A stretch of 64,000 nucleotides of DNA, from contig JBEKKX010000012.1 in the NCBI GenBank assembly GCA_050010515.1, forward strand, positions 1 through 64,000, in the 5' to 3' direction. The notes under the pieces are model-generated. The model did no database searches. It was not told the DNA's origin and saw only the letters and a program-made list of their open reading frames with translations. How positions within the stretch are numbered: the stretch's first letter is position 1; each line of letters starts with the position of its first letter. The DNA is from Candidatus Bathyarchaeia archaeon. Its GTDB lineage: Archaea > Thermoproteota > Bathyarchaeia > Bathyarchaeales > Bathycorpusculaceae. Made by a program: the position numbers and the translations under genes. Positions 1 through 64,000 of this stretch are shown piece after piece.

Positions 1-75
1 AAATTCTACCGTTCAATTGGCCAGGTCAATGCTGAAACAATCAAACGCTACATAGAACAATCTAAGCATCCATAA
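1..75 (+). mobile_element. tnpA: IS200/IS605-family TnpA (Y1 HUH transposase), C-terminal end
   Basis: Frame 1 reads KFYRSIGQVNAETIKRYIEQSKHP*, matching the TnpA C-terminus (…S.G.V..E.I..YIE.Q, catalytic Tyr helix); truncated by the window edge. Confidence 0.8.
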
Positions 76-82
76 TTTTTCT

Positions 83-116
83 GAAGATACCGCAACCGTA
101 AGGTTGCGGTCATTCA
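83..116 (+). mobile_element. IS200/IS605 right-end hairpin
   Basis: Perfect stem ACCGCAACC-GTAA-GGTTGCGGT (89-110), preceded by GAAG and followed by CATTCA, directly after the tnpA stop. Confidence 0.75.
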
Positions 117-472
117 TTTCAATCGTGTTCCAAGTGCCTTTGCTGTTCCGCTACGTAAGGAAAAAAATACCGCAAACCGAAGCTGCGTCAGAAACAGAAA
201 TTGACGAACAATTCGAGTTGATAGCTTCACATATGGAAGAAGTGAGAAAACTAAAATCAGAAGGCAAAATATCCAACGAAGAATTCACAAAAAGAATAGA
301 AGAAAACAAAAACAAACTAGACGAGCTAATCGCAACCTCGCCCATCACAGTTGAAACAAGAAAAATTATCCGCGCAAGAGCCTCCGCGTTATACAGTTCT
401 TTCCCAAAAAGGCCCAAACGCAAAACCAAAGACAAAAACAAAGAAGCAAAAACCAAAACAACCAAAGACTAG
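113..472 (+). pseudogene. 3' remnant of a membrane protein (possibly the last TM and tail of a cation:proton antiporter) interrupted by the IS
   Basis: No proper start; begins FISIVFQVPLLFRYVRKK (hydrophobic helix then basic residues), then a charged helical, Lys-rich tail. Confidence 0.45.
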
Positions 473-480
473 CTGCCTGT

Positions 481-735
481 AAGGTAGGTAGAGTGAGGTA
501 GTGTGTGAGTACGGTTGGTTAGACTAAAATTTAATCCCCAAACTCAAACCCTAACCCAAACTACGACTCATACACTTACACGTCTAACACGTACGACTCT
601 AACACTCACTACGTTAACACTAACGACTTTAACACGTACGACTCTAACATGACCTTAAACCTAAAACCTCTTAGCTATATCCTTGACCTCTCTGTTAGTC
701 AGTCTCAGTCAGTCAATCAGTCAATCAATCCTTCT
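481..735. repeat. Low-complexity repeat region with core GACTAAAATTTAATCCCC
   Basis: 20-bp direct repeat TAACACGTACGACTCTAACA at 585-604 and 630-649; AGTC/AATC tetramer runs; G/T-rich left arm and C/A-rich right arm around the core at 522-539. Confidence 0.7.
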
Positions 736-898
736 CTATGAAAGGGTGCGGTGATGGGAATCTGTCTCCTTACAAAAACAAACGATAATAAACCCAAACC
801 CATGTTCGCGCATTTTCTATGAAAAAGCATTTATTCATGAATATGTGGTAACTGGATTTGCTGGCTGAAAATATAAATCATGCAGTCTGAAGGTTGCG

Positions 899-1777
899 TC
901 ATTCGCGGGCGTATGCCTCAACCAAGTCACCTGCTGAAAGAATACCTACTAATTTATGCTCTCTTGTGATTGGCAGCCGCCTTATGTGTTTTGAAGCCAT
1001 AATGCAAGCTGCGTCGTGAACGCTTATCCTTGTTGGTGATGTAATAAGCGGCGATGAGCATGCTTCCCCTACTTCTTCTATTAGTGATTTTTCTTTCGCT
1101 AAGAATTTGGTGAGCAGGTCTCGTTCGGTGAATATGCCTATCGGTTCTCCTTGCTCCGTGATGATGACGCTGCCGATATGTTTTGCTGCCATAATCTTTG
1201 CTACACTCTCTACGAGTGTTTCTTTGTCAGCAGTTATTACTTGCTTGGTCATAAAGTAGTCAATGTCAAACCATACCTTCATCGTTTCGGGGATTTCGGG
1301 TAGACTTCTGATGAGGTCTGAGCTGGTTATTATGCCTCTAAGTTCTCCGAAATCGCAGACTATAAGGCGCCGTGTTTTCTTTTCAATCATTATTTGAGCT
1401 GCCTTTTTTATGCTAGATTCGAGACATATTTTAGTTGTAGGACAAGACATAGCTTTCTCGACTTTTATGTCTCTTATACTGGGGTGTCCGCCTATCCAAT
1501 CTTTCTCCAAACTAACTCCACTACTAACAGCGTTTAGCAGGTCCCTCTCTGTTATTATGCCGACAGGAGTTTCATACTTCAATACTACCAAGCTTCCAAT
1601 GTGTCGCTCGCCCATGATGCGGGCAGCTTCATGCAACGTATTTTCAGGCGTTATTGTGACAACCTCCTGGGTCATAATATCTTTTAACTTACGGTAACGC
1701 ATGAGGTTGTTTTTGTGTTGGAATCTTTTAATGTTTGGAGCGTTTGAGCCTCCTTTCAGGTTTTTAGGCGTAGCCAT
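899..1777 (-). CDS. CBS domain protein (two Bateman pairs)
   Basis: DIMTQEVVTI, GIITERDL, GIITSSDL, GIFTERDL, GILSAGDL motifs; true start may be 1702. Confidence 0.9.
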   Translation of the reverse strand: MATPKNLKGGSNAPNIKRFQHKNNLMRYRKLKDIMTQEVVTITPENTLHEAARIMGERHIGSLVVLKYETPVGIITERDLLNAVSSGVSLEKDWIGGHPSIRDIKVEKAMSCPTTKICLESSIKKAAQIMIEKKTRRLIVCDFGELRGIITSSDLIRSLPEIPETMKVWFDIDYFMTKQVITADKETLVESVAKIMAAKHIGSVIITEQGEPIGIFTERDLLTKFLAKEKSLIEEVGEACSSPLITSPTRISVHDAACIMASKHIRRLPITREHKLVGILSAGDLVEAYARE

Positions 1778-1925
1778 CTTCTTCTCCCACTAAAATATAG
1801 GTTGGGCGCTTAATAAAATTATAATTACGCGCGCGCTTTGCAACATATCGAACATGCTTAACCACAACAGAAACTTTCTTTCCGTCCTTAGTCAAGCTCA
1901 AATAACCGCAATCCTTCCAAACCAT
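1764..1925 (-). pseudogene. Small ORF, probably a truncated gene (MVWKDCGYLSLTKDGKKVSVVVKHVRYVA…)
   Basis: ATG at 1925 preceded by GAGGTGA Shine-Dalgarno; 53 codons; C-terminal part runs into the CBS gene's upstream region. Confidence 0.4.
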
Positions 1926-1958
1926 CAAATCACCTCGCTTATAGCAGTTAATTCCTTT

Positions 1959-2102
1959 TTGAATAACCTTTTCAATCTGGGCTATGAGCTTCTATCTTGG
2001 AAAGCCCATAAGGCTTTAGTGAATGCGAAGCTTGAGCCTTATTTGGGGTTTCTTCATTCTGAGCAGTTTGGGAAACCTTCTCTTGTTTGTGACTTCATGG
2101 AG
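1959..2102 (+). pseudogene. cas1: Cas1 / casposase internal fragment
   Basis: LNNLFNLGYELLSWKAHKALVNAKLEPYLGFLHSEQFGKPSLVCDFME matches the Cas1 core N..L..GY..L…GL.PY.GFLH…SL..D.ME; both flanks are unrelated sequence. Confidence 0.85.
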
Positions 2103-2153
2103 ATAACAATTATACGTGAACAATGCAGCACAGGCTCCTTCTCTTTTCTCATT

Positions 2154-2390
2154 TCAATTTTCTTTCTCTATGCCCGACAGCTTTTGTAGGAGAGAAAAAC
2201 CAGTCAAATGAAGTTCACTTGCACACGTGTTGCAGCGAATCACCAGTTCCTCCAAACCCTGATCACTAACATTTGCTTCTTGAATGGAATAAGCTTCTTC
2301 GGTACAATCATCAGGAGATATCGCAGTTCCACACTCTGGACATGAGAAGTCTCCGCTTCCATCTATTTTGGTCAAATCCAATACGTACAT
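2154..2390 (-). CDS. Small zinc-ribbon-like protein
   Basis: CPECG…CNTC, 78 aa. Confidence 0.75.
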   Translation of the reverse strand: MYVLDLTKIDGSGDFSCPECGTAISPDDCTEEAYSIQEANVSDQGLEELVIRCNTCASELHLTGFSLLQKLSGIEKEN

Positions 2391-2510
2391 TTGTGTTTCC
2401 TTTATTTTTCATGCCCCCTTTGTTAGTTTGAAGTTTCATCTTCTTCTAAGAAATCAAATTATTAATTGATTTTCCAGATTTTCACTCAAATCTTTACCAA
2501 ATTCTTGCCA

Positions 2511-2597
2511 GATCAGCTTAAGGAAAACGACGCGTTGCTTGTTCTCGGCGACCCAGCGAACCTTATAAAACCTGAAGAAGAAGCAAAGACCCTCTGA
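2511..2597 (+). pseudogene. TrkA-C (RCK-C)-like C-terminal fragment
   Basis: DQLKENDALLVLGDPANLIKPEEEAKTL* resembles the L..GD.L.V.G….L end of TrkA-C domains; no start. Confidence 0.45.
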
Positions 2598-2698
2598 CGA
2601 ACGGATTTTGGCGACGATTAAAGACAACAAACCCCAGTGCTTAATGTTTAATAAGCGCTACCGTAAACTATGCTTTTAACAACTATTTCACGGTTGAT

Positions 2699-5314
2699 TT
2701 GATGGCGGATAACCAAGAGCTATTGACTCTGCCTGCTGATCAAGTTTTAGCTCAGCTGAAGACATCCCAGTCTGGGCTGTCCTCACAGGAAGTTCAAAGC
2801 CGCCTTGCAACGTACGGACCGAACGAGCTGGCTGAGAAGCAGAAACGGACCGGATTTGTTGAGATTCTCTATCACCTGAGAAATCCTCTTGTGCTTATCC
2901 TTCTGATTGCGGCTTTGATCTCTGGGTTTGTGGGGGACGTAACGGACGCGATTATAATTTTCTTTATCGTTCTTCTCAGCATTGTTCTTGACGTATATCA
3001 GGAATCTAAGGCTCAGAACGCCGCTGAAGCGCTTAAAGAAAGAGTGACCACAAAGGCGACGGTTCTCAGAGACGGCGTTAAACAAGAAGTGAAGCTTTCT
3101 GAAATCGTTCCGGGCGACATAGTGTATCTCATAGCGGGAGACCTTGTTCCCGCCGATTGTAGATTAATCAGCGCGAAGGACCTGAACCTTAACCAGTCAG
3201 CGTTAACGGGCGAAGCGTTTCCGGTTGAAAAGAATGCTGCTCCACTTTCAACGGTGACGTCTGAGCTTACTGACTGGAACAACTACGTTTTCTTGGGAAC
3301 TTCGGTGGTTAGCGGAACCGGAACCGCAGTCGTGGCGAAGACCGGCGGCTTAACCGAGTACGGGGGAATCGCCAAAGAACTTGTGACTAAGGCGCCTGAA
3401 ACAGAGTTTGAGAAGGGGCTTAGGCGGTTCGGAGCTTTAATGACTGAGGTCACGCTTTTCCTTGTGGTTTTCGTCTTTTTTGTAAACGCGTTTTTCTATG
3501 CAGGTAGCCGTAGCATTTTGCAGTCGCTGCTTTTCGCAGTGGCTCTTGCGGTGGGCTTGACGCCCGAGCTTTTGCCCATGGTAATGTCCATTAACCTTTC
3601 CAGAGGCGCCGTAGCGATGTCCAAAAAAGGCGTTATTGTAAAACGCTTGGCTTCTATTCAGAACTTTGGCAATATGGACGTTCTGTGCACCGATAAAACT
3701 GGTACGCTTACCGAGAACAAGCTCACGCTAAACGATTACGAGGATCTAGAGGGAAAAGAAGCCCCGAAAGTACTGATGTATGCTTACTTTAACAGCGTTC
3801 TTGAAGCAGGACTGAAAAGCCCTCTGGACGACGCCGTGGTTCAGTATAAGCAGTTCGACGTGACCGGTATCAGCAAAATTGACGAGATTCCGTTTGACTT
3901 TATTCGAAGACGTGTTTCGGTAGTGGTCGAGTACGAAGGGCAAAGACTTATAATCTCCAAAGGAGCCCCCGAAGAAATCCTCAAGATCTGCGCCTACTGT
4001 GAAACCAACGAAAACCTAACCGATTTGACAAATGTTTGCCAAGGCAAGTTTGAGCAGAAATACAACGATCTCAGCGCAGAGGGATACAGGGTTTTAGCGG
4101 TCGCGTACAAGAAGGTTAAAGATGATAAAACGCATTACTCGATTGGCGACGAAACCGACATGGTTTTTCTGGGTTTCCTGTCTTTTCTCGACCCGCCTAA
4201 AGAAAGCGCTAAGGAATCTATCAGTTTGCTGGCCAGAGACGGCGTGGAACTCAAAATAGTCACTGGCGACAACGAGCTAGTCACAAAAACAACCTGTGAA
4301 CGCTTGGGCTTCAACATAAAAGGAATTATTCTCGGAAACGACATTGCTCAGCTCCAAGACGATGCCCTAGCCCGTGTTGTTGAGGACAACAATATTTTTG
4401 CTCGTGTGAACCCAGCTCAAAAAGACAGAGTCATCAAGGCTTTACGGTCTAACGGGCATGTGGTGGGGTATATGGGCGACGGCATTAACGACGCTCCTTC
4501 CTTGGAAACGGCGGATGTGGGCATATCGGTTGAGAACGCTGTTGACGTCGCGAAAGAATCCGCTGACCTAATACTGTTGCAGCCTGACTTGACCGTCCTG
4601 GATCAAGGGGTTTTGGAAGGCCGAAAAACCTTCGGCAACACCATGAAGTACATCATGATGGGTGTCAGCTCGAATTTCGGCACTATGTTTAGCGTGGCTG
4701 GAGCGTCTTTGTTCCTGAACTTCCTGCCTATGACGGCTATTCAGATTCTCCTAAACAACCTCCTCTACGATCTTTCCGAAGCGACTATACCAACAGACAA
4801 CGTAGATGAAGAGTACATTGAAAAACCGAAAAGACTAGATATCTCCTACATAAGAAGATTCATGATTATCATGGGACCAGTAAGCTCAATTTTTGATTAC
4901 GTGACATTTTTCTTATTGCTGTTTGTCTTCTTGCCTATGCTGCCCGCATTTGTACCTGAACTTCAAAGACAGCATATTTTTCAAACCGCATGGTTTGTGG
5001 AGTCTCTTTTAACACAAGCACTCGTGGTTTTTGTGTTGAGAACCAGAAAAACGCCATTTTACAAAAGTAAACCTGGCAGATATTTGCTGATAAGCACCTT
5101 AGCCGTCGTGGCGGTTGCGTTCGCACTGCCCTACACGCCGCTCGGCTCCGTATTCGGGTTTTCGCCTCCCCCTGCAATGTTCTATCTAGCCCTTGCGGGG
5201 ATAATAGCTGTCTACTTATTCTTGGTTGAAGTTGTCAAAAAATGGTTCAACAAACGATACGCTTACCTCCTAGAACAGAGCTACGTGCCGAAAAAAACAA
5301 AACTGGCGAGCTAA
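2699..5314 (+). CDS. mgtA: Mg2+-translocating P-type ATPase (P3B)
   Basis: TGEA, AVGLTPELLP, DKTGTLT, IPFDFIRRR, KGAPEE, GDGINDAP, SSNFG, QILLNNLLYD, PTDNVD, FQTAWFVES motifs. Confidence 0.93.
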   Translation: MMADNQELLTLPADQVLAQLKTSQSGLSSQEVQSRLATYGPNELAEKQKRTGFVEILYHLRNPLVLILLIAALISGFVGDVTDAIIIFFIVLLSIVLDVYQESKAQNAAEALKERVTTKATVLRDGVKQEVKLSEIVPGDIVYLIAGDLVPADCRLISAKDLNLNQSALTGEAFPVEKNAAPLSTVTSELTDWNNYVFLGTSVVSGTGTAVVAKTGGLTEYGGIAKELVTKAPETEFEKGLRRFGALMTEVTLFLVVFVFFVNAFFYAGSRSILQSLLFAVALAVGLTPELLPMVMSINLSRGAVAMSKKGVIVKRLASIQNFGNMDVLCTDKTGTLTENKLTLNDYEDLEGKEAPKVLMYAYFNSVLEAGLKSPLDDAVVQYKQFDVTGISKIDEIPFDFIRRRVSVVVEYEGQRLIISKGAPEEILKICAYCETNENLTDLTNVCQGKFEQKYNDLSAEGYRVLAVAYKKVKDDKTHYSIGDETDMVFLGFLSFLDPPKESAKESISLLARDGVELKIVTGDNELVTKTTCERLGFNIKGIILGNDIAQLQDDALARVVEDNNIFARVNPAQKDRVIKALRSNGHVVGYMGDGINDAPSLETADVGISVENAVDVAKESADLILLQPDLTVLDQGVLEGRKTFGNTMKYIMMGVSSNFGTMFSVAGASLFLNFLPMTAIQILLNNLLYDLSEATIPTDNVDEEYIEKPKRLDISYIRRFMIIMGPVSSIFDYVTFFLLLFVFLPMLPAFVPELQRQHIFQTAWFVESLLTQALVVFVLRTRKTPFYKSKPGRYLLISTLAVVAVAFALPYTPLGSVFGFSPPPAMFYLALAGIIAVYLFLVEVVKKWFNKRYAYLLEQSYVPKKTKLAS

Positions 5315-5472
5315 ACAACCAACTAGTCTGGATTGTTCTGCTGAGAACTGAATATTAGTCCGCATTTTTTCAATCCAACCACTACTTAACTCAAAACTCT
5401 GAATAGTTTTGGGCTGTTTTTCCAGTTTTTTCTAAGTCAATTAACAATTTTTTTCAGTTCTGGCACCCATTT

Positions 5473-5496
5473 GTGGTCAAATCCCACCGGCCCGGC
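5473..5496 (+). other. Degenerate tRNA 3'-end-like sequence (possible att scar)
   Basis: GTGG-TCAAAT-CCCAC-CGGCCCG resembles a T-arm plus acceptor 3' strand; no 5' half upstream. Confidence 0.4.
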
Positions 5497-5628
5497 TTTG
5501 GTTTCGTTTTCCTCTTTGTGTCTCCAAAAATACATAAATTTAAGGTTTCAAACATTAAAAAATTATAGAAAATACCAAAAAACGCAAACGAACATTAGAA
5601 AAAGCTAAAAAATAAATGTTTAGGGAGC

Positions 5629-5862
5629 TTATTCTTCCATCATTATCAAAGTTAAAGTTGACCGAACTTGCTTGATTGTGCGAATTTTGTGTGTCACTGA
5701 ATCCTTTAGCTCTTCCATAGTGTCTGCTTTGACTCGTATGACTAGATCGTATACGCCATAGGAAACGTAAGCTTCTTCGACGTTATTTATGTTCCTGAGC
5801 TGTTTTAGAACGGTATCTTCTGAACCCGACTCAACATTAAACAATACATACGCTCGTGGCAT
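5629..5862 (-). CDS. Stand-alone Lrp/AsnC ligand-binding (RAM) domain protein
   Basis: AYVLFNVESG…YGVYDLVIRV…IRTIKQVRSTLTLI, 77 aa, no HTH. Confidence 0.92.
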   Translation of the reverse strand: MPRAYVLFNVESGSEDTVLKQLRNINNVEEAYVSYGVYDLVIRVKADTMEELKDSVTHKIRTIKQVRSTLTLIMMEE

Positions 5863-6105
5863 TCAAACACCTATTTTTAATAATTACAAAGGTAATTAAA
5901 TAGTTTGGCATAAAAAAGGTTTTATAATAACTGTAAAACGGATCAAGCCAACGTGTGTCTAATAAAACATTTACATAAATTCCCTAAGGAACGCTGTTCA
6001 TATTTGAAAGGAAAAAGAAATTTTAATTTTGAAAGCTTATTCCACAAAGGTTAAATGCGCCATAGCAGTTATTCCTACCAAAATCTCCTCGGAGATCCTC
6101 AAAAC

Positions 6106-8025
6106 ATGAAAATCATATCCAAAGAAGATTTCCAGAATTTTATAGATGCGTTAATAAAAGATGATTCTTTGAACGTTATTGGCGTTAAATCACGAGGGAA
6201 TAAATTTGCTTTTGCACCTCTTGAGTCCGCCAAGGAATTGCGTCTGGACTATGACGTAACTTTGTTGCCTCCGAAAAAATATTTCTTCCCTCAACGCGAA
6301 ACCTTATTTACCTATGACTTGTCAGATGGATTTTCCGCTAAAAATCCAGAGGAAATCAAGCCGATGGTAATTGTAGGTGTTCACCCTTATGACATTGTAG
6401 CCCTACTTCACATGGATGAAATATTCAGGGAAACGAAGTCCGATCCCTATTATTTTAAGAAACGAGAGGCAGCAATCATAATAGGCGTCAACATTCAAAA
6501 GATGTCGAAATGGAATTTTTCTTCCTTTATGGGCAGTGCGGCTATAGATTATGGCTATGATCTTATGCTTACAGACTTGGGTAATAGATATGCAATAAAC
6601 ATTGGCTCTCAAAAAGGAGAAGACCTATTATCTAAATACGCAAAGAACGTCACACTCGCATTGGCACGCGACATCCAAATTGCTGGGCAGAAAAAAAGAG
6701 AAGTAATGGGCATGTCTCAGCAAAAGTTTGACTTTCCGCCTGAACTTATTCCCGAACTGCTTAAGGACAGCTATGGGAAAAGTGGATTTTGGGAAAAGCA
6801 TTCTGAAAAATGTCTAGCCTGCGGTTCATGCGTTCTAGTATGTCCAACATGTTATTGTTTTGATGTTAAAGAAAACCTTGATCTTTCCTTAGAGCAAGGT
6901 GAGAGGATCAGAACATGGGATGGCTGTTTACTAGAAGATTTTGCGAAAATTGCCTCAGGAGAAAACTTCCGTGCTACAAGACCTACAAGATACCGCCATC
7001 GATATTTCAAAAAAGGAAAGTATTTGTTCGATACTTTCGGTTTTATTTCTTGTGTTGGTTGTGGAAGATGCTCTTCAAATTGCCTCCCCGATATAGCGAA
7101 TCCTGTTAACCTATTCAACGACATGTATCATGAAAATATAGACAGCGGAACGCAAATGGCAACCGTCGCTGCTCAGCCAGACGTTAACATTCAAACAGAA
7201 GGAGACATAGATTACGTACCGAAGCTAGCAACCATAATCAAGAAAGTACCGATGACTTCGATGGAAACACTGTTTGAAATCAAACTAGATGACGGATCAG
7301 AACTTAGTCACAAACCAGGCCAATTTGTAGAAGTCTCTGTCTTTGGAATAGGCGAGGCGCCAATATCCTTATCCTCATCACCGACAAAGAAAGAAACATT
7401 CGAAGTTTGCGTACGCAAGTTAGGAAATGTCACTACAAAATTACACAGGCTCAATGTTGGTGATAAAGTTGGAATCAGAGGACCATTTGGTAATGGGTTT
7501 GACGTTGGCTCTCTAAAGGGCAAAGACCTCTTATTCATAGCAGGCGGTCTTGGAATAGCACCCCTCAGATCCCTAATCAATTATGTTCTTGACAACAGGA
7601 AAGACTTCGGTCGCGTCTATCTGCTTTACGGATGCAAAGAACCAAAGGAACTGCTTTTTAGCGATGAACTAGTCTCAATAGCGTCCAAAGAAAATGTTGA
7701 GTTCAAACCAACTGTAGACCGGTGTCCTGAAAGCGGAGTCTGGGAGGGCAACATAGGTGTAATTACAACGCTTATTCCTCAAGTCTCTTTTGATCCAGAG
7801 AAGACACTAGCAATATTATGTGGTCCCCCAGTCATGTACAAATTTGTAATTGCAGATCTTAAAAAACGAAATGTCCCAGATGATCACATAATCATGTCAC
7901 TTGAGCGAAGAATGAAATGCGGTGTAGGAAAATGTGGTCACTGCCAAATTAACCAAATCTACGTCTGCAAAGACGGCCCTGTTTTCAATTATTCAAAAAT
8001 AAAAGGTGTTCCGGAGGCTCTGTAA
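6106..8025 (+). CDS. Sulfhydrogenase (group 3b) fused beta (4Fe-4S) + gamma (FAD/NAD(P)-binding) subunit
   Basis: N-half LLPPKKYFFP, CLACGSCVLVCPTCYCF, CVGCGRCSSNC; C-half PGQF, GEAPIS, RGPFGNGF, AGGLGIAP, CGPPVM, MKCGVGKCGHC, CKDGPVF; ATG 6106 after GGAG. Confidence 0.93.
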   Translation: MKIISKEDFQNFIDALIKDDSLNVIGVKSRGNKFAFAPLESAKELRLDYDVTLLPPKKYFFPQRETLFTYDLSDGFSAKNPEEIKPMVIVGVHPYDIVALLHMDEIFRETKSDPYYFKKREAAIIIGVNIQKMSKWNFSSFMGSAAIDYGYDLMLTDLGNRYAINIGSQKGEDLLSKYAKNVTLALARDIQIAGQKKREVMGMSQQKFDFPPELIPELLKDSYGKSGFWEKHSEKCLACGSCVLVCPTCYCFDVKENLDLSLEQGERIRTWDGCLLEDFAKIASGENFRATRPTRYRHRYFKKGKYLFDTFGFISCVGCGRCSSNCLPDIANPVNLFNDMYHENIDSGTQMATVAAQPDVNIQTEGDIDYVPKLATIIKKVPMTSMETLFEIKLDDGSELSHKPGQFVEVSVFGIGEAPISLSSSPTKKETFEVCVRKLGNVTTKLHRLNVGDKVGIRGPFGNGFDVGSLKGKDLLFIAGGLGIAPLRSLINYVLDNRKDFGRVYLLYGCKEPKELLFSDELVSIASKENVEFKPTVDRCPESGVWEGNIGVITTLIPQVSFDPEKTLAILCGPPVMYKFVIADLKKRNVPDDHIIMSLERRMKCGVGKCGHCQINQIYVCKDGPVFNYSKIKGVPEAL

Positions 8026-8762
8026 TGAAACCCAAAGTTGCTTTCTTTGATTTTGCAGGCTGTGAAGGAGACCAATTACAAGTAGCTAATCTCGAAGAAG
8101 ACCTTTTAGCTCTTCTTGGTCAAGTTGAAGTTGTTAGCTTTAGAGAAGTCATGAAAGAACACAGCGACAATTATGACATAGCTTTTGTTGAAGGCTCTTG
8201 CACTAGGCTACAAGACGAGGATAGACTAAAAACGATCAGAAAAAATGCTAAAATCGTAGTTGCTATAGGATCATGCGCGACAATCGGCGGAATCAACTCT
8301 CTTAGAAACTACAAAGATTTGGAAAACGTCAAAAAAACTGTGTATGGAGAAAACGCTAGGCTCTTCGATAGTTACGCTGCAAGAGCCATAGATGCAGTAA
8401 TTCCCGTGGATGCTTACGTTCATGGATGCCCAATAGACAAAGAAGACTTCTTACAAGTTGTCAAATCACTTTTACTGGGAAAGAAGCCGGAAACTACGAC
8501 TTACCCAGTTTGTGTTGAATGCAAGAAAAACGAGAACGTATGTGCTTTTGAGCGAGGTCAATTTTGTGTTGGAACAGTAACTAGAGCTGGCTGCAATTCA
8601 TGCTGTGTAAATGAGGGAACAATATGTTGGGGTTGCCGAGGCCTTGTAGACAATCCAAATGAGAATTCCCACAAGGAAGTTTTGATAAAATATGGTCTCA
8701 CAGTTGATGACGCAATTAGTAAGTTTAGATTGTATTTTGGTTGGCAGGAGACAAAAAGATGA
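8025..8762 (+). CDS. Group 3b [NiFe] hydrogenase small (delta) subunit
   Basis: GCEGD, VEGS, IGSCATIGG, HGCP, VCVEC, CVGTVTRAGC, CWGCRG. Confidence 0.93.
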   Translation: MKPKVAFFDFAGCEGDQLQVANLEEDLLALLGQVEVVSFREVMKEHSDNYDIAFVEGSCTRLQDEDRLKTIRKNAKIVVAIGSCATIGGINSLRNYKDLENVKKTVYGENARLFDSYAARAIDAVIPVDAYVHGCPIDKEDFLQVVKSLLLGKKPETTTYPVCVECKKNENVCAFERGQFCVGTVTRAGCNSCCVNEGTICWGCRGLVDNPNENSHKEVLIKYGLTVDDAISKFRLYFGWQETKR

Positions 8763-10069
8763 AAGAATCAAATATTGACGTTGAAGTTCACCATGTAACA
8801 AGAGTTGAAGGACATGGAAATATCAATGTGAATGTCAAAAATGGACTTATAGAAAAATGTGAATGGAGCATTTCAGAAGCACCAAGGTTCTTTGAAGCCA
8901 TGGTTGTAGGAAGATCATGGAATGAACTACACCACATCACCTCTCGCATATGCGGCATATGCTCAATTGGCCATACACTTGCTTCATTGAAAGCCACAGA
9001 ATCAGCCTTAGGCATAACTATAAGTGAACAAGACCTAAAACTTAGAAAACTAGCATTACATGCAGAAAATATGCAGAGCCACATTTTACATGTAGGTTTT
9101 CTAGTTCTACCTGACTTGATGGGCGTAGGTTCAGTAATTCCTCTTGCGTCCACAAATCTTTCAGAGGTTAAGATAGTTCTTCAACTTCACAGAACCGCAA
9201 ATGAGATGTCAAACTTGCTCTGTGGAAGAACAACACATCCTCAAAGATTGATACCAGGCGGTTTCTCTAAAATCCCGTCTATGAAAGAATTAATAGCACT
9301 CAGAAAGAAACTACAAGATTCTATTCCAAACCTTCTAGCAGTGGCGGAATTATTCAAGAGCTTAGCAGGCAGATTACCCGATTTCAAAAGAGAAACAGAA
9401 TTCATTTCTTTAACTGACCCAAGTGAATACACGCTCTATGACGGAAAACTGGCTTCATCAGACACAGGCACTGCACCAGTAAAAGAATATCTTGCATACA
9501 CAAACGAGTACATTATTCCGCAATCCACCGCTAAATGGGCAAAGCATAACCGTGAATCGTACATGGTAGGTGCTTTAGCCAGGCTAAATAACAATTACAA
9601 GAGATTATCCCCGATGGCTCAAAAAACAGCTGAGAAGTTCAATCTTCTACCAATGTGCTACAATCCTTTCATGAATAGTATTGCTCAACTTGTCGAAGTG
9701 GTTCACAGCGTCGAAGATTCGATACGACTAATAAACGAACTTGAAGCAGCAGGTCTCCAACCTCAACCAGACTACAATAAACCAGAAGTCAAAGTGAAGG
9801 CAGGCACCGGCGTTGGTGCAGTAGAGGTACCAAGAGGCATATTATTCCATGATTACACCTACAACGAAAAGGGAATATGCACAAAAGCCAACTGTATAAT
9901 CCCAACCAACCAAAACCACGGAAACATTCAGTTAGACATGAAATCTATTCTTCCGCAGATTATCGATAAACCGCCAAAAGAGATTGAATTAACGCTGGAA
10001 ATGTTAGTAAGAGCTTACGACCCATGCATTTCTTGCTCCACACACGTTGTAAAAGTCAACTTAACTTAG
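8759..10069 (+). CDS. Group 3b [NiFe] hydrogenase large (alpha) subunit
   Basis: TRVEGHG, L1 RICGIC, EVPRG, L2 RAYDPCISCSTH plus 7-aa tail; ATGA overlap with delta subunit. Confidence 0.96.
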   Translation: MKESNIDVEVHHVTRVEGHGNINVNVKNGLIEKCEWSISEAPRFFEAMVVGRSWNELHHITSRICGICSIGHTLASLKATESALGITISEQDLKLRKLALHAENMQSHILHVGFLVLPDLMGVGSVIPLASTNLSEVKIVLQLHRTANEMSNLLCGRTTHPQRLIPGGFSKIPSMKELIALRKKLQDSIPNLLAVAELFKSLAGRLPDFKRETEFISLTDPSEYTLYDGKLASSDTGTAPVKEYLAYTNEYIIPQSTAKWAKHNRESYMVGALARLNNNYKRLSPMAQKTAEKFNLLPMCYNPFMNSIAQLVEVVHSVEDSIRLINELEAAGLQPQPDYNKPEVKVKAGTGVGAVEVPRGILFHDYTYNEKGICTKANCIIPTNQNHGNIQLDMKSILPQIIDKPPKEIELTLEMLVRAYDPCISCSTHVVKVNLT

Positions 10070-10144
10070 ATCGAACGAATCCTTCAGCAGCCAAACATTG
10101 ACTCAGCCAAAATTCCGATGAGTATCCATCAATAAAGACGGAAT

Positions 10145-10415
10145 TTGATACACGTAGTAAGATTAACTCTTGATTCGGAAAGAAAAAATGGTGAATTTGC
10201 TATCATGGTAAGCGACTCATGGCACGGGCTAGGATTAGGATCAAAACTTATGGATTACATTATTGATATAGCTAAGGACTTGAAATTAGAAACAATTTAC
10301 AGTTACGTTTACCCTCGCCAACATAAAAATGACCAATCTATGCTGCAAAAAAGGATTTGAAACTAAACCAGTAGATGAATACACCATAAACATGTACATG
10401 ACTTTGCCACGTTAG
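10145..10415 (+). pseudogene. GNAT acetyltransferase domain fragment (Pat / acyl-CoA ligase-type), frameshifted
   Basis: GEFAIMVSDSWHGLGLGSKLMDYII, continuing in another frame as LANIKMTNLCCKKGFETKPVDEYTINMYMTLPR*. Confidence 0.75.
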
Positions 10416-10463
10416 ACTTAATGTCCTTCAGATTCCATTTATAAAATTTCAGATGGTGTGTAT

Positions 10464-10617
10464 TTAGCTATTGGCTTTTGTCTTGGGTATTTGTGTGTGC
10501 TCAAGCCTATCCCCCGGGTCTACTAGATGCTTCTAATATGCTTCAAATATGATTCAACATAGATGTGCATAGAACGAAGACCGCGCACTTTGCATGCAGA
10601 ATGCGTTGTTTTTGATT
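10464..10617. repeat. Dispersed ~150-bp non-coding repeat, copy 1
   Basis: Shares GGGTATTTGTGTGTGCTCA, GGTCTACTAGATGCTTCTAATATGC and CAAATATGATTCAACATAG with 59251-59398. Confidence 0.9.
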
Positions 10618-10814
10618 GTTTTAATCAGGAAAGAAACTTGCTAATATTGAAAGAGGAAAAAAACCAGAGCTAAATACTCACTAAAACTTTACGATAAGCA
10701 CTTTTACTTCTTTAAAATAAAGTCGATTAAAATAATTGTTTTGTCTATTGGTCAGGGCATAGAGCGACGGCTTCATTGTAAGCTCGCAATCTCGATTTTA
10801 GGGATTAACTGGGG

Positions 10815-10985
10815 TTAAGTTGCTGCTACTTTGCGAAGTTCGATTCTTTCTATGTCTAGACACTCGTCACATAGGTCATAACCCGGTCTTCTAGTGCGGC
10901 TTTGAATGACGACACGGGGGTACTGTTTGCAGTTTTTTTTCCAATGCCACCTGTCAGGCTCAGGTCCCTTAACATACTCCTCCAT
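10815..10985 (-). CDS. Small putative metal-binding protein (56 aa)
   Basis: GAGGT SD before ATG 10985; WHWKKNC…LCDEC. Confidence 0.7.
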   Translation of the reverse strand: MEEYVKGPEPDRWHWKKNCKQYPRVVIQSRTRRPGYDLCDECLDIERIELRKVAAT

Positions 10986-11115
10986 TCTAAACCTCATAAT
11001 AATGTATGGAACAACAAATATTTCTAATTTGCGTAATTAACGCTCAAGAAAATTCTCAATATCACTAGTTAATGAAAAAATGTTATCAAGTTACCGCATG
11101 CATTTTTTCAAAGCG

Positions 11116-11220
11116 TTACTTTGCCTTGCCAGCCTTCTTAGCGCAAGCATCACTGCAATACTTCTTCTTGCTATCAAACGTCGTATAAACCTGCTTACAA
11201 ACTGGGCACTTCTTCTGCAT
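11116..11220 (-). CDS. 34-aa treble-clef-type zinc-finger microprotein
   Basis: MQKKCPVCKQVYTTFDSKKKYCSDACAKKAGKAK*, with GAGGCG SD; below the ORF-track cutoff. Confidence 0.75.
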   Translation of the reverse strand: MQKKCPVCKQVYTTFDSKKKYCSDACAKKAGKAK

Positions 11221-11320
11221 CCAAATCGCCTCACATTTATTTAATTAATACCTGCTTTTATGAGCTAAAAGCTTTCTCTCTAGAAAATGATTTTTGATGA
11301 TTTGATTAAGCAAGGTTCTG

Positions 11321-11490
11321 GTGGTTAGGGATTAAATTTTAATCCCCCCACGCACTAACTGTCACACACTGTTACTGCATCGCTCTGTCACTCCATCACT
11401 GACTCTCACTCCATCACTCAGTCACTCAAATTCTCTCTGTCACTCAATCACTCACGCCTACCTACCTTCCCTCTCTCTAGGCAAGCACAC
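11321..11490. repeat. Palindrome GGGATTAAA-T-TTTAATCCC with low-complexity CACT/CTCA arm
   Basis: Perfect 9-1-9 inverted repeat at 11328-11346; 13-bp direct repeat TCACTCCATCACT at 11388 and 11406; related to 481-735. Confidence 0.75.
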
Positions 11491-12103
11491 ACAGACGAAA
11501 AACACGCTACACTGAGCTGATGCACTATTTTTTTTGTGCTCGTTGCTACAGGAAAAAAGGGTTGGAAGAGAGATAGGGAGTTTACTTAAACTACTTATCA
11601 CAAAAAATCCACTTCCATATATGCGCCTATGTCAGCGGCATACTCGGTTTCGCACCTTATTTTGTTCTTTTTCTTCTTTTTTTGGCTAGGGTAGAACGCG
11701 TTTTATTGGTATGCTCGAAAAAAGCGGCGTTTACGTCAACTACCCAGCTGGGGTCTTCCTGCGAAATGTTGACTAGATTTATGTCAAATAGCTAACCTGT
11801 GAATCGCTTAAATTGCTACATGCTAATCAACTATGGAGTAAATTTAATGAAAAACTGTTATGAACTAAACAGCGCAAAGCATCAAACAACCCTCTTTCTT
11901 TTTTATATTTATCTTGAATACAAACTTCATCTATCCGTTTTTGCCGTCACCTCCCCCCCCACACAAGTCGTATAAACAAAATCGCCAATACAAAGGGGCT
12001 ATCGAGTAAGAAGCTTAAACGCTGTAAAAATTCTCGCCCAAAATAGTATTTATACATTTATGCTTTTTTGCTCGATACAAAATAAATTAGAAGGAAAATA
12101 AAA

Positions 12104-14704
12104 ATGCAAAAGCTAAAAAGTAAAACTATGGCTATTCTTATTGCTTTATTATTGACATTTTCAATGACAGCTTCAATGATACTTATACCGACTATTAACG
12201 CGCAACCGACGACGTTGAATGTCCCAGACTATCTATATGTCAGTGCATCACCTAACCCCGTAGGCGTCGGCCAAACGGTGTACGTTAGCCTCTTCTTCAC
12301 TAAACCTATACCCATAATCAATAGTACCAGTTTCTTCTTGGCGGCAACCGAATATACAGGTTTGACAGTTAACATTGTCAAGCCAGACGGAACTAATGTA
12401 ACTCTCGGACCATATACATCTGATTATACAGGTGGTGTAGCCGCAGTATCATTCGTGCCCTCTGCAGTTGGAAACTACACCTTCCAAGGGATATTTCCTG
12501 GACAATCATTAGGGTCGAGCGCTACTGGTGTGACCTACAATATGGACCCCGCTATGAGCCCACCGGTCAAACTTGTCGTACAGACATCGCCGATACCGAC
12601 ATATTCTAGTCCCCCGCTTCCAACGGCATACTGGACAACTCCAATATACGCATCAAACTATGCATGGGCGCAAACGATTGGTGGGAACTGGTATGGCTTA
12701 GGAAGACCAGGATTCTGCAATACGGGCGGATATGATGGCTCTGGAAACAACTATCAACCATATAGCACTGCACCAACTACGGCTCACATAGTGTGGACTA
12801 AACCGATAACAACCGGAGGTCAACCTGGCGGGGAAACTCCCGGTAATGAAATAACCGCGTACGTAGCATCTTCCCCACTTTACCACTATCTTGAACCGAT
12901 AATTCTCAGCGGAGTACTTTATTACAATTGGTACCCTGCTCAAACCGATATGGCAGGCATTGTTGCAGTGGATCTCTTCACAGGACAAACGCTATGGGTT
13001 AAGAATACTACTGACACGTTAATTTATGGTCAAGTGATAACAGTCCATACAGTTGAGGAATTTGGCTCTCAAGCACTTCTGTGGGCATATAATCCGGATG
13101 GTAATTATGACATATTGGATCCAGTGACTGGAAATACTATGGCAACCGTAACCGATGTACCCAGCGGGTCATTGGCTTTTCTCTTTGCAGAATCAACGAC
13201 TGCATTGATAGATTCCAATGAACCCAATTGCGCAGGATCAATACTAATCTACTATGTCAACGACACTTACAATGAATATTACCAAGTTACTGCGTCTTCG
13301 TTGACTATGTGGAACTCATCCCTATGCCTTACTGGTCCATTTGCGGTCGGTGGAATGGCTGAAATTTTCACAGGTGATTTTAAGCCATCAGGCACTAACA
13401 ACTGGGCAACAGGCATTGAGTGGTCAGTACCGGTTCCTTTGGTAAATCCAAACTTTGGTATCGCTGAAGAAAGTAACCAGGCAATAGTTTTGAGTTCATC
13501 TCCAGCCGTCCTTCCGACGTTTGCCAACCAGTTCGGTGGATCTTACGCTACAGATATAGCGTATAATCCTATTACTGGAGCATTGCTGTGGGGACCGGTA
13601 AACCAGCCGTTGACGAAATTTGATGACATAAGCATTGCAGCTACAGGCGACGGTGTGTACGTAAGGCAAGACAAGGATACAGATCAACTGTATGGTTATT
13701 CACTGACAACTGGCAAGCAACTCTGGGGACCAACTCAACTTGTAGGAAACGCTTTCAGTTATATTTTTTCTGGTGCTGCTATCGCTTACGGTCAGGTTTA
13801 CGTCTGGGACTTCGGCGGTTACGTGAATGCTGTTAATCTTACAACTGGAAAACTTGACTGGACCTATACCCGCGGATCCGCTGGGTATAATACACCATAC
13901 GGTGTATATCCTATTTGGGTCTTCGGTACGCAAAGCATTGCTGACGGAATGCTATTCCTTTCTGAAGGTCGTTGTTATAATCCACCGCTATTTCCAGGCG
14001 GAGAGAAACTTGCAATAAACTGCACTACTGGCAAACTTGTCTGGGAAATAAGCGGCGCTTTCCAGAGAGACGTATCCCCTATTGCAGATAGCGAAATGCT
14101 TGGATGGAACGGTTATGACGGCCAGATATACGCCTTCGGCATTGGACCAAGCAAAACTACTGTCACAGCACCTGACGTTGGCGTTACCGCTACCACACCA
14201 ATAACGATAACAGGCACAGTAACGGACATCTCTGCGGGCTCACAACAAAATGTAGTAGCAGCAAACTTCCCCAACGGCTTACCATGCGTATCTGACGCAA
14301 GCATGACTCAATTTATGGAAGCCGTTTACGAGCAACAGCCAATGCCGACCAACGTAACCGGAGTTCCAGTCACGATATCCGTCACCGACTCTAACGGTAA
14401 CCATTATGACATAGGCACAACCACAACTAACCCAAGCGGCTTCTACAGCCTAACATGGACACCCACCATATCAGGGAATTTCACGGTCACTGCAACTTTC
14501 GCAGGCACCCAATCATACTATGGATCTTCCGCTTATGCGGCCTTCTGCGCTAGCGCTACACCGGCAACACCAGCGCCAACCGCTACACCTGTAACAGGCC
14601 TAGCAACAATGTCAGCTCTAACTTATGGGATCGTTGCTGTAATAATCGTAATAATCATCGCAATCGCCATAGTCGGCTTGCTCTTAATGAGAAAAAAGCC
14701 ATAA
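12104..14704 (+). CDS. Secreted, C-terminally anchored PQQ-like beta-propeller surface protein, paralog 1
   Basis: Signal peptide, SPNPVGVGQ Ig-like domain, repeated …TTGK.LW motifs, YDGQIYAFG, Pro/Thr linker, TM then RKKP. Confidence 0.9.
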   Translation: MQKLKSKTMAILIALLLTFSMTASMILIPTINAQPTTLNVPDYLYVSASPNPVGVGQTVYVSLFFTKPIPIINSTSFFLAATEYTGLTVNIVKPDGTNVTLGPYTSDYTGGVAAVSFVPSAVGNYTFQGIFPGQSLGSSATGVTYNMDPAMSPPVKLVVQTSPIPTYSSPPLPTAYWTTPIYASNYAWAQTIGGNWYGLGRPGFCNTGGYDGSGNNYQPYSTAPTTAHIVWTKPITTGGQPGGETPGNEITAYVASSPLYHYLEPIILSGVLYYNWYPAQTDMAGIVAVDLFTGQTLWVKNTTDTLIYGQVITVHTVEEFGSQALLWAYNPDGNYDILDPVTGNTMATVTDVPSGSLAFLFAESTTALIDSNEPNCAGSILIYYVNDTYNEYYQVTASSLTMWNSSLCLTGPFAVGGMAEIFTGDFKPSGTNNWATGIEWSVPVPLVNPNFGIAEESNQAIVLSSSPAVLPTFANQFGGSYATDIAYNPITGALLWGPVNQPLTKFDDISIAATGDGVYVRQDKDTDQLYGYSLTTGKQLWGPTQLVGNAFSYIFSGAAIAYGQVYVWDFGGYVNAVNLTTGKLDWTYTRGSAGYNTPYGVYPIWVFGTQSIADGMLFLSEGRCYNPPLFPGGEKLAINCTTGKLVWEISGAFQRDVSPIADSEMLGWNGYDGQIYAFGIGPSKTTVTAPDVGVTATTPITITGTVTDISAGSQQNVVAANFPNGLPCVSDASMTQFMEAVYEQQPMPTNVTGVPVTISVTDSNGNHYDIGTTTTNPSGFYSLTWTPTISGNFTVTATFAGTQSYYGSSAYAAFCASATPATPAPTATPVTGLATMSALTYGIVAVIIVIIIAIAIVGLLLMRKKP

Positions 14705-14747
14705 AAACAAAACAACCAAAAAATCCACTTTCCCCTTTTTTAGTCTT

Positions 14748-14901
14748 AAGCAATGGAGAAGAGATAAGGGCTGAGAAGGCTCTGGTTAAATTCAAGAAAG
14801 ATAGGATTAGCAAGAATTTGCATTTTCTTCTTCTTAAAAATGTTCCAGAGCCTCAGCAAACCTTACTAAAAAGTCCTGAGACATGAAGTTTTACTAAAAC
14901 C
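14748..14901. repeat. 154-bp non-coding repeat with fold-back, copy 1
   Basis: 152/154 identical to 18104-18257; GCTGA-GAA-GGCTCTGG pairs with CCAGAGCC-TCAGC. Confidence 0.92.
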
Positions 14902-15495
14902 TCATATCACAAAAAAAATCCAAACTATATACTCGCAAGGTTGTTCCTAAAATGGAGGAAAAATGGTTTTAAGTCAGCTTTCTGCTTTTGGGCAACGTTC
15001 TAGCATCTTCGGTTCAAAAAAAGTTTGCAGTCAGTCGGCATCAACACTAGAAAAACATACGACCATGTTAAAAGTACTCGAAATGCAGACGCGCCGAAAA
15101 TTGCTTAAAATTGTGGGAATGCTTTTGCAGACTAAAGTTTACCTGTTTTGGAGTCAATTTCTGTGACATAACAGTAAGGGCAGAAGGTGTATAGTCTATC
15201 AGGACCAATCGCTAATGTCGGCTTACTAATACTAAAAAAAGCCATAGCGCCAAAGCATCAAACATACATCTTTCTTTTTTAATTTATCTCGAAGGCAAAT
15301 GTTTATGCCACCACAGTCTTTCCACAAGTTTTATATCTGTCGGTGCTTATTCACTTTTCCGATTATACACTTTTCTGCATAGTATTATAAGTAAGTATAC
15401 ACTTATAGGATCACTGATCAAAAAGCGTGAAGCGCGCGCTCAAATGCTCTTTATGCTTCTTGCTCAATAAAAATAAAAATTGAAGGAAAATAAAA

Positions 15496-18057
15496 ATGCA
15501 AAAGCTAAAAAGTAAAACTATGGCTATTTTGATTGCAGCAATTTTAACATTCTCAATAGGAGCTTCAACAATGCTTGTGCCATCTGCTAGTGCGCAGGGA
15601 GTTCAGCGAACTTTTTCAACTGAGACTTTCATGAATCTTTCACCAAACCCTGTAGGCGTTAATCAGTCTGTTACTGTCTATGTCTGGAATAGCCTTGCAC
15701 CGTTTCAAGCTGGCACTACTTTCTACGGATGGAATATGACCGTTACCGTCACCACCACTACTGGCGTAAAAACCACATACAAACTTCCTGAAACTCTTCC
15801 TAACGGGTTAACATACATATCCTATAAGCCTACCACGACTGGCACATACTTGTTCCAAGCCAACTTCGCAGCTGTAACGATAAACATGCAAACTTACAGT
15901 GACTTCGGTGCGCCGCCGGGCAATTACACCTTTGACTCAAGCCAAAGCACCGTTCAGAACCTAACAGTAACGACGAATCAAGTGCTCCCATGGCCTCAAA
16001 CACCCCTTCCAACGAGTTATTGGTCAACCCCGATATTTGCTACAAACGACAACTGGTATAGCCTAGTTGGAAACTGGGTAAACTCAGGAATTTATGATGG
16101 TGGTAGCCCTACCACGAACCAAGGCCCCATCACTGCTCACATACTGTGGACTACACCATTATCATTAGGCGGCCTCAGTGGAGGAACAATTAACGGATCT
16201 GCATTGCGACCTGGAAGCCCATATGGATTAAACTACTACACAGGTCTTCTCTACGAAAACAAACTTGCAGAATGGATAATCGACGGCTACATGTACTACG
16301 ACATAAATCCACCTGGCAGCATGTTTGTAAGAGGCTTGCTGGGAGTAGACTGCATAAACTTACGCACCGGACAACTAGTCTGGCAGAACCTTACTATGCC
16401 ACAGATAGCTTGCGCTCAAGTATATACGATCGATGCAGGTCTGATGTCAGGGTCACAAGCGTTTCTATGGACAGTCTCACCGGATGGGTCAACTTGGTAT
16501 CAGTACGACGCTTTAACGGGAACATTGGTGACACAGTACACAAATGTAGTCACTTCAATGGGAATGTTCGGTCCCAGTGCACTCGCTCTGAGTCCAGTTT
16601 ATGGTCCGAGCGGTGAAATACTGGTTTATGACCTAAACGAGGCGGGCAATTGGTTTGCGATGTGGAACTCAACTCTAGCTGTTCAATATCCCATCACAGC
16701 CGCAAACTCACAAAGTTATGAACCTTCCTCGGTTGCTTCTCGACCTTGGGCAAACGGAATTCAATGGAACGTTACTATTCCAACAGTGGCGGGTTTCCCC
16801 TCAGCGTCAATCTATGACTATCCAGACGGAGTGATGGTTGCCGAGGGACAAATAAACACGAACACAGCGAATCCAATCTTTGTTGATGTAGGTTACAGCC
16901 TTACTACAGGCGCACAACTTTGGGTTGAAAACCGGACAAACGTTGGATGGGGACAAGGCGGACCAGCCGTACCAGGACTGCTCGTCTTCGGCGACGCATA
17001 CGGTGGCGGGTACTACGCATTTTTCCAAAGAGAAACCCTGCAGTGGCACATCATTAACATCAAGACCGGACTCCAAACAGCCGTAACACCAGCGCTGAAC
17101 ACCGTAACTGGAAATGACTGGTCATATTATGACTGGGCTGCCCAGATAGCTTACGGAACACTATATACTACCGGCTATTCCGGGGATGTCTGCGCTTTCA
17201 ACGTTACAACAGGAGCAAGCATATGGACTTTCAGCGAAGGCAATAGCGGTGTCCAAACTCCGTTTGGAAGCTGGCCTACCTTTGGTGGAATAACAATCGC
17301 AAACGGCATAATTTACTACGGTCCTTCGCAGCATACGCCGCCCACACCTATGTATCGCGGATATGACCTATACGCAATAAATGCCACAACAGGCAAACTG
17401 ATATGGGACATTCCAGCGGTTTTCGTCTCTATGGCGGTAGCAAACGGTGAACTCGTAGGATACAATGGCTACGACAACCAAATCTACGCATTCGGAATGG
17501 GACCCAGCAAAACAACCGTTACAGCACCTGACATTGGCGTCACAACTGCCACACCAATAACGATAAGCGGAACAGTTACCGACATCTCTGCGGGCTCACA
17601 ACAAAATGTAGTAGCAGCCAACTTCCCCAACGGCTTACCATGCGTATCCGACGCAAGCATGACTCAGTGGATGGAATACGTTTACGAGCAGCAGCCAATG
17701 CCGACCAACGTAACCGGAGTTCCTGTCACGATATCTGTCACTGATTCTAACGGTAACCATTATGACATAGGCACTGTCATCACTAACCCAAGCGGCTTCT
17801 ACAGCCTCACATGGACACCCACCATATCTGGAAACTTTACAGTTACTGCAACTTTTGAAGGCACGCAATCGTACTATGGATCTTCTGCTGACACCGCATT
17901 CTGTGCCAGTGCTGCATCAGCGGCAACAACTCCTGCACCGGTAACACAAAACTTTGCAACAGTATCAGACCTAATGATGTACATGGTCGGTGGAGTAATC
18001 GCCATAATCATTGCAATAGCTGTAGTCGGTTTACTAATACTAAGAAAGAAGCCATAA
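15496..18057 (+). CDS. PQQ-like beta-propeller surface protein, paralog 2
   Basis: Same architecture; identical first 12 residues MQKLKSKTMAIL; near-identical C-terminal ~140 aa. Confidence 0.9.
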   Translation: MQKLKSKTMAILIAAILTFSIGASTMLVPSASAQGVQRTFSTETFMNLSPNPVGVNQSVTVYVWNSLAPFQAGTTFYGWNMTVTVTTTTGVKTTYKLPETLPNGLTYISYKPTTTGTYLFQANFAAVTINMQTYSDFGAPPGNYTFDSSQSTVQNLTVTTNQVLPWPQTPLPTSYWSTPIFATNDNWYSLVGNWVNSGIYDGGSPTTNQGPITAHILWTTPLSLGGLSGGTINGSALRPGSPYGLNYYTGLLYENKLAEWIIDGYMYYDINPPGSMFVRGLLGVDCINLRTGQLVWQNLTMPQIACAQVYTIDAGLMSGSQAFLWTVSPDGSTWYQYDALTGTLVTQYTNVVTSMGMFGPSALALSPVYGPSGEILVYDLNEAGNWFAMWNSTLAVQYPITAANSQSYEPSSVASRPWANGIQWNVTIPTVAGFPSASIYDYPDGVMVAEGQINTNTANPIFVDVGYSLTTGAQLWVENRTNVGWGQGGPAVPGLLVFGDAYGGGYYAFFQRETLQWHIINIKTGLQTAVTPALNTVTGNDWSYYDWAAQIAYGTLYTTGYSGDVCAFNVTTGASIWTFSEGNSGVQTPFGSWPTFGGITIANGIIYYGPSQHTPPTPMYRGYDLYAINATTGKLIWDIPAVFVSMAVANGELVGYNGYDNQIYAFGMGPSKTTVTAPDIGVTTATPITISGTVTDISAGSQQNVVAANFPNGLPCVSDASMTQWMEYVYEQQPMPTNVTGVPVTISVTDSNGNHYDIGTVITNPSGFYSLTWTPTISGNFTVTATFEGTQSYYGSSADTAFCASAASAATTPAPVTQNFATVSDLMMYMVGGVIAIIIAIAVVGLLILRKKP

Positions 18058-18103
18058 AAATCAGGCAACCAAAAAATCCATTTCCCCCTTTTTAAGGTTT
18101 AAA

Positions 18104-18257
18104 AAGCAGTGGAGAAGAGATAAGGGCTGAGAAGGCTCTGGTTAAATTCACGAAAGATAGGATTAGCAAGAATTTGCATTTTCTTCTTCTTAAAAATGTT
18201 CCAGAGCCTCAGCAAACCTTACTAAAAAGTCCTGAGACATGAAGTTTTACTAAAACC
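18104..18257. repeat. 154-bp non-coding repeat, copy 2
   Basis: Near-identical to 14748-14901, same position downstream of a PQQ gene. Confidence 0.92.
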
Positions 18258-18334
18258 CCATATTGCAGAACACAACCAAAATGCCGGTTGCTCCGAGTAT
18301 GATTTCAACCCTTGCTAGTTTGAAGCAGAGCTGG

Positions 18335-18750
18335 CTAGGGAAGATAGGAGAAAAAGTTATCTTTCTTGCAATACGAGTTGACGCCTTTTTTCAGACAAAA
18401 GCACAAAAGCTCAAAAGCCTTTTTCAAATGCATTCTAGAAATGCCAATTTTGCCGCCTGAAGCAATTCGATGTACAAATTCAACTAAGCGAGAATAATTG
18501 CGCCAATCCTTTTGGCTATGTCCAGATTTAGCAAATGACCTGGCCAAACTCTGACAACCCTGTTGTTCGAAAATGTTTCTTCAGCGTTTCATGCAGTGCT
18601 AGCAACTGAATCCGTTTACTTGGAATCGTTGAATCAACATACAGTGTTCTTGTACAAGTCAAACTGCCCAACATTTGCGTCTTTATCAACTACCCTCGGA
18701 ATATCAACATTCCAATCAAGATAAGCAAACTTGTTACCTAACTTAGCGAA
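18335..18750 (-). pseudogene. Multiply frameshifted ORF with an LHE (zincin-like) motif
   Basis: Consecutive frames read …VGQFDLYKNT / LYVDSTIPSKRIQLLALHETLKKHFR / LARSFAKSGHSQKDWRNYSRLVEFVHR. Confidence 0.4.
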
Positions 18751-18818
18751 TTTGGTTCGTTTTGTTTATATATTGGTATATTGACTATGGATGTGCAAAA
18801 AGAAGGAATATCTAAAGT

Positions 18819-19259
18819 ATGGGTTCCAAGTCACCAAGAGGCGAATTCGCCGCAAGACAACTAAAAAAGAAACGGAAGAATTTCCGTTGGTCTAACCGTT
18901 ACTTTAACAGGCGCATGCTTAGGTTAGACGAAAAAGTAGACCCAATGCAGGGTGCACCCCAATCACGGGGCATCGTTCTAGAAAAAGTAGGCGTTGAATC
19001 AAAACAGCCAAACAGCGCCATCCGCAAATGCGTCCGCACACAGCTCATCAAAAACGGTCGTGTCATAACCGCGTTTTTGCCCGGAGACGGCGCACTCAAC
19101 GTTGTAGATGAACATGACGAAGTAGTTGTTGAAGGCATCGGCGGAACAAGAGGCGGCGCAATGGGCGACATCCCCGGCGTACGCTGGAAAGTAGTCATGA
19201 TAAACGGCGTATCTCTAAACGAACTCGTCTACGGACGAAAACAAAAACCAGCAAGGTAA
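18819..19259 (+). CDS. rps12: 30S ribosomal protein uS12 (archaeal S12P)
   Basis: [29 protein letters not shown]. Confidence 0.98.
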
Positions 19260-19264
19260 CCGAT

Positions 19265-19852
19265 ATGTCACAAACAACTGCTCAACCTCAAGATATCAAA
19301 CTTTTCCAAAAGTGGACATTCAAAGACATCTCAGTTCAAGACATCGGGTTGCAGCGCTACCTCAACCTTACACCCATGGTTGCGCCCCATAGCATGGGAC
19401 GACATGAGCATCAGCGCTTCCGCAAAGCCAAAGTCAACATAGTAGAACGCTTAATCAACAGTCTCATGCGCTCAGGCAAAAACAGCGGCAAAAAAGCCAA
19501 AGCAACCAACATCGTCAAAGAAGCATTCGAAATAATCAACTTACGCACAGGCAAAAACCCCATAGAAATCCTCGTTAAAGCCGTGGAAAACGCATCGCCA
19601 TGCGAAGACACAACACGCGTCAGCTACGGAGGAGTCGTCTACCACCTATCCGTCGACGTCGCACCACAACGCAGAATCGACCTTGCCATACGCCACATAA
19701 GTGAAGGCGCACGAGCCGCAAGCATAAACAACCCACGCAGCATCCAAGAAACACTCGCAGACGAACTGGTTTTGGCAGCAAACAAAGACATCAAAAGCGC
19801 AGGCATTGCCAAACGCAACGAAATCGAACGCGTCGCACAATCAAGCAGATAA
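19265..19852 (+). CDS. rps7: 30S ribosomal protein uS7
   Basis: GRHEHQRFRKA, IVERLIN, VDVAPQRRID, ERVAQSSR. Confidence 0.98.
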   Translation: MSQTTAQPQDIKLFQKWTFKDISVQDIGLQRYLNLTPMVAPHSMGRHEHQRFRKAKVNIVERLINSLMRSGKNSGKKAKATNIVKEAFEIINLRTGKNPIEILVKAVENASPCEDTTRVSYGGVVYHLSVDVAPQRRIDLAIRHISEGARAASINNPRSIQETLADELVLAANKDIKSAGIAKRNEIERVAQSSR

Positions 19853-20169
19853 AAACATCATTTTTCCTTTATTTACTTGGGCAATTCATACGGAAATTTT
19901 TTTGGAATATAATAATTCCTTAAACTAACTGGAAAGTGTGTAGTAGAGGCACGCAATAAGAACCATAAACTGTGCAATAACCAATCTCCTTCAGAACATA
20001 GAGAATAACTCTTCAAAGAAATATGCGGAAATAGAATTAAAACTATTTTTAGCCGATTTTGCACAACAAAAATCTCGCGATATTTGGGAGTAAATTTGAA
20101 CAAGCTTTAATAACTCTTTAATACCGATACACTTCTCCATTAAGGAATCCAATGTGAAGTGAGGATAAT

Positions 20170-21126
20170 TTGAAAAAGATAATAACGGCTGTAATTCTTG
20201 TAGCTTTAATCGTAGCTGCGTTTAGCATGTTGTCGGCACCGACTGTGAAAGCGAATACTTCCGAAGCTAAGGTTCTCAGTTACAGTTGGTACGTTACTCC
20301 TGACTCTATTATAGCAGAGTACGTCGGTGATTTGGTTGCGGTCGGCGAGATACAAAATGTAGGTACAAACGTCATAGGGTACGTGGATGTTGCAGGCGCT
20401 GCTTACAATTCCTCCAATACGATGGTAGCGTCCGCAACTGGTATAGTATATGGAAACAATCTGCTTCCTGGACAGAAGGCTCCTTTCTACTTGGATTTTA
20501 CTCCTCAGAATAGCGTGACCCAAAGCCAAAGCTGGGTTCCTTCAGTTACCAACGTTACCGTTTTAGTAGCTTACGTTAATGATACTACTCAAACTCCGTA
20601 TTCAGGTCTTTCGATTGCAGCCGGATCCACTGGCATTGACATCCGTGGTACGTACACTGCTTCCGGAACCGTTCAGAACACTGGCGACGGGGCAGTCGGG
20701 AATGTTTTTGTTGTTACCACATTTTATAATGCTTCCGGAACGGTTGTAGCTATGAATTACTCAGCTTCTTACTTATCTACCTCGTTTTCGCCTGGTGAGT
20801 CTGCGTCGTTTACGGCAACGCCGACGGATAATACAGCTCAGTTATCAAGTGAAATAGCAAATTATTCTTTCCTGATTCAGTCCTCGCCGCTAACAACTTC
20901 ACCCACACCTTCCCCGCCGCCTTCGGCAACACCTACTTCTTCTTCAACTGCCTCGACGCAGCCTACAAAATCTCCAGCTCCGATATCTTCGGTGCTAATA
21001 TATGCGGGAGCAGCCGCGGTAGTGGTAGTTGTAGTTGTTCTTGTGGCTTTGTTGTCTCTTAGGAGGCGCAACAAGAATGTGCAGTTTGAGCAACCACCGC
21101 CACCACCACCACCGCCTCCGCCATAA
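20170..21126 (+). CDS. Secreted FxLYD-like Ig-domain protein with TM anchor and poly-Pro tail
   Basis: Signal peptide, two GE.QN.G / GTVQNTG…FYN..G domains, Ser/Thr/Pro linker, poly-Val TM, terminal P10. Confidence 0.85.
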   Translation: MKKIITAVILVALIVAAFSMLSAPTVKANTSEAKVLSYSWYVTPDSIIAEYVGDLVAVGEIQNVGTNVIGYVDVAGAAYNSSNTMVASATGIVYGNNLLPGQKAPFYLDFTPQNSVTQSQSWVPSVTNVTVLVAYVNDTTQTPYSGLSIAAGSTGIDIRGTYTASGTVQNTGDGAVGNVFVVTTFYNASGTVVAMNYSASYLSTSFSPGESASFTATPTDNTAQLSSEIANYSFLIQSSPLTTSPTPSPPPSATPTSSSTASTQPTKSPAPISSVLIYAGAAAVVVVVVVLVALLSLRRRNKNVQFEQPPPPPPPPPP

Positions 21127-21364
21127 TTTTTTTTCTTTCATGTTAAATTCTATTGCAGCATTATTTTTTGTCTATTTGAAGCTCTGTATTGACGAACTAT
21201 TTGAGTAATAACAGCATCTAAGTTCTATTTCGAAGCTTTCTCCTTCCATAAACTATCTATTGCACCTAATCTCAACTTGAAAACCCCAAAAATGCTTTAG
21301 GTTCCACAGAATTATGCGTACACATACGCTCAGTATATAAATTGAAACCAAAATTTTTTGGCTG

Positions 21365-22549
21365 CTATATTCTCGTGTGAATCTCCACTATATCCCCATC
21401 TTCCAACAGGAAACCTAAACCAACCTTCTTAGGACTAAACGGCAAACGCTTAGCCCACACCATCGCGAACAAGAAATTCGACACAAACTCCTTATGAATA
21501 TTCTTCGCCAACTCATTAATAGTGGCTCCTTGCTTGAGCACAAAAGGACGACCCGTTGATTTCCTTGACCCAGGCTCCTTAGTATAGACACGGATAATCC
21601 CTAAACTTTCAAAAAGTAACTTCCCAAACTCGTCAAGACCCACTTTATGTTCACATGATACTGCAATAACAGGCAACTTCCCATTCACATACTGCTTCAA
21701 AATGCGCAGGTTAGCTTGGGCACCCTTAACATCCATCTTGTTCGCAAGAACCAACGCAGGCTTATAAGTGGTAGTTTCAAAAATCGCGTCCTCCACATCA
21801 TCAAGCCGCACATCACCGCTGATTTTGACAATCGCGTCAGATATTTTGTAGCTGCGCAGCAAATCTTCCACATCATTCATCGAGCAATCCAAAAGCCTAC
21901 CCACCAAAATAATTCGCAAAGCCGCACCAGCATGCCGACGGTCAATATCCACACGACCACTTGGCCTACTTACAAGCACTCGGCTCTTCTCCAACTCACC
22001 TATAACAAGCTCCAGTTGCCCCACGGGATCGCGTGATAAATCAACCATCAAAACCACGCCGTCAGCATTCCGTGCCAATCCAAGCGTCAACGGACCCCAT
22101 GCCCGCCCATCCGCACTGCCTTTCATAATCGCAGGCGCCTCAACAATCTGGAACTGCACATCCAAATAATTCATAATCCCCGGCACAGGCTCACGAGTCG
22201 TATAAGGCGCTCCAGAAATAACCACGTTCGCATTTGTCAGGGCGCTCATCAAGCAACTCTTGCCAACACTCGTCATGCCAATCAACGCTACCTGAGCAGC
22301 ACCCTCCTTTTCAACAAAAAGCTTTGGTCCACCGCTACTCTTGCCCGTGCCCTTCCGCTTCTTATCCTCCAAGTCGGCGCGGATAATAGCCATCTTCTTC
22401 TTAATTGTACCTCGAAGCTTAAGCGTGCCCTTGTGCTGAGGAACACAGCTAAGGAACTCCTGCATCTTCTGCAGCTTCTCTCTGGGAGTATGGGCAGCTT
22501 CAACCTCCTCCCACTTATCCAACGCTTCAGGCGGCAAATTAGTCGGCAT
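21365..22549 (-). CDS. DRG/OBG-family GTPase with TGS domain
   Basis: MPTNLPPEA, PQHKGT, GMTSVGKS, PYTTREPVPG, NKMD, RVYTKEPG, TGS end LEDGDIVEIH. Confidence 0.93.
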   Translation of the reverse strand: MPTNLPPEALDKWEEVEAAHTPREKLQKMQEFLSCVPQHKGTLKLRGTIKKKMAIIRADLEDKKRKGTGKSSGGPKLFVEKEGAAQVALIGMTSVGKSCLMSALTNANVVISGAPYTTREPVPGIMNYLDVQFQIVEAPAIMKGSADGRAWGPLTLGLARNADGVVLMVDLSRDPVGQLELVIGELEKSRVLVSRPSGRVDIDRRHAGAALRIILVGRLLDCSMNDVEDLLRSYKISDAIVKISGDVRLDDVEDAIFETTTYKPALVLANKMDVKGAQANLRILKQYVNGKLPVIAVSCEHKVGLDEFGKLLFESLGIIRVYTKEPGSRKSTGRPFVLKQGATINELAKNIHKEFVSNFLFAMVWAKRLPFSPKKVGLGFLLEDGDIVEIHTRI

Positions 22550-22945
22550 ACAAACTTCACAGATACTATCCCCAAATCAACTTTAAGACTATTTCTAGTT
22601 GCACTCCTTAAAATTGCCTGAGAAAAACAAGTTTCAGCTAAAAAGCTGGAAGGTGTCAGCCGCAAATGAGGGAGCAAGTAAAGAATGTTATGTGATACTT
22701 TGGACCACGTATGCTTTTGCATCATTCAGGCTTTTAGCTATGCATCACGCTGTTGACGGGTTTAAGAAACCGAAGAAAAAAGCCGTGAAAAACCAGCAGA
22801 AGTATTCAGCGGCAGTCTGAATCTGAATCGCTTTAACTGTAGAAACTGTCGGCTAACAAAAAGTTCTGGCCTGTTATCTATTAACACATGAGATATTAGA
22901 AAGTTTTTTATACTCTCTCTGACCTCCATATAACTGATTATAGTT

Positions 22946-24619
22946 ATGGGAGTAAATAAGATAGCCAATTCTATCGATTTTGTTCAATCAAAGCCCGATA
23001 AGCAGACTTACCCATTAATGCATTCTTCAAAAATCCCTCTTTCCCAAGACATAGATAACGGTGATAACAGCAGGGATTTGCTTGAAGAGTTAGGAATAAG
23101 CAGTCAACAATTCCGAATTTTATTTAACAATCTACCTCAAGGCGTGGCTTTGTATAAAATGGTTTTTGATAAAGACGGCGCGCCTGTTAACTTCATTCTC
23201 CTTGAGAGTAACAAGGTATATGATGATATTCATTCTTTTAAAAGACAACGAATTGGAAAGAAAGCAACGCAGTTCAATCCTAAAATAAAAAATGACTCTA
23301 TAGACTGGATAGGCATTTACGGCAGAGTAGCCACCACTGGTATGCCAGAGCATTTTGAAACTTACTGTAAGCCTCAGGATAAATGGTATCAAGTTTACGC
23401 TTACAGTCCAAAGAAGACCTATTTTGTTTCAGTATTTATGGATATAACTGAGCAAAAACAGATAAAAGCAATAGAGCTTGAGGAACAAGAGAGATGGGAG
23501 CAGCAACTTGTTATTTCAGAAAAAAGGTACCGCATGCTCTACGAGACATCTCAAGACGGAATTATGGCCAGAGACTTGAAGGGACGAATGATTGGTTGCA
23601 ACAAAACCTACGCAAAAATGCTTGGTTACTCAAAAAAAGAACTAAGACACATAGCTGTCCAGCAGTTACTGCCTGAGAAGTGGCAGGAACAAAGCGAAAA
23701 AATCGTTAATAAAACGCAGCGAACTGGTCGCTCCATTGTTTTGGAAATAGAATATAAGCGTAAGGATGGCTCGGTTTTTCCGGCGTCTGTTAAAACTTGG
23801 CGGTTGACTGACGGAAAAGGAAAAGTAATGGGCATATGGTGCATTGTTCGAGATATCACCGAGCAGAAGGAGTTTCAAAAAAATCTTCTAGATCACGCGG
23901 GAATTTTAGAAAAAATAATTGAAGAGCGAACAAAGCAACTTAAAGATTCTGAGCGTTTAGCAACTATTGGGCAAACCGCTGGTATGGTTGGGCATGACCT
24001 TCGAAACCCACTTCAAGCAGTAATCGGCGAATTATATCTTGCAAGAAGTGAAGTTGAATCGCTTCCTGAGAGCGAACTCAAGAGCAATTTACAGGAAAGC
24101 ATACAGATAATAGAAGAGCAAGCGGTCTACATGGACAAGATTGTTTCTGACTTGCAAGCGTTCGTACGCCCAGTCAAAATAGATAAACAACCAATCAACC
24201 TAAAGGAACTTGTTACCGTCGTCTTAGGTTCCGTTGTCATTCCAGAAAACATTAACATGAACGCTTGCATGAAACCAGCTTTTCCACAAGTGAAAGCTGA
24301 CCCACAACTCCTAAAGAGGGTTCTAATCAACCTAGTAACTAACTCGGTGCAAGCTATGCCAGACGGCGGAAAACTAACCATAAGCGCACAAGTTAACAGC
24401 CAAGGTCAAGCAGTCGTAACTGTGGAAGACACAGGCGTAGGCATACCTGAAAAAATTAAACCCCAAATCTTTAGGCCTTTATTCACCACTAAACCTCGAG
24501 GGCAAGGCTTCGGCTTAGCCGTCTGCAAACGAGTAATAGAAGCCCATGGCGGCTTTATCAATTTTGAAAGCCAAGAGGGCAAGGGAGCAAAATTCACAAT
24601 TCAATTTCCAGTCAGTTAA
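22946..24619 (+). CDS. PAS-domain sensor histidine kinase
   Basis: Two PAS/PAC domains (VFMDITE, KRKDGSVFP, VRDITE), H-box GHDLRNPLQ, NSVQAM, DTGVGI, GFGLAVC. Confidence 0.95.
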   Translation: MGVNKIANSIDFVQSKPDKQTYPLMHSSKIPLSQDIDNGDNSRDLLEELGISSQQFRILFNNLPQGVALYKMVFDKDGAPVNFILLESNKVYDDIHSFKRQRIGKKATQFNPKIKNDSIDWIGIYGRVATTGMPEHFETYCKPQDKWYQVYAYSPKKTYFVSVFMDITEQKQIKAIELEEQERWEQQLVISEKRYRMLYETSQDGIMARDLKGRMIGCNKTYAKMLGYSKKELRHIAVQQLLPEKWQEQSEKIVNKTQRTGRSIVLEIEYKRKDGSVFPASVKTWRLTDGKGKVMGIWCIVRDITEQKEFQKNLLDHAGILEKIIEERTKQLKDSERLATIGQTAGMVGHDLRNPLQAVIGELYLARSEVESLPESELKSNLQESIQIIEEQAVYMDKIVSDLQAFVRPVKIDKQPINLKELVTVVLGSVVIPENINMNACMKPAFPQVKADPQLLKRVLINLVTNSVQAMPDGGKLTISAQVNSQGQAVVTVEDTGVGIPEKIKPQIFRPLFTTKPRGQGFGLAVCKRVIEAHGGFINFESQEGKGAKFTIQFPVS

Positions 24620-24912
24620 GGCTCAACCATTTCCTTCTCTTTTTCTGTTCCTTTCAATTTCTGCCTTAGGCTATAAATGAAAGCTATGAACCAGAACGCA
24701 ACAGTTGCCCATCCCAACGCGAAACCAATAAGGTTCCCAAGCAAGTAATATGCCACTTCGAAGCCAACGATGGATACGAACGTTAAGAAAGAGCCAACAA
24801 TGCTATAGCCACGTAGCATTTTTCTGTTTTTTATAACTGCTCTTAGCATTAACATCAAAGCGGAAAAATTTACTATGCTAGCGAGACTTAGAGCTAAATT
24901 AGCCGCGTCCAT
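24616..24912 (-). CDS. Small 3-TM membrane protein (PQ-loop/SemiSWEET-like topology)
   Basis: Three hydrophobic helices, LRGYS loop. Confidence 0.7.
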   Translation of the reverse strand: MDAANLALSLASIVNFSALMLMLRAVIKNRKMLRGYSIVGSFLTFVSIVGFEVAYYLLGNLIGFALGWATVAFWFIAFIYSLRQKLKGTEKEKEMVEP

Positions 24913-25055
24913 ATCTTTATTCCTCAAGCCACCACTGTTTTGTACAACTTAAGACTTACGCCCTAGCCAAGCTTTAGGATGTAAAATACCTTAAATCCAA
25001 TCATCCCTATTCATATGAAGATCGCTAAGGGAGAGGGGCGAATTTTTAAAAAAAA

Positions 25056-25190
25056 ATGATTTCACGCGATTGTGACGGTTGCGAGTTGCAGAAGACCTGC
25101 ATTCAACGCTACCTGAAAGTTTCTGAAGGCGAAAAAGTCTACTGCCCAGACGGAACAGCACATCTAGTAGACAACGCAAGCCAAGCATAA
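25056..25190 (+). CDS. 44-aa Cys/His-rich microprotein
   Basis: MISRDCDGCELQKTCIQRYLKVSEGEKVYCPDGTAHLVDNASQA*; G-rich SD-like sequence upstream. Confidence 0.65.
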   Translation: MISRDCDGCELQKTCIQRYLKVSEGEKVYCPDGTAHLVDNASQA

Positions 25191-25416
25191 TCATCTATAC
25201 AAGGAAGAATAGCCTAAATATTCTTCACAACTACTCTTTTTTGGCTCCCGCTTTTTGCGTTAGGCATGTGTGTACAGTTGTTTTATGCTATTTACTTGTT
25301 GAAGTTGGGTGTAATAGTAGGGATGGGAGGTGCTTGGCTGATTTTTAAGCGGTAAAGTCGGAATAGACCCAAGCATGAAAACTATACGCTAAACAAGCAC
25401 GTTACCGTTTAATTTA

Positions 25417-25442
25417 TTAGGTATAAATTAATTTATACCTAA
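25417..25442. promoter_or_regulatory. Perfect 26-bp palindromic operator upstream of a wHTH gene
   Basis: TTAGGTATAAATTAATTTATACCTAA, ending 10 bp before the start at 25453. Confidence 0.75.
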
Positions 25443-25452
25443 ATGAGTTGAT

Positions 25453-25788
25453 TTGTTGTCCCAAGTCAAAGCCTATGCAAGTGAAATACCGAAAGAAACC
25501 AGAGCAATAATAGCGGCACTCGATAATCCAATTCGGCAAGCAATTCTTATACTACTAAGCGAAAAAAAGGGGTTGTCTTTCTCGGATATGCAAAAGGAGT
25601 TTGATATAGAAAAGCTTACGTTAAATTTCCATCTAAAAAAACTATTCTCAAGCGCATTAATAGACCATTATTACAAACACGAAATAGGCAACCAAAAATA
25701 CTCATTTTACTGCATAACCCCACTTGGAAGTCGAATCCTTGCCAGCCTAAACAACGCATTAATCCCGCCAGCACCAGTCCAAGAATAA
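25453..25788 (+). CDS. ArsR-like winged-helix regulator
   Basis: ALDNPIRQAILILL…LSFSDM…LNFHLKKL…YCITPLG. Confidence 0.85.
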   Translation: MLSQVKAYASEIPKETRAIIAALDNPIRQAILILLSEKKGLSFSDMQKEFDIEKLTLNFHLKKLFSSALIDHYYKHEIGNQKYSFYCITPLGSRILASLNNALIPPAPVQE

Positions 25789-25824
25789 CCAGTAGCCAAA
25801 AACAAGAGCTTTGAAATCTAAAAT

Positions 25825-25902
25825 TGGTGGACGGGCCGGGATTTGAACCCGGGACCTCCACGATGCCAACGTGGCGATCATGCCAGACTGATCTACCCGC
25901 CC
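25825..25902 (-). tRNA. tRNA-Ala(GGC)
   Basis: GGGCGGG…CCACG-TT-GGC-AT-CGTGG…GGTTCAAATCC…CCCGTCC-A-CCA cloverleaf. Confidence 0.97.
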
Positions 25903-26080
25903 AAAGCATCTGGCTTCTAAACTTTAATCCGCGTCGTTTAATAAGCGTTTCTTATAGACTTGCGAAAAGAAACCAAAAGGTCCCGAAGGCTTGCAATGGG
26001 CATTTTGATCAAGCATTAATCACAGCGTAGCTTTTTATAATGCAATCGCAAATAGAGAAGCCAAGCAAGGTGCAAATAGA

Positions 26081-27133
26081 ATGCCTAAAGTAAAAGTTGC
26101 ATTAATCGGCGTTGGAAACTGCGCCTCCGCCTTCATCCAAGGCATACAATACTATGGGAAACTTGAGAAAGCGGAAGATTACATTGGCTTGGGCAATCCA
26201 GTTTTGGCAGGTTTAAGCCCAAAAGACATAGAGGTGGTCGCGGCTTTTGATGTTGATGAGCACAAGGTTGGAAAAGACCTCTCAGAAGCGATTTTTGCTA
26301 TTCCCAATAATGCGCCGAAGGTTTCTGATGTGCCTTCCACAGGTGTTAAAGTTAACAAGGGACCATTGCTTGACGGCCTTGGAAAATCAACGAAAGCTAT
26401 TATTCAAGTTAGCAGTGCACCCGACTCAGATGTTGCTAAGGTTCTCAAAGATGCGGGTGCTGAAGTAATGGTTAATTTGCTTCCCAGCGGAGCCGCAAAA
26501 GCTTCGCAATGGTATGCTGAACAAGCCTTAGCGGCAGGATGCGCTTTAGTTAACGCTACGCCGAATTTCATTGCCAGCGATGCTGCGTGGGCTAAACGGT
26601 TCGCTGATGCAAAGCTTCCGCTTGTCGGCGACGACTTGGTAGATCAGGTTGGCTCAACTGCTTTGCACAAAACATTGCTTAAGCTGCTTTCAGACAACGG
26701 GGTAAGAATAGATGAGACTTACCAGCTTGATGTTGGCGGAGGAACCGAATCTGTCGACACTTTAGACCGCACGCGTGATGCTAAACGCCAAATTAAAACT
26801 GAGTCAGTAGCTGCTTCAATACCTTACAAGGCTGAGATAGTGGCTGGCTCCACGGATTACGTCGATTTCCTGCAGAACAAACGTGACAGTTACTTCTGGA
26901 TAAGCGGCGTCTACTTCTGCAATGCACCTATGAAGATTGACCTCAAATTCCAAACTGTTGACGCGCCAAACGCTGGCTCAGTACTCTTCGATGTAGTGCG
27001 AGCTTTGAAACTTGCGTTGAACAAGAAGCTTAATGGCGCGGTGCAGCCAGTTTGCGCTTACGCGTTTAAACGTCCACCCCGAATGGTATCGCTTGAGGTT
27101 GCAGAAAAAGAATTCGCAAAGTTCATAGCTTAA
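26081..27133 (+). CDS. ino1: myo-inositol-1-phosphate synthase family protein
   Basis: IGVGNCASA, VAAFDVD..KVGKDLSEAIF, PLVGDD, D..NAG…D.VR..KLAL. Confidence 0.9.
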   Translation: MPKVKVALIGVGNCASAFIQGIQYYGKLEKAEDYIGLGNPVLAGLSPKDIEVVAAFDVDEHKVGKDLSEAIFAIPNNAPKVSDVPSTGVKVNKGPLLDGLGKSTKAIIQVSSAPDSDVAKVLKDAGAEVMVNLLPSGAAKASQWYAEQALAAGCALVNATPNFIASDAAWAKRFADAKLPLVGDDLVDQVGSTALHKTLLKLLSDNGVRIDETYQLDVGGGTESVDTLDRTRDAKRQIKTESVAASIPYKAEIVAGSTDYVDFLQNKRDSYFWISGVYFCNAPMKIDLKFQTVDAPNAGSVLFDVVRALKLALNKKLNGAVQPVCAYAFKRPPRMVSLEVAEKEFAKFIA

Positions 27134-27147
27134 AACGTTCAAGTTAG

Positions 27148-28248
27148 CTAAAGCTTTGCTAATTCGCTTATTATCTTTTCTTTAACGCCATTTTCTTTCA
27201 ACGTATCTTTTAGATAGTTTATAGTTTTTACAGGTGTCGGGTCTACGCCGTGCAGAAGTGCCAAGTAGATGCTTGTGAAGTCGCCGATGCAAATGGTCGA
27301 CAGCATCTTCGCCAATGGGCTTTTTCCTTGAGCAGGTACTTCAAACAGTCCCACGCCAGCTTTGCCCACCAGCTCTTTTGTAATCTCAATTCTGCTGCGA
27401 ATTTCCGTGGGCTCCTCTCTGTCTCTGATGAAAATTGCGGAGAAGCATTTGCCAAGTTCACCAGCCCGCTCCCACCCTACAATCTCGTTATGGTTAAGCT
27501 CTGAGAAAACCTCCCATTTAGCAGGAACCTTACTGTTCTCATTGAACTGCGTCTTAAAACGCTCAGCTACACTGCGGTAAAAACCAAACCCGTAAACCAC
27601 TGGGGCAGTCTGCCCAATGTTTAGGGCTAAAGTTTTGGAAAAGTTTTCTTTAGTTGGCTTCTCAGGTGAGTTATCCTTGCTGATTTTTTCAAGAAGTGTC
27701 AGGGCTTCAGAGAGTTCTTCGGAGGCGCCTGAAACTAACCCCATTTTCTCCATGCCCAATAGCAGGGGAACGAACAGGTAGGGAAGCGCTGCACGAGGAG
27801 GCATACCCCCTGGAACACGCAGATACGGTACATTGAGCCTTTCAGAGTTCTCCAGCAAGGCGCCGCCGCTGCTTACGCAGAAAATCATGCATTTCCGCTT
27901 TAGTGCGTCAAAAAAAGCGCCTAGGGATTCTTCTGTATCGCCTGAGTAGCTGGTTATTAACACGAGGCTTCTCTTGCCCGCGTATGCAGGAAGCTGGTAT
28001 TCGCGGTTAACTTCAATGGACACAGTTACTTTGTTTCTTGCCCAATCCTTCAGCAGGTCGCCGCCGATTCCTGAGCCACCCATTCCAGCAACAATAATGT
28101 TATCTGGTTTGGGGTAGTTTACTTGGATTTTATTGGCTAATTTGGTTGCTTTATCGTAAAGCTTAGCTGAGTCCAAACAAAAATTAATCATGTTGCTCTT
28201 ATCAACAGCTTTAATTTTTTCAGGTTCATCTAAAATGGGTGTCTTCAT
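27148..28248 (-). CDS. Bifunctional phosphoglucose/phosphomannose isomerase
   Basis: GMGGSGIGGD, SYSGDTEE, PRAA, FNENSK, ELNHNEI, DPTPV. Confidence 0.95.
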   Translation of the reverse strand: MKTPILDEPEKIKAVDKSNMINFCLDSAKLYDKATKLANKIQVNYPKPDNIIVAGMGGSGIGGDLLKDWARNKVTVSIEVNREYQLPAYAGKRSLVLITSYSGDTEESLGAFFDALKRKCMIFCVSSGGALLENSERLNVPYLRVPGGMPPRAALPYLFVPLLLGMEKMGLVSGASEELSEALTLLEKISKDNSPEKPTKENFSKTLALNIGQTAPVVYGFGFYRSVAERFKTQFNENSKVPAKWEVFSELNHNEIVGWERAGELGKCFSAIFIRDREEPTEIRSRIEITKELVGKAGVGLFEVPAQGKSPLAKMLSTICIGDFTSIYLALLHGVDPTPVKTINYLKDTLKENGVKEKIISELAKL

Positions 28249-28348
28249 TTTTTGAATCCTCCAATAACCCGCACTTTTATATCTCATCCCCCACTTTTAA
28301 GCTCAACGCAGACACACATTAACCAAGCGGCAGGAAGCAGAAAGCGTC

Positions 28349-29203
28349 ATGGATAAAAAGAAACTTGCAATCGCCATTCCAGCATCCGTAATCTCTGACA
28401 CGCCACATTTGCGGGAGAAAACATCAAAAATCGGCTTGATTGGACGGGCAGCGGCGATTTTCAGGGTGGATGAAATCATAGTTTACCCAGACAACCCTAA
28501 AGCCAATCAGACAAGAGACTTGGATTTTATTTCGCTGTTGCTAAGTTACTTGGAGACGCCCCAGTATCTTCGCAAAAGACTCTTCAAACTTGAGCCCAGC
28601 TTGCAGTTTGCTGGGATTTTGCCTCCGTTGCGTACGCCTCATCATCCTGTAAGCGGTAAAACCCGGGATTTGAAGGTTGGCGAATACCGTGAAGGCTTGG
28701 TTTTATCTCAAGCTAAAGAGGGCTTGCTTGTGGACATTGGCGTTGATCAGCCGGCGCTTTTGAGGGAAAAACAGTTCGCTGACGGTGACCGCTTAACTTT
28801 GCAAGTTGTTAAAGTTGGCGAACGGGTTGAAGTTCAAACTGTAGATCGTGAGAGCGTTCCGTTTTATTGGGGTTTCAGGGTTCGTGTGGAAAAACGCTCT
28901 TTTGGTCAACTTGCAGGGGATGGCGGGTTTGATTTGGTTATTGCTACCGCAAGAATTGGCGATAAATTCATGGATGTTGCAGGTCAGATAGGGCGAAAAT
29001 TGAGCAACGCCCAACATGTTTTAGTGGCTTTTGGTGCTCCATCGCGTGGTTTGCATGAGATTGCCAAAGAGGAAGGTGCAAGGCTTGAAGCGATTGTTGA
29101 TTTTGTTGTAAACATGATTCCTGAGCAGGGTACTGCGACAGTTAGGACTGAAGAGGCGCTTTTGGCTTCATTAGCCATTTTGAACGTTCAATTTAATCGC
29201 TAA
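28349..29203 (+). CDS. SPOUT RNA methyltransferase (MTH1/SPOUT1 family)
   Basis: GRAAAIFRVDEI, ETPQYLRK, GILPPLRTPHH, YWG, QGTATVRTEEA. Confidence 0.93.
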   Translation: MDKKKLAIAIPASVISDTPHLREKTSKIGLIGRAAAIFRVDEIIVYPDNPKANQTRDLDFISLLLSYLETPQYLRKRLFKLEPSLQFAGILPPLRTPHHPVSGKTRDLKVGEYREGLVLSQAKEGLLVDIGVDQPALLREKQFADGDRLTLQVVKVGERVEVQTVDRESVPFYWGFRVRVEKRSFGQLAGDGGFDLVIATARIGDKFMDVAGQIGRKLSNAQHVLVAFGAPSRGLHEIAKEEGARLEAIVDFVVNMIPEQGTATVRTEEALLASLAILNVQFNR

Positions 29204-29386
29204 TAGGTCACTTTTTACATGCCATTTCAACAGTTAAAAAGTATACCCCTCCCTCCCTCAATTTAACTAACGAAAGATAGTAGTAAAATTGAACCACCTT
29301 TACCTTTGGTCGCCACTGAAAGCATCGGTGTGTTTCTTTAGTTTTCAGCTAAAGGAATAAATCCATCGTTGATTATTTGTGCTTCT

Positions 29387-30532
29387 ATGCTGTATCTTGA
29401 CGTTGCAATGCCGACTGCGTTGTTGACTGTGGTTACTGTTGCTTTGCTTTTAAACAAACGTGTTGCAGGAAGACTGCAGTCAACTGTCGAGGAAAAAGAG
29501 TTCCAGACAAGGGACATAATTCTTCTTGTCATCTTTATGGCGATTATAATTTCTGCTATAGCTTACACTTCTATAATTAACCCCGGGGCAGTGTTCCAAA
29601 ATCTCCTTCTTGTATTCTTTCTCACATCATACACTGTGTTGCTTTTCACGTTTTCATACGTGTTCTCTAACCTCCCAAAAATAAGAGCGCAGTTGCTTTC
29701 CGTTGGGTTCGGCGTAGCAGGCTTGATTACAGGGTTTGCTTGCCTTTTAGGTCCCCTTCAAGATGCCTTTACAGTTTACAGAGTAATAGCGTTTTTTGGG
29801 CTAGCAGCCTTCTGCTTTGGCGCTACAGTTTATGCACAGAAAAAGACATCCCTTAAAGAGCGGTGGTATGTGGCCGTTCAACCGGCAGCTATATTCATTC
29901 TTCTATTCGTATTCTTTAATTTCATTCATAACCCAGGCACCGCAGCAATATGGACTCCGTACCTTATGGACGTTTTCGGGTTAACCTTTGCTATTTTGAT
30001 AATTTTGTATCTTTCCTCCCTCTTCTCCTGGAGGACTGTGGGGCTTTTTGCAGTTCTCTTAACTGCGATGGATATCACTTTGGTTATAGGCACAGGAACA
30101 ATGGTTCAAGCTGCAACCCAGTTTACTGGGCTTGGGCTTCCAGTTCTCGTTTACTTGCCAAACATTCCAACTATTATTTCGACTCAAGGTGGCATCTTAT
30201 TTAGAGGGCTTGGTTTAGGTGACTTTTTCTTTGCAGGAGTTTTGGCAGTTCAAACATTCAACAAGTTCGGTAGAAAAACCGCCTTTATATCGATCGTAGC
30301 AATGGCTGTGGCATTTGGCATTTGGGAAGCCTGCCTAGAGGACATTTTAGCTTGGCTGCAACCAATCGTTGGACGAAACATCGGTGGTTTCCCGGGAACT
30401 GTGATGATTATTAGCGGTTGGGCACCCATTATCGCTTGGAAATTACTTAGCGAAAGAAACAAGCTAGCTAAAGTGCCGGTTGCTAAGGAACCACCCGGAG
30501 CACTCAAAGAACAAAGTTTACCTATACAATAA
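29387..30532 (+). CDS. Presenilin/SPP-like GxGD intramembrane aspartyl protease
   Basis: Multiple TMs, first Asp in LTAMDITLV, GLGLGDFFF, PAL-equivalent FPGT. Confidence 0.8.
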   Translation: MLYLDVAMPTALLTVVTVALLLNKRVAGRLQSTVEEKEFQTRDIILLVIFMAIIISAIAYTSIINPGAVFQNLLLVFFLTSYTVLLFTFSYVFSNLPKIRAQLLSVGFGVAGLITGFACLLGPLQDAFTVYRVIAFFGLAAFCFGATVYAQKKTSLKERWYVAVQPAAIFILLFVFFNFIHNPGTAAIWTPYLMDVFGLTFAILIILYLSSLFSWRTVGLFAVLLTAMDITLVIGTGTMVQAATQFTGLGLPVLVYLPNIPTIISTQGGILFRGLGLGDFFFAGVLAVQTFNKFGRKTAFISIVAMAVAFGIWEACLEDILAWLQPIVGRNIGGFPGTVMIISGWAPIIAWKLLSERNKLAKVPVAKEPPGALKEQSLPIQ

Positions 30533-30612
30533 GAGATTTCAAGTTTTATTGTCGAGTTTGTGAATAAATATTTTTTTGGGAAAAATTGGTTAAAAATAAG
30601 AGAGGGGCTAAT

Positions 30613-30942
30613 TTACCCGAATAGGGCGCCTAATCCTTCTAGAGCTGCTTCTTCTTTGGCTTTTTCCTCTTCAGCTTTCTTCTTCTTGTCTTCTGGAGCT
30701 GCGGCTGCTGGCTTCTGTTCTGCTGGCGCGCCACCTGCTGGAGCTACTGGAGCGGCAGCCATCATTGTCGGTGCGGCTTTAATTGCTTCGTCAATGTTTA
30801 CTTCGCTGAGGGATGCCACTAGTGCTTTTACTTGTATTGGGTCAACTGTGATTCCTGCTGCTTTGAGAACGTTTGTTACTGAATCTTCATCTATTTCTTT
30901 TCCTGCCTTGTGAAGGAGCATCGCTGCGTAAATGTTTTCCAT
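30613..30942 (-). CDS. rpl12: Ribosomal stalk protein P1 (L12p)
   Basis: YAAMLLHKAGKEI…Ala-rich hinge…GLGALFG. Confidence 0.97.
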   Translation of the reverse strand: MENIYAAMLLHKAGKEIDEDSVTNVLKAAGITVDPIQVKALVASLSEVNIDEAIKAAPTMMAAAPVAPAGGAPAEQKPAAAAPEDKKKKAEEEKAKEEAALEGLGALFG

Positions 30943-31224
30943 ACCTTTTCACCTCTTCAACGGACTATTTTAACTTTTTCAGTTGGTTAGACCCGCCTCG
31001 TTTGAAGAAGCTGATCGTTACCTTGAATTGGCAGTTAGTTCTGCCGTTTTCTTGCCGTTTAGAAGAATACCCAATACCTTAAGAACCTTTCGTACATGCT
31101 TTTGGCTAGCATAGTTACAATCTTTTGTGCCTAAGCAAAATTTCCATGTGAAAGCTTGTAATGTCTTCATAATGCTTATCTTTAAGACGAAGCACAATGC
31201 GGTGATTTACAGGTTAATGATACT

Positions 31225-32196
31225 ATGGGAAACATTACAGTCGCCATTCTCGGCGCTTTAGATTACGGCAACAGCCTTGGCAAAAAAGGCACAACCACAG
31301 ACATAACATTCTATAACCTGAAAAAAGGCGAAGCCACAGTAACCCTCATTGAACCCACACGGTACCCCGAAAGGCTAGCGCCACTGTTCTACGCTGTCTC
31401 TCTATCGAAAAAGGCAATAGTCGTCGTGGATGAGATAAACGCGTCTTTCGGCGAATGCCTAATAATGCTCCAATGCGCAGACATCAAAAGCGGCTTCATA
31501 ATCCTAAGAAACTACATCCCCAAAGAAAAAATCGAGCCACTTATAAAAGGAACAAACCTGGAAAAATTTGAATTCTTAGCAGATGACCCAGCGTTTCTAA
31601 GGGAACAGCTCTTAGCAGAGGCAGCAAAACAAAAATCCCCCGAAGTTCCAGTTGGACAACAATCAATTGGAACAGTACCGGTTGATCATGCATTTAACGT
31701 TAAAGGCGTAGGTGTCGTCATACTAGGCGTAGTTACAAGCGCAATCGTTCAGAAGCACGCGACGCTAAACGTTCTTCCAGATGGAAAAACAGCGCAAGTC
31801 CGCTCTATCCAAAAGCACGATGACGAATTTGATGTAGCTGGTGAAGGCGACCGTGTTGGGCTTGCATTAAAAAACGTTGAAGTTGAAGATTTAGACCGCG
31901 GAGCGGTTTTAACAAATGACCCATCAATTAAGACTGCATCCAAGTTGGAAACGCATGCTTCATTGGTTAAGTATTGGCAGGCGCCGATAAAGCAGGGAAT
32001 GGTAATGCATATTGGCCATTGGACGCAATTCATAACCGCTAAAGTTGAAGCGGTAGCCGACACGGGTGACTGGAGAAAGCCCGCTTTGACTTTAACGCTG
32101 GATAAACCGCTTGTCTATCGCCCAAACGATAAAGCGGTGTTGATGTATTTAGAAGGTGCAAAGCTCCGAGTCGCAGGAACCGTGGAGCTACCTTAA
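31225..32196 (+). CDS. SelB-like / EF-Tu domain II-III protein with degenerate G domain
   Basis: LGKKGTTTD, VDHAFNVKGVGVVILG, VRSIQKHD, GDRVGLALK; no canonical GxxxxGK(S/T) or NKxD. Confidence 0.88.
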   Translation: MGNITVAILGALDYGNSLGKKGTTTDITFYNLKKGEATVTLIEPTRYPERLAPLFYAVSLSKKAIVVVDEINASFGECLIMLQCADIKSGFIILRNYIPKEKIEPLIKGTNLEKFEFLADDPAFLREQLLAEAAKQKSPEVPVGQQSIGTVPVDHAFNVKGVGVVILGVVTSAIVQKHATLNVLPDGKTAQVRSIQKHDDEFDVAGEGDRVGLALKNVEVEDLDRGAVLTNDPSIKTASKLETHASLVKYWQAPIKQGMVMHIGHWTQFITAKVEAVADTGDWRKPALTLTLDKPLVYRPNDKAVLMYLEGAKLRVAGTVELP

Positions 32197-32334
32197 CTAT
32201 TAACAGCGAGTTCGACCAACCTAGTTAAAGACAGGAGTAGTTGCAATCTTTAATTAGAGCAAGAACATCGTTGAATTTTAAGAAAAAATCATATATCCCA
32301 AAAGCAATCCATCAATCAAGAGTGAATTAATGTA

Positions 32335-33468
32335 ATGTATAGAACTGGCGTTGCAAACTTGCCACTTCATGGTGGAAAGGCACCCTCATGGCTTACTGTG
32401 CGTATGCGTAAGTTAGCCAGGGAAATAGCAGACATAATGATTGAGGAGCAGGGCACAGCCACCTTTATCCAACGCTTATCTGACCCGTACTGGTTTCAAG
32501 CGTTCGGCTGCGTCTTAGCCTACGACTGGCACAGTTCAGGAGTAACCACCGTAGTCACAGGCATCCTCAAAGGCGCCTTGTCGCCGGAAGAGCACGGCAT
32601 CGCTGTTTGCGGAGGAAAAGGCAGAACCTCAAAGAAAACGCCAAGCGACATCGCTTTGGCTGGCGAAAAGTTTGGTTTTTCCGAAGAAACTATCAAAATG
32701 CTCACTTACAATAGCAAAATGGCTGCAAAAGTAGACAACGCCGCAATCCAAGCAGGATACCAGCTCTATCACCACGCCTTCTTAATAACTAAAGATGAAA
32801 AGTGGGCGGTAATCCAGCAGGGCATGAGCGCGGAAGACCGCACGGCGAGGCGTTACCATTGGCTATCCGATAACGTAACTGACTTTGTTGTTGAACCCCA
32901 CAATGCTATTGTCGGTAACGTAAAACGGGAAAGAGCCTTGAATATGGTGGCAAAAGATAGCGAAGCCGCTAGGAAAGCCTCTGTTGATTTGGCAAAGGAA
33001 CCCACCCGCAAACTTATGAATCTTATCCAGTCTACTGCAAAACCGCTTAACCAGAAGTCGCTGCAAGATTGGCTTCCAAAAACAAGTGACCCGTGGCAGC
33101 AAACCCTAAACAGCCTCAACATGCCCCGCAACATAAACTGGGACACACTCAGCCGAGTCTACGAGTTCCAACCCAACAACTACGAGGAACTCTTAAGCGT
33201 AAAAGGCGTTGGACCCGCCACAGTCCGCGGTTTAGCTCTCGTAGCCGAGTTGGTTTATGGAGAGAAGCCAAGTTGGGAAGACCCAGTGAAATTCAGTTTT
33301 GCATATGGGGGGAAGGACGGTGTTCCGTTTCCAGTTGACCGCAAAGCAATGGACGAGTCAATCCAAATCCTCAAACAATCAGTGCAGGAGGCTAAAATCG
33401 GCGACAAAGAAAAACTGCGCTCACTGCAAAGGCTAAGGCGGTTTGTTCCCGAGACCGCAAATTCCTAA
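32335..33468 (+). CDS. DUF763 family protein
   Basis: LPLHGGKAP.WL, DWHSSGVTT, YHHAF, QQGM, ARRYHW, HhH GVGPAT, GGKDGVP. Confidence 0.92.
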   Translation: MYRTGVANLPLHGGKAPSWLTVRMRKLAREIADIMIEEQGTATFIQRLSDPYWFQAFGCVLAYDWHSSGVTTVVTGILKGALSPEEHGIAVCGGKGRTSKKTPSDIALAGEKFGFSEETIKMLTYNSKMAAKVDNAAIQAGYQLYHHAFLITKDEKWAVIQQGMSAEDRTARRYHWLSDNVTDFVVEPHNAIVGNVKRERALNMVAKDSEAARKASVDLAKEPTRKLMNLIQSTAKPLNQKSLQDWLPKTSDPWQQTLNSLNMPRNINWDTLSRVYEFQPNNYEELLSVKGVGPATVRGLALVAELVYGEKPSWEDPVKFSFAYGGKDGVPFPVDRKAMDESIQILKQSVQEAKIGDKEKLRSLQRLRRFVPETANS

Positions 33469-33538
33469 AGCAGACATACTTAAAAAAACGAATAATTTTT
33501 ATTGTTGCAGGTTCACTTAATTGCCCGAGCCTGTCGGT

Positions 33539-33711
33539 GGGGTCGTAGTCTAGACAGGTATGACGACGGGCTCCAGAAGCAAGCAACGGGTTTGCTGACC
33601 TCGCCCAGAGGAATGACGAAGTTCTGGAGCGTGTCTAGAGAAACCCGTAAAGGACTGCTTTGCGCAGTTCTTGGGTAAAGGTCGTCGGTTCAAATCCGGC
33701 CGGCCCCACCA
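33539..33711 (+). tRNA. tRNA-Trp(CCA) with two introns (33577-33642 at 37/38; 33649-33678 at 43/44)
   Basis: Acceptor GGGGTCG/CGGCCCC-A-CCA; anticodon stem ACGGG/CCCGT around CT-CCA-G|A; BHB ACCC-GTA / GGGT-AAA for intron 2 restores the AGGTC variable loop. Confidence 0.92.
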
Positions 33712-33888
33712 AAACTTATTTTTGTAAAAAATAAGATTATGGAAATATTACTATGTTTTGATTACAATGTATTGTATAAGTTGACATTTTAAGTAAAATT
33801 AGAGAGCTGCTTCAAGTTTATCTCGGCCCACTCCCAATAGATTCCCGACTAAACCCTTTCGTAAGCTTGACACACCGTAGAATTACTT

Positions 33889-34005
33889 ATGCCAGCAAGG
33901 GTTAAGAACAAGTACCTTTCCTTGTTCGATGATTATGCTGTCAAGCGTTGGTACGATAACGTGTTAACAGGGTCGCAAGTGAACGCTGAGGGGTTTATAC
34001 TATAG
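33889..34005 (+). pseudogene. N-terminal fragment of an archaeal tyrosine integrase
   Basis: MPARVKNKYLSLFDDYAVKRWYDNVLTGSQVNAE resembles the D..V.RWYDN..RGS..TA N-terminus of archaeal site-specific integrases (recalled, not searched). Confidence 0.55.
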
Positions 34006-34063
34006 TGTTTAATAATAATAGGATGTTAAATAATTGCTTAAATGATAGGAAGGTCAAAGCAGT

Positions 34064-34507
34064 ATGAGCGGAAATAGTGACTCAAACATTTTAGAAATCG
34101 AGATTGACCCCAATGCCCTCAATTATCTTAAGAAAAACGATAATGTTTTCATACTTACAGACGTTGAAAATCCACAATACTCATACTACAAGATTAAGGG
34201 TTATGATGCTGATGCTAATCTTGTAATTAAATTCGAAGAGTTTGTCGAAATCTGCAAAACATATCATGATTCTCAAACTAACATAAACAACTCACGAACA
34301 GAATTTACTACTAAAACATTTGACGTAGCGTCTCCAGCAAAATTAAAGCATTATGACTTAGCATTTTATGTTGCGAAATCTGGTTTCTCAACGGTTGATG
34401 ATTGGTTAAAAACATTAAAAGCTGATGATGAAATTCCAGAATGTTCAACTGGACACAACAAAACATTCTATCTTTATCATATTCAAACCATTCAAACCAT
34501 TGCTTAA
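34064..34507 (+). CDS. Hypothetical protein (AT-rich islet cargo)
   Basis: 147-aa ORF with GGAAGG SD. Confidence 0.7.
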   Translation: MSGNSDSNILEIEIDPNALNYLKKNDNVFILTDVENPQYSYYKIKGYDADANLVIKFEEFVEICKTYHDSQTNINNSRTEFTTKTFDVASPAKLKHYDLAFYVAKSGFSTVDDWLKTLKADDEIPECSTGHNKTFYLYHIQTIQTIA

Positions 34508-34907
34508 AATAGCCCTAATCCCTTTTTTGTTAGTGGATTTTTCGACTTTGCTGTTTGTGTATCCACCAAATTGCAATAAAATACTGTCTATATTCTACGG
34601 ACAGCGTAATATAAAGTGGTTAAAAATTGGCTTCTTTTGATCAAAAACAAATGTTCTTCCTTAAGTATTTCCTTATACGTTTGAAACTTGCTGGATGTAA
34701 TTGAGCTTAAAATCATCTCCGCACCAACTTATTTTGATAAAGGCCAATTTTCTTTCTCAAGCGGTTTGCTGGGATTTGATTCCTAAGTTTGGATGTTACT
34801 CAAAAATGCGAGATCCAACCACAAAAGAAATATTAATCATAAGATAAGCTACCGCGTGGAGTTCGCTTTATAAGCTAGAAAGACATGTTTGCTCGGGAGA
34901 TGATAAT

Positions 34908-35864
34908 ATGCCATTCTGCGATGTTCCCTCGATTGAAGCGGTTAAGCTTTCAAAACAATACGGCTCATTTGCAGCGGTTTCCGAATTGAACCTCAAAATA
35001 GAGGGCGCAAAATGCGTTGGTTTTCTAGGTCCAAACGGGGCAGGAAAAACAACCACACTCAAAATGTTCACGGACTTGATCCGTGCTTCTTCTGGAGAGG
35101 CTCTGATAAACGGTATAAACGTTCATACTAACAAGAAGGCAGCACTGGCATCTGTCGCTGCGCTGATTGAGACGCCGGAAATTTACCCTTCACTGACGCC
35201 TCGCGAAGCGCTGATGATGATTGCTGAAATCAGGGGAGTGCCGGCGACAGAGCGTAAAAAGAGAATAGAAGAAGCCGTCTCCGAAGTCCATATGGAAGAA
35301 TGGATCGATAAGAGGGTCGGCAGGTTCTCCAAGGGAATGAAACAGAGAATTTGCATCGCCTCTACACTTCTCAGTGACCCATGCATCCTTCTTCTAGACG
35401 AGCCCACCAACGGGCTTGATCCTAGAGGAATGAGTGAAGTCAGGGACATCGTCAAATCCCTGAGGAGCAAGAAGAGACTGATTTTCATGAGTTCCCATAT
35501 TCTCAGCGAAGTTTCAGAGGTGTGCGACGAGGTCGCCATGATTGACCATGGTAAGCTGATCGTATATGACACAATTTCAAATGTGACTGCCAAATTTTCT
35601 GGAGGAGGCAACATGGTTGAAGTTGGGCTTCAGCGTCCCATCAATGCCCAATTAGTAACACGGAACATCGCGAAACTTTACGGCGTAGTCTCAGCAGAGC
35701 AAACAGATGATAGAAACCTAAGGATTAAGTTCAGCGGAGGCTTGGATGTGCAAGAACGGATTCTCTCTGATTTGGTAAAACTGAACATTGGAGTCATAAG
35801 TTACAGAGCAGCGTCCTCAGAGCTTGAAGACGCGTATCTCAAACTTATAACAGCTACGTTGTGA
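34908..35864 (+). CDS. ABC-2 type ATP-binding protein
   Basis: GPNGAGKTT, FSKGMKQR, LLLDEPTNGLDP, SSH. Confidence 0.95.
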   Translation: MPFCDVPSIEAVKLSKQYGSFAAVSELNLKIEGAKCVGFLGPNGAGKTTTLKMFTDLIRASSGEALINGINVHTNKKAALASVAALIETPEIYPSLTPREALMMIAEIRGVPATERKKRIEEAVSEVHMEEWIDKRVGRFSKGMKQRICIASTLLSDPCILLLDEPTNGLDPRGMSEVRDIVKSLRSKKRLIFMSSHILSEVSEVCDEVAMIDHGKLIVYDTISNVTAKFSGGGNMVEVGLQRPINAQLVTRNIAKLYGVVSAEQTDDRNLRIKFSGGLDVQERILSDLVKLNIGVISYRAASSELEDAYLKLITATL

Positions 35865-36748
35865 TAAACATGACCCAAACAAACTTTGAATCTGAAAATA
35901 CAATACCTGGTAGCATGGCGCAAGTCGGCATCTCGATGAAGTACACGTTTCTCGAATACTTTAGGTCGCGCAGGTTCCTTATAATGCTGATTATTACTCT
36001 ATTGATAGCCGCTCTTCTTACCATCATAGTGGCGTGGCGACGTCCTGAAGGTTTTCTAGTTTCAAATCTTGGGTTCTATTCCAGTTGGTGGGGTACTTCC
36101 GTAACCCTTGTAATTATACTGGCTGGAATTTTCTTCGGGGGAGACGCCATTTCGGGGGAGTTTCAGAATAAAACAGGTTACTTCGGAATCCCTAACCCTA
36201 TTAGACGGTCGTCCGTATATATTGGGAAGTGGTTGTCAGCTTTCTTAGCAGCTACTGCAATACTGGTCGTGTTCACAGTGATTACAATAGCCAATGGAGT
36301 TTACTATTCCATTACAATAGCCAATTTTGGCTCAGGTCTGCCGTATCAATTCGTCTACTCTTTACTTTTCGCATGGTTTTATCTCGCGGCAGTCATGGGA
36401 TTGACGTTCTTTTTCAGTTCGCTGTTTAAGAGCAGTTCCATATCTATTCTTGTAACGGTTATCCTCTTACTGTTCGGATTCACGCTAATTCAGACGCTGG
36501 TCTCAGATCTTGTCGGGATTGAACCGTGGTTTGTTCTGACTTACGGGTCAGGGATAATAGGCAGCATATTGAATGCGACTTATCCCCCATCGAAGCTCGT
36601 GACATCTACGCCGTTCGGCAATGGTCATACAATTACTACTACTACTTTCTACGCATCGGTTCCTCAAGGACTCGCCATCATAGGACTGTACTTCATCATC
36701 ATGACAATCTTGGGCTTGATGCTCTTCGAAAGAAAAGAATTCAACTAA
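35861..36748 (+). CDS. ABC-2 type permease
   Basis: Six TMs, DAISGEFQNKTG…PIRR…GK motif. Confidence 0.9.
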   Translation: MINMTQTNFESENTIPGSMAQVGISMKYTFLEYFRSRRFLIMLIITLLIAALLTIIVAWRRPEGFLVSNLGFYSSWWGTSVTLVIILAGIFFGGDAISGEFQNKTGYFGIPNPIRRSSVYIGKWLSAFLAATAILVVFTVITIANGVYYSITIANFGSGLPYQFVYSLLFAWFYLAAVMGLTFFFSSLFKSSSISILVTVILLLFGFTLIQTLVSDLVGIEPWFVLTYGSGIIGSILNATYPPSKLVTSTPFGNGHTITTTTFYASVPQGLAIIGLYFIIMTILGLMLFERKEFN

Positions 36749-36886
36749 GCAAACACACACGGGTTTGCTGACACTGCTAGGGAATAACGAATTTCTAGAG
36801 CTGCCTAGAGAAACCCGTACAGAGCGGCTTTCGTGCGGTTCGTGGGTAGAGGTCGTCAGTTCAAATTCGGTCGGAAGCCCCAACCA
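36747..36886 (+). pseudogene. Diverged duplicate of the tRNA-Trp 3' part including both introns (att site)
   Basis: Shares AAGCAA, ACGGGTTTGCTGAC, CTAGAGAAACCCGTA, TGGGTA-AGGTCGTC-GTTCAAAT and …GCCCC…CCA with 33577-33711. Confidence 0.88.
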
Positions 36887-37087
36887 TTTTTCTTCATATT
36901 TTCATTATGCCAAAATTTATTTTCTTAAGTGCACAATGATAACCAGCATCTGAAGAAGTGAATGTTTTGAGCTTTTGTAAGCATTAAATATACATCAAAA
37001 CCCCATTTTTTGTTTGCAGTAACCGTTCATTTTTTCGTTTTGGAGGGAATAAACTAAGATATATTCAGGGTGGACAATTAAGATTAA

Positions 37088-37876
37088 GTGATCATTTTGG
37101 TCTCCAACCGAAGTCTTGAACAGTTGCGAAGAAAAGCGCCGCAATTAATTGTTATAGCATTCGCTATCATAGTTGTCGTTTATTTTGTGCTTGATTTTTT
37201 GGAGGACGTCGTTATCGAAGGCGGTCCGATTACAAGCGAGCCAATAATTAGTATTATCCTTTCTATAACGCGTGGTGTAACTGCAACAGTGCAGGCTTGG
37301 GGTTACTCAGGTATCTTTGTGTTGATGCTGCTTGAATCAAGCTCTTTACCTATCCCGAGCGAGGTTATTCTTCCGTTTGCTGGCTACTTAATTTCCAGGG
37401 GGCAACTTGATCTTTGGATAACCTTAACACTTGCAACCATTGCTGGAATAGCAGGTTCACTGGTTGACTACTACATCGGGTTAAAAGGCGTTCAATCCCT
37501 AATTCAACACAAAATTTTAGGCAAAGTTCTCTTATCAACGAACCAGCTTGAAGTGGCAGAAAAATGGTTTCTTAGGAATGGCAATTTAATGGTGTTTATA
37601 AGCCGTCTCATCCCAGGTTTCAGAACGACATTTTCTTTTCCTGCAGGAGCAGCAAAGATGCCATTGAAAAAGTTCATAGCTTTCACCACTGCAGGTTGTC
37701 TACTTTGGAATGTAATTTTGATTTACTTGGGCTGGTACTTGGGCAAAAATTGGACGCAGGTAGCGGGCATTTCCCGTTACTTAATCATAGCTGCCGTAGC
37801 TGCAATCGTAATCATAGTTGTTGTTTACATAGTTAAAAGAAGGCAAACAAAAAAGCAAGCGTTAAAAAACCAATAA
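37088..37876 (+). CDS. DedA family membrane protein
   Basis: LESSSLPIPSEVILPFAGY, SRLIPGFRT..SFPAG. Confidence 0.93.
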   Translation: MIILVSNRSLEQLRRKAPQLIVIAFAIIVVVYFVLDFLEDVVIEGGPITSEPIISIILSITRGVTATVQAWGYSGIFVLMLLESSSLPIPSEVILPFAGYLISRGQLDLWITLTLATIAGIAGSLVDYYIGLKGVQSLIQHKILGKVLLSTNQLEVAEKWFLRNGNLMVFISRLIPGFRTTFSFPAGAAKMPLKKFIAFTTAGCLLWNVILIYLGWYLGKNWTQVAGISRYLIIAAVAAIVIIVVVYIVKRRQTKKQALKNQ

Positions 37877-37899
37877 AAAGAAGAAAAATTGAGGGATGC

Positions 37900-38925
37900 T
37901 TAACTTAGTTTTGTTATTTTTGGTTTCACGGTGCCTTTAATGCCTAAGTCTTTAGCTTCTTGCACCTGCAGCATACAATCCACATGGGACGCTTCATTGA
38001 ATACTTTATAATCAACCATTTCTAGGAATGCGGCGTCGATTGAAACTGGCGAGTCAGAGGCAAAGATGCCCACGTCCTTCATGACTACTTCGCCTGGATT
38101 AGGCAAACAGTCGCAGTATGGAGTGATGTCCTTGGCAAAGCTCACGTATGACACTTTATTCGGGTTAAAGGTGGAGAGTACCCCGTAAGCGGCTGAAGCG
38201 AGCGCCCTGCAGATATTTTCTTGATGGGTGAAGCTTATGGCTTCCATGGGGCAACCATGTTTGCACATTGGGCAACGCATGCATAAAGCTGAGGTGTTTC
38301 TTGCTTTTCCCTCAATAATTTCAGGCAAGTTCATTTCGCATATTTCTTTGCATTTGCCACAGCCAATACATCTGGATGTATCTATTTCTAAGCCTACTGT
38401 TCTATGCTGCCGAAGCTTGCCTGCTCTTGGTGTGCAGCCCATGCCGAGGTTTTTTATGGCGCCGCCGAACCCGCTGAGTTCATGACCCTTATCATGCGAG
38501 ACAACAATCATGGCGTCAGCCTCCGCGATAGCGCCTGACACTTCAATCTCTTTTAGTATGCCCTTGGTGGGAACTGTTCGGTAATTTTCGCCTTTAAGCC
38601 CATCTGCCACAATAAACGGCGCCATGTTAAACCCATTCATTAACGCCGTAACCATGTGGTCGTATGCATTGTTCCGTTGCGCGTGATAGTAAGTGTTGGA
38701 GTCTGTTAGGAAGGGTTTGCCGCCTGCCTCCTTAACCCTGCGGATTATGTCATGGACAAAAAATGGTTGCACGTAATATGGGTTGCCTAACTCGCCTACA
38801 TGCAATTTAACAGCTACAAGGTCACCTTTTTGTATGCAATCGAAGGTTCCTGCTTCATCGTAGAGGCGATTTGCCTCCATCATTAGATTACGTTTAGTAT
38901 CCCAAGGGATTAAATAAACGGTCAT
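37900..38925 (-). CDS. DUF362 family Fe-S protein with ferredoxin domain
   Basis: VAVKLHVGELGN, GFGGAIKNLGMGC, CIGCGKC, CMRCPMC, CDC, SPVSIDAA. Confidence 0.9.
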   Translation of the reverse strand: MTVYLIPWDTKRNLMMEANRLYDEAGTFDCIQKGDLVAVKLHVGELGNPYYVQPFFVHDIIRRVKEAGGKPFLTDSNTYYHAQRNNAYDHMVTALMNGFNMAPFIVADGLKGENYRTVPTKGILKEIEVSGAIAEADAMIVVSHDKGHELSGFGGAIKNLGMGCTPRAGKLRQHRTVGLEIDTSRCIGCGKCKEICEMNLPEIIEGKARNTSALCMRCPMCKHGCPMEAISFTHQENICRALASAAYGVLSTFNPNKVSYVSFAKDITPYCDCLPNPGEVVMKDVGIFASDSPVSIDAAFLEMVDYKVFNEASHVDCMLQVQEAKDLGIKGTVKPKITKLS

Positions 38926-39083
38926 GTTATTTTTCTTCCTCTTCACCTTTCAGTAATTAAGAATTTTAATATAAATGTACTCTGCAAAATTGATTCTTTT
39001 TTAAAAATTACAGAAGTTCGATAATGAGGCAAGTTTTATTTAGAAATATCAAAGTATTGTCTCTAACTACAAAGGTTTATTCT

Positions 39084-39677
39084 ATGAACGATGAAAACAC
39101 GAAGGTAAAAAATTCGAGTGTCTATAATGTAATTGAGATTCTGTTGGGGTTAGCAGTATTAACATCGGTTATGTTAGATTTATTTGATTTTAGGCTTTTC
39201 ATTGCAATATTTGGTACATTTGGTCTAACTTTTATGTTATTTGGAACAGCACTGCTAGCAATGGGGGTTCTCAGGTTGGGAAGTACTTTTTTGTGTGGAT
39301 TTTCAAGTTTAACAAAAAAAGTCAACGCCATAACAAGTGTTTTAACTATAATGGCAGCAGTCATAATCCTGTTTTTTATAATGATTGCCACGGGAACACT
39401 TTGGCTTCGTTTTTTGTTTGGCATTGGATTATTAAGCTACGGGTTCGCGCGAATCACCGTTGGAATACTATCAAGTGAGTTTAATTCTGGCTTAAGAACT
39501 CTTATTACTCTGCTAGGCATAGTCATCGTAGTTTTCTCGATGATCATATTTGCATTTCCATTCGTCCGTATCCACTCTAACGTTTATTTGACTTACGGCT
39601 ATTTTGTAAATATGACATTCATCTGGATAGGAATAGACTGTTTAGCATCTGCAATCGCAGGTATACTTTTAATATAA
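39084..39677 (+). CDS. Multi-TM membrane protein (HdeD/DUF308-like)
   Basis: About six hydrophobic helices with repeated GIGLL..G..RI..G pattern. Confidence 0.75.
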   Translation: MNDENTKVKNSSVYNVIEILLGLAVLTSVMLDLFDFRLFIAIFGTFGLTFMLFGTALLAMGVLRLGSTFLCGFSSLTKKVNAITSVLTIMAAVIILFFIMIATGTLWLRFLFGIGLLSYGFARITVGILSSEFNSGLRTLITLLGIVIVVFSMIIFAFPFVRIHSNVYLTYGYFVNMTFIWIGIDCLASAIAGILLI

Positions 39678-39770
39678 ATATAATCTGTAAAATTCATGCT
39701 TTTTAAAATTACAGAGGCAAATTAAAATATACAGAAGCGGTATTGTCCTATTTTCAGGTAGTAATGATTC

Positions 39771-40673
39771 ATGGGCAAGCTTGAATGTAGCGGGTTGACA
39801 AAGGTTTACGAGGACCATAGAAAAGCTCTTGAAAACGTCACCTTTACAGTGGACACTAACGGTATTTTCGGTTTAATCGGCAGAAATGGCGCTGGAAAAA
39901 CAACTCTTATCAGAATCCTTGCCACGGAGCTTCAACCTACCTCTGGAAGCGCAAGCATTAACGGTTTTGACGTAATAACGCAGGAAAGCAAGTTAAGGGA
40001 GAAAATTGCGATTGTCCCGCAGGAAGCGAGAACGATAAGGTGGATGACATCCAAGCAAACTGTTTTTTCATATCTTCTTTGGCGAGGCTACGGCTACAAT
40101 GACGCTAAGAGGCTTGCTGATGAGTCGCTTGCAAAGCTTGGTTTAGAACAGTACGCTAATGTATTGACTAGCCGCCTCTCAGGTGGCACAAAAAGAAAGG
40201 TTCTCCTCGCTACTGTAACCGCCTCAGAAGCAGACGTTATTTTTCTTGATGAACCCACAACTGGCTTGGACCCAATCTCAAGGCGAGAGCTATGGGAAAT
40301 TCTCAGAGTGCTTGGAAAAGAACGGTTTATTTTTCTTACAACTCATTATCTTGAAGAGGCAGAGCAACTTGCAGATAAGATCGGAATTCTTAAAGATGGA
40401 AAATTAGTTTCATTTGGCACTCTTTCAGAGCTTAGAAAAACCGCAAGATATCAGTACAGTATCAAACTGCCGCCTAAAGTGCAGATTCCACAGTTGAAAG
40501 ATGGCGAAGTAACCACAGACAAAAGCGGGGTCACACAGGTAATGACCAATGAAGATGAAGCCTTCGGTTTAGCCAGAGCGTTCGCTGAGCAAGGAGTAAA
40601 GTTCTCTATTACTCCGGTCACTTTGGATGATATTTTCTTCTACCTTGTTGGACAAAAAGCGAGGGACGAATAA
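39771..40673 (+). CDS. ABC-2 type ATP-binding protein
   Basis: GRNGAGKTT, LSGGTKRK, FLDEPTTGLDP, TTHYLEEAE. Confidence 0.95.
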   Translation: MGKLECSGLTKVYEDHRKALENVTFTVDTNGIFGLIGRNGAGKTTLIRILATELQPTSGSASINGFDVITQESKLREKIAIVPQEARTIRWMTSKQTVFSYLLWRGYGYNDAKRLADESLAKLGLEQYANVLTSRLSGGTKRKVLLATVTASEADVIFLDEPTTGLDPISRRELWEILRVLGKERFIFLTTHYLEEAEQLADKIGILKDGKLVSFGTLSELRKTARYQYSIKLPPKVQIPQLKDGEVTTDKSGVTQVMTNEDEAFGLARAFAEQGVKFSITPVTLDDIFFYLVGQKARDE

Positions 40674-41417
40674 CTGAAGCGCAGTAAACTTAGCCAAATT
40701 CTAGCAGGAGTTCTGGTGAATGCCGTTTATGAAATGATAAACTACCCTATCGTTTTGCTAAGTGCCGTTATCGCCCCGTTTTCGATTCTGATTGTAATTA
40801 CCTTCATATCCCATGGCAGTCTTTTTGGAACCGCAATTGAAGGCGGATTGATAATGACTTTCTTTTCAAGCGGAATTGCTCTCCAATCAGACCTTTCGCA
40901 CTTAAAAAATGACTTCAAGCTTCAAGATATGATTGTAAGCTCGCCGACAAGTGCACGCCTATACATGGGAGGAATGACTCTTGCGGAAATAGTTTACTCA
41001 ATCCCTTCTTTAGCTATTCTTATTGCGCTCGCCGGAATCTATTTACAACATTCGTTTCTTCAAATAGCAATCTTATCCATTGCACTATTGCTGATGTTCG
41101 CCATCTCAGTAGCTTTAGGGTTCATGCTATCCACTTTCTCAAATGATGTAGTTCAAAGCTATGCTTTCTCCAGGCTTCTTTCACTATTGTTTACTACGTT
41201 GCCGCCAGTATATTATCCGATAACCTATGTTCCTGCGGCATACAAATACATCGCTTACCTTTCGCCGACAACATATGTAGCGGAAATTATGCAGTCAGCA
41301 ACAGGCTACCTCAAAATTCCAGTCAGCCTGTTAATTTTTGATTGGGTAGTCCTTTCGGTGGTGTGTGCCATAATCTTGTTTGTTGCCTATAAGAAGACAA
41401 GATGGAAAGATGTTTAG
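40674..41417 (+). CDS. ABC-2 type permease (probable CTG start at 40674; GTG 40716 alternative)
   Basis: Six TMs, PPVYYP, LSPTTY; frame is open from CTG immediately after the ATPase stop. Confidence 0.88.
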   Translation: MKRSKLSQILAGVLVNAVYEMINYPIVLLSAVIAPFSILIVITFISHGSLFGTAIEGGLIMTFFSSGIALQSDLSHLKNDFKLQDMIVSSPTSARLYMGGMTLAEIVYSIPSLAILIALAGIYLQHSFLQIAILSIALLLMFAISVALGFMLSTFSNDVVQSYAFSRLLSLLFTTLPPVYYPITYVPAAYKYIAYLSPTTYVAEIMQSATGYLKIPVSLLIFDWVVLSVVCAIILFVAYKKTRWKDV

Positions 41418-41585
41418 GAGCTTAGTATTTTTCTCCTACGCCCGAGCCATAAAAAAGCCCCAAAACAACCACCAGCAACCACCACAAAACACAACTCAAC
41501 AAACCATAAAAGTCGCAACTTGCGCCATCCCCAAAGTCGCAACTTAAAAATTCAGCAAAACCAACCCAAAAAAACAATTTAGAAC

Positions 41586-41837
41586 TTAGTATTTTTTTCC
41601 TAAACAAAGCTTCTTTTGAATATCTAAAACCTCAATTTCATTATCAGCTAAAATGTTTAGCCACAGGTCAAATTCGGCTTTCGAGATTTCTTTTTGGATA
41701 ACGCCTTTTTGGTCTCCAGAGAAAAATCTTGATGGTTCAGAAGAAAACAGTTTTACGTAAAAGATTCGGTCTGCGATTACCAGTTTGGAGGAACAGCCTG
41801 ATCTTTCAGCCACAATGTAATCAATTTCGAAACCCAT
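41586..41837 (-). CDS. Small hypothetical protein
   Basis: 83-aa ORF with ATG start and globular composition. Confidence 0.65.
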   Translation of the reverse strand: MGFEIDYIVAERSGCSSKLVIADRIFYVKLFSSEPSRFFSGDQKGVIQKEISKAEFDLWLNILADNEIEVLDIQKKLCLGKKY

Positions 41838-41997
41838 TACTTGAGCCCTTCTTTAGAAGCGTTGATTTATGTTTACTTAAATTTTCTCTTTTGCAGAGGT
41901 GTTTTGTTGCTTCTTTATGTAACCACAAATTTAAAACAATAATCTATCTTGGCTGTGAATAACTTTCTGCCTAAACTTTTTCTTTTGCGAAATAATT

Positions 41998-43617
41998 CTA
42001 ACCTTTAGGAAGGATGCCTATTTCTTCTTTTTTGTTACTTGGTTTTCTGCGTTCCCAAAGAATGTATCCTGCCGCCAAAGCTATCGTTATTGTGGCTGCG
42101 ACTCCTACAACCGTGACTGTTGGAAAAGGCGCTATGTTAAAGTAAACCGTTTTTGAACCTGTATTACCTACTTCATCAGTAGCGTAAATGGTTAAACGGT
42201 GTGAACCATTAGATAACGCTGGTAAAGTTACGTTTCCGATTATAGTTACATTTTGTTGTCCATCTAAACTGTAAGCTAACCATGTGACTGTCTTATTCAC
42301 TGTGAAAGTTAGTTGGGTGTCTGTGGATCCATAAGATTGGTTTTGAGGAAGTATTATCACAATTTTTGGAGGAATTATATCTATAGAAAAGAAAACTCTG
42401 TTAGAATAACCCATGTTGCCGAGGCTGTCGTTGGCGTAGAGTATTATGTTGTGTGCCCCTTGAGATAAGTTAAGTAATTCTGTTTCTCCCATTATGGTTA
42501 CGTTTGCTCGGTTATCTAAACTGTAACCCATCCATTCGGTGTCTCTGTTAACAGTAAAATTTAAGGTTACTTTCTTGTAAGTTTCGTTTTCAGGAGAGGT
42601 AATCTGAATTATCGGTGGAGCAGTTCCATAACCAATAGGCGTGTACTCCTCAACTGTGTTTAGCCCAACTGTGTTTAGCCCGTTTTGGTCATCAAATCCG
42701 CCAATTGCGTATAAAACGTCGTTTACAACAGCAACGCCCAAGTATGCCCGAGCTGTAGGCATCGAAACGCCAGTACTCCAAGAGTTGTTGCTTGGATTAT
42801 AAACTTGAACATTACTGCTGAAAGAATTCAAAAAATATCCACCGATAACATATAGCAATGGAGGAGCCATGAAGCCTTCAGTTGCCGCAGCAGCCCCATA
42901 AGCAACTGCAGAAGGCAAGTTTGCACCTAAACTCCACGTATCATTTTGAGGATCGTATACTTGGTTTGAATTAACATAAATGCTGCTTCCTTGTAAGCTT
43001 GAAACCTGTGAACCGCCAATAATATGAATTTTGCCATCTATCACGGTTGATGCGTAACCATAAACAGCCGTTGGAATTGGTGTTCCTGTAGTCCATGTGT
43101 TGGTAGCTGGATTATAAATCTCGTTCACATTAGTTTCACTATAATAAGGGCTTATGCTTGAATATCCTTCGCCGCCGATTAAGTAGATTTTACCGTTCAC
43201 TACACTTGCGCTTAAGTCAGCTCTAGGTGTAGGCATCGAAGCTTTTGTTTCCCAAGTATTCGTTCCAGGGTCGTATACTTCGTTGTTTCCAACATACCCG
43301 TTGCCGACTGCTCCGCCTATAACGTATATTTCGTTATCGTAAACCGCGATGGTGCAACCGCTTCTAGCTGTTGGCATAGGCGCTTCAGTTGTCCACTCGT
43401 TTGTGCCGGGGTCATACATTTCGTTAACGTTAACTGGTGAACCGTCACTCAAGCCTCCGATAGCATAGATTTTTCCGTTTACAGTTGCAACGTCGAGTCC
43501 ACCTCGCGCTGTTGGCATGGGCGTCATTGTGGTCCATGAAGATTGGTCTTCGGTTACTTGGGCTTTGGCGCTAAAAAAATTGAACGCTGGTAAAACTATT
43601 GTTACAATAATAAGCAT
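41998..43617 (-). CDS. Kelch-repeat surface protein with two Ig-like stalk domains and TM anchor
   Basis: Six W…PMPTAR…IYAIGG repeats; YSLD.(Q/R).NVTI…G.H….YA.D..GN.G domains; C-terminal TM. Confidence 0.92.
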   Translation of the reverse strand: MLIIVTIVLPAFNFFSAKAQVTEDQSSWTTMTPMPTARGGLDVATVNGKIYAIGGLSDGSPVNVNEMYDPGTNEWTTEAPMPTARSGCTIAVYDNEIYVIGGAVGNGYVGNNEVYDPGTNTWETKASMPTPRADLSASVVNGKIYLIGGEGYSSISPYYSETNVNEIYNPATNTWTTGTPIPTAVYGYASTVIDGKIHIIGGSQVSSLQGSSIYVNSNQVYDPQNDTWSLGANLPSAVAYGAAAATEGFMAPPLLYVIGGYFLNSFSSNVQVYNPSNNSWSTGVSMPTARAYLGVAVVNDVLYAIGGFDDQNGLNTVGLNTVEEYTPIGYGTAPPIIQITSPENETYKKVTLNFTVNRDTEWMGYSLDNRANVTIMGETELLNLSQGAHNIILYANDSLGNMGYSNRVFFSIDIIPPKIVIILPQNQSYGSTDTQLTFTVNKTVTWLAYSLDGQQNVTIIGNVTLPALSNGSHRLTIYATDEVGNTGSKTVYFNIAPFPTVTVVGVAATITIALAAGYILWERRKPSNKKEEIGILPKG

Positions 43618-43835
43618 GGCTATTAGAATTTGAATATGCTTATTTATTGATGAACCCCCACATCCTCTTTAGGTATTAAATGCACTTTACCTTTATATTG
43701 TTTAAAGGAGTCGGTGAAAAAAGCAATCTGACATTTGAAAGCTTAAGTAAAGTACAGGTCAATTGCGTTAATGTTTTGGGTTTGGGGAAAAGCTTAATGG
43801 TTGTTTTAAGAATTATCTTTTTGAGATGATAATTT

Positions 43836-44288
43836 ATGGTGATTAGGAATATTTTAGTGGGCGTTGATGGATCTGAAAATTCTGATAGAGCATTAGATTT
43901 CGCTTTAGATTTAGCTGAAAAATTTAATGCGTCTATCATGATTTTGAATGTTTCCGAGTCGCTGGCAATGGGTGCAGTTCCTGAAGAATCCATTGCTTAT
44001 TCAGGTGGCAATACGGCTGCATTTGGTAAGGATTTAAGGGAGATTCATGACGAAATTTTAAGCAGAAGTGTTGCTCGTGCGAAAGCAGTTAAGCCTAACT
44101 TGTCCGTTTCGTCGATGTTAAAGGAAGGGGATCCTGCCCTTGAAATTGTTAATACTGCTAAGGAGGGCGGTTTCGACGTTATTGTTGTTGGACATAGAGG
44201 GTTAAGTAAGATGAAAGAACTTTTTTTGGGCAGTATAAGCGAGAAAGTGGCACATTTGACACCTTGCCCAGTAATAATAGTAAGATAA
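43836..44288 (+). CDS. Universal stress protein
   Basis: ILVGVDGSENS, GDPA, VVGHRG, LGSISEKV…CPVIIV. Confidence 0.95.
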   Translation: MVIRNILVGVDGSENSDRALDFALDLAEKFNASIMILNVSESLAMGAVPEESIAYSGGNTAAFGKDLREIHDEILSRSVARAKAVKPNLSVSSMLKEGDPALEIVNTAKEGGFDVIVVGHRGLSKMKELFLGSISEKVAHLTPCPVIIVR

Positions 44289-44556
44289 ATCACATTTTTC
44301 TTACTTTAACTCGGTTCCTGAAGAAGCTGGCTTAAATCTTAAGTACTGCAGAAAGAGAAAGCTTATAGAGCTAACACCCACACCGTAATAGTTCCATTGT
44401 TACTCGTAGTATTTTGCTCAGCTTTGTTTCTTTTTCTTCTCTCTATCTCTAATTATCCTAAGTTTTATATTACCGAGACACTATGAAACATGTTGAAATT
44501 AAAGTAGGTTCAATTTAAAAGGGGAATAAGTTATTCAATTAAGAAAAATTCTGGCA

Positions 44557-44994
44557 TTGGTTCTGATCGTATTTATTGTTGCTGGCAGTACAGGCGCTGT
44601 TGTGATTTTGAGCAAAAAAAATCCTTCTCCGCCTCCCATAGCACATACGATTCAGATAGTGAATAGGACAGCTAACGTAAACGCTAGTACGTATGTAGAT
44701 TACCAGTTCATTATTCCGCCAAATGCATCAAGCATTCATGTATCAGGAACGTTTACGGTACAAGGTGGTAGTGGCAGCGGCATTATAGTTTACATTTTTG
44801 ACAGCAGCAACTTTGAAGATTATGCGACTGGCAGTTACTTCGGTGCGCTTTACCAAAGTGGACAAACCACAACCGCTTTAATTAGTTCCAACCTTGACTC
44901 AAATGGAACTTACTTTCTTGTGTTTGACAATACATTATCTACGATTACTCAAACCGTGAATATACAAGCGAATGCTACCTACTTTATGCCGTAA
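44557..44994 (+). CDS. Membrane-anchored secreted beta-sandwich protein
   Basis: N-terminal TM, Pro linker, GTYFLVFDN motif. Confidence 0.75.
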   Translation: MVLIVFIVAGSTGAVVILSKKNPSPPPIAHTIQIVNRTANVNASTYVDYQFIIPPNASSIHVSGTFTVQGGSGSGIIVYIFDSSNFEDYATGSYFGALYQSGQTTTALISSNLDSNGTYFLVFDNTLSTITQTVNIQANATYFMP

Positions 44995-45146
44995 AGAGAA
45001 GGGGGCTGATCAAAATTTTCGATCTAAAAAGGAGAATATTTTAAAAGTTTCTTTTTATTCTGCGAAGCACATTAAAGGTTAGAATAGCTCTATTAAAATT
45101 GAAAAGAGTGTACATCAATTATGTATCAAACAGTAGGTAATTACCC

Positions 45147-46058
45147 ATGATAGCTATAATTGGCGCCGGCAAAGTAGGAAGCGCGGCTGCCTTCGACATT
45201 CTCCGCTACAAAATAAGCGGCGTAGTCCTGATTGACGCTAACGAAAACCAAGCAAAAGGCGAAGCCCTAGACATGATGCAGGCGGCACCAGCAATCGAAT
45301 TTGACGGCAAAATCCACGGAACCAGCAACTATGCGGAAATGCAAGGGTCGGAGCTTGTGATTGTGACAGCTGGGTTTGGCAGAAGGCCTGACATGACTCG
45401 CATTGATCTGATGAATACTAATGCACAAATCATTAGATCCATCGTAAAAGAGGTTGTCAAGTATGCTTCTGACTGCAAGCTTATGATTGTTACAAACCCT
45501 GTTGACATAATGACTTACGTTGCATTCAAAGAATCAGGTTTTCCACGCAGCCGCTTATTCGGCATGGGCAATATCCTTGATACAATACGCTTTAGAACAT
45601 ACATTGCTAGTGAATTGGATGTTTCAAGAGAAGATACTAGCGCTTTAGTGATCGGTGAACATGGCGATTCAATGGTTCCACTGGTTGAATACGCCTCTGT
45701 ATCAGGTATTCCCATAACAAACTTTCTAACAAAAGAGCAGATCGAAAAAATAATTCATTTAACAGTAACATCAGGTTCTGACGTTATCAAACTCAAAGGC
45801 TCAACAATCTATGCTCCTGGCGCCGTAATTGCCATTACAGCTGACGCAATTCTAACGGGAAGAAATCGAGTTATGAGCGTGTCCACATGCCTTGATGGTG
45901 AATATGGTTTCTCAGACGTTTCAATTGGTGTGCCCGTTGTTCTTGGGAAAAGCGGGGTTGAAAAGATAATTGAGCTTGAATTGTCTAATCAGACAAAAGA
46001 TCGCTTTGCTAAGTCAGTTGCCGTGGTTAAAGAAGCGATAGCAGCGTTGAAGAGCTAA
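45147..46058 (+). CDS. mdh: LDH-like malate dehydrogenase
   Basis: IIGAGKVG, GEALD, RRPDMTRIDL (substrate Arg), VTNPVD, GEHGD. Confidence 0.93.
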   Translation: MIAIIGAGKVGSAAAFDILRYKISGVVLIDANENQAKGEALDMMQAAPAIEFDGKIHGTSNYAEMQGSELVIVTAGFGRRPDMTRIDLMNTNAQIIRSIVKEVVKYASDCKLMIVTNPVDIMTYVAFKESGFPRSRLFGMGNILDTIRFRTYIASELDVSREDTSALVIGEHGDSMVPLVEYASVSGIPITNFLTKEQIEKIIHLTVTSGSDVIKLKGSTIYAPGAVIAITADAILTGRNRVMSVSTCLDGEYGFSDVSIGVPVVLGKSGVEKIIELELSNQTKDRFAKSVAVVKEAIAALKS

Positions 46059-46091
46059 TGCTAACTCCCAGTTAAGTTCTAAAAACAGTGT

Positions 46092-46292
46092 TTAGCTATG
46101 GATTTGCTTGGCACGTGCGCAGTAAAAGTTTCCATTGACTTTTGTGAATGCTGGGCATTTGCCATCATAACAGTGTTTCAGCCATTGGCATGGTGACCTA
46201 ACTTCATATACTCGGGGCATATATCCTTGTGAATTAAAAATTTCTTTGGTTTTTTCTCGTTTAGAAACTTTTTCCAAAATTGCTTCCATCAA
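46092..46292 (-). CDS. Small Cys-rich hypothetical protein
   Basis: C…C….C…C pattern; GAAGGA upstream. Confidence 0.55.
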   Translation of the reverse strand: MMEAILEKVSKREKTKEIFNSQGYMPRVYEVRSPCQWLKHCYDGKCPAFTKVNGNFYCARAKQIHS

Positions 46293-46473
46293 GATTCCTT
46301 CAAAATTTCTAAGTTAAATTATTATTGCTTTATTCTCGTTATTAAAAATGTGTGGCAGTCGCTAGGCAACAACAAAAGCATATAAGCACTAATATGCAAA
46401 GAAAAAAAGTTACCGCTGAGCATACAAAGTGTTATTTAGCAGTTAACGGCTTCTTGTTTTTAGGTGCCTTAAA

Positions 46474-47394
46474 ATGGAGTTTCAAGGAAGAGATATTATA
46501 TCCATTGAAGATTTTTCTCGCCAAGAAATCGACTACATCCTTGATGTCAGCCGATCCATGGAGCCCCTCGCCTCAAAAGGTTCAGATATGCTTAAGGGAA
46601 AAATCCTTGCAACACTGTTTTTTGAGCCTAGCACTCGTACGCGTTTAAGCTTTGAAACAGCAATGCTAAAACTAGGCGGGTCCAACATTGGCTTTGCGGA
46701 TGCTGAAATTGCATCGGTCAAGAAAGGCGAAAACTTGGCGGATACTATTCGCACTGTCGAGAACTATGCTGATGCAATAGCGCTTAGGCACAGTTTGGAA
46801 GGTGCTGCTAAATTGGCTGCGGAGTTTTCTAAGGTTCCAATAATAAACGGTGGCACCGGCGCAGAGGAGCATCCGACGCAAGCGTTCATTGACTTATATA
46901 CTATGCGCAAAGAAAAAGGCAAGATAGACGGGTTAAAAGTAGCCGTAATCGGTGATTTACGGTATGGACGCACTGTTCACTCGCTTGCCTACGCACTTGC
47001 ACTCTACAACATAGATCTCTACCTTGTCTCCCCTGAAACACTCCGCATGCGAAAAGACGTGCTCCAAACAATAAAAAACACGATTCCAGTAACTGAAGAC
47101 GCCAACTTGGAAACCATAATGCCGCAAATTGACGTCTTATATGTCACCCGCATTCAGAAGGAACGTTTTCCAGACGCAGCGGAGTACGCCAAAGTTAAAG
47201 GTACCTATAGAATTGACTTGAAAACTTTGAAAAATGCAAAGAAAGACATGATAATTCTGCATCCGCTTCCGCGTGTGGATGAAATTGCCGCTGAAGTTGA
47301 CAGTACTCCGCAGGCGCGTTATTTCCAGCAGGTCTGGAACGGCATTGTAGTACGAATGGCGCTTCTGTCGCTTGTGCTTGGCGCCGTCAAATAA
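46474..47394 (+). CDS. pyrB: Aspartate carbamoyltransferase catalytic subunit
   Basis: FFEPSTRTRLSFE, HPTQ, GDLRYGRT, TRIQKERF, HPLPR. Confidence 0.97.
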   Translation: MEFQGRDIISIEDFSRQEIDYILDVSRSMEPLASKGSDMLKGKILATLFFEPSTRTRLSFETAMLKLGGSNIGFADAEIASVKKGENLADTIRTVENYADAIALRHSLEGAAKLAAEFSKVPIINGGTGAEEHPTQAFIDLYTMRKEKGKIDGLKVAVIGDLRYGRTVHSLAYALALYNIDLYLVSPETLRMRKDVLQTIKNTIPVTEDANLETIMPQIDVLYVTRIQKERFPDAAEYAKVKGTYRIDLKTLKNAKKDMIILHPLPRVDEIAAEVDSTPQARYFQQVWNGIVVRMALLSLVLGAVK

Positions 47395-47398
47395 GCTT

Positions 47399-49615
47399 TC
47401 ATGTAGAAGTGAAGCGGTCGAACGTTACCAGATTGCTCATGGAGCCGCATGATGGGCATTTATGCAATGTTCCGAGCCAGCTTTTTTTACAGTTATCGCA
47501 GAAGCTAATTATTCGATTATAAGTGAAGAATTCCAAGGATTGGTTTTCAATTAAGCGCTGGGTCAAATCCATTAGTGCTTCAGGCTTAAACTCAGCGCCT
47601 TCCAAGTCTATAATGTCTAAGGTTCCCCCAGCGTTTAGCCTTTTCATTTTTTGCGTCGTTTCCAACATTTCAGATGGTATGCTGAGGGTTTCACCAGCTT
47701 TAACTTGGAACCTGTTTGCTGTTGAGTAATAGGGTTTTTCTCTTGTTCCTGAGAACTTTACCTTGGCCACACCGTATTTTTCGATGTCTAATTGGGCGAG
47801 CCTTTCTGATGCTTCAGAATTGCTAAGTATTACAGGGTACAAGCGTTTTCCATGTTTCCTGCCGATTTTCTGCTTGAAAGCCAAAATGTTCTGAATTGTT
47901 TCCTCGGCAAACTTGCGGCTCTCTTCCGAGTTTATGCTTTTTTCAGTGAAAGCTTCTACGGCTTCTTTGAACCCAGCTAAATTTATTATCCGTGAGCAGT
48001 TTTCTAGCCTGAAGTATGTGTCTCCACTGGTGTTTTTTAGCAGGAAAGGCAATGAGTTTTTTCCGAATTGCTTGAGTGCATTGTTTTTTACTCCTAAAGC
48101 TCGGGCGGCAAGTTCAAAACGTTCTCTCACTAAATCGAAAAACTTGTTTTTATCCTTCTCACTTTCTTGAGCGATTCTTGGCAAATTAATTGTTACACAA
48201 CCAAGACAGCCTGTGCGAAGGGTGTCGGTTTCCCAGTCTCCAGTAAAGTCAGGTGTAAGTTTAACTCCCGAAGCGGAAAAAACTGTGTTTTCTGCTTCTT
48301 TCTTTATGGTGTTGGCAAAGTAGGGTGTTCCTTTTTCCGTTGCCAACTGGTGGACTTTGAGGAGAACTGCCTTTGCGTTTTCATCTGGTAAAGTATCTTT
48401 GTTAATTTTTATGACCAGTTTGGGATTGAGCAGGGGCTTCTGAGAACTCTCTTCCGTGAAGACTTCAATGATAAGTGATGCTAAAAGTTGGCTTTCTTGG
48501 GTGAAGTCACTGTATTTGCCGCATATTTTTCCTTGAGGACCAATTGCTTCTTTTTCCGAGGTTAATTTTGGAATTAAAAGCTCAAGCCCCAACGTTGCGT
48601 TGGCATGCTGGTTTAGGTTTAAAATGAATAAGCGTAGGTTTTCCTTTATTCTTGCTGTTTCAGCGCCTTTTGCAAAGGGAGCGAGAAAAACGTTGAAGTA
48701 ATCGCACGTTTGAGTTCGGTTTGTTTCTTTGCTGGCATGTAAGAGAACGTTGAAGGCAACTGCCAACGCTGATTCAAAGTTACTCGGAGGCTCCATTGAA
48801 ACTTGCAGTGGATTATCCAGTTTGAGGCCGTTTTGGAAGAAAAACCTCAGGTCATGGCTGATCTCGTCTGGTTTTAGTATCCATGTGCCTAAGTCGTCAA
48901 TGTGGATGGCGCCTGAGAGGTGAGCGTCAGCTATGTCTCTTGGGAAAATGTTGAGCAAAGTGTACTCGCCAAGGACGGCTTGGCCTGCTTTTGTAAGTAA
49001 CGTTGCTGAGTCAGTGGGGTCATCCTTTGATTCTAATGAAGTCGTTACCTCATGTACAGGCATGCCTACTCTTGTGAGTTTATGGCGGTATTCTTCATAG
49101 CCCTTCTCAACCAAAATGCCATTAACAATTTCCCTGATTAGGGATGCTGTGAGGTATTTTGTTTTTGATTTAACTAGGCGTTTTTCAGCTTCTTTAGCCG
49201 CTTTCTGCGCTAATTCAGCTGGAACTTTTGCTTCTTTTATAAGTGAATTGGCTATTTTGTTTGCATCAAACTCTTCCACTGTTAAATGTGATGTGCGGAC
49301 AAGCATTCCTCTGGGTTTAAATGCTTTCTTCTCGATGCGGTCAGCTACGTCGAGAACCATTTTGCCAAGGTCAGTTAGATAGTATTTTTTTGCTTCAACA
49401 TCTGCTTCAACCAAATCTGCCTTTAACAGAAATTTTAGGTGGTAGGCAAATCTGCCGGCGTCTCGGCTGGGGTTCATTTTTAACTGGTTCATTAATTCAG
49501 TGTATGAGAGAGCGCTTTTGTCGAATAGTAAGTTGAGGATTTGCAGTCTGAGAGGTGAAGAAACGGCTTTGAGCACTTTCACGCCGTGTGCACGATGCGA
49601 TGGCTGATTTACCAT
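47399..49615 (-). CDS. ArsR-wHTH + ATP-cone + class III ribonucleotide reductase-like fusion, apparently catalytically degenerate
   Basis: LRLQIL…FAYHLKFL…YYLTDLG (wHTH); EEFDANKIANSL…REIVN (ATP cone); ADAHLSGAIHIDD, GTPYF, TINLPR, GG, CxxC…CxxC (NrdD); ends DRFTST without the R(I/V)xGY glycyl motif. Confidence 0.88.
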   Translation of the reverse strand: MVNQPSHRAHGVKVLKAVSSPLRLQILNLLFDKSALSYTELMNQLKMNPSRDAGRFAYHLKFLLKADLVEADVEAKKYYLTDLGKMVLDVADRIEKKAFKPRGMLVRTSHLTVEEFDANKIANSLIKEAKVPAELAQKAAKEAEKRLVKSKTKYLTASLIREIVNGILVEKGYEEYRHKLTRVGMPVHEVTTSLESKDDPTDSATLLTKAGQAVLGEYTLLNIFPRDIADAHLSGAIHIDDLGTWILKPDEISHDLRFFFQNGLKLDNPLQVSMEPPSNFESALAVAFNVLLHASKETNRTQTCDYFNVFLAPFAKGAETARIKENLRLFILNLNQHANATLGLELLIPKLTSEKEAIGPQGKICGKYSDFTQESQLLASLIIEVFTEESSQKPLLNPKLVIKINKDTLPDENAKAVLLKVHQLATEKGTPYFANTIKKEAENTVFSASGVKLTPDFTGDWETDTLRTGCLGCVTINLPRIAQESEKDKNKFFDLVRERFELAARALGVKNNALKQFGKNSLPFLLKNTSGDTYFRLENCSRIINLAGFKEAVEAFTEKSINSEESRKFAEETIQNILAFKQKIGRKHGKRLYPVILSNSEASERLAQLDIEKYGVAKVKFSGTREKPYYSTANRFQVKAGETLSIPSEMLETTQKMKRLNAGGTLDIIDLEGAEFKPEALMDLTQRLIENQSLEFFTYNRIISFCDNCKKSWLGTLHKCPSCGSMSNLVTFDRFTST

Positions 49616-49911
49616 AAACCCTTTTCCCCTTCGGCTCCCAGATTGGCGCTCTACCTATAATTCAGTGGCAGAGTTTAAACTTAGCTAAAGGCTTTATTTA
49701 AAGCAAAACTAAAATTCTCAACGCTTTCGTACAAATCAAGCATAACTGAAAAACGAGGGCTAAAGTGCTTAAAAGGTAAGTGATGAAACGACATTCCAGT
49801 GTAGGGGAAAGATTGGTTGAAGTGAAAGCGGTGGAAAGCATTTGTTGTAGCTTGTTTGAGACAACAAATTTTCATATAGTTTAAACGCTACTAAAGATAA
49901 GTTGAAATTTC

Positions 49912-50058
49912 ATGATTTCGTGTTGCAATGTTATCTGTCCAAAATGCGGAAAAGAGCTTGCTAAACCTGATAAAAAATTAGAGAACTCTGTCTTCTGCAT
50001 AGCAATTTACACATGTGATGTATGTGGCACGACATTCAAGTATTCTAAGTCATTTTAG
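49912..50058 (+). CDS. 48-aa zinc-ribbon microprotein
   Basis: MISCCNVICPKCGKELAKPDKKLENSVFCIAIYTCDVCGTTFKYSKSF*. Confidence 0.65.
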   Translation: MISCCNVICPKCGKELAKPDKKLENSVFCIAIYTCDVCGTTFKYSKSF

Positions 50059-50471
50059 CTATTTGGCTTGCAGATGCCCAATTCAGTTTTTTGCTGTTAA
50101 ACTTCACATTCGGCGATATTTCTTATTAATTTCCTTGTCTTCTCCATAAATTATGCTTTTTATACTGAGCACAAAGAGGAATCACGCAAAAAAACACACT
50201 AATTTATCGCTTTGTTGCTTCAAACTGTGACAACATTATTTTATATTCTTTAGAATCGTAACCAGATGACAAGAAAGAAGAAGGAATCAGCTAAGAGCCC
50301 AGTTGAAACATGAGATCCCTAAGAAATCGCCCATCTTTCCTAGGCTGCTAAATAATCAAAATAAAAAAGTCGATAACTCAAAACCTTGTTATTGTAAAGG
50401 CACAGTCACATCATTATTTATCATTCAAGACACACCTAGTATTTACAACCACGCAGAAAGGATTAGCCTAA

Positions 50472-50567
50472 AAGCGTGAGTCGATGGTTAACTTAGATGC
50501 AGGCGAATGATTCCCCTCTCTCTTTCCTGAAATTTTTTGTTTGCGTCTAAGCTAACCTATTTCGCTT
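50472..50567 (+). ncRNA. Candidate structured RNA hairpin upstream of nop5
   Basis: About 22-bp stem 50486-50507/50536-50557 with G-U pairs on the + strand, basal AAGCG/CGCTT, loop TGA…CTGA. Confidence 0.35.
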
Positions 50568-50847
50568 AAACCCGCAATTATTTTATAGTTCCATCAAATA
50601 AAAACATAGTGTCTTTAATTTTATCCCATTTTCCCTGTTGCGAGAGGGCATTCAAGCGGTGGCTTGTGAGCCTGTTTGGCTATACAGAAATTCTATTCAA
50701 AAATAGGAAGGGGAAGTAGATTTGGCATTAGAGCAGTCTTTAAAGAGACCGATAACATGGAAAAATACGGTTCTTTCAATTTAAGGCAAAGAAACTATTT
50801 ATTAAGTTAGAGCAATGACAATAGTTAGTTTATTGGGGCTCAGAAAC

Positions 50848-52131
50848 ATGAAAACATTCATAATCCAGTTTCCATACGGAGTAGCAGCTTTCGACGACAA
50901 AAACAGTTTAGCAGAGAAGGTTCTGTTTCCAAAAAAACCTCAGGCAGCAGCAAGAAGCTTGCTTAAAGCTGAAGCCGGAAAAATGTCCGACGAACTATTC
51001 TCATTAATTTCCCTTCTAAAAAACGTAGGTTACGACGCTTTTGTTTTTGAAAACGCCAACTTGGCAGAAGAAGTTCAACGCAAAATGAACGTTACCGTGG
51101 AAGTGGCGAAACCTGCCGAAGCTGAAGTTCTCCGTTCACTCATGAATGAAGTTGCAGTTGAATCAGGCTTTGTAAAAGATGAACAAGACCTAAGCCTTTG
51201 GAACCGCAACGTCAGCTTGGAACTTGCCAAGTTAAGAATAAAAGGTGCCTCCGAAAAAAGAGACCTAATCATCGCTCAGGGCATTCAGACGCTGGATGAT
51301 TTAGACCGCACAGTCAACCTATTCATGGGCAGGCTTAGAGAATGGTACGGCGTGTACTTCCCAGAGCTTGACCGCTTAATCGAAAAACATGAAACTTATG
51401 CTCGGCTAGTCATGAATTTAGGCGACAGAGAAAGCTACACAGCAGAAGCCTTGGAAAAGGAAAATATTCCTAAAGAAAGAGCAGGATTAGTCGCTAAAGC
51501 TGCTGAATCATCCATGGGCGCAGACATCGCTGAACGTGATTTAGAGCAGATACAAGCCTTAGCTAAAAACGTGCTTGAATTTTATGAACTGCGCAAGAAC
51601 ATGGAGAACTATATTGATAGAACCATGGAGGAAATGGCGCCCAACGTACGTGCAGTTGCAGGTGCACTTCTCGGTGCACGCTTAATAGCCATAGCTGGCA
51701 GCCTGCGAACCTTGGCTATGAGACCAGCAAGCACTATTCAAGTTTTAGGTGCAGAAAAAGCGCTGTTTCGCTCCTTGAAAACTGGGGCTAGACCGCCAAA
51801 GCACGGCTTAATCTTCCAGCATACACTGTTGCATGATGCTAAGAGGTGGCAGAGAGGAAAAATCGCAAGGGTAATCGCTGGGAAACTAGCCATCGCCGCT
51901 AGAGCTGACGCTTTTGGAGGTCATTTTATCGGAGATAGGTTAAAAGCGGACATAAACAAGCGACTGGAAGAAATACGCGAGAAATACAAGGAGCCGCCGC
52001 CACCTAAAGAAAGAAAGCCAGAGCAAAGACCAGAAAGACGGGAACAACAATTCAGGGAAGGTGACCGAGGCGGAAGACGTTATGGCGGCGGTCAGAATCG
52101 GAGAAGAGACAGGCGTGCACGTCAAGGTTAA
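50848..52131 (+). CDS. nop5: C/D box RNP protein Nop5 (Nop56/58)
   Basis: RLREWYG.YFPEL, MAPN, PASTIQVLGAEKALF, PPKHGLIF, RGKIAR. Confidence 0.97.
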   Translation: MKTFIIQFPYGVAAFDDKNSLAEKVLFPKKPQAAARSLLKAEAGKMSDELFSLISLLKNVGYDAFVFENANLAEEVQRKMNVTVEVAKPAEAEVLRSLMNEVAVESGFVKDEQDLSLWNRNVSLELAKLRIKGASEKRDLIIAQGIQTLDDLDRTVNLFMGRLREWYGVYFPELDRLIEKHETYARLVMNLGDRESYTAEALEKENIPKERAGLVAKAAESSMGADIAERDLEQIQALAKNVLEFYELRKNMENYIDRTMEEMAPNVRAVAGALLGARLIAIAGSLRTLAMRPASTIQVLGAEKALFRSLKTGARPPKHGLIFQHTLLHDAKRWQRGKIARVIAGKLAIAARADAFGGHFIGDRLKADINKRLEEIREKYKEPPPPKERKPEQRPERREQQFREGDRGGRRYGGGQNRRRDRRARQG

Positions 52132-52813
52132 ACCGCATCCAAAATTCAAGGAAATCTACCAAGCCACGCTTGAAGACGGAGTACAAAGGTTAGCCACACG
52201 CAACTTAACGCCTGGCTTAAACGTTTACGGCGAACGCCTCGTTAAGGTTAAAGGTGTTGAATACCGCATTTGGGATGCTTTCAGAAGCAAGTTGGCAGCC
52301 GCTATTCTTAAAGGCGTGCAAAATGTGCCCATAGAACCTGGCTTCAAAGTGCTTTATTTGGGTGCTGCTTCTGGAACCACACCCAGCCATGTTTCAGACA
52401 TCGTCGGCGAGAGTGGGTATGTTTACTGCGTCGAATTTGCTCAGCGGTCAATTAGGGATTTAGTTAACAATGTTGCGGCTTATCGGTCTAACATTTCTCC
52501 GCTTCTGGAGGATGCCCGAATGCCGGAAAAATACGCCATGTTCATCTCTGGCAAAGTGGACACGATCTATTGTGATGTGGCGCAGCCGGAACAGGCTAAA
52601 CTGCTCGCTGACAACGCAGACATGTTCCTTAAACCATTAGGCTGGGTGATGTTAGCTGTGAAAGCGCAAAGCATCGATGTAACGATGGACCCAGACGCGG
52701 TATATCGGCAAGAAGCAAATATTTTGCGCAAACGGCGCTTTGATATTAAAGAAGTTGTGAATTTGGAGCCTTTCGACAAAGCACACGCCATGATATTAGC
52801 CCAACGAACCTGA
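52115..52813 (+). CDS. flpA: Fibrillarin-like rRNA/tRNA 2'-O-methyltransferase
   Basis: VYGE, RSKLAAAI, LYLGAASGTTPSHVSD, DVAQPEQA. Confidence 0.97.
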   Translation: MHVKVKPHPKFKEIYQATLEDGVQRLATRNLTPGLNVYGERLVKVKGVEYRIWDAFRSKLAAAILKGVQNVPIEPGFKVLYLGAASGTTPSHVSDIVGESGYVYCVEFAQRSIRDLVNNVAAYRSNISPLLEDARMPEKYAMFISGKVDTIYCDVAQPEQAKLLADNADMFLKPLGWVMLAVKAQSIDVTMDPDAVYRQEANILRKRRFDIKEVVNLEPFDKAHAMILAQRT

Positions 52814-53032
52814 TTTACGAGCAGCGACGCCTTCTTTTAGCCAATGAAACTTCTAAGCAAACAGTATACACTCTCCCCTCAATTTTGCTAGAGAGATTCA
52901 GTTGCTAAATTGATACCCTATCCCGCCTTCTTACTGCAATCTAGCTGCTTTTTCTTTGTAGAAGCAGTTTTTGGAAAAAGCAATATAGCTTAGTTTACTA
53001 ACGCCATTGATAGTTAAGGTTGAAAACGAAGA

Positions 53033-53695
53033 ATGTTGGTTGCTGGTGTTGATGAAGCTGGGCGTGGATGCGTTATCGGTCCCTTAGTAGTTGCTGGCGT
53101 CATGCTGAAAGCTGAGAATTTGCCCCTTTTAAGCGAATTAGGCGTGAAAGATTCAAAGCTTCTAACGCCCAAGAAGCGTGAAACATTATACCCTGAAATC
53201 ATCCGCTTAAGCGAAAAATACCAGACAATAAAGGTGCTTCCATACCAAATTGACAAAGCAGTTGAAAGCGCCAGAATTTTGCATAAACTAAACAGGCTTG
53301 AAGCACAGACAATGGCGCAGATAATTGAAGCCTTAAAGCCCGATGAAGCCTACGTTGATGCAGCAGACACAGTTGAGCACCGCTTTGGAAACCACATCAG
53401 AGAATGCCTAAAAAACAAAACCAGAATCATTTCTAAACATAAGGCAGACAAGATTTTCCCAGTTGTTTCAGCAGCATCCATCATAGCTAAAGTAGAGCGT
53501 GACAGAGAAATTGCAACTTTAAAAGTTGAATACGGCGACTTTGGCAGCGGATACTTAACTGACGGGAAGACCATGGTTTTCCTGAGGCAGCTGCTGGAAA
53601 AAAATGATGATTATCCGAGTTTTGTTAGAAAATCATGGAAGCCTGCGAAAAGAGCAAAAAATGAGAAAGGCACGTTGCAAAAAAAGCTTGCTTAA
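53033..53695 (+). CDS. rnhB: Ribonuclease HII
   Basis: GVDEAGRG, VKDSK, VSAASIIAKV.RD, GSGY, RKSW. Confidence 0.97.
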   Translation: MLVAGVDEAGRGCVIGPLVVAGVMLKAENLPLLSELGVKDSKLLTPKKRETLYPEIIRLSEKYQTIKVLPYQIDKAVESARILHKLNRLEAQTMAQIIEALKPDEAYVDAADTVEHRFGNHIRECLKNKTRIISKHKADKIFPVVSAASIIAKVERDREIATLKVEYGDFGSGYLTDGKTMVFLRQLLEKNDDYPSFVRKSWKPAKRAKNEKGTLQKKLA

Positions 53696-53827
53696 CCATG
53701 TTTTAAGCATAAAGATGTTTTAGTTGTAGTCAAATGTTTCGGCAAAAAGTCTACAATTAAGCACTAGTTATATAAATGTCGAGGTACATTTTTAACTTAG
53801 GAACAGCGGGTTTTAAACGGCGGTTAC

Positions 53828-55522
53828 TTGATGAGCGAAAAGGATGTCACTAAGTTTTTGCAGATTCTTGGGTTGTCGAAGAGGGAAATTCAAGTTTACA
53901 TGTTCCTTGCCAAAAGCGGTGTCCAATCAACTAGCTTTGTGGCTAAAAGGCTTAAAATGGAGCGTGTTCAAGCATACCGTACATTCAAGAAGCTGCAGGA
54001 GAAAGGCTTTATTGAAGCAACCTTGGAAAGGCCTACGCGTTTTACCATTGTTCCTTTTGAAACCCTAGTTGACTCATTTATTAATGCTAAAAAGAACGAG
54101 ATAACCAACCTAACTGACCAGAAACAGCCTCTTTTAACCGCTTGGCAATCAATAAGCGCTCCCGAATCAGAATATCCTGTAGCCAAATTCTCTATTATCA
54201 CGGGCAAAAAAAAGATTCATGCCAAAATGCTATCTATGATTGAGGAGTCGAACGCTGAAGTTATTGTCTTAACAACCGCTTTAGGTTTAATTCAAGAAGA
54301 TATCGCGGGCATTTTTGATACAGCTTTCATCTCTTCCCAAGATCGAAACATACCATTTCAAGTAATAACCGAAATTTCCCATGAAAACCTCAAAGTTGCA
54401 GAGCGGATAGATAGGAGTATTTCGGAAGAAAAGTTAAACATTAAACTTCGTCATGTGAACATGAGTTCCAAATTTTTCCCGCGCTTTTTGATTGCAGATG
54501 AAGAAGAAGCCATCTTGTATGCGCCTTTTGGCAATGAAGCCTCCGTGCTTAATTTGGAAGATGAAGGCTTATGGATAAATGACAAAATGTTCATTTCGGT
54601 TCTGAAAGCTTTTTTTGTCCAAATGTGGCAAAGCGGAGTTGACGCTTCAAGACGCATAGACGAGTTGAAGAGCGGAATACCGATAGGCGAAACGCTCATC
54701 ATAAAAGACCCTGAAGAAGCCTGGTCCAAGGTGACTGAGGTTCTTGAGTCAGCAAAAAAAGACATTGTAATAATCACAACATCACAAAGCATTAACCGCC
54801 TATCTGAAAATGACCCATTAATAAATTACTTCAAAAAAGGCTTGAAAATTCAAATAATGGCATCCATAGACTTAGATAATCTTGAACCAGCACAGCGACT
54901 TTCAACCCATTATGAAATCAAACACGTGCCAATCAGCTACCTAACAATGATGCTGGTTGACAACAAGCACTTGTTCATGTTTAAGATGCCGCCGCTAAAC
55001 GATTTTGGAACTGAATCTGCCTTTTACTTGGCTGACGCCTTCTACTCCAGCGACCCCAGCCAAATAGAAAGGGTAAGTGAAATGCTTAGTGATATTTGGA
55101 AGAGAGGAATAGACATCTCGGAAATCAGCAACCAAGCAGGCACTAAACTTCCCATAGTTGAGGTTTCAACAACTGACATAGTTGCTAAAGTTGTCGATAA
55201 AATGTTACAAAACAACGTCACTTCAGTATTGATCAATGAGAATCATAAGCCAGTTGGGGTAATAAACGACAGAGACCTTTTGAAGGAAATAGTTGAAGAA
55301 CACAAGGATCCTAAGAAAACTCTAGCAAAAGACCTCAACTATACGCCGCTTATAATTCTTCAAGCAAACGAATCCATGATTACAGCCATGAAGCTTATGG
55401 AGGAAAAGGGCATGAAGCGAGCTGTCATGGTTAGAAACGGACAGCTTATAGGCATGTTAATGGAAAATGCTGCTAATGCTGCTAAAAGGGCTGCCTTGCA
55501 AGTTAAAGCATCTGTCTCATAA
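53828..55522 (+). CDS. TrmB-family regulator with duplicated effector domains and C-terminal CBS pair
   Basis: LGLSKREIQVY…AYRTFKKLQEKGFIE…PTRF; two units ending F.QMW / SDIW; GVINDRDLL CBS. Confidence 0.88.
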   Translation: MMSEKDVTKFLQILGLSKREIQVYMFLAKSGVQSTSFVAKRLKMERVQAYRTFKKLQEKGFIEATLERPTRFTIVPFETLVDSFINAKKNEITNLTDQKQPLLTAWQSISAPESEYPVAKFSIITGKKKIHAKMLSMIEESNAEVIVLTTALGLIQEDIAGIFDTAFISSQDRNIPFQVITEISHENLKVAERIDRSISEEKLNIKLRHVNMSSKFFPRFLIADEEEAILYAPFGNEASVLNLEDEGLWINDKMFISVLKAFFVQMWQSGVDASRRIDELKSGIPIGETLIIKDPEEAWSKVTEVLESAKKDIVIITTSQSINRLSENDPLINYFKKGLKIQIMASIDLDNLEPAQRLSTHYEIKHVPISYLTMMLVDNKHLFMFKMPPLNDFGTESAFYLADAFYSSDPSQIERVSEMLSDIWKRGIDISEISNQAGTKLPIVEVSTTDIVAKVVDKMLQNNVTSVLINENHKPVGVINDRDLLKEIVEEHKDPKKTLAKDLNYTPLIILQANESMITAMKLMEEKGMKRAVMVRNGQLIGMLMENAANAAKRAALQVKASVS

Positions 55523-55561
55523 CATTTTTTTAACTTAAAATAACCTTACTGCATTTTTTGA

Positions 55562-56293
<732 letters not shown>

Positions 56294-56307
56294 CTGTGTG
56301 AGTAACT

Positions 56308-57189
56308 TTGAAAGTTGAAGCTGAATGTGAATCTTGCCTGCTTGCACGGGCAACGACGCAAACCTACCAAGCTACAACAAACCCTGCCCTACGTTTCAGA
56401 TGCCTCGCTGAAGTTGTTAAACTGTTAAATCGAGAATTCAAACCAACGTCTGTGGCGGCGGATTTAGGCACCAAAAGAGACCGCATAATTAAACAGTTAA
56501 CAGGCAACAATGACCCATATCTTCGAACCAAGAAGGCGGCTAACGAGAAAGCGTTGAAAATGCTGCCGCGTGCAAAAAAGCTTGTGGAAGAGGGTAATAA
56601 TCAGCAGGAAAGGTTCAAGAAGGCATGTCTATGTGCTATTGTCGGGAATGTTATGGAGTTTGATATTCCAGGCCACAGGTTCAACTTGAACAATTTGTCG
56701 GGTTGTTTTAGGGGAGCATCTAAAGATTTAGTTATTGATGATATTGACAAAGCATATGAGTTGGCAAAGAAAGCAGACAGTGTTCTCTTCTTAGCGGATA
56801 ACGCTGGAGAAATCGTTTTTGACATGTTACTCGTTGAACAGTTAAAAAACATGGGCTTAAAAGTAACATATGTCGTTAAGGGTGGACCAGTAATTAACGA
56901 TGCCACTTTAGATGATGCGTTATTCTCAGGCATGGATAAAATTGCTGACGACATATTAACCACGGGAACCGACGCGGTTGGCTTGCAGAAAAAGGAAGTT
57001 TCACCTGAATTCTTGAAAATTTACGATGCTGCAGAGCTGGTTTTTGCTAAAGGCATGGGGTATGCTGAAACCCTTACTGAGTACAAGTTAACGAAGCCTC
57101 ATCTGCTTTTGTTCAGAACAAAATGTGTCCCAGTAGCCAATTATTTCTGTGCTCCACGCGACAAGAACATTGCAAAGCTGATGCCGTAA
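56308..57189 (+). CDS. DUF89/ARMT1-like damage-control phosphatase
   Basis: CESC, DPY, GN..EF, DNAGEIVFD, NDAT, KGMGYAE, KC. Confidence 0.92.
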   Translation: MKVEAECESCLLARATTQTYQATTNPALRFRCLAEVVKLLNREFKPTSVAADLGTKRDRIIKQLTGNNDPYLRTKKAANEKALKMLPRAKKLVEEGNNQQERFKKACLCAIVGNVMEFDIPGHRFNLNNLSGCFRGASKDLVIDDIDKAYELAKKADSVLFLADNAGEIVFDMLLVEQLKNMGLKVTYVVKGGPVINDATLDDALFSGMDKIADDILTTGTDAVGLQKKEVSPEFLKIYDAAELVFAKGMGYAETLTEYKLTKPHLLLFRTKCVPVANYFCAPRDKNIAKLMP

Positions 57190-57190
57190 A

Positions 57191-59254
57191 ATGAAAATGC
57201 CCTCCATAGTCTTCACTCAAGAAACGCTTTCCCGCTTTGGCGAGGTTATGCGGAAGGAGTGGCTCATAACCAATGGGCTGGGCGGTTACGCATCAAGCAC
57301 TGTTTTAGGCATTAACACAAGGAAGTATCATGGATTATTGGTTGCCGCGTTGCATCCGCCCGGCGACCGCACAGTGTGTGTCTCAAAGCTTGACGAGGAT
57401 GTTTTGGTGGGTAATGATGTTTACCGGTTGGGTGCTAACGAGTTTCAGGATGTGATTTACCCGCAGGGATACAAGTTCCTAAAGGCATTTAGAGTAGCGC
57501 CTTTTCCCACGTACATTTACGGTTTTAACAGCATTGAGGTTAATAAAACGGTTTTTATGCCTAAAAACAAGAATGCTGTCTCAGTAATCTATAGGGTTTC
57601 TAACAAGAACAATTTCGAGGCTAAACTTAAAATCTACCCGATTTTAACGTGCAGATATTTTCACAAGGTCAAAGATAGATTGAAAAACCCTTTGGGCTTC
57701 ACTCAAAAAAGCATCGGCAAAGAGTTAGAAACAGCTTTCCAGAATCCAGAAGCCACAATCTTGTGCCGCTCAACTGACGGAGAGTTCAAGGAGAAAATCA
57801 ACTGGATAGAACGCTTATTCTATCGCACGGAAGCCTCAAGAGGCGAAGCCAGTAGTGACGATTGCTTCCAACCCGGATATTTTGAAGTTCAAGTTCCAGC
57901 TAAAGAAGAAAAAGAGTTTGCGGTAAGCTTCGCCGTAAACCATGAAAGCCAAACAGCAAGAGAAGCTCTGACTTCTGTCGGCGACACAATCGATGAAGTT
58001 AATGCTTCTTTCAATCAAGAATTAACACAGCAAAGCAATCTGCTGGAAAAATTTTATGGTTTACACCCTGAGGTTCCAATAAGCGATTGGTTAAACTGGA
58101 TTCTTTTAGCCGCAGACTCCTTCATAGTGAAGAATACCGCTGGCAGGAAAGCCGTCATTGCCGGGTACCACTGGTTTGAACCATGGGGCAGAGACACCTT
58201 CATTTCATTGCCTGGTCTTATGCTGGTTACTGGCAGATTTAGCGATGCAAAGGAAATACTTCAAAATTACATTCAATACAGCCGAAATGGGCTTATTCCA
58301 AATTTTGTAGGCGATAAGTCGGGTGAGCCAGCCTATAACACTGTTGACGCCACACTCTGGTATGTTAACGCTGTGCTTCAATACCTAAAATACACTGGGG
58401 ACTCCGCGTTTGTTCAAGAAAGGCTTTGGAAAAATCTCCAAGCAACAATTGATTATCATGAACGGGGCACTTTGTTTGGTATTCGTTTAGATTACGACGG
58501 CTTACTAATGCACGGTTCAAGGCTAACGTGGATGGATGCAGCAGTAGGCGGCAAAGAGATTACGCCAAGAGTTGGAAAAGCCGTGGAAATCCAAGCTTTA
58601 TGGTACAATACACTGCGAATAATGCAGTTGCTGGCAAACAACTTCGGCGAGAAAGCCTTAGCTGAAAAATACGCTGTGATGGCAGATAAAACCAGCATTA
58701 GCTTTAACGAAAAATTCTGGAACACCAACGCAGGTTGCCTCTTTGACGTTCTGGACACTAATGACGCTGATGCATCACTTCGCCCCAACCAGATTTTCGC
58801 CGTCTCATTGGATTTTAGCATGCTGGATAAAGACAAGGGCGCGCAAGTTGTCAACATGGTGAATCGTGAGTTGGTAACACCATATGGCTTGCGCACTTTA
58901 GCGTTAAATGACCCAAAGTTTGTCGGTAAATGCTTTGGCGATAGGTTAAGCAGAGACACCTCTTACCATAACGGAACCATTTGGCCTTGGCTGCTGGGGC
59001 CATTCATAACAGCATATTTGAAAATAAACGGCTACAGCACTGAATCACGCGAGTATGCAATGAAAAATCTTGTTTTGCCCCTATTCAGCAGCGGAATCAA
59101 CCAAGCAGGATTAGGCACATTAAGCGAAATATACGATTGCGATTCACCAAACACGCCGAGAGGCTGCATCTCGCAAGCATGGAGCGTCGCCGAGCCCCTC
59201 CGAGCTTACATAGAAGACGTGTTGCTGATCAAACCTAGATTTGTGTCTACTTAG
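57191..59254 (+). CDS. Glycogen debranching enzyme (amylo-alpha-1,6-glucosidase)
   Basis: EWLITNGLGGYAS, AGYHWF..WGRDTFISLPG, TWMDA, YHNGTIWPW, SQAWSVAE. Confidence 0.95.
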   Translation: MKMPSIVFTQETLSRFGEVMRKEWLITNGLGGYASSTVLGINTRKYHGLLVAALHPPGDRTVCVSKLDEDVLVGNDVYRLGANEFQDVIYPQGYKFLKAFRVAPFPTYIYGFNSIEVNKTVFMPKNKNAVSVIYRVSNKNNFEAKLKIYPILTCRYFHKVKDRLKNPLGFTQKSIGKELETAFQNPEATILCRSTDGEFKEKINWIERLFYRTEASRGEASSDDCFQPGYFEVQVPAKEEKEFAVSFAVNHESQTAREALTSVGDTIDEVNASFNQELTQQSNLLEKFYGLHPEVPISDWLNWILLAADSFIVKNTAGRKAVIAGYHWFEPWGRDTFISLPGLMLVTGRFSDAKEILQNYIQYSRNGLIPNFVGDKSGEPAYNTVDATLWYVNAVLQYLKYTGDSAFVQERLWKNLQATIDYHERGTLFGIRLDYDGLLMHGSRLTWMDAAVGGKEITPRVGKAVEIQALWYNTLRIMQLLANNFGEKALAEKYAVMADKTSISFNEKFWNTNAGCLFDVLDTNDADASLRPNQIFAVSLDFSMLDKDKGAQVVNMVNRELVTPYGLRTLALNDPKFVGKCFGDRLSRDTSYHNGTIWPWLLGPFITAYLKINGYSTESREYAMKNLVLPLFSSGINQAGLGTLSEIYDCDSPNTPRGCISQAWSVAEPLRAYIEDVLLIKPRFVST

Positions 59255-59398
59255 CTGGCTTTTGGCTTAGGGTATTTGTGTGTGCTCAGCCTACCTACTC
59301 GGTCTACTAGATGCTTCTAATATGCCCCAAATATGATTCAACATAGCACTGCATAGAAACTATTACGCGCGCTTTCAACATAGAAACGTGTTTTATTC
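59251..59398. repeat. Dispersed ~150-bp non-coding repeat, copy 2
   Basis: Homologous to 10464-10617, same orientation. Confidence 0.9.
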
Positions 59399-59478
59399 AT
59401 GTACTTTTTGGCACAATTAACATAGACTTTATTGTTAGATATTCAAATATGCTCCAAATAGGCTCTGAAGGAACAGTT

Positions 59479-60678
59479 TTAGTGGCGATGTTTTTTGAAG
59501 TAAACCAACAAACCAGCAACCACAACCACTGCTAATGCTCCTGAAACAGCGGCGACAGTTGCGGTTGGAATCGGTAAGGCTATGGTGAAAGTGATGGTTT
59601 GGGAAGCGCCTATGTCTCCAAAGGTGTCATTTGCGTAGACTGTAAGGTTATGCAAACCGTTCGTCATGTTAGTTAGGGTGGTGTTGCCTGTAATGGTTAC
59701 GTTTTGTTTCCCATCTAGACTATAACCCACCCAAGTAACGGCCTTATCTGTCGTGAAAACTAAAGGAACACTAGGCTTATCGTATGTCTGGTTTAGTGGC
59801 GCTAGAAGCGATATTTTCGGTGGAGTAGTCTCTAGTAAATAAGTGGCGCTGGTGAAGGGTTCCATAAGTGGGAATTGGTCCGTATTATTTACGTATACTA
59901 CATATGGCACATCGCCTATTCTCGAACTATCTATCTCGGTGGCATTAGGGTATACCGTCTTGTAGTCGCTCCAGTAGTTTCCGCCAAAAGGATAGCCATC
60001 ATCCCAAGTGTTCAGGGGAACTGTTTGGTAAAAAGCATATAACCCAGTGTCTATAGCCTGTATTGAGTTATTAACGAAGTTGTTATGGTAGATGATGTTA
60101 TTTGAACTCGAGTCAAAATCTATTCCTGCAAACGAACTGCCAGTAATGTTGTTCTGAACAATGATGTTCTGCACTGTTCCCAAGAGATATATGGCTAAGG
60201 TGTTGTTGAAGAGGTTATTACCCGTGATAATGTTTGAACTTCCGCCTATAACATTGATTCCACTGCTTGTCCCACTAAATGGGAGGGGGGAGTTATTTGC
60301 TGTTTGACTTATTGTGTTATTTGCTATGGTGGTTTTTGACGAATATGTCAAAGTAATGGCAGTCAAGCCACCTGTAATTGTAAAGTTTGTAATGGTTACG
60401 TTTGTAATTTCACCTACAATGACTCCGTCTGTTGCATGTCCATTTCCATCTAGTATAGTGTTATTTCTGAACACCGTGATGCTTCCAGCCGTATCGCTTG
60501 TCAAGGTGTAGATGTTGCCCTTTTGCTGAATAGGTGCTGTTGAAGGATTTATGCTGCCGTTAGCATTGATGGTAATATCGGTTTCGTTTTGATATTGAGC
60601 CTTAACGGGTAGAACATAAACCAAACCTAAAGCCATTAGGCATATGAGAATAAGGGCAAGAACGACGGTTTTTTTCAT
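59479..60678 (-). CDS. NosD-like right-handed beta-helix surface protein with Ig stalk and TM
   Basis: Signal peptide, N-rich parallel beta-helix repeats, GGNYWSDY, PLMEP, YSLDG.QNVTI, LLVYFKKH. Confidence 0.9.
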   Translation of the reverse strand: MKKTVVLALILICLMALGLVYVLPVKAQYQNETDITINANGSINPSTAPIQQKGNIYTLTSDTAGSITVFRNNTILDGNGHATDGVIVGEITNVTITNFTITGGLTAITLTYSSKTTIANNTISQTANNSPLPFSGTSSGINVIGGSSNIITGNNLFNNTLAIYLLGTVQNIIVQNNITGSSFAGIDFDSSSNNIIYHNNFVNNSIQAIDTGLYAFYQTVPLNTWDDGYPFGGNYWSDYKTVYPNATEIDSSRIGDVPYVVYVNNTDQFPLMEPFTSATYLLETTPPKISLLAPLNQTYDKPSVPLVFTTDKAVTWVGYSLDGKQNVTITGNTTLTNMTNGLHNLTVYANDTFGDIGASQTITFTIALPIPTATVAAVSGALAVVVVAGLLVYFKKHRH

Positions 60679-61967
60679 GTAAGTTCCCCTTCAATTATGC
60701 GGTGAGTCTTGGGCTTGTGTTTCTTGAAGTAGACCAGCAAACCAGCACCCACCACAACTACTGCTGATGTTCCCGAAGCAGCGGCAACAGGTACAGTCGG
60801 GAAAGGCTTTGAAAGCTCTGGCAATTCCACTCGGAAAGTAATGTTTTTTGAAGCACCAACGTTTCCGAATGTGTCATTAGCGTAAACTGTTAAACTATGC
60901 AAGCCACTTGTCATGTTAGCAATGGTGACATTAGTTACAGTATTACTATTTAGGGTAGTGTTGCCTCTTATGGTTACGTTCTGTTTCCCATCCAAACTAT
61001 AGCCCGCCCAATTAACCGTTTTATCAACAGAGAAAATTAGTGAAACACTGGAATCATTGTACGTCTGGTTTAACGGCGACAAAACAGATATTCTCGGTGG
61101 AGTAGTCTGTAGCAAATAAGTGGCGGCGGTGAAGGGTTCCATAAGCGGATATCGATCCTTGTTCTGTGAATCTATAACATACGGTGTATTGCCTATTCCT
61201 GAATTGTCTATCTCAACGGCGTTAGGGTACTTTGTCTGGTAGTCGCTCCAGTAGTTTCCGCCGCCCGGATAGCCATCGTCCCAAATATTAATTGAATTGG
61301 AACCGCTAGCCTGTTCTCCAATAGGATTGTAAAAGTTGTTGTGGTAAACCGTGTTATTCGAAGCGTTATCAAAAAACACGCCGGGACCATTTATGCCCCA
61401 AGGATTCGACATGTCCGTTAAACTGTTTCCAACAACGAAGTTGTTTTTGGTATTATAGAAATAAATAGCGTCTATGTTGTTTACCAAGTTGTTTCCAGAG
61501 ATAACGTTTGAACTCCCATCGTCGACATATACTCCAGCATACAGCCCCTGAGCATTCATTGCAAGAAGCGATCCCATTCCAGTTATTGTGTTATTGTCAA
61601 CTACAACGTCTGAAGTGCGGGTTAACGAAATACCAACTTGTTCATCCTGCAATCCTCCACTGCCAGCAATGTTAAAGTTTTCTACTGTCACATTTGATAC
61701 GCCATTCAAAAAGAGTTCACCAACTAAAGTGTAGCCTTGCCCATCAAATACAGCATTATTTCTCGATACCGATATGCTGCCATTAACGTTGCTTGTCAAC
61801 ACGTAGATATTGCCAGTGTGTTGAATGGGTGCTGTTGAAGGACTTACGCTGCCGTCAACATTGATGGTAATATCGCCTTGATACTGAGCTTTAACGGGTC
61901 GAATGCAAACCACTCCTAAAGCCATCAGGCATACGAGAATTAACGCAAGAACGACGGTTTTTTTCAT
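60675..61967 (-). CDS. NosD-like beta-helix surface protein (paralog)
   Basis: Same architecture, MKKTVVLALIL start, ATGA overlaps at both ends. Confidence 0.9.
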   Translation of the reverse strand: MKKTVVLALILVCLMALGVVCIRPVKAQYQGDITINVDGSVSPSTAPIQHTGNIYVLTSNVNGSISVSRNNAVFDGQGYTLVGELFLNGVSNVTVENFNIAGSGGLQDEQVGISLTRTSDVVVDNNTITGMGSLLAMNAQGLYAGVYVDDGSSNVISGNNLVNNIDAIYFYNTKNNFVVGNSLTDMSNPWGINGPGVFFDNASNNTVYHNNFYNPIGEQASGSNSINIWDDGYPGGGNYWSDYQTKYPNAVEIDNSGIGNTPYVIDSQNKDRYPLMEPFTAATYLLQTTPPRISVLSPLNQTYNDSSVSLIFSVDKTVNWAGYSLDGKQNVTIRGNTTLNSNTVTNVTIANMTSGLHSLTVYANDTFGNVGASKNITFRVELPELSKPFPTVPVAAASGTSAVVVVGAGLLVYFKKHKPKTHRIIEGELT

Positions 61968-62110
61968 GTGATTTGCCCTCGATGCATTGGTGCATTTGGC
62001 ACCCATGAATCCTCAGTAGCAGAATGCAAAGGTGGTATTCCAGCTGCCGCTAATAGTGACAATGCAAAAATGATGATTGCTAAGCTTGTTCTTCTAACAG
62101 TGGCTAACAT
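61964..62110 (-). pseudogene. Truncated Kelch surface-protein 5' end
   Basis: MLATVRRTSLAIIIFALSLLAAAG…EDSWVPNAPMH(RGQIT*): signal peptide plus start of first Kelch repeat (compare QSSWTTMTPMP in 41998-43617). Confidence 0.65.
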
Positions 62111-62404
62111 ACACCGCTGCCCACACAATACTTGCTATGCGCATGCTTATAGCTCTCCTCAGAGAACAGAGTGTTCCGCAAGAAGAACAGCCGAGAAAAA
62201 GAACAGGGACAAGCACTAAGGCTAACCCTTTACTCATACTTATCCAACTTTACCTAAGAAAAGGGTGGCGATAAAAAGGTTGCCAGAGAAATATAGTGTT
62301 GAGTTAAGTTAGGAAACCTTGACAAAGCAATCCTTCACTTAAATGCTTGTTAAACCTACTAAACACGGGAAATAACTGCAGTTCTGGAAGGAATTTATGA
62401 AAAC

Positions 62405-63445
62405 TTAGGGTTTTATTGCTTTTCTGAGGCTTTCAGCGGCGGTTTCTGGCGTGATTGTGTTTATGTATGTTCCTGTGCTTATCTCGAAGCCTGCCCAAAT
62501 TGACAGTTTGGGGTAAACTTCCAAGTGCCAATGGTAATAGTCTTGTGCTTCTTTGTTTAGGGCTAAGTGGAAACCGTAATTGTACGGTGGGTCATTCACT
62601 AAATCCTTTAAGCCTTTGAGACTTGCTTTGAGGGTTTTAGCAAACGCTGACACTTCAGCATCATCCAAGTCAAGGATGTTGGCGGCATGTTTTCTAGGCA
62701 TAATCCAGAACTCCATCGGGTTAATGCTTGCGTAAGGAGCAAAAACAATAAAATCTGAATCTTCGTAAACAAGCCTTGGACTTTTTGATTCTTGCTCGAT
62801 CATGTCGCAGAAAACACACTTGCCCTGTTTGCCGTAGAATACTTTACTTGCATCCAGCTCTTCTTGGATTATTACAGGAATGACGGGTGTCGCGATTACT
62901 TGACTATGCGCATGAGAAAGCGACGCACCTGCTAGCTGCCCATAGTTCCTAAAAATTGAGACATATTTGACGTATGGCTTTGCGCTTAACTCTCTGAGCC
63001 TATCAATATACGCATGGATAACCCGTTCCAACTGGGGCAGTTGAGCGTCAGCTGGGTCCTCATCATGATTTGGAGACTCAATTAAAACCTCATGATGCCC
63101 AATCGCATAGCTAAAACATTCGTTCATTAAGATTTCGGCTTCATCTTGGGGTTGTTTGGGTGGACTGAACGCTGGGTAAAGGTTTGGGATGCAGCGGACA
63201 AGCCAGTTTTTCGGGCGTTCGCCAACCAGCGGGTCCTTAGCCTTTTTTATTTCGCCATTCTCTTTCAAGTATAACATTAAGGCTGGCGGCGTCATGTTTT
63301 CGTTGCCAACGCACATTGGACAAACCGCGCTTTGGGCTGTTTCAGTTTTTTGTTTGGCAAAGTCGGTGGGTCTTCGGCTTCGTTCTGTCGCGATTACGAC
63401 CCAGCGGTTTAGTAAGTAATCTTTTCTCAGTTCATTGTATGGCAT
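62405..63445 (-). CDS. galT: Galactose-1-phosphate uridylyltransferase family (GalT/HIT)
   Basis: ELRKD, RSRRP, CPMC.GNE, PNLYP, AGASLSHAHSQ, CVFC, YHWH. Confidence 0.92.
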   Translation of the reverse strand: MPYNELRKDYLLNRWVVIATERSRRPTDFAKQKTETAQSAVCPMCVGNENMTPPALMLYLKENGEIKKAKDPLVGERPKNWLVRCIPNLYPAFSPPKQPQDEAEILMNECFSYAIGHHEVLIESPNHDEDPADAQLPQLERVIHAYIDRLRELSAKPYVKYVSIFRNYGQLAGASLSHAHSQVIATPVIPVIIQEELDASKVFYGKQGKCVFCDMIEQESKSPRLVYEDSDFIVFAPYASINPMEFWIMPRKHAANILDLDDAEVSAFAKTLKASLKGLKDLVNDPPYNYGFHLALNKEAQDYYHWHLEVYPKLSIWAGFEISTGTYINTITPETAAESLRKAIKP

Positions 63446-63664
63446 CTGTTAAGCACTCTGACAAACAAAGGCACTGAAACATTTTGGCATGACAATAGTT
63501 TTGATACTGAAATTTATTTATGTTACTAAGGTTATTTGTTCTCAACGGTAAATCTTTACTCCCTTCTTTAATCATGGCTTATCAAAATAAATCTTTTGCT
63601 GAGTATATCAGGGTATTTTACAGAATAGAAAGAAGCTTACATAATTTCTCAAAAGTCAAAAGCT

Positions 63665-63844
63665 TCAACGGTTGTGTTGTTGCCTACCAATTCTCAAAGC
63701 AAGAGCAAGCGCCAAAAATGCGAATATGACCAGCACAAAAAACATCCTAATATTTGAACTATACCATAAGAATATGAATCCTACCACCAAAAACAAGACA
63801 CAAGAACAAACCGCAATAAGTTTTGTGCGTAAGCTATCTTCCAT
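63665..63844 (-). CDS. 59-aa two-TM membrane microprotein
   Basis: MEDSLRTKLIAVCSCVLFLVVGFIFLWYSS…FFVLVIFAFLALALALRIGRQQHNR*, GAGGGG SD. Confidence 0.55.
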   Translation of the reverse strand: MEDSLRTKLIAVCSCVLFLVVGFIFLWYSSNIRMFFVLVIFAFLALALALRIGRQQHNR

Positions 63845-63884
63845 AACTTTTCCCCTCAGTTCTTCAATTCTACGCTATGCAGAT

Positions 63885-63998
63885 TTAAGACTTTTTGACT
63901 CCGAAGAAAACGAAGATTCCACCAACAACCATGAAAGCGATTGCGATAACAGCTTCTATTAAATAGTTATAGGCATGTGAAAACATATTTGTTACAGT
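63885..63998 (-). CDS. C-terminus of a membrane protein entering from the window edge
   Basis: …AYNYLIEAVIAIAFMVVGGIFVFFGVKKS*. Confidence 0.45.
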   Translation of the reverse strand, partial: TVTNMFSHAYNYLIEAVIAIAFMVVGGIFVFFGVKKS

Positions 63999-64000
63999 AA

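What the first reader, a model, noticed from the sequence alone, without database searches (positions are those of the whole stretch)
47399..49615. DNA-binding winged helix fused to an ATP-cone and an apparently dead class III ribonucleotide reductase: candidate nucleotide-sensing transcription factor
Seen: an intact 738-aa ORF with an ArsR-type wHTH, an ATP-cone and a full NrdD-like body retaining the C-terminal Zn site (CDNC…CPSC). It ends LVTFDRFTST* where class III RNRs carry R(I/V)xGY. The finger-loop position upstream of GDWETDTLRTG reads FSASGVKL instead of MGCR/SCCR, the Cys expected just after HIHD is absent (KPDEISHDL), and no NrdG activase is adjacent. Established: NrdD needs the glycyl radical and a thiyl Cys; ATP-cones bind ATP/dATP, and in bacterial NrdR they regulate transcription. 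Inference: a pseudoenzyme whose allosteric (d)NTP sites control DNA binding, an archaeal analogue of NrdR, or a regulatory partner of an active NrdD. It abuts pyrB tail-to-tail, 4 bp apart. Caveat: a non-canonical TGCLGC lies near the active site.
Basis: partly seen in the sequence, partly recalled or inferred. Interest (0 to 1): 0.82.

Follow-up and report, generated by a model that had tools for sequence, protein, structure and literature searches.

The report
Dead ribonucleotide reductase turned gene regulator
This archaeal protein joins a DNA-binding domain and a nucleotide-sensing ATP-cone to a catalytically dead anaerobic ribonucleotide reductase; it is conserved in many archaea, usually beside the real reductase gene, and is most likely an undescribed regulator of DNA-precursor supply.

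Summary
Window 47399-49615 (-) is an intact 738-aa ORF with an ArsR-type winged helix, an ATP-cone and a full NrdD core with its Cys4 zinc site. It lacks the glycyl-radical motif, the finger-loop Cys, the beta-A Cys and the Asn-X-Asn substrate flap.

It is not a truncation or an error. It belongs to a large archaeal family with this architecture, under strong purifying selection (dN/dS 0.09 overall, about 0.035 on the winged helix and the cone). The N-terminal module is single-copy in 190 of 301 sampled genomes of the phylum. Source names place members in Bathyarchaeia, ammonia oxidisers, Methanosuratincola, Culexarchaeum and Asgard archaea.

The gene lies directly upstream of the organism's real reductase gene. 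That gene is class III in sister Bathyarchaeia families and class II in 40 of 43 listed Nitrosopumilaceae-like genomes, which have no NrdD or NrdG. A role as partner of an active NrdD is therefore unlikely.

The window's own family has lost the adjacent nrdD, so the gene abuts pyrB. This family alone has acquired an nrdR-nrdD-nrdG operon.

Best reading (about 0.6): a nucleotide-responsive transcription factor for ribonucleotide reductase and dNTP supply, an archaeal counterpart of NrdR. DNA binding, nucleotide binding and the operator are untested. I found no publication on it.

The parts
47399..49615 (-). Whole gene (738 aa plus stop): winged helix, ATP-cone and dead NrdD core ('psi-NrdD')
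   Evidence: ORF; Pfam architecture; orthologue in 40 of 41 related genomes; dN/dS 0.091
49349..49576 (-). ArsR-type winged helix-turn-helix, residues 14-89 (Pfam DUF7347/HTH_5), with recognition-helix signature DAGRFAYHLK
   Evidence: Pfam. A profile of 15 family members hits ArsR/SmtB-family structures (HlyU 4e-6, CadC, ArsR, CzrA, NmtR, NolR). R23, H59, Y78 and G84 are invariant. dN/dS 0.034
49046..49303 (-). ATP-cone (residues 105-176) plus conserved connector (to about residue 190); the hairpin reads V-R-T-S
   Evidence: Pfam ATP-cone 30.7 bits. This is the most conserved stretch of the family (V106, R107, I121, L125, E128, R161, L168, R182, G184, P186 invariant in 68 sequences). It shares its signature with intact archaeal NrdDs. 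dN/dS 0.036
47426..49003 (-). NrdD-like core, residues 205-730, without beta-A Cys (E251), finger-loop Cys (A448-K452), NxN flap or glycyl-radical domain
   Evidence: Pfam NRDD 240.7 bits. Family profile against solved NrdDs gives E 2e-42 to 4e-34 over the whole core. Site tables. dN/dS 0.111
47447..47500 (-). Cys4 zinc ribbon (C706, C709, C720, C723), kept although the glycyl-radical domain it supports in real NrdD is gone
   Evidence: Invariant in 68 of 68 aligned family members. Cys in 78-79 of 86 wHTH rows, the rest gapped
49652..49684 (-). Conserved promoter-region block upstream of the gene (CTAAGTTTAAAC...GAATTATAGGTA): probable BRE/TATA box plus a conserved block about 20 nt downstream
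   Evidence: Conserved in an alignment of 69 distinct upstream regions. The composite pattern occurs once in the genome. Reading it as TATA box plus operator is inference
46474..47394 (+). pyrB (aspartate carbamoyltransferase catalytic chain), convergent neighbour 4 bp away. This is conserved synteny, not shown to be functional
   Evidence: Pfam. pyrB is convergent within 600 nt downstream in 88 of 97 orthologous loci with enough flank. In sister families an intact nrdD lies between the two genes

Best explanation
The gene encodes a pseudoenzyme transcription factor. A duplicate of an archaeal class III ribonucleotide reductase (NrdD) gained an N-terminal ArsR-type winged helix and lost everything needed for radical chemistry. 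It kept the ATP-cone, the connector, the core fold and the zinc ribbon.

Proposed mechanism (inferred): ATP or dATP binding to the cone changes the arrangement of the cone and connector on the dimeric NrdD-like scaffold. That change repositions the two winged helices and so changes binding to operators at reductase and dNTP-supply promoters. The logic is that of bacterial NrdR, built from different parts.

Shown: the architecture, loss of the catalytic residues, purifying selection, wide distribution, and gene linkage to reductase genes of two classes. Inferred: DNA binding, nucleotide binding, dimerisation, and the direction of regulation.

In the window's own family the adjacent reductase gene has been lost and an nrdR-nrdD-nrdG operon is present, so the local target set is unknown.
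For: 1. Dead as a reductase. In a 116-row alignment, the beta-A Cys is present in 16 of 16 Gly-bearing NrdDs and 0 of 86 wHTH rows. The thiyl-Cys column shows 16 of 16 against 0 of 86. The NxN flap shows 16 of 16 against 4 of 86. None of the 86 has the R-x-x-G-Y motif as I defined it. Among 102 close orthologues the S-G-X-K loop position varies freely (V, I, L, T, F, C, A, D, Y, S).

2. A real, constrained gene. Median dN/dS is 0.091 overall, 0.034 for the wHTH, 0.036 for the cone and 0.111 for the core (209 pairs). In Nitrosopumilaceae-like genomes the values are 0.075, 0.014, 0.027 and 0.083 (80 pairs).

3. DNA-binding module. The wHTH profile matches ArsR/SmtB regulators.

4. Sensor module. 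The cone and connector are the most conserved part of the protein and share their signature with intact archaeal NrdDs.

5. Linkage to reductase genes.
- It lies upstream of and co-oriented with an intact nrdD in 8 fetched loci of sister families. In at least one of these (L043) a glutaredoxin-like gene lies between them.
- It lies upstream of and co-oriented with a class II reductase in 40 of 43 listed Nitrosopumilaceae-like genomes.
- It lies next to a class II reductase in another Bathyarchaeia family (L139).

6. An open niche. The NrdR zinc ribbon was found in 17 of 301 sampled genomes, all in the window's family, and in 0 of 284 elsewhere. The wHTH-plus-cone module was found in 190 of 301. 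PMC9110341 (passages read) states that NrdR is rare in archaea.

7. One origin is consistent with the tree. A single branch (local support 99) separates 86 wHTH rows plus P0175 from all 29 rows without a wHTH.
Against: - No operator was identified. The conserved block upstream of the gene is unique in the genome, and motifs from sister-family nrdD promoters have no counterpart here.
- In the window's own family the gene is not next to any reductase gene, and that family has NrdR with NrdR-box-like repeats upstream of its operon.
- The ATP-cone is divergent. It scores only 30.7 bits, and the canonical K-R hairpin reads T-S. The same is true of its intact NrdD relatives. On its own the cone finds no ATP-cone among solved structures.
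- The substrate flap is lost, so nucleotide binding by the core is doubtful.
- 14 of 86 wHTH rows keep a Gly in the radical column (P0169 reads RRLGYLEP), and 10 of 86 have some Cys in the finger window (L043 'TGCRF'). 15 of 102 close orthologues have Cys at S-G-X-K. None combines these with a beta-A Cys.
- One genus genome (G022) carries the gene with several in-frame stops.
- Expression was not checked and no structure model could be made.
Confidence: 0.6

Rival explanations
1. It is a DNA-binding regulator, but not one specific to the reductase. It could control pyrimidine/nucleotide metabolism (pyrBI) or couple nucleotide status to replication or chromatin. The reductase linkage would then be a relic of its origin by tandem duplication of nrdD.
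For: pyrB or pyrI is the neighbour in the window's family (88 of 97 loci) and in distant families (L135, L138). In the window's family the gene stays constrained although the adjacent nrdD is gone and NrdR is present. In some families neither gene is adjacent (L133, L134).
Against: A duplication relic cannot explain adjacency to a class II reductase, which is not its paralogue, in 40 of 43 Nitrosopumilaceae-like genomes and in L139. The pyrB arrangement is convergent, with no shared promoter.
Confidence: 0.17
2. It is a non-catalytic protein partner of a reductase, an inhibitory or scaffolding subunit that pairs with NrdD. The winged helix would then be used for something other than promoter control.
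For: NrdD enzymes are dimers (PMC12662201, passages read). The core fold and zinc ribbon are retained. It is a tandem neighbour of an intact nrdD in sister families.
Against: 5 of 5 complete Nitrosopumilaceae-like genomes have it with no other NRDD-family match and no NrdG over cutoff. The wHTH is among the most constrained parts. In the window genome the only NrdD is 25% identical to it.
Confidence: 0.1
3. It is still an enzyme, with a non-radical activity on nucleotides carried out in the old active-site barrel.
For: The core is under purifying selection (dN/dS 0.11). Several core residues shared with real NrdD stay conserved: N477 in 86 of 86, G235 in 86 of 86, D230 in 85 of 86, R480 in 79 of 86.
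Against: The finger loop and the beta-A position are hypervariable. The flap that closes over substrate is gone. The conserved residues are also conserved in real NrdD, so they may be structural. No new conserved polar cluster was seen.
Confidence: 0.05
4. It is a working anaerobic ribonucleotide reductase, as many databases name it, or it is a truncated or mis-sequenced one.
For: Source names read 'anaerobic ribonucleoside-triphosphate reductase'. The Pfam NRDD hit is strong.
Against: All four catalytic hallmarks are missing. It scores below the NCBIfam equivalog cutoff. The same 738-aa form occurs in many genomes. It occurs in ammonia oxidisers (Nitrosotenuis cloacae by source name) that have no activase over cutoff.
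Confidence: 0.01

Closest known systems
NrdR (bacterial ribonucleotide-reductase repressor: zinc ribbon plus ATP-cone)
   Same: A DNA-binding domain is followed by an ATP-cone. The gene is often encoded beside reductase genes. The proposed logic is the same: ATP/dATP sensing controls reductase transcription (PMC9110341, passages read).
   Different: The DNA-binding domain is an ArsR-type winged helix, not the NrdR zinc ribbon. PF22811 does not match this protein, while the genome's true NrdR does match it. This protein carries a further 550-residue dead NrdD core and a C-terminal zinc ribbon. Its cone belongs to the V-R-T-S archaeal NrdD type. The two are not homologous as whole proteins.
NrdD, class III (anaerobic) ribonucleotide reductase catalytic subunit
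   Same: Homologous from the ATP-cone to the zinc ribbon: 28% identity, E 5e-77, nearly gapless against an intact archaeal NrdD. The family profile hits solved NrdDs at E 2e-42. Same Cys4 zinc site.
   Different: No glycyl-radical domain or Gly motif, no thiyl Cys, no beta-A Cys and no NxN flap. An added winged helix. Present in genomes with no NrdG over cutoff.
ArsR/SmtB family winged-helix regulators (HlyU, CadC, ArsR, CzrA, NmtR)
   Same: The N-terminal 90 residues match this family's profile and solved structures, including the recognition-helix H-L signature.
   Different: Those proteins are stand-alone dimers of about 100-120 aa, mostly metal or redox sensors. Here the sensor would be a fused ATP-cone and dead enzyme, and no metal-site motifs were examined.
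Enzyme-derived or bifunctional regulators such as BirA, PutA and NadR (recalled from general knowledge, not from any call)
   Same: A metabolic enzyme fold supplies the ligand-sensing part of a DNA-binding regulator of its own pathway.
   Different: Those proteins keep catalytic activity. This one has lost it, and I found no report of a ribonucleotide reductase being used this way.

Membership tests
Class III ribonucleotide reductase (NrdD) | Sequence homology to the NrdD core | tested here: met
   Pfam NRDD 240.7 bits; family profile against solved NrdDs E 2e-42 to 4e-34
Class III ribonucleotide reductase (NrdD) | C-terminal glycyl-radical motif R-x-x-G-Y | tested here: not met
   The protein ends 15 residues after the zinc ribbon. 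The motif is absent in 86 of 86 wHTH rows as I defined it. 14 of 86 keep a Gly in that column
Class III ribonucleotide reductase (NrdD) | Thiyl-radical Cys on the finger loop (MGCR/MCCR; PMC9669993, passages read) | tested here: not met
   The query reads A448-S-G-V-K452. The column shows 16 of 16 in Gly-bearing NrdDs and 0 of 86 in wHTH rows
Class III ribonucleotide reductase (NrdD) | Conserved beta-A Cys | tested here: not met
   E251 in the query; 16 of 16 against 0 of 86
Class III ribonucleotide reductase (NrdD) | [quoted passage not shown] | tested here: not met
   16 of 16 Gly-bearing NrdDs, 4 of 86 wHTH rows, absent in the query
Class III ribonucleotide reductase (NrdD) | Cys4 zinc site | tested here: met
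   C706, C709, C720 and C723 are invariant
Class III ribonucleotide reductase (NrdD) | Curated equivalog score (NCBIfam TIGR02487) | tested here: not met
   251.7 bits against a cutoff of 326.35
Class III ribonucleotide reductase (NrdD) | Cognate NrdG activase | tested here: not met
   The genome's NrdG sits beside the other, intact NrdD. 0 of 5 Nitrosopumilaceae-like genomes with the protein have NrdG2 over cutoff
NrdR | N-terminal NrdR-type zinc ribbon | tested here: not met
   No PF22811 hit on the query. The genome's real NrdR scores 56.3 bits
NrdR | ATP-cone | tested here: met
   PF03477 30.7 bits, cutoff 25.8; 67 of 68 aligned family members
NrdR | Encoded beside, and acting on, reductase genes | tested here: inconclusive
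   Adjacency holds in sister families and in 40 of 43 Nitrosopumilaceae-like genomes, but not in the window's own family. Action on those genes was not tested
NrdR | ATP/dATP-dependent oligomerisation and DNA binding | not testable with these tools
ArsR/SmtB winged-helix regulators | wHTH with the family's recognition-helix signature | tested here: met
   HTH_5 28.9 bits, cutoff 22; profile against HlyU, CadC, ArsR and CzrA structures, E 4e-6 to 1e-3
ArsR/SmtB winged-helix regulators | Stand-alone dimer of about 100-120 aa with metal or redox sensing sites | tested here: not met
   738 aa with a fused cone and NrdD core. Metal-site motifs were not examined

The most novel reading that the evidence does not exclude
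This family is the missing master regulator of ribonucleotide reduction in much of the archaeal domain. It would be a transcription factor made by exapting a whole reductase subunit, so that the enzyme's own allosteric switch (ATP-cone plus connector on the dimeric core) now moves a pair of winged helices instead of gating an active site. It would also be the first ribonucleotide-reductase pseudoenzyme, and a third home for the ATP-cone beside reductases and NrdR. Because it is single-copy and universal in the sampled ammonia-oxidising archaea, it would control dNTP supply in organisms of global biogeochemical weight.
Probability: 0.45. Interest if true: 0.9.

Novelty: new variant of a known kind. 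Interest (0 to 1): 0.85.

Why it matters
How archaea control transcription of ribonucleotide reductase is largely unknown. NrdR is described as rare in archaea (PMC9110341, passages read), and it was found in none of the 284 sampled genomes outside one family here.

This protein gives a concrete, testable candidate. It is present in 190 of 301 sampled genomes of the phylum. By source names it also occurs in Asgard archaea and ammonia oxidisers.

It would also be a clear case of a radical enzyme converted into a sensor domain. [quoted passage not shown]

There is a practical point as well. Public databases name many members 'anaerobic ribonucleoside-triphosphate reductase', even in aerobic ammonia oxidisers. 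This can mislead metabolic reconstructions that infer anaerobic dNTP synthesis.

Tried and rejected
Truncation or sequencing error: rejected.

Active reductase: rejected.

Operator search.
- The composite block upstream of the gene occurs only once in the genome.
- Its 12-mer core gives 21 hits against 36 for the reversed control. The one other exact copy lies inside an ammonium-transporter gene.
- The conserved motif of sister-family psi-to-nrdD spacers (TACA..ATTTT..CTAAAAAWTT) has no match in the own genome.
- GTGTCAA-N1-7-TTGA gives 11 hits, which I estimate to be about chance.
- A cross-lineage motif, GTGT[CA]AA-N2-8-T[TA]GA, is seen in 11 of 23 Nitrosopumilaceae-like psi-to-nrdJ spacers and 2 of 13 Bathyarchaeia psi-to-nrdD spacers. 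It was defined on the same data, so it is only a lead.

Other dead ends.
- The ATP-cone alone found no ATP-cone among solved structures.
- Rfam found nothing in 49500-50900.
- The sigma-70 promoter and terminator scan is not meaningful for an archaeon.
- The 48-aa zinc-ribbon ORF at 49912-50058 occurs only in 3 very close loci, so it is not a conserved partner.

Literature. Ten full-text searches found no paper describing this architecture: the last for DUF7347/PF24038 with 0 papers. Subscription journals and supplements were not searchable, and supplementary files were not consulted.

Rows left out. 56 of the 150 library representatives (shorter than 600 aa or longer than 810 aa) were excluded from the 116-row alignment and tree. 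Alignment A1 (68 rows) was hand-picked from wHTH-bearing full-length members, so its 68 of 68 DUF7347 count is partly by construction.
Full report
THE OBSERVATION

Window 47399-49615 (-) is an intact 738-aa ORF. pyrB (46474-47394, +) ends 4 bp from its stop codon. Pfam finds an ArsR-type winged helix (HTH_5 20-70, DUF7347 14-89), an ATP-cone (105-176; 30.7 bits, cutoff 25.8) and an NRDD core (205-730; 240.7 bits). The NCBIfam NrdD equivalog scores 251.7 bits, below its 326.35 cutoff.

I mapped the catalytic positions against three kinds of reference: the genome's own intact NrdD (25% identity), an intact archaeal NrdD from a sister family (28% identity, E 5e-77, nearly gapless from cone to zinc ribbon), and solved T4, S. 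thermophilus, P. copri and T. maritima enzymes.
- The beta-A Cys is E251.
- The finger loop M(G/C)CR is A448-S-G-V-K452.
- The chain stops 15 residues after the zinc ribbon, with no R-x-x-G-Y.
- The Cys4 zinc site is intact.
- The Asn-X-Asn flap, which PMC12662201 (passages read) describes as closing the active site, is also missing.

THE REST OF THE GENOME

The assembly is 2.38 Mb in 66 contigs and 98.5% complete. It has one other NRDD match (660.7 bits, on contig C5), lying in an operon:
- an NrdR-like gene (zinc ribbon plus ATP-cone; Pfam);
- an NrdD with HIHDLGVLGAYC, MCCR and RVVGY;
- an NrdG (TIGR02495, 184.2 bits, the only match over cutoff).

No class I/II barrel domain was found. The organism therefore has a working class III system elsewhere, and this gene is an extra paralogue.

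NOT AN ACCIDENT

- The 120 best homologues listed are 77-100% identical. All 120 carry ATP-cone plus NRDD, and 118 of 120 carry a winged-helix family.
- In 41 related genomes, 40 have a match. The one without is 65% complete. 36 of 41 also show a second, NrdD-type match.
- One genome (G022) carries the gene with in-frame stops, and G004 has a broken second copy.
- An exhaustive library search gave 1811 relatives at E<=1e-3.

I aligned 94 of the 150 best representatives (those of 600-810 aa; 56 were dropped) together with 22 sequences from fetched loci. Of these 116 rows, 86 carry the winged helix and none of the 86 has the Gly motif. A further 16 lack the helix and have the motif. The last 14 lack both.

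Counts for Gly-bearing NrdDs against wHTH rows:
- beta-A Cys: 16/16 against 0/86;
- thiyl-Cys column: 16/16 against 0/86;
- NxN flap: 16/16 against 4/86.

Remnants exist, and I report them because they cut the other way.
- 14 of 86 keep a Gly in the radical column (P0169 reads RRLGYLEP).
- 10 of 86 have some Cys in the finger window (L043 reads TGCRF).
- 15 of 102 close orthologues have Cys at S-G-X-K, a position that otherwise wanders among V, I, L, T, F, A, D, Y and S.
- Many members keep a degenerate stump of the glycyl-radical domain (for example YSRSLAKYLPLRWW). The window's family has lost it entirely.

This looks like progressive decay after loss of function. A FastTree of the 116 rows puts the 86 wHTH rows plus P0175 on one side of a single branch (local support 99). 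The tree has no outgroup, so the root is not known.

SELECTION

Among 102 orthologous loci there are 209 pairs with 0.3<dS<1.5. These pairs are not independent. Median dN/dS is 0.091 overall, 0.034 for the winged helix, 0.036 for the cone and 0.111 for the core. In 23 Nitrosopumilaceae-like loci (80 pairs) the values are 0.075, 0.014, 0.027 and 0.083.

In a 68-sequence family alignment the invariant columns cluster in three places:
- the winged helix (L30, H59, Y78, G84);
- the cone and connector (V106, R107, I121, L125, E128, R161, L168, R182, G184, P186);
- the four zinc Cys residues.

DISTRIBUTION

The N-terminal 200 residues (helix plus cone in one frame) match at E<=1e-20 in 190 of 301 genomes sampled from the phylum, covering 83 of 128 genera. 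There is one copy per genome in all but one listed genome. The best 80 of 598 confirmed genome loci are mostly labelled Bathyarchaeota or Bathyarchaeia.

Source names of cluster members place relatives in:
- Nitrososphaerales and Nitrosotenuis cloacae;
- Methanosuratincola;
- Culexarchaeum;
- Thermoprotei;
- Jordarchaeia/Freyarchaeota.

The ESM Atlas lists clusters of the same architecture in Nitrososphaerota and Promethearchaeota (a lead only). The names given by sources alternate between 'anaerobic ribonucleoside-triphosphate reductase' and 'ArsR family transcriptional regulator'.

GENE CONTEXT, THE KEY NEW RESULT

In 8 fetched loci from other families of the window's order, the gene order is pyrB, then convergently an intact nrdD (SRITGY), then this gene. 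This gene and nrdD share a strand and are separated by spacers of 170-570 bp. Five of the eight loci (L043, L045-L048) show pyrI next to pyrB. In L043 the spacer holds a glutaredoxin-like gene (Pfam), and its pyrI and pyrB were confirmed by Pfam. Similar spacer ORFs in L044, L045 and L048 were read by eye only.

In the window's family the intact nrdD between this gene and pyrB is gone. pyrB is convergent within 600 nt in 88 of 97 loci with enough flank.

In the family that includes Nitrosotenuis (f19), all 44 of 44 genomes have the gene. It lies directly upstream of, and co-oriented with, a class II reductase (ATP-cone, Ribonuc_red_lgN and lgC) in 40 of the 43 genomes whose coordinates were listed. 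Two are divergent neighbours and one pair is split over two contigs.

In 5 of 5 complete genomes of that family, the only NRDD-family match is this gene itself, and no NrdG2 match reaches cutoff. Another Bathyarchaeia family (L139) also has the gene next to a class II reductase.

Linkage to reductases of two non-homologous radical-generation classes is hard to explain by descent from a tandem duplication alone.

NrdR was found in 17 of 301 sampled genomes. All 17 are in the window's family (17 of 17), with 0 of 284 elsewhere.

MECHANISM

The winged-helix profile matches ArsR/SmtB regulators (HlyU 4e-6, CadC, ArsR, CzrA, NmtR, NolR). The cone shares its signature (VRTS..E.F..I..SL..E ... YLTAPLIRE.VN ... 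TRLG.P) with catalytically intact archaeal NrdDs.

In StNrdD the cone acts through the connector (PMC12662201, passages read). Here the connector's conserved start is kept but its NxN flap is not.

I therefore propose that nucleotide binding to the cone repositions the winged helices on a dimeric NrdD-like scaffold and so changes promoter occupancy. Every step after 'the domains are present and conserved' is inference.

Caveats:
- the cone's K-R hairpin reads T-S;
- no operator could be defined;
- in the window's family the local targets are unknown;
- no structure, complex or expression data could be obtained.

COMPARISON AND NOVELTY

The protein works like NrdR but fails NrdR's defining zinc ribbon. 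It is homologous to NrdD but fails four catalytic criteria. Its N-terminus belongs to the ArsR-type fold.

[quoted passage not shown] PMC9669993 (passages read) surveys 1,375 class III sequences and reports MGCR and MCCR as the two dominant finger-loop motifs; a term search of its text found no mention of HTH, DNA-binding or transcription. Ten literature searches found no description of this family.

I rate it a new variant of a known kind: a nucleotide-sensing reductase regulator with an unprecedented build.

Noticed in passing
Own genome contig C5 (L001 701-3962); not in the window: An archaeon with a bacterial-style nrdR-nrdD-nrdG operon. Inverted repeats resembling NrdR boxes (ATGTAGTGT ... 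ACACTACAT) lie just upstream of nrdR; the resemblance to NrdR boxes is recalled, not tested. In the phylum sample the NrdR zinc ribbon occurs only in the window's family (17 of 17, against 0 of 284 elsewhere), which suggests acquisition by transfer.
   Followed up: partly
Library proteins P0187, P0199, P0222, P0234, P0248, P0257, P0258, P0266, P0268 and others: A second kind of apparently dead NrdD without a winged helix. Of four tested by Pfam, three (P0187, P0199, P0234) show two ATP-cone stretches plus NRDD and P0257 shows one. They lack the Gly motif and the NxN flap (0 of 14), and most lack the Cys residues. They group with the intact NrdDs in the tree.
   Followed up: partly
L130, L131, L136, L148-L167 (Nitrosopumilaceae-like loci): GATC flanked by A/T runs is enriched upstream of the gene (4.22 per 200 nt) and in the spacer to the class II reductase (2.88 per 200 nt), against about 0.9 in coding sequence. 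Shuffles gave means of 12.8 and 14.3 against 97 and 68 observed. A strict triple-GATC pattern occurs 4-17 times per genome and includes the region upstream of the gene in 4 of 5 genomes. It is a possible operator or a methylation-related feature.
   Followed up: partly
L130, L131, L136 and L148-L167, immediately upstream of the gene: A small conserved zinc-ribbon gene (C-x2-C ... C-P-x-C-G) ends just before the gene's promoter region in most of the Nitrosopumilaceae-like loci. It is visible as a conserved coding block in the upstream alignment.
   Followed up: no
window 49616-50814: A 1.2-kb stretch between this gene and nop56/58 has no ORF over 64 aa and no Rfam match. It holds a 48-aa zinc-ribbon ORF (49912-50058, +) found only in 3 very close relatives.
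   Followed up: partly
G004:C4:3071-5286 and G022:C15:47582-49779 (related genomes): G004 has a second copy of the gene broken by stop codons beside the intact one. In G022 the gene's 5' half is interrupted by several stops, which could be a pseudogene or an assembly error.
   Followed up: no
Library proteins of 996-1707 aa (for example P0173, P0176, P0188, P0221, P0232, P0238): Intact NrdD relatives that match in 2-5 separate stretches and are far longer than 700 aa. This is the pattern expected of intein-bearing NrdDs; it was not examined.
   Followed up: no
L082 (JBLNCY010000004.1, labelled Methanocella sp. MAG): A locus 67% identical to the window protein sits in a bin labelled Methanocella, among hits otherwise labelled mostly Bathyarchaeota/Bathyarchaeia (a few read Nitrososphaerota or 'uncultured archaeon'). 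This may be mis-binning.
   Followed up: no
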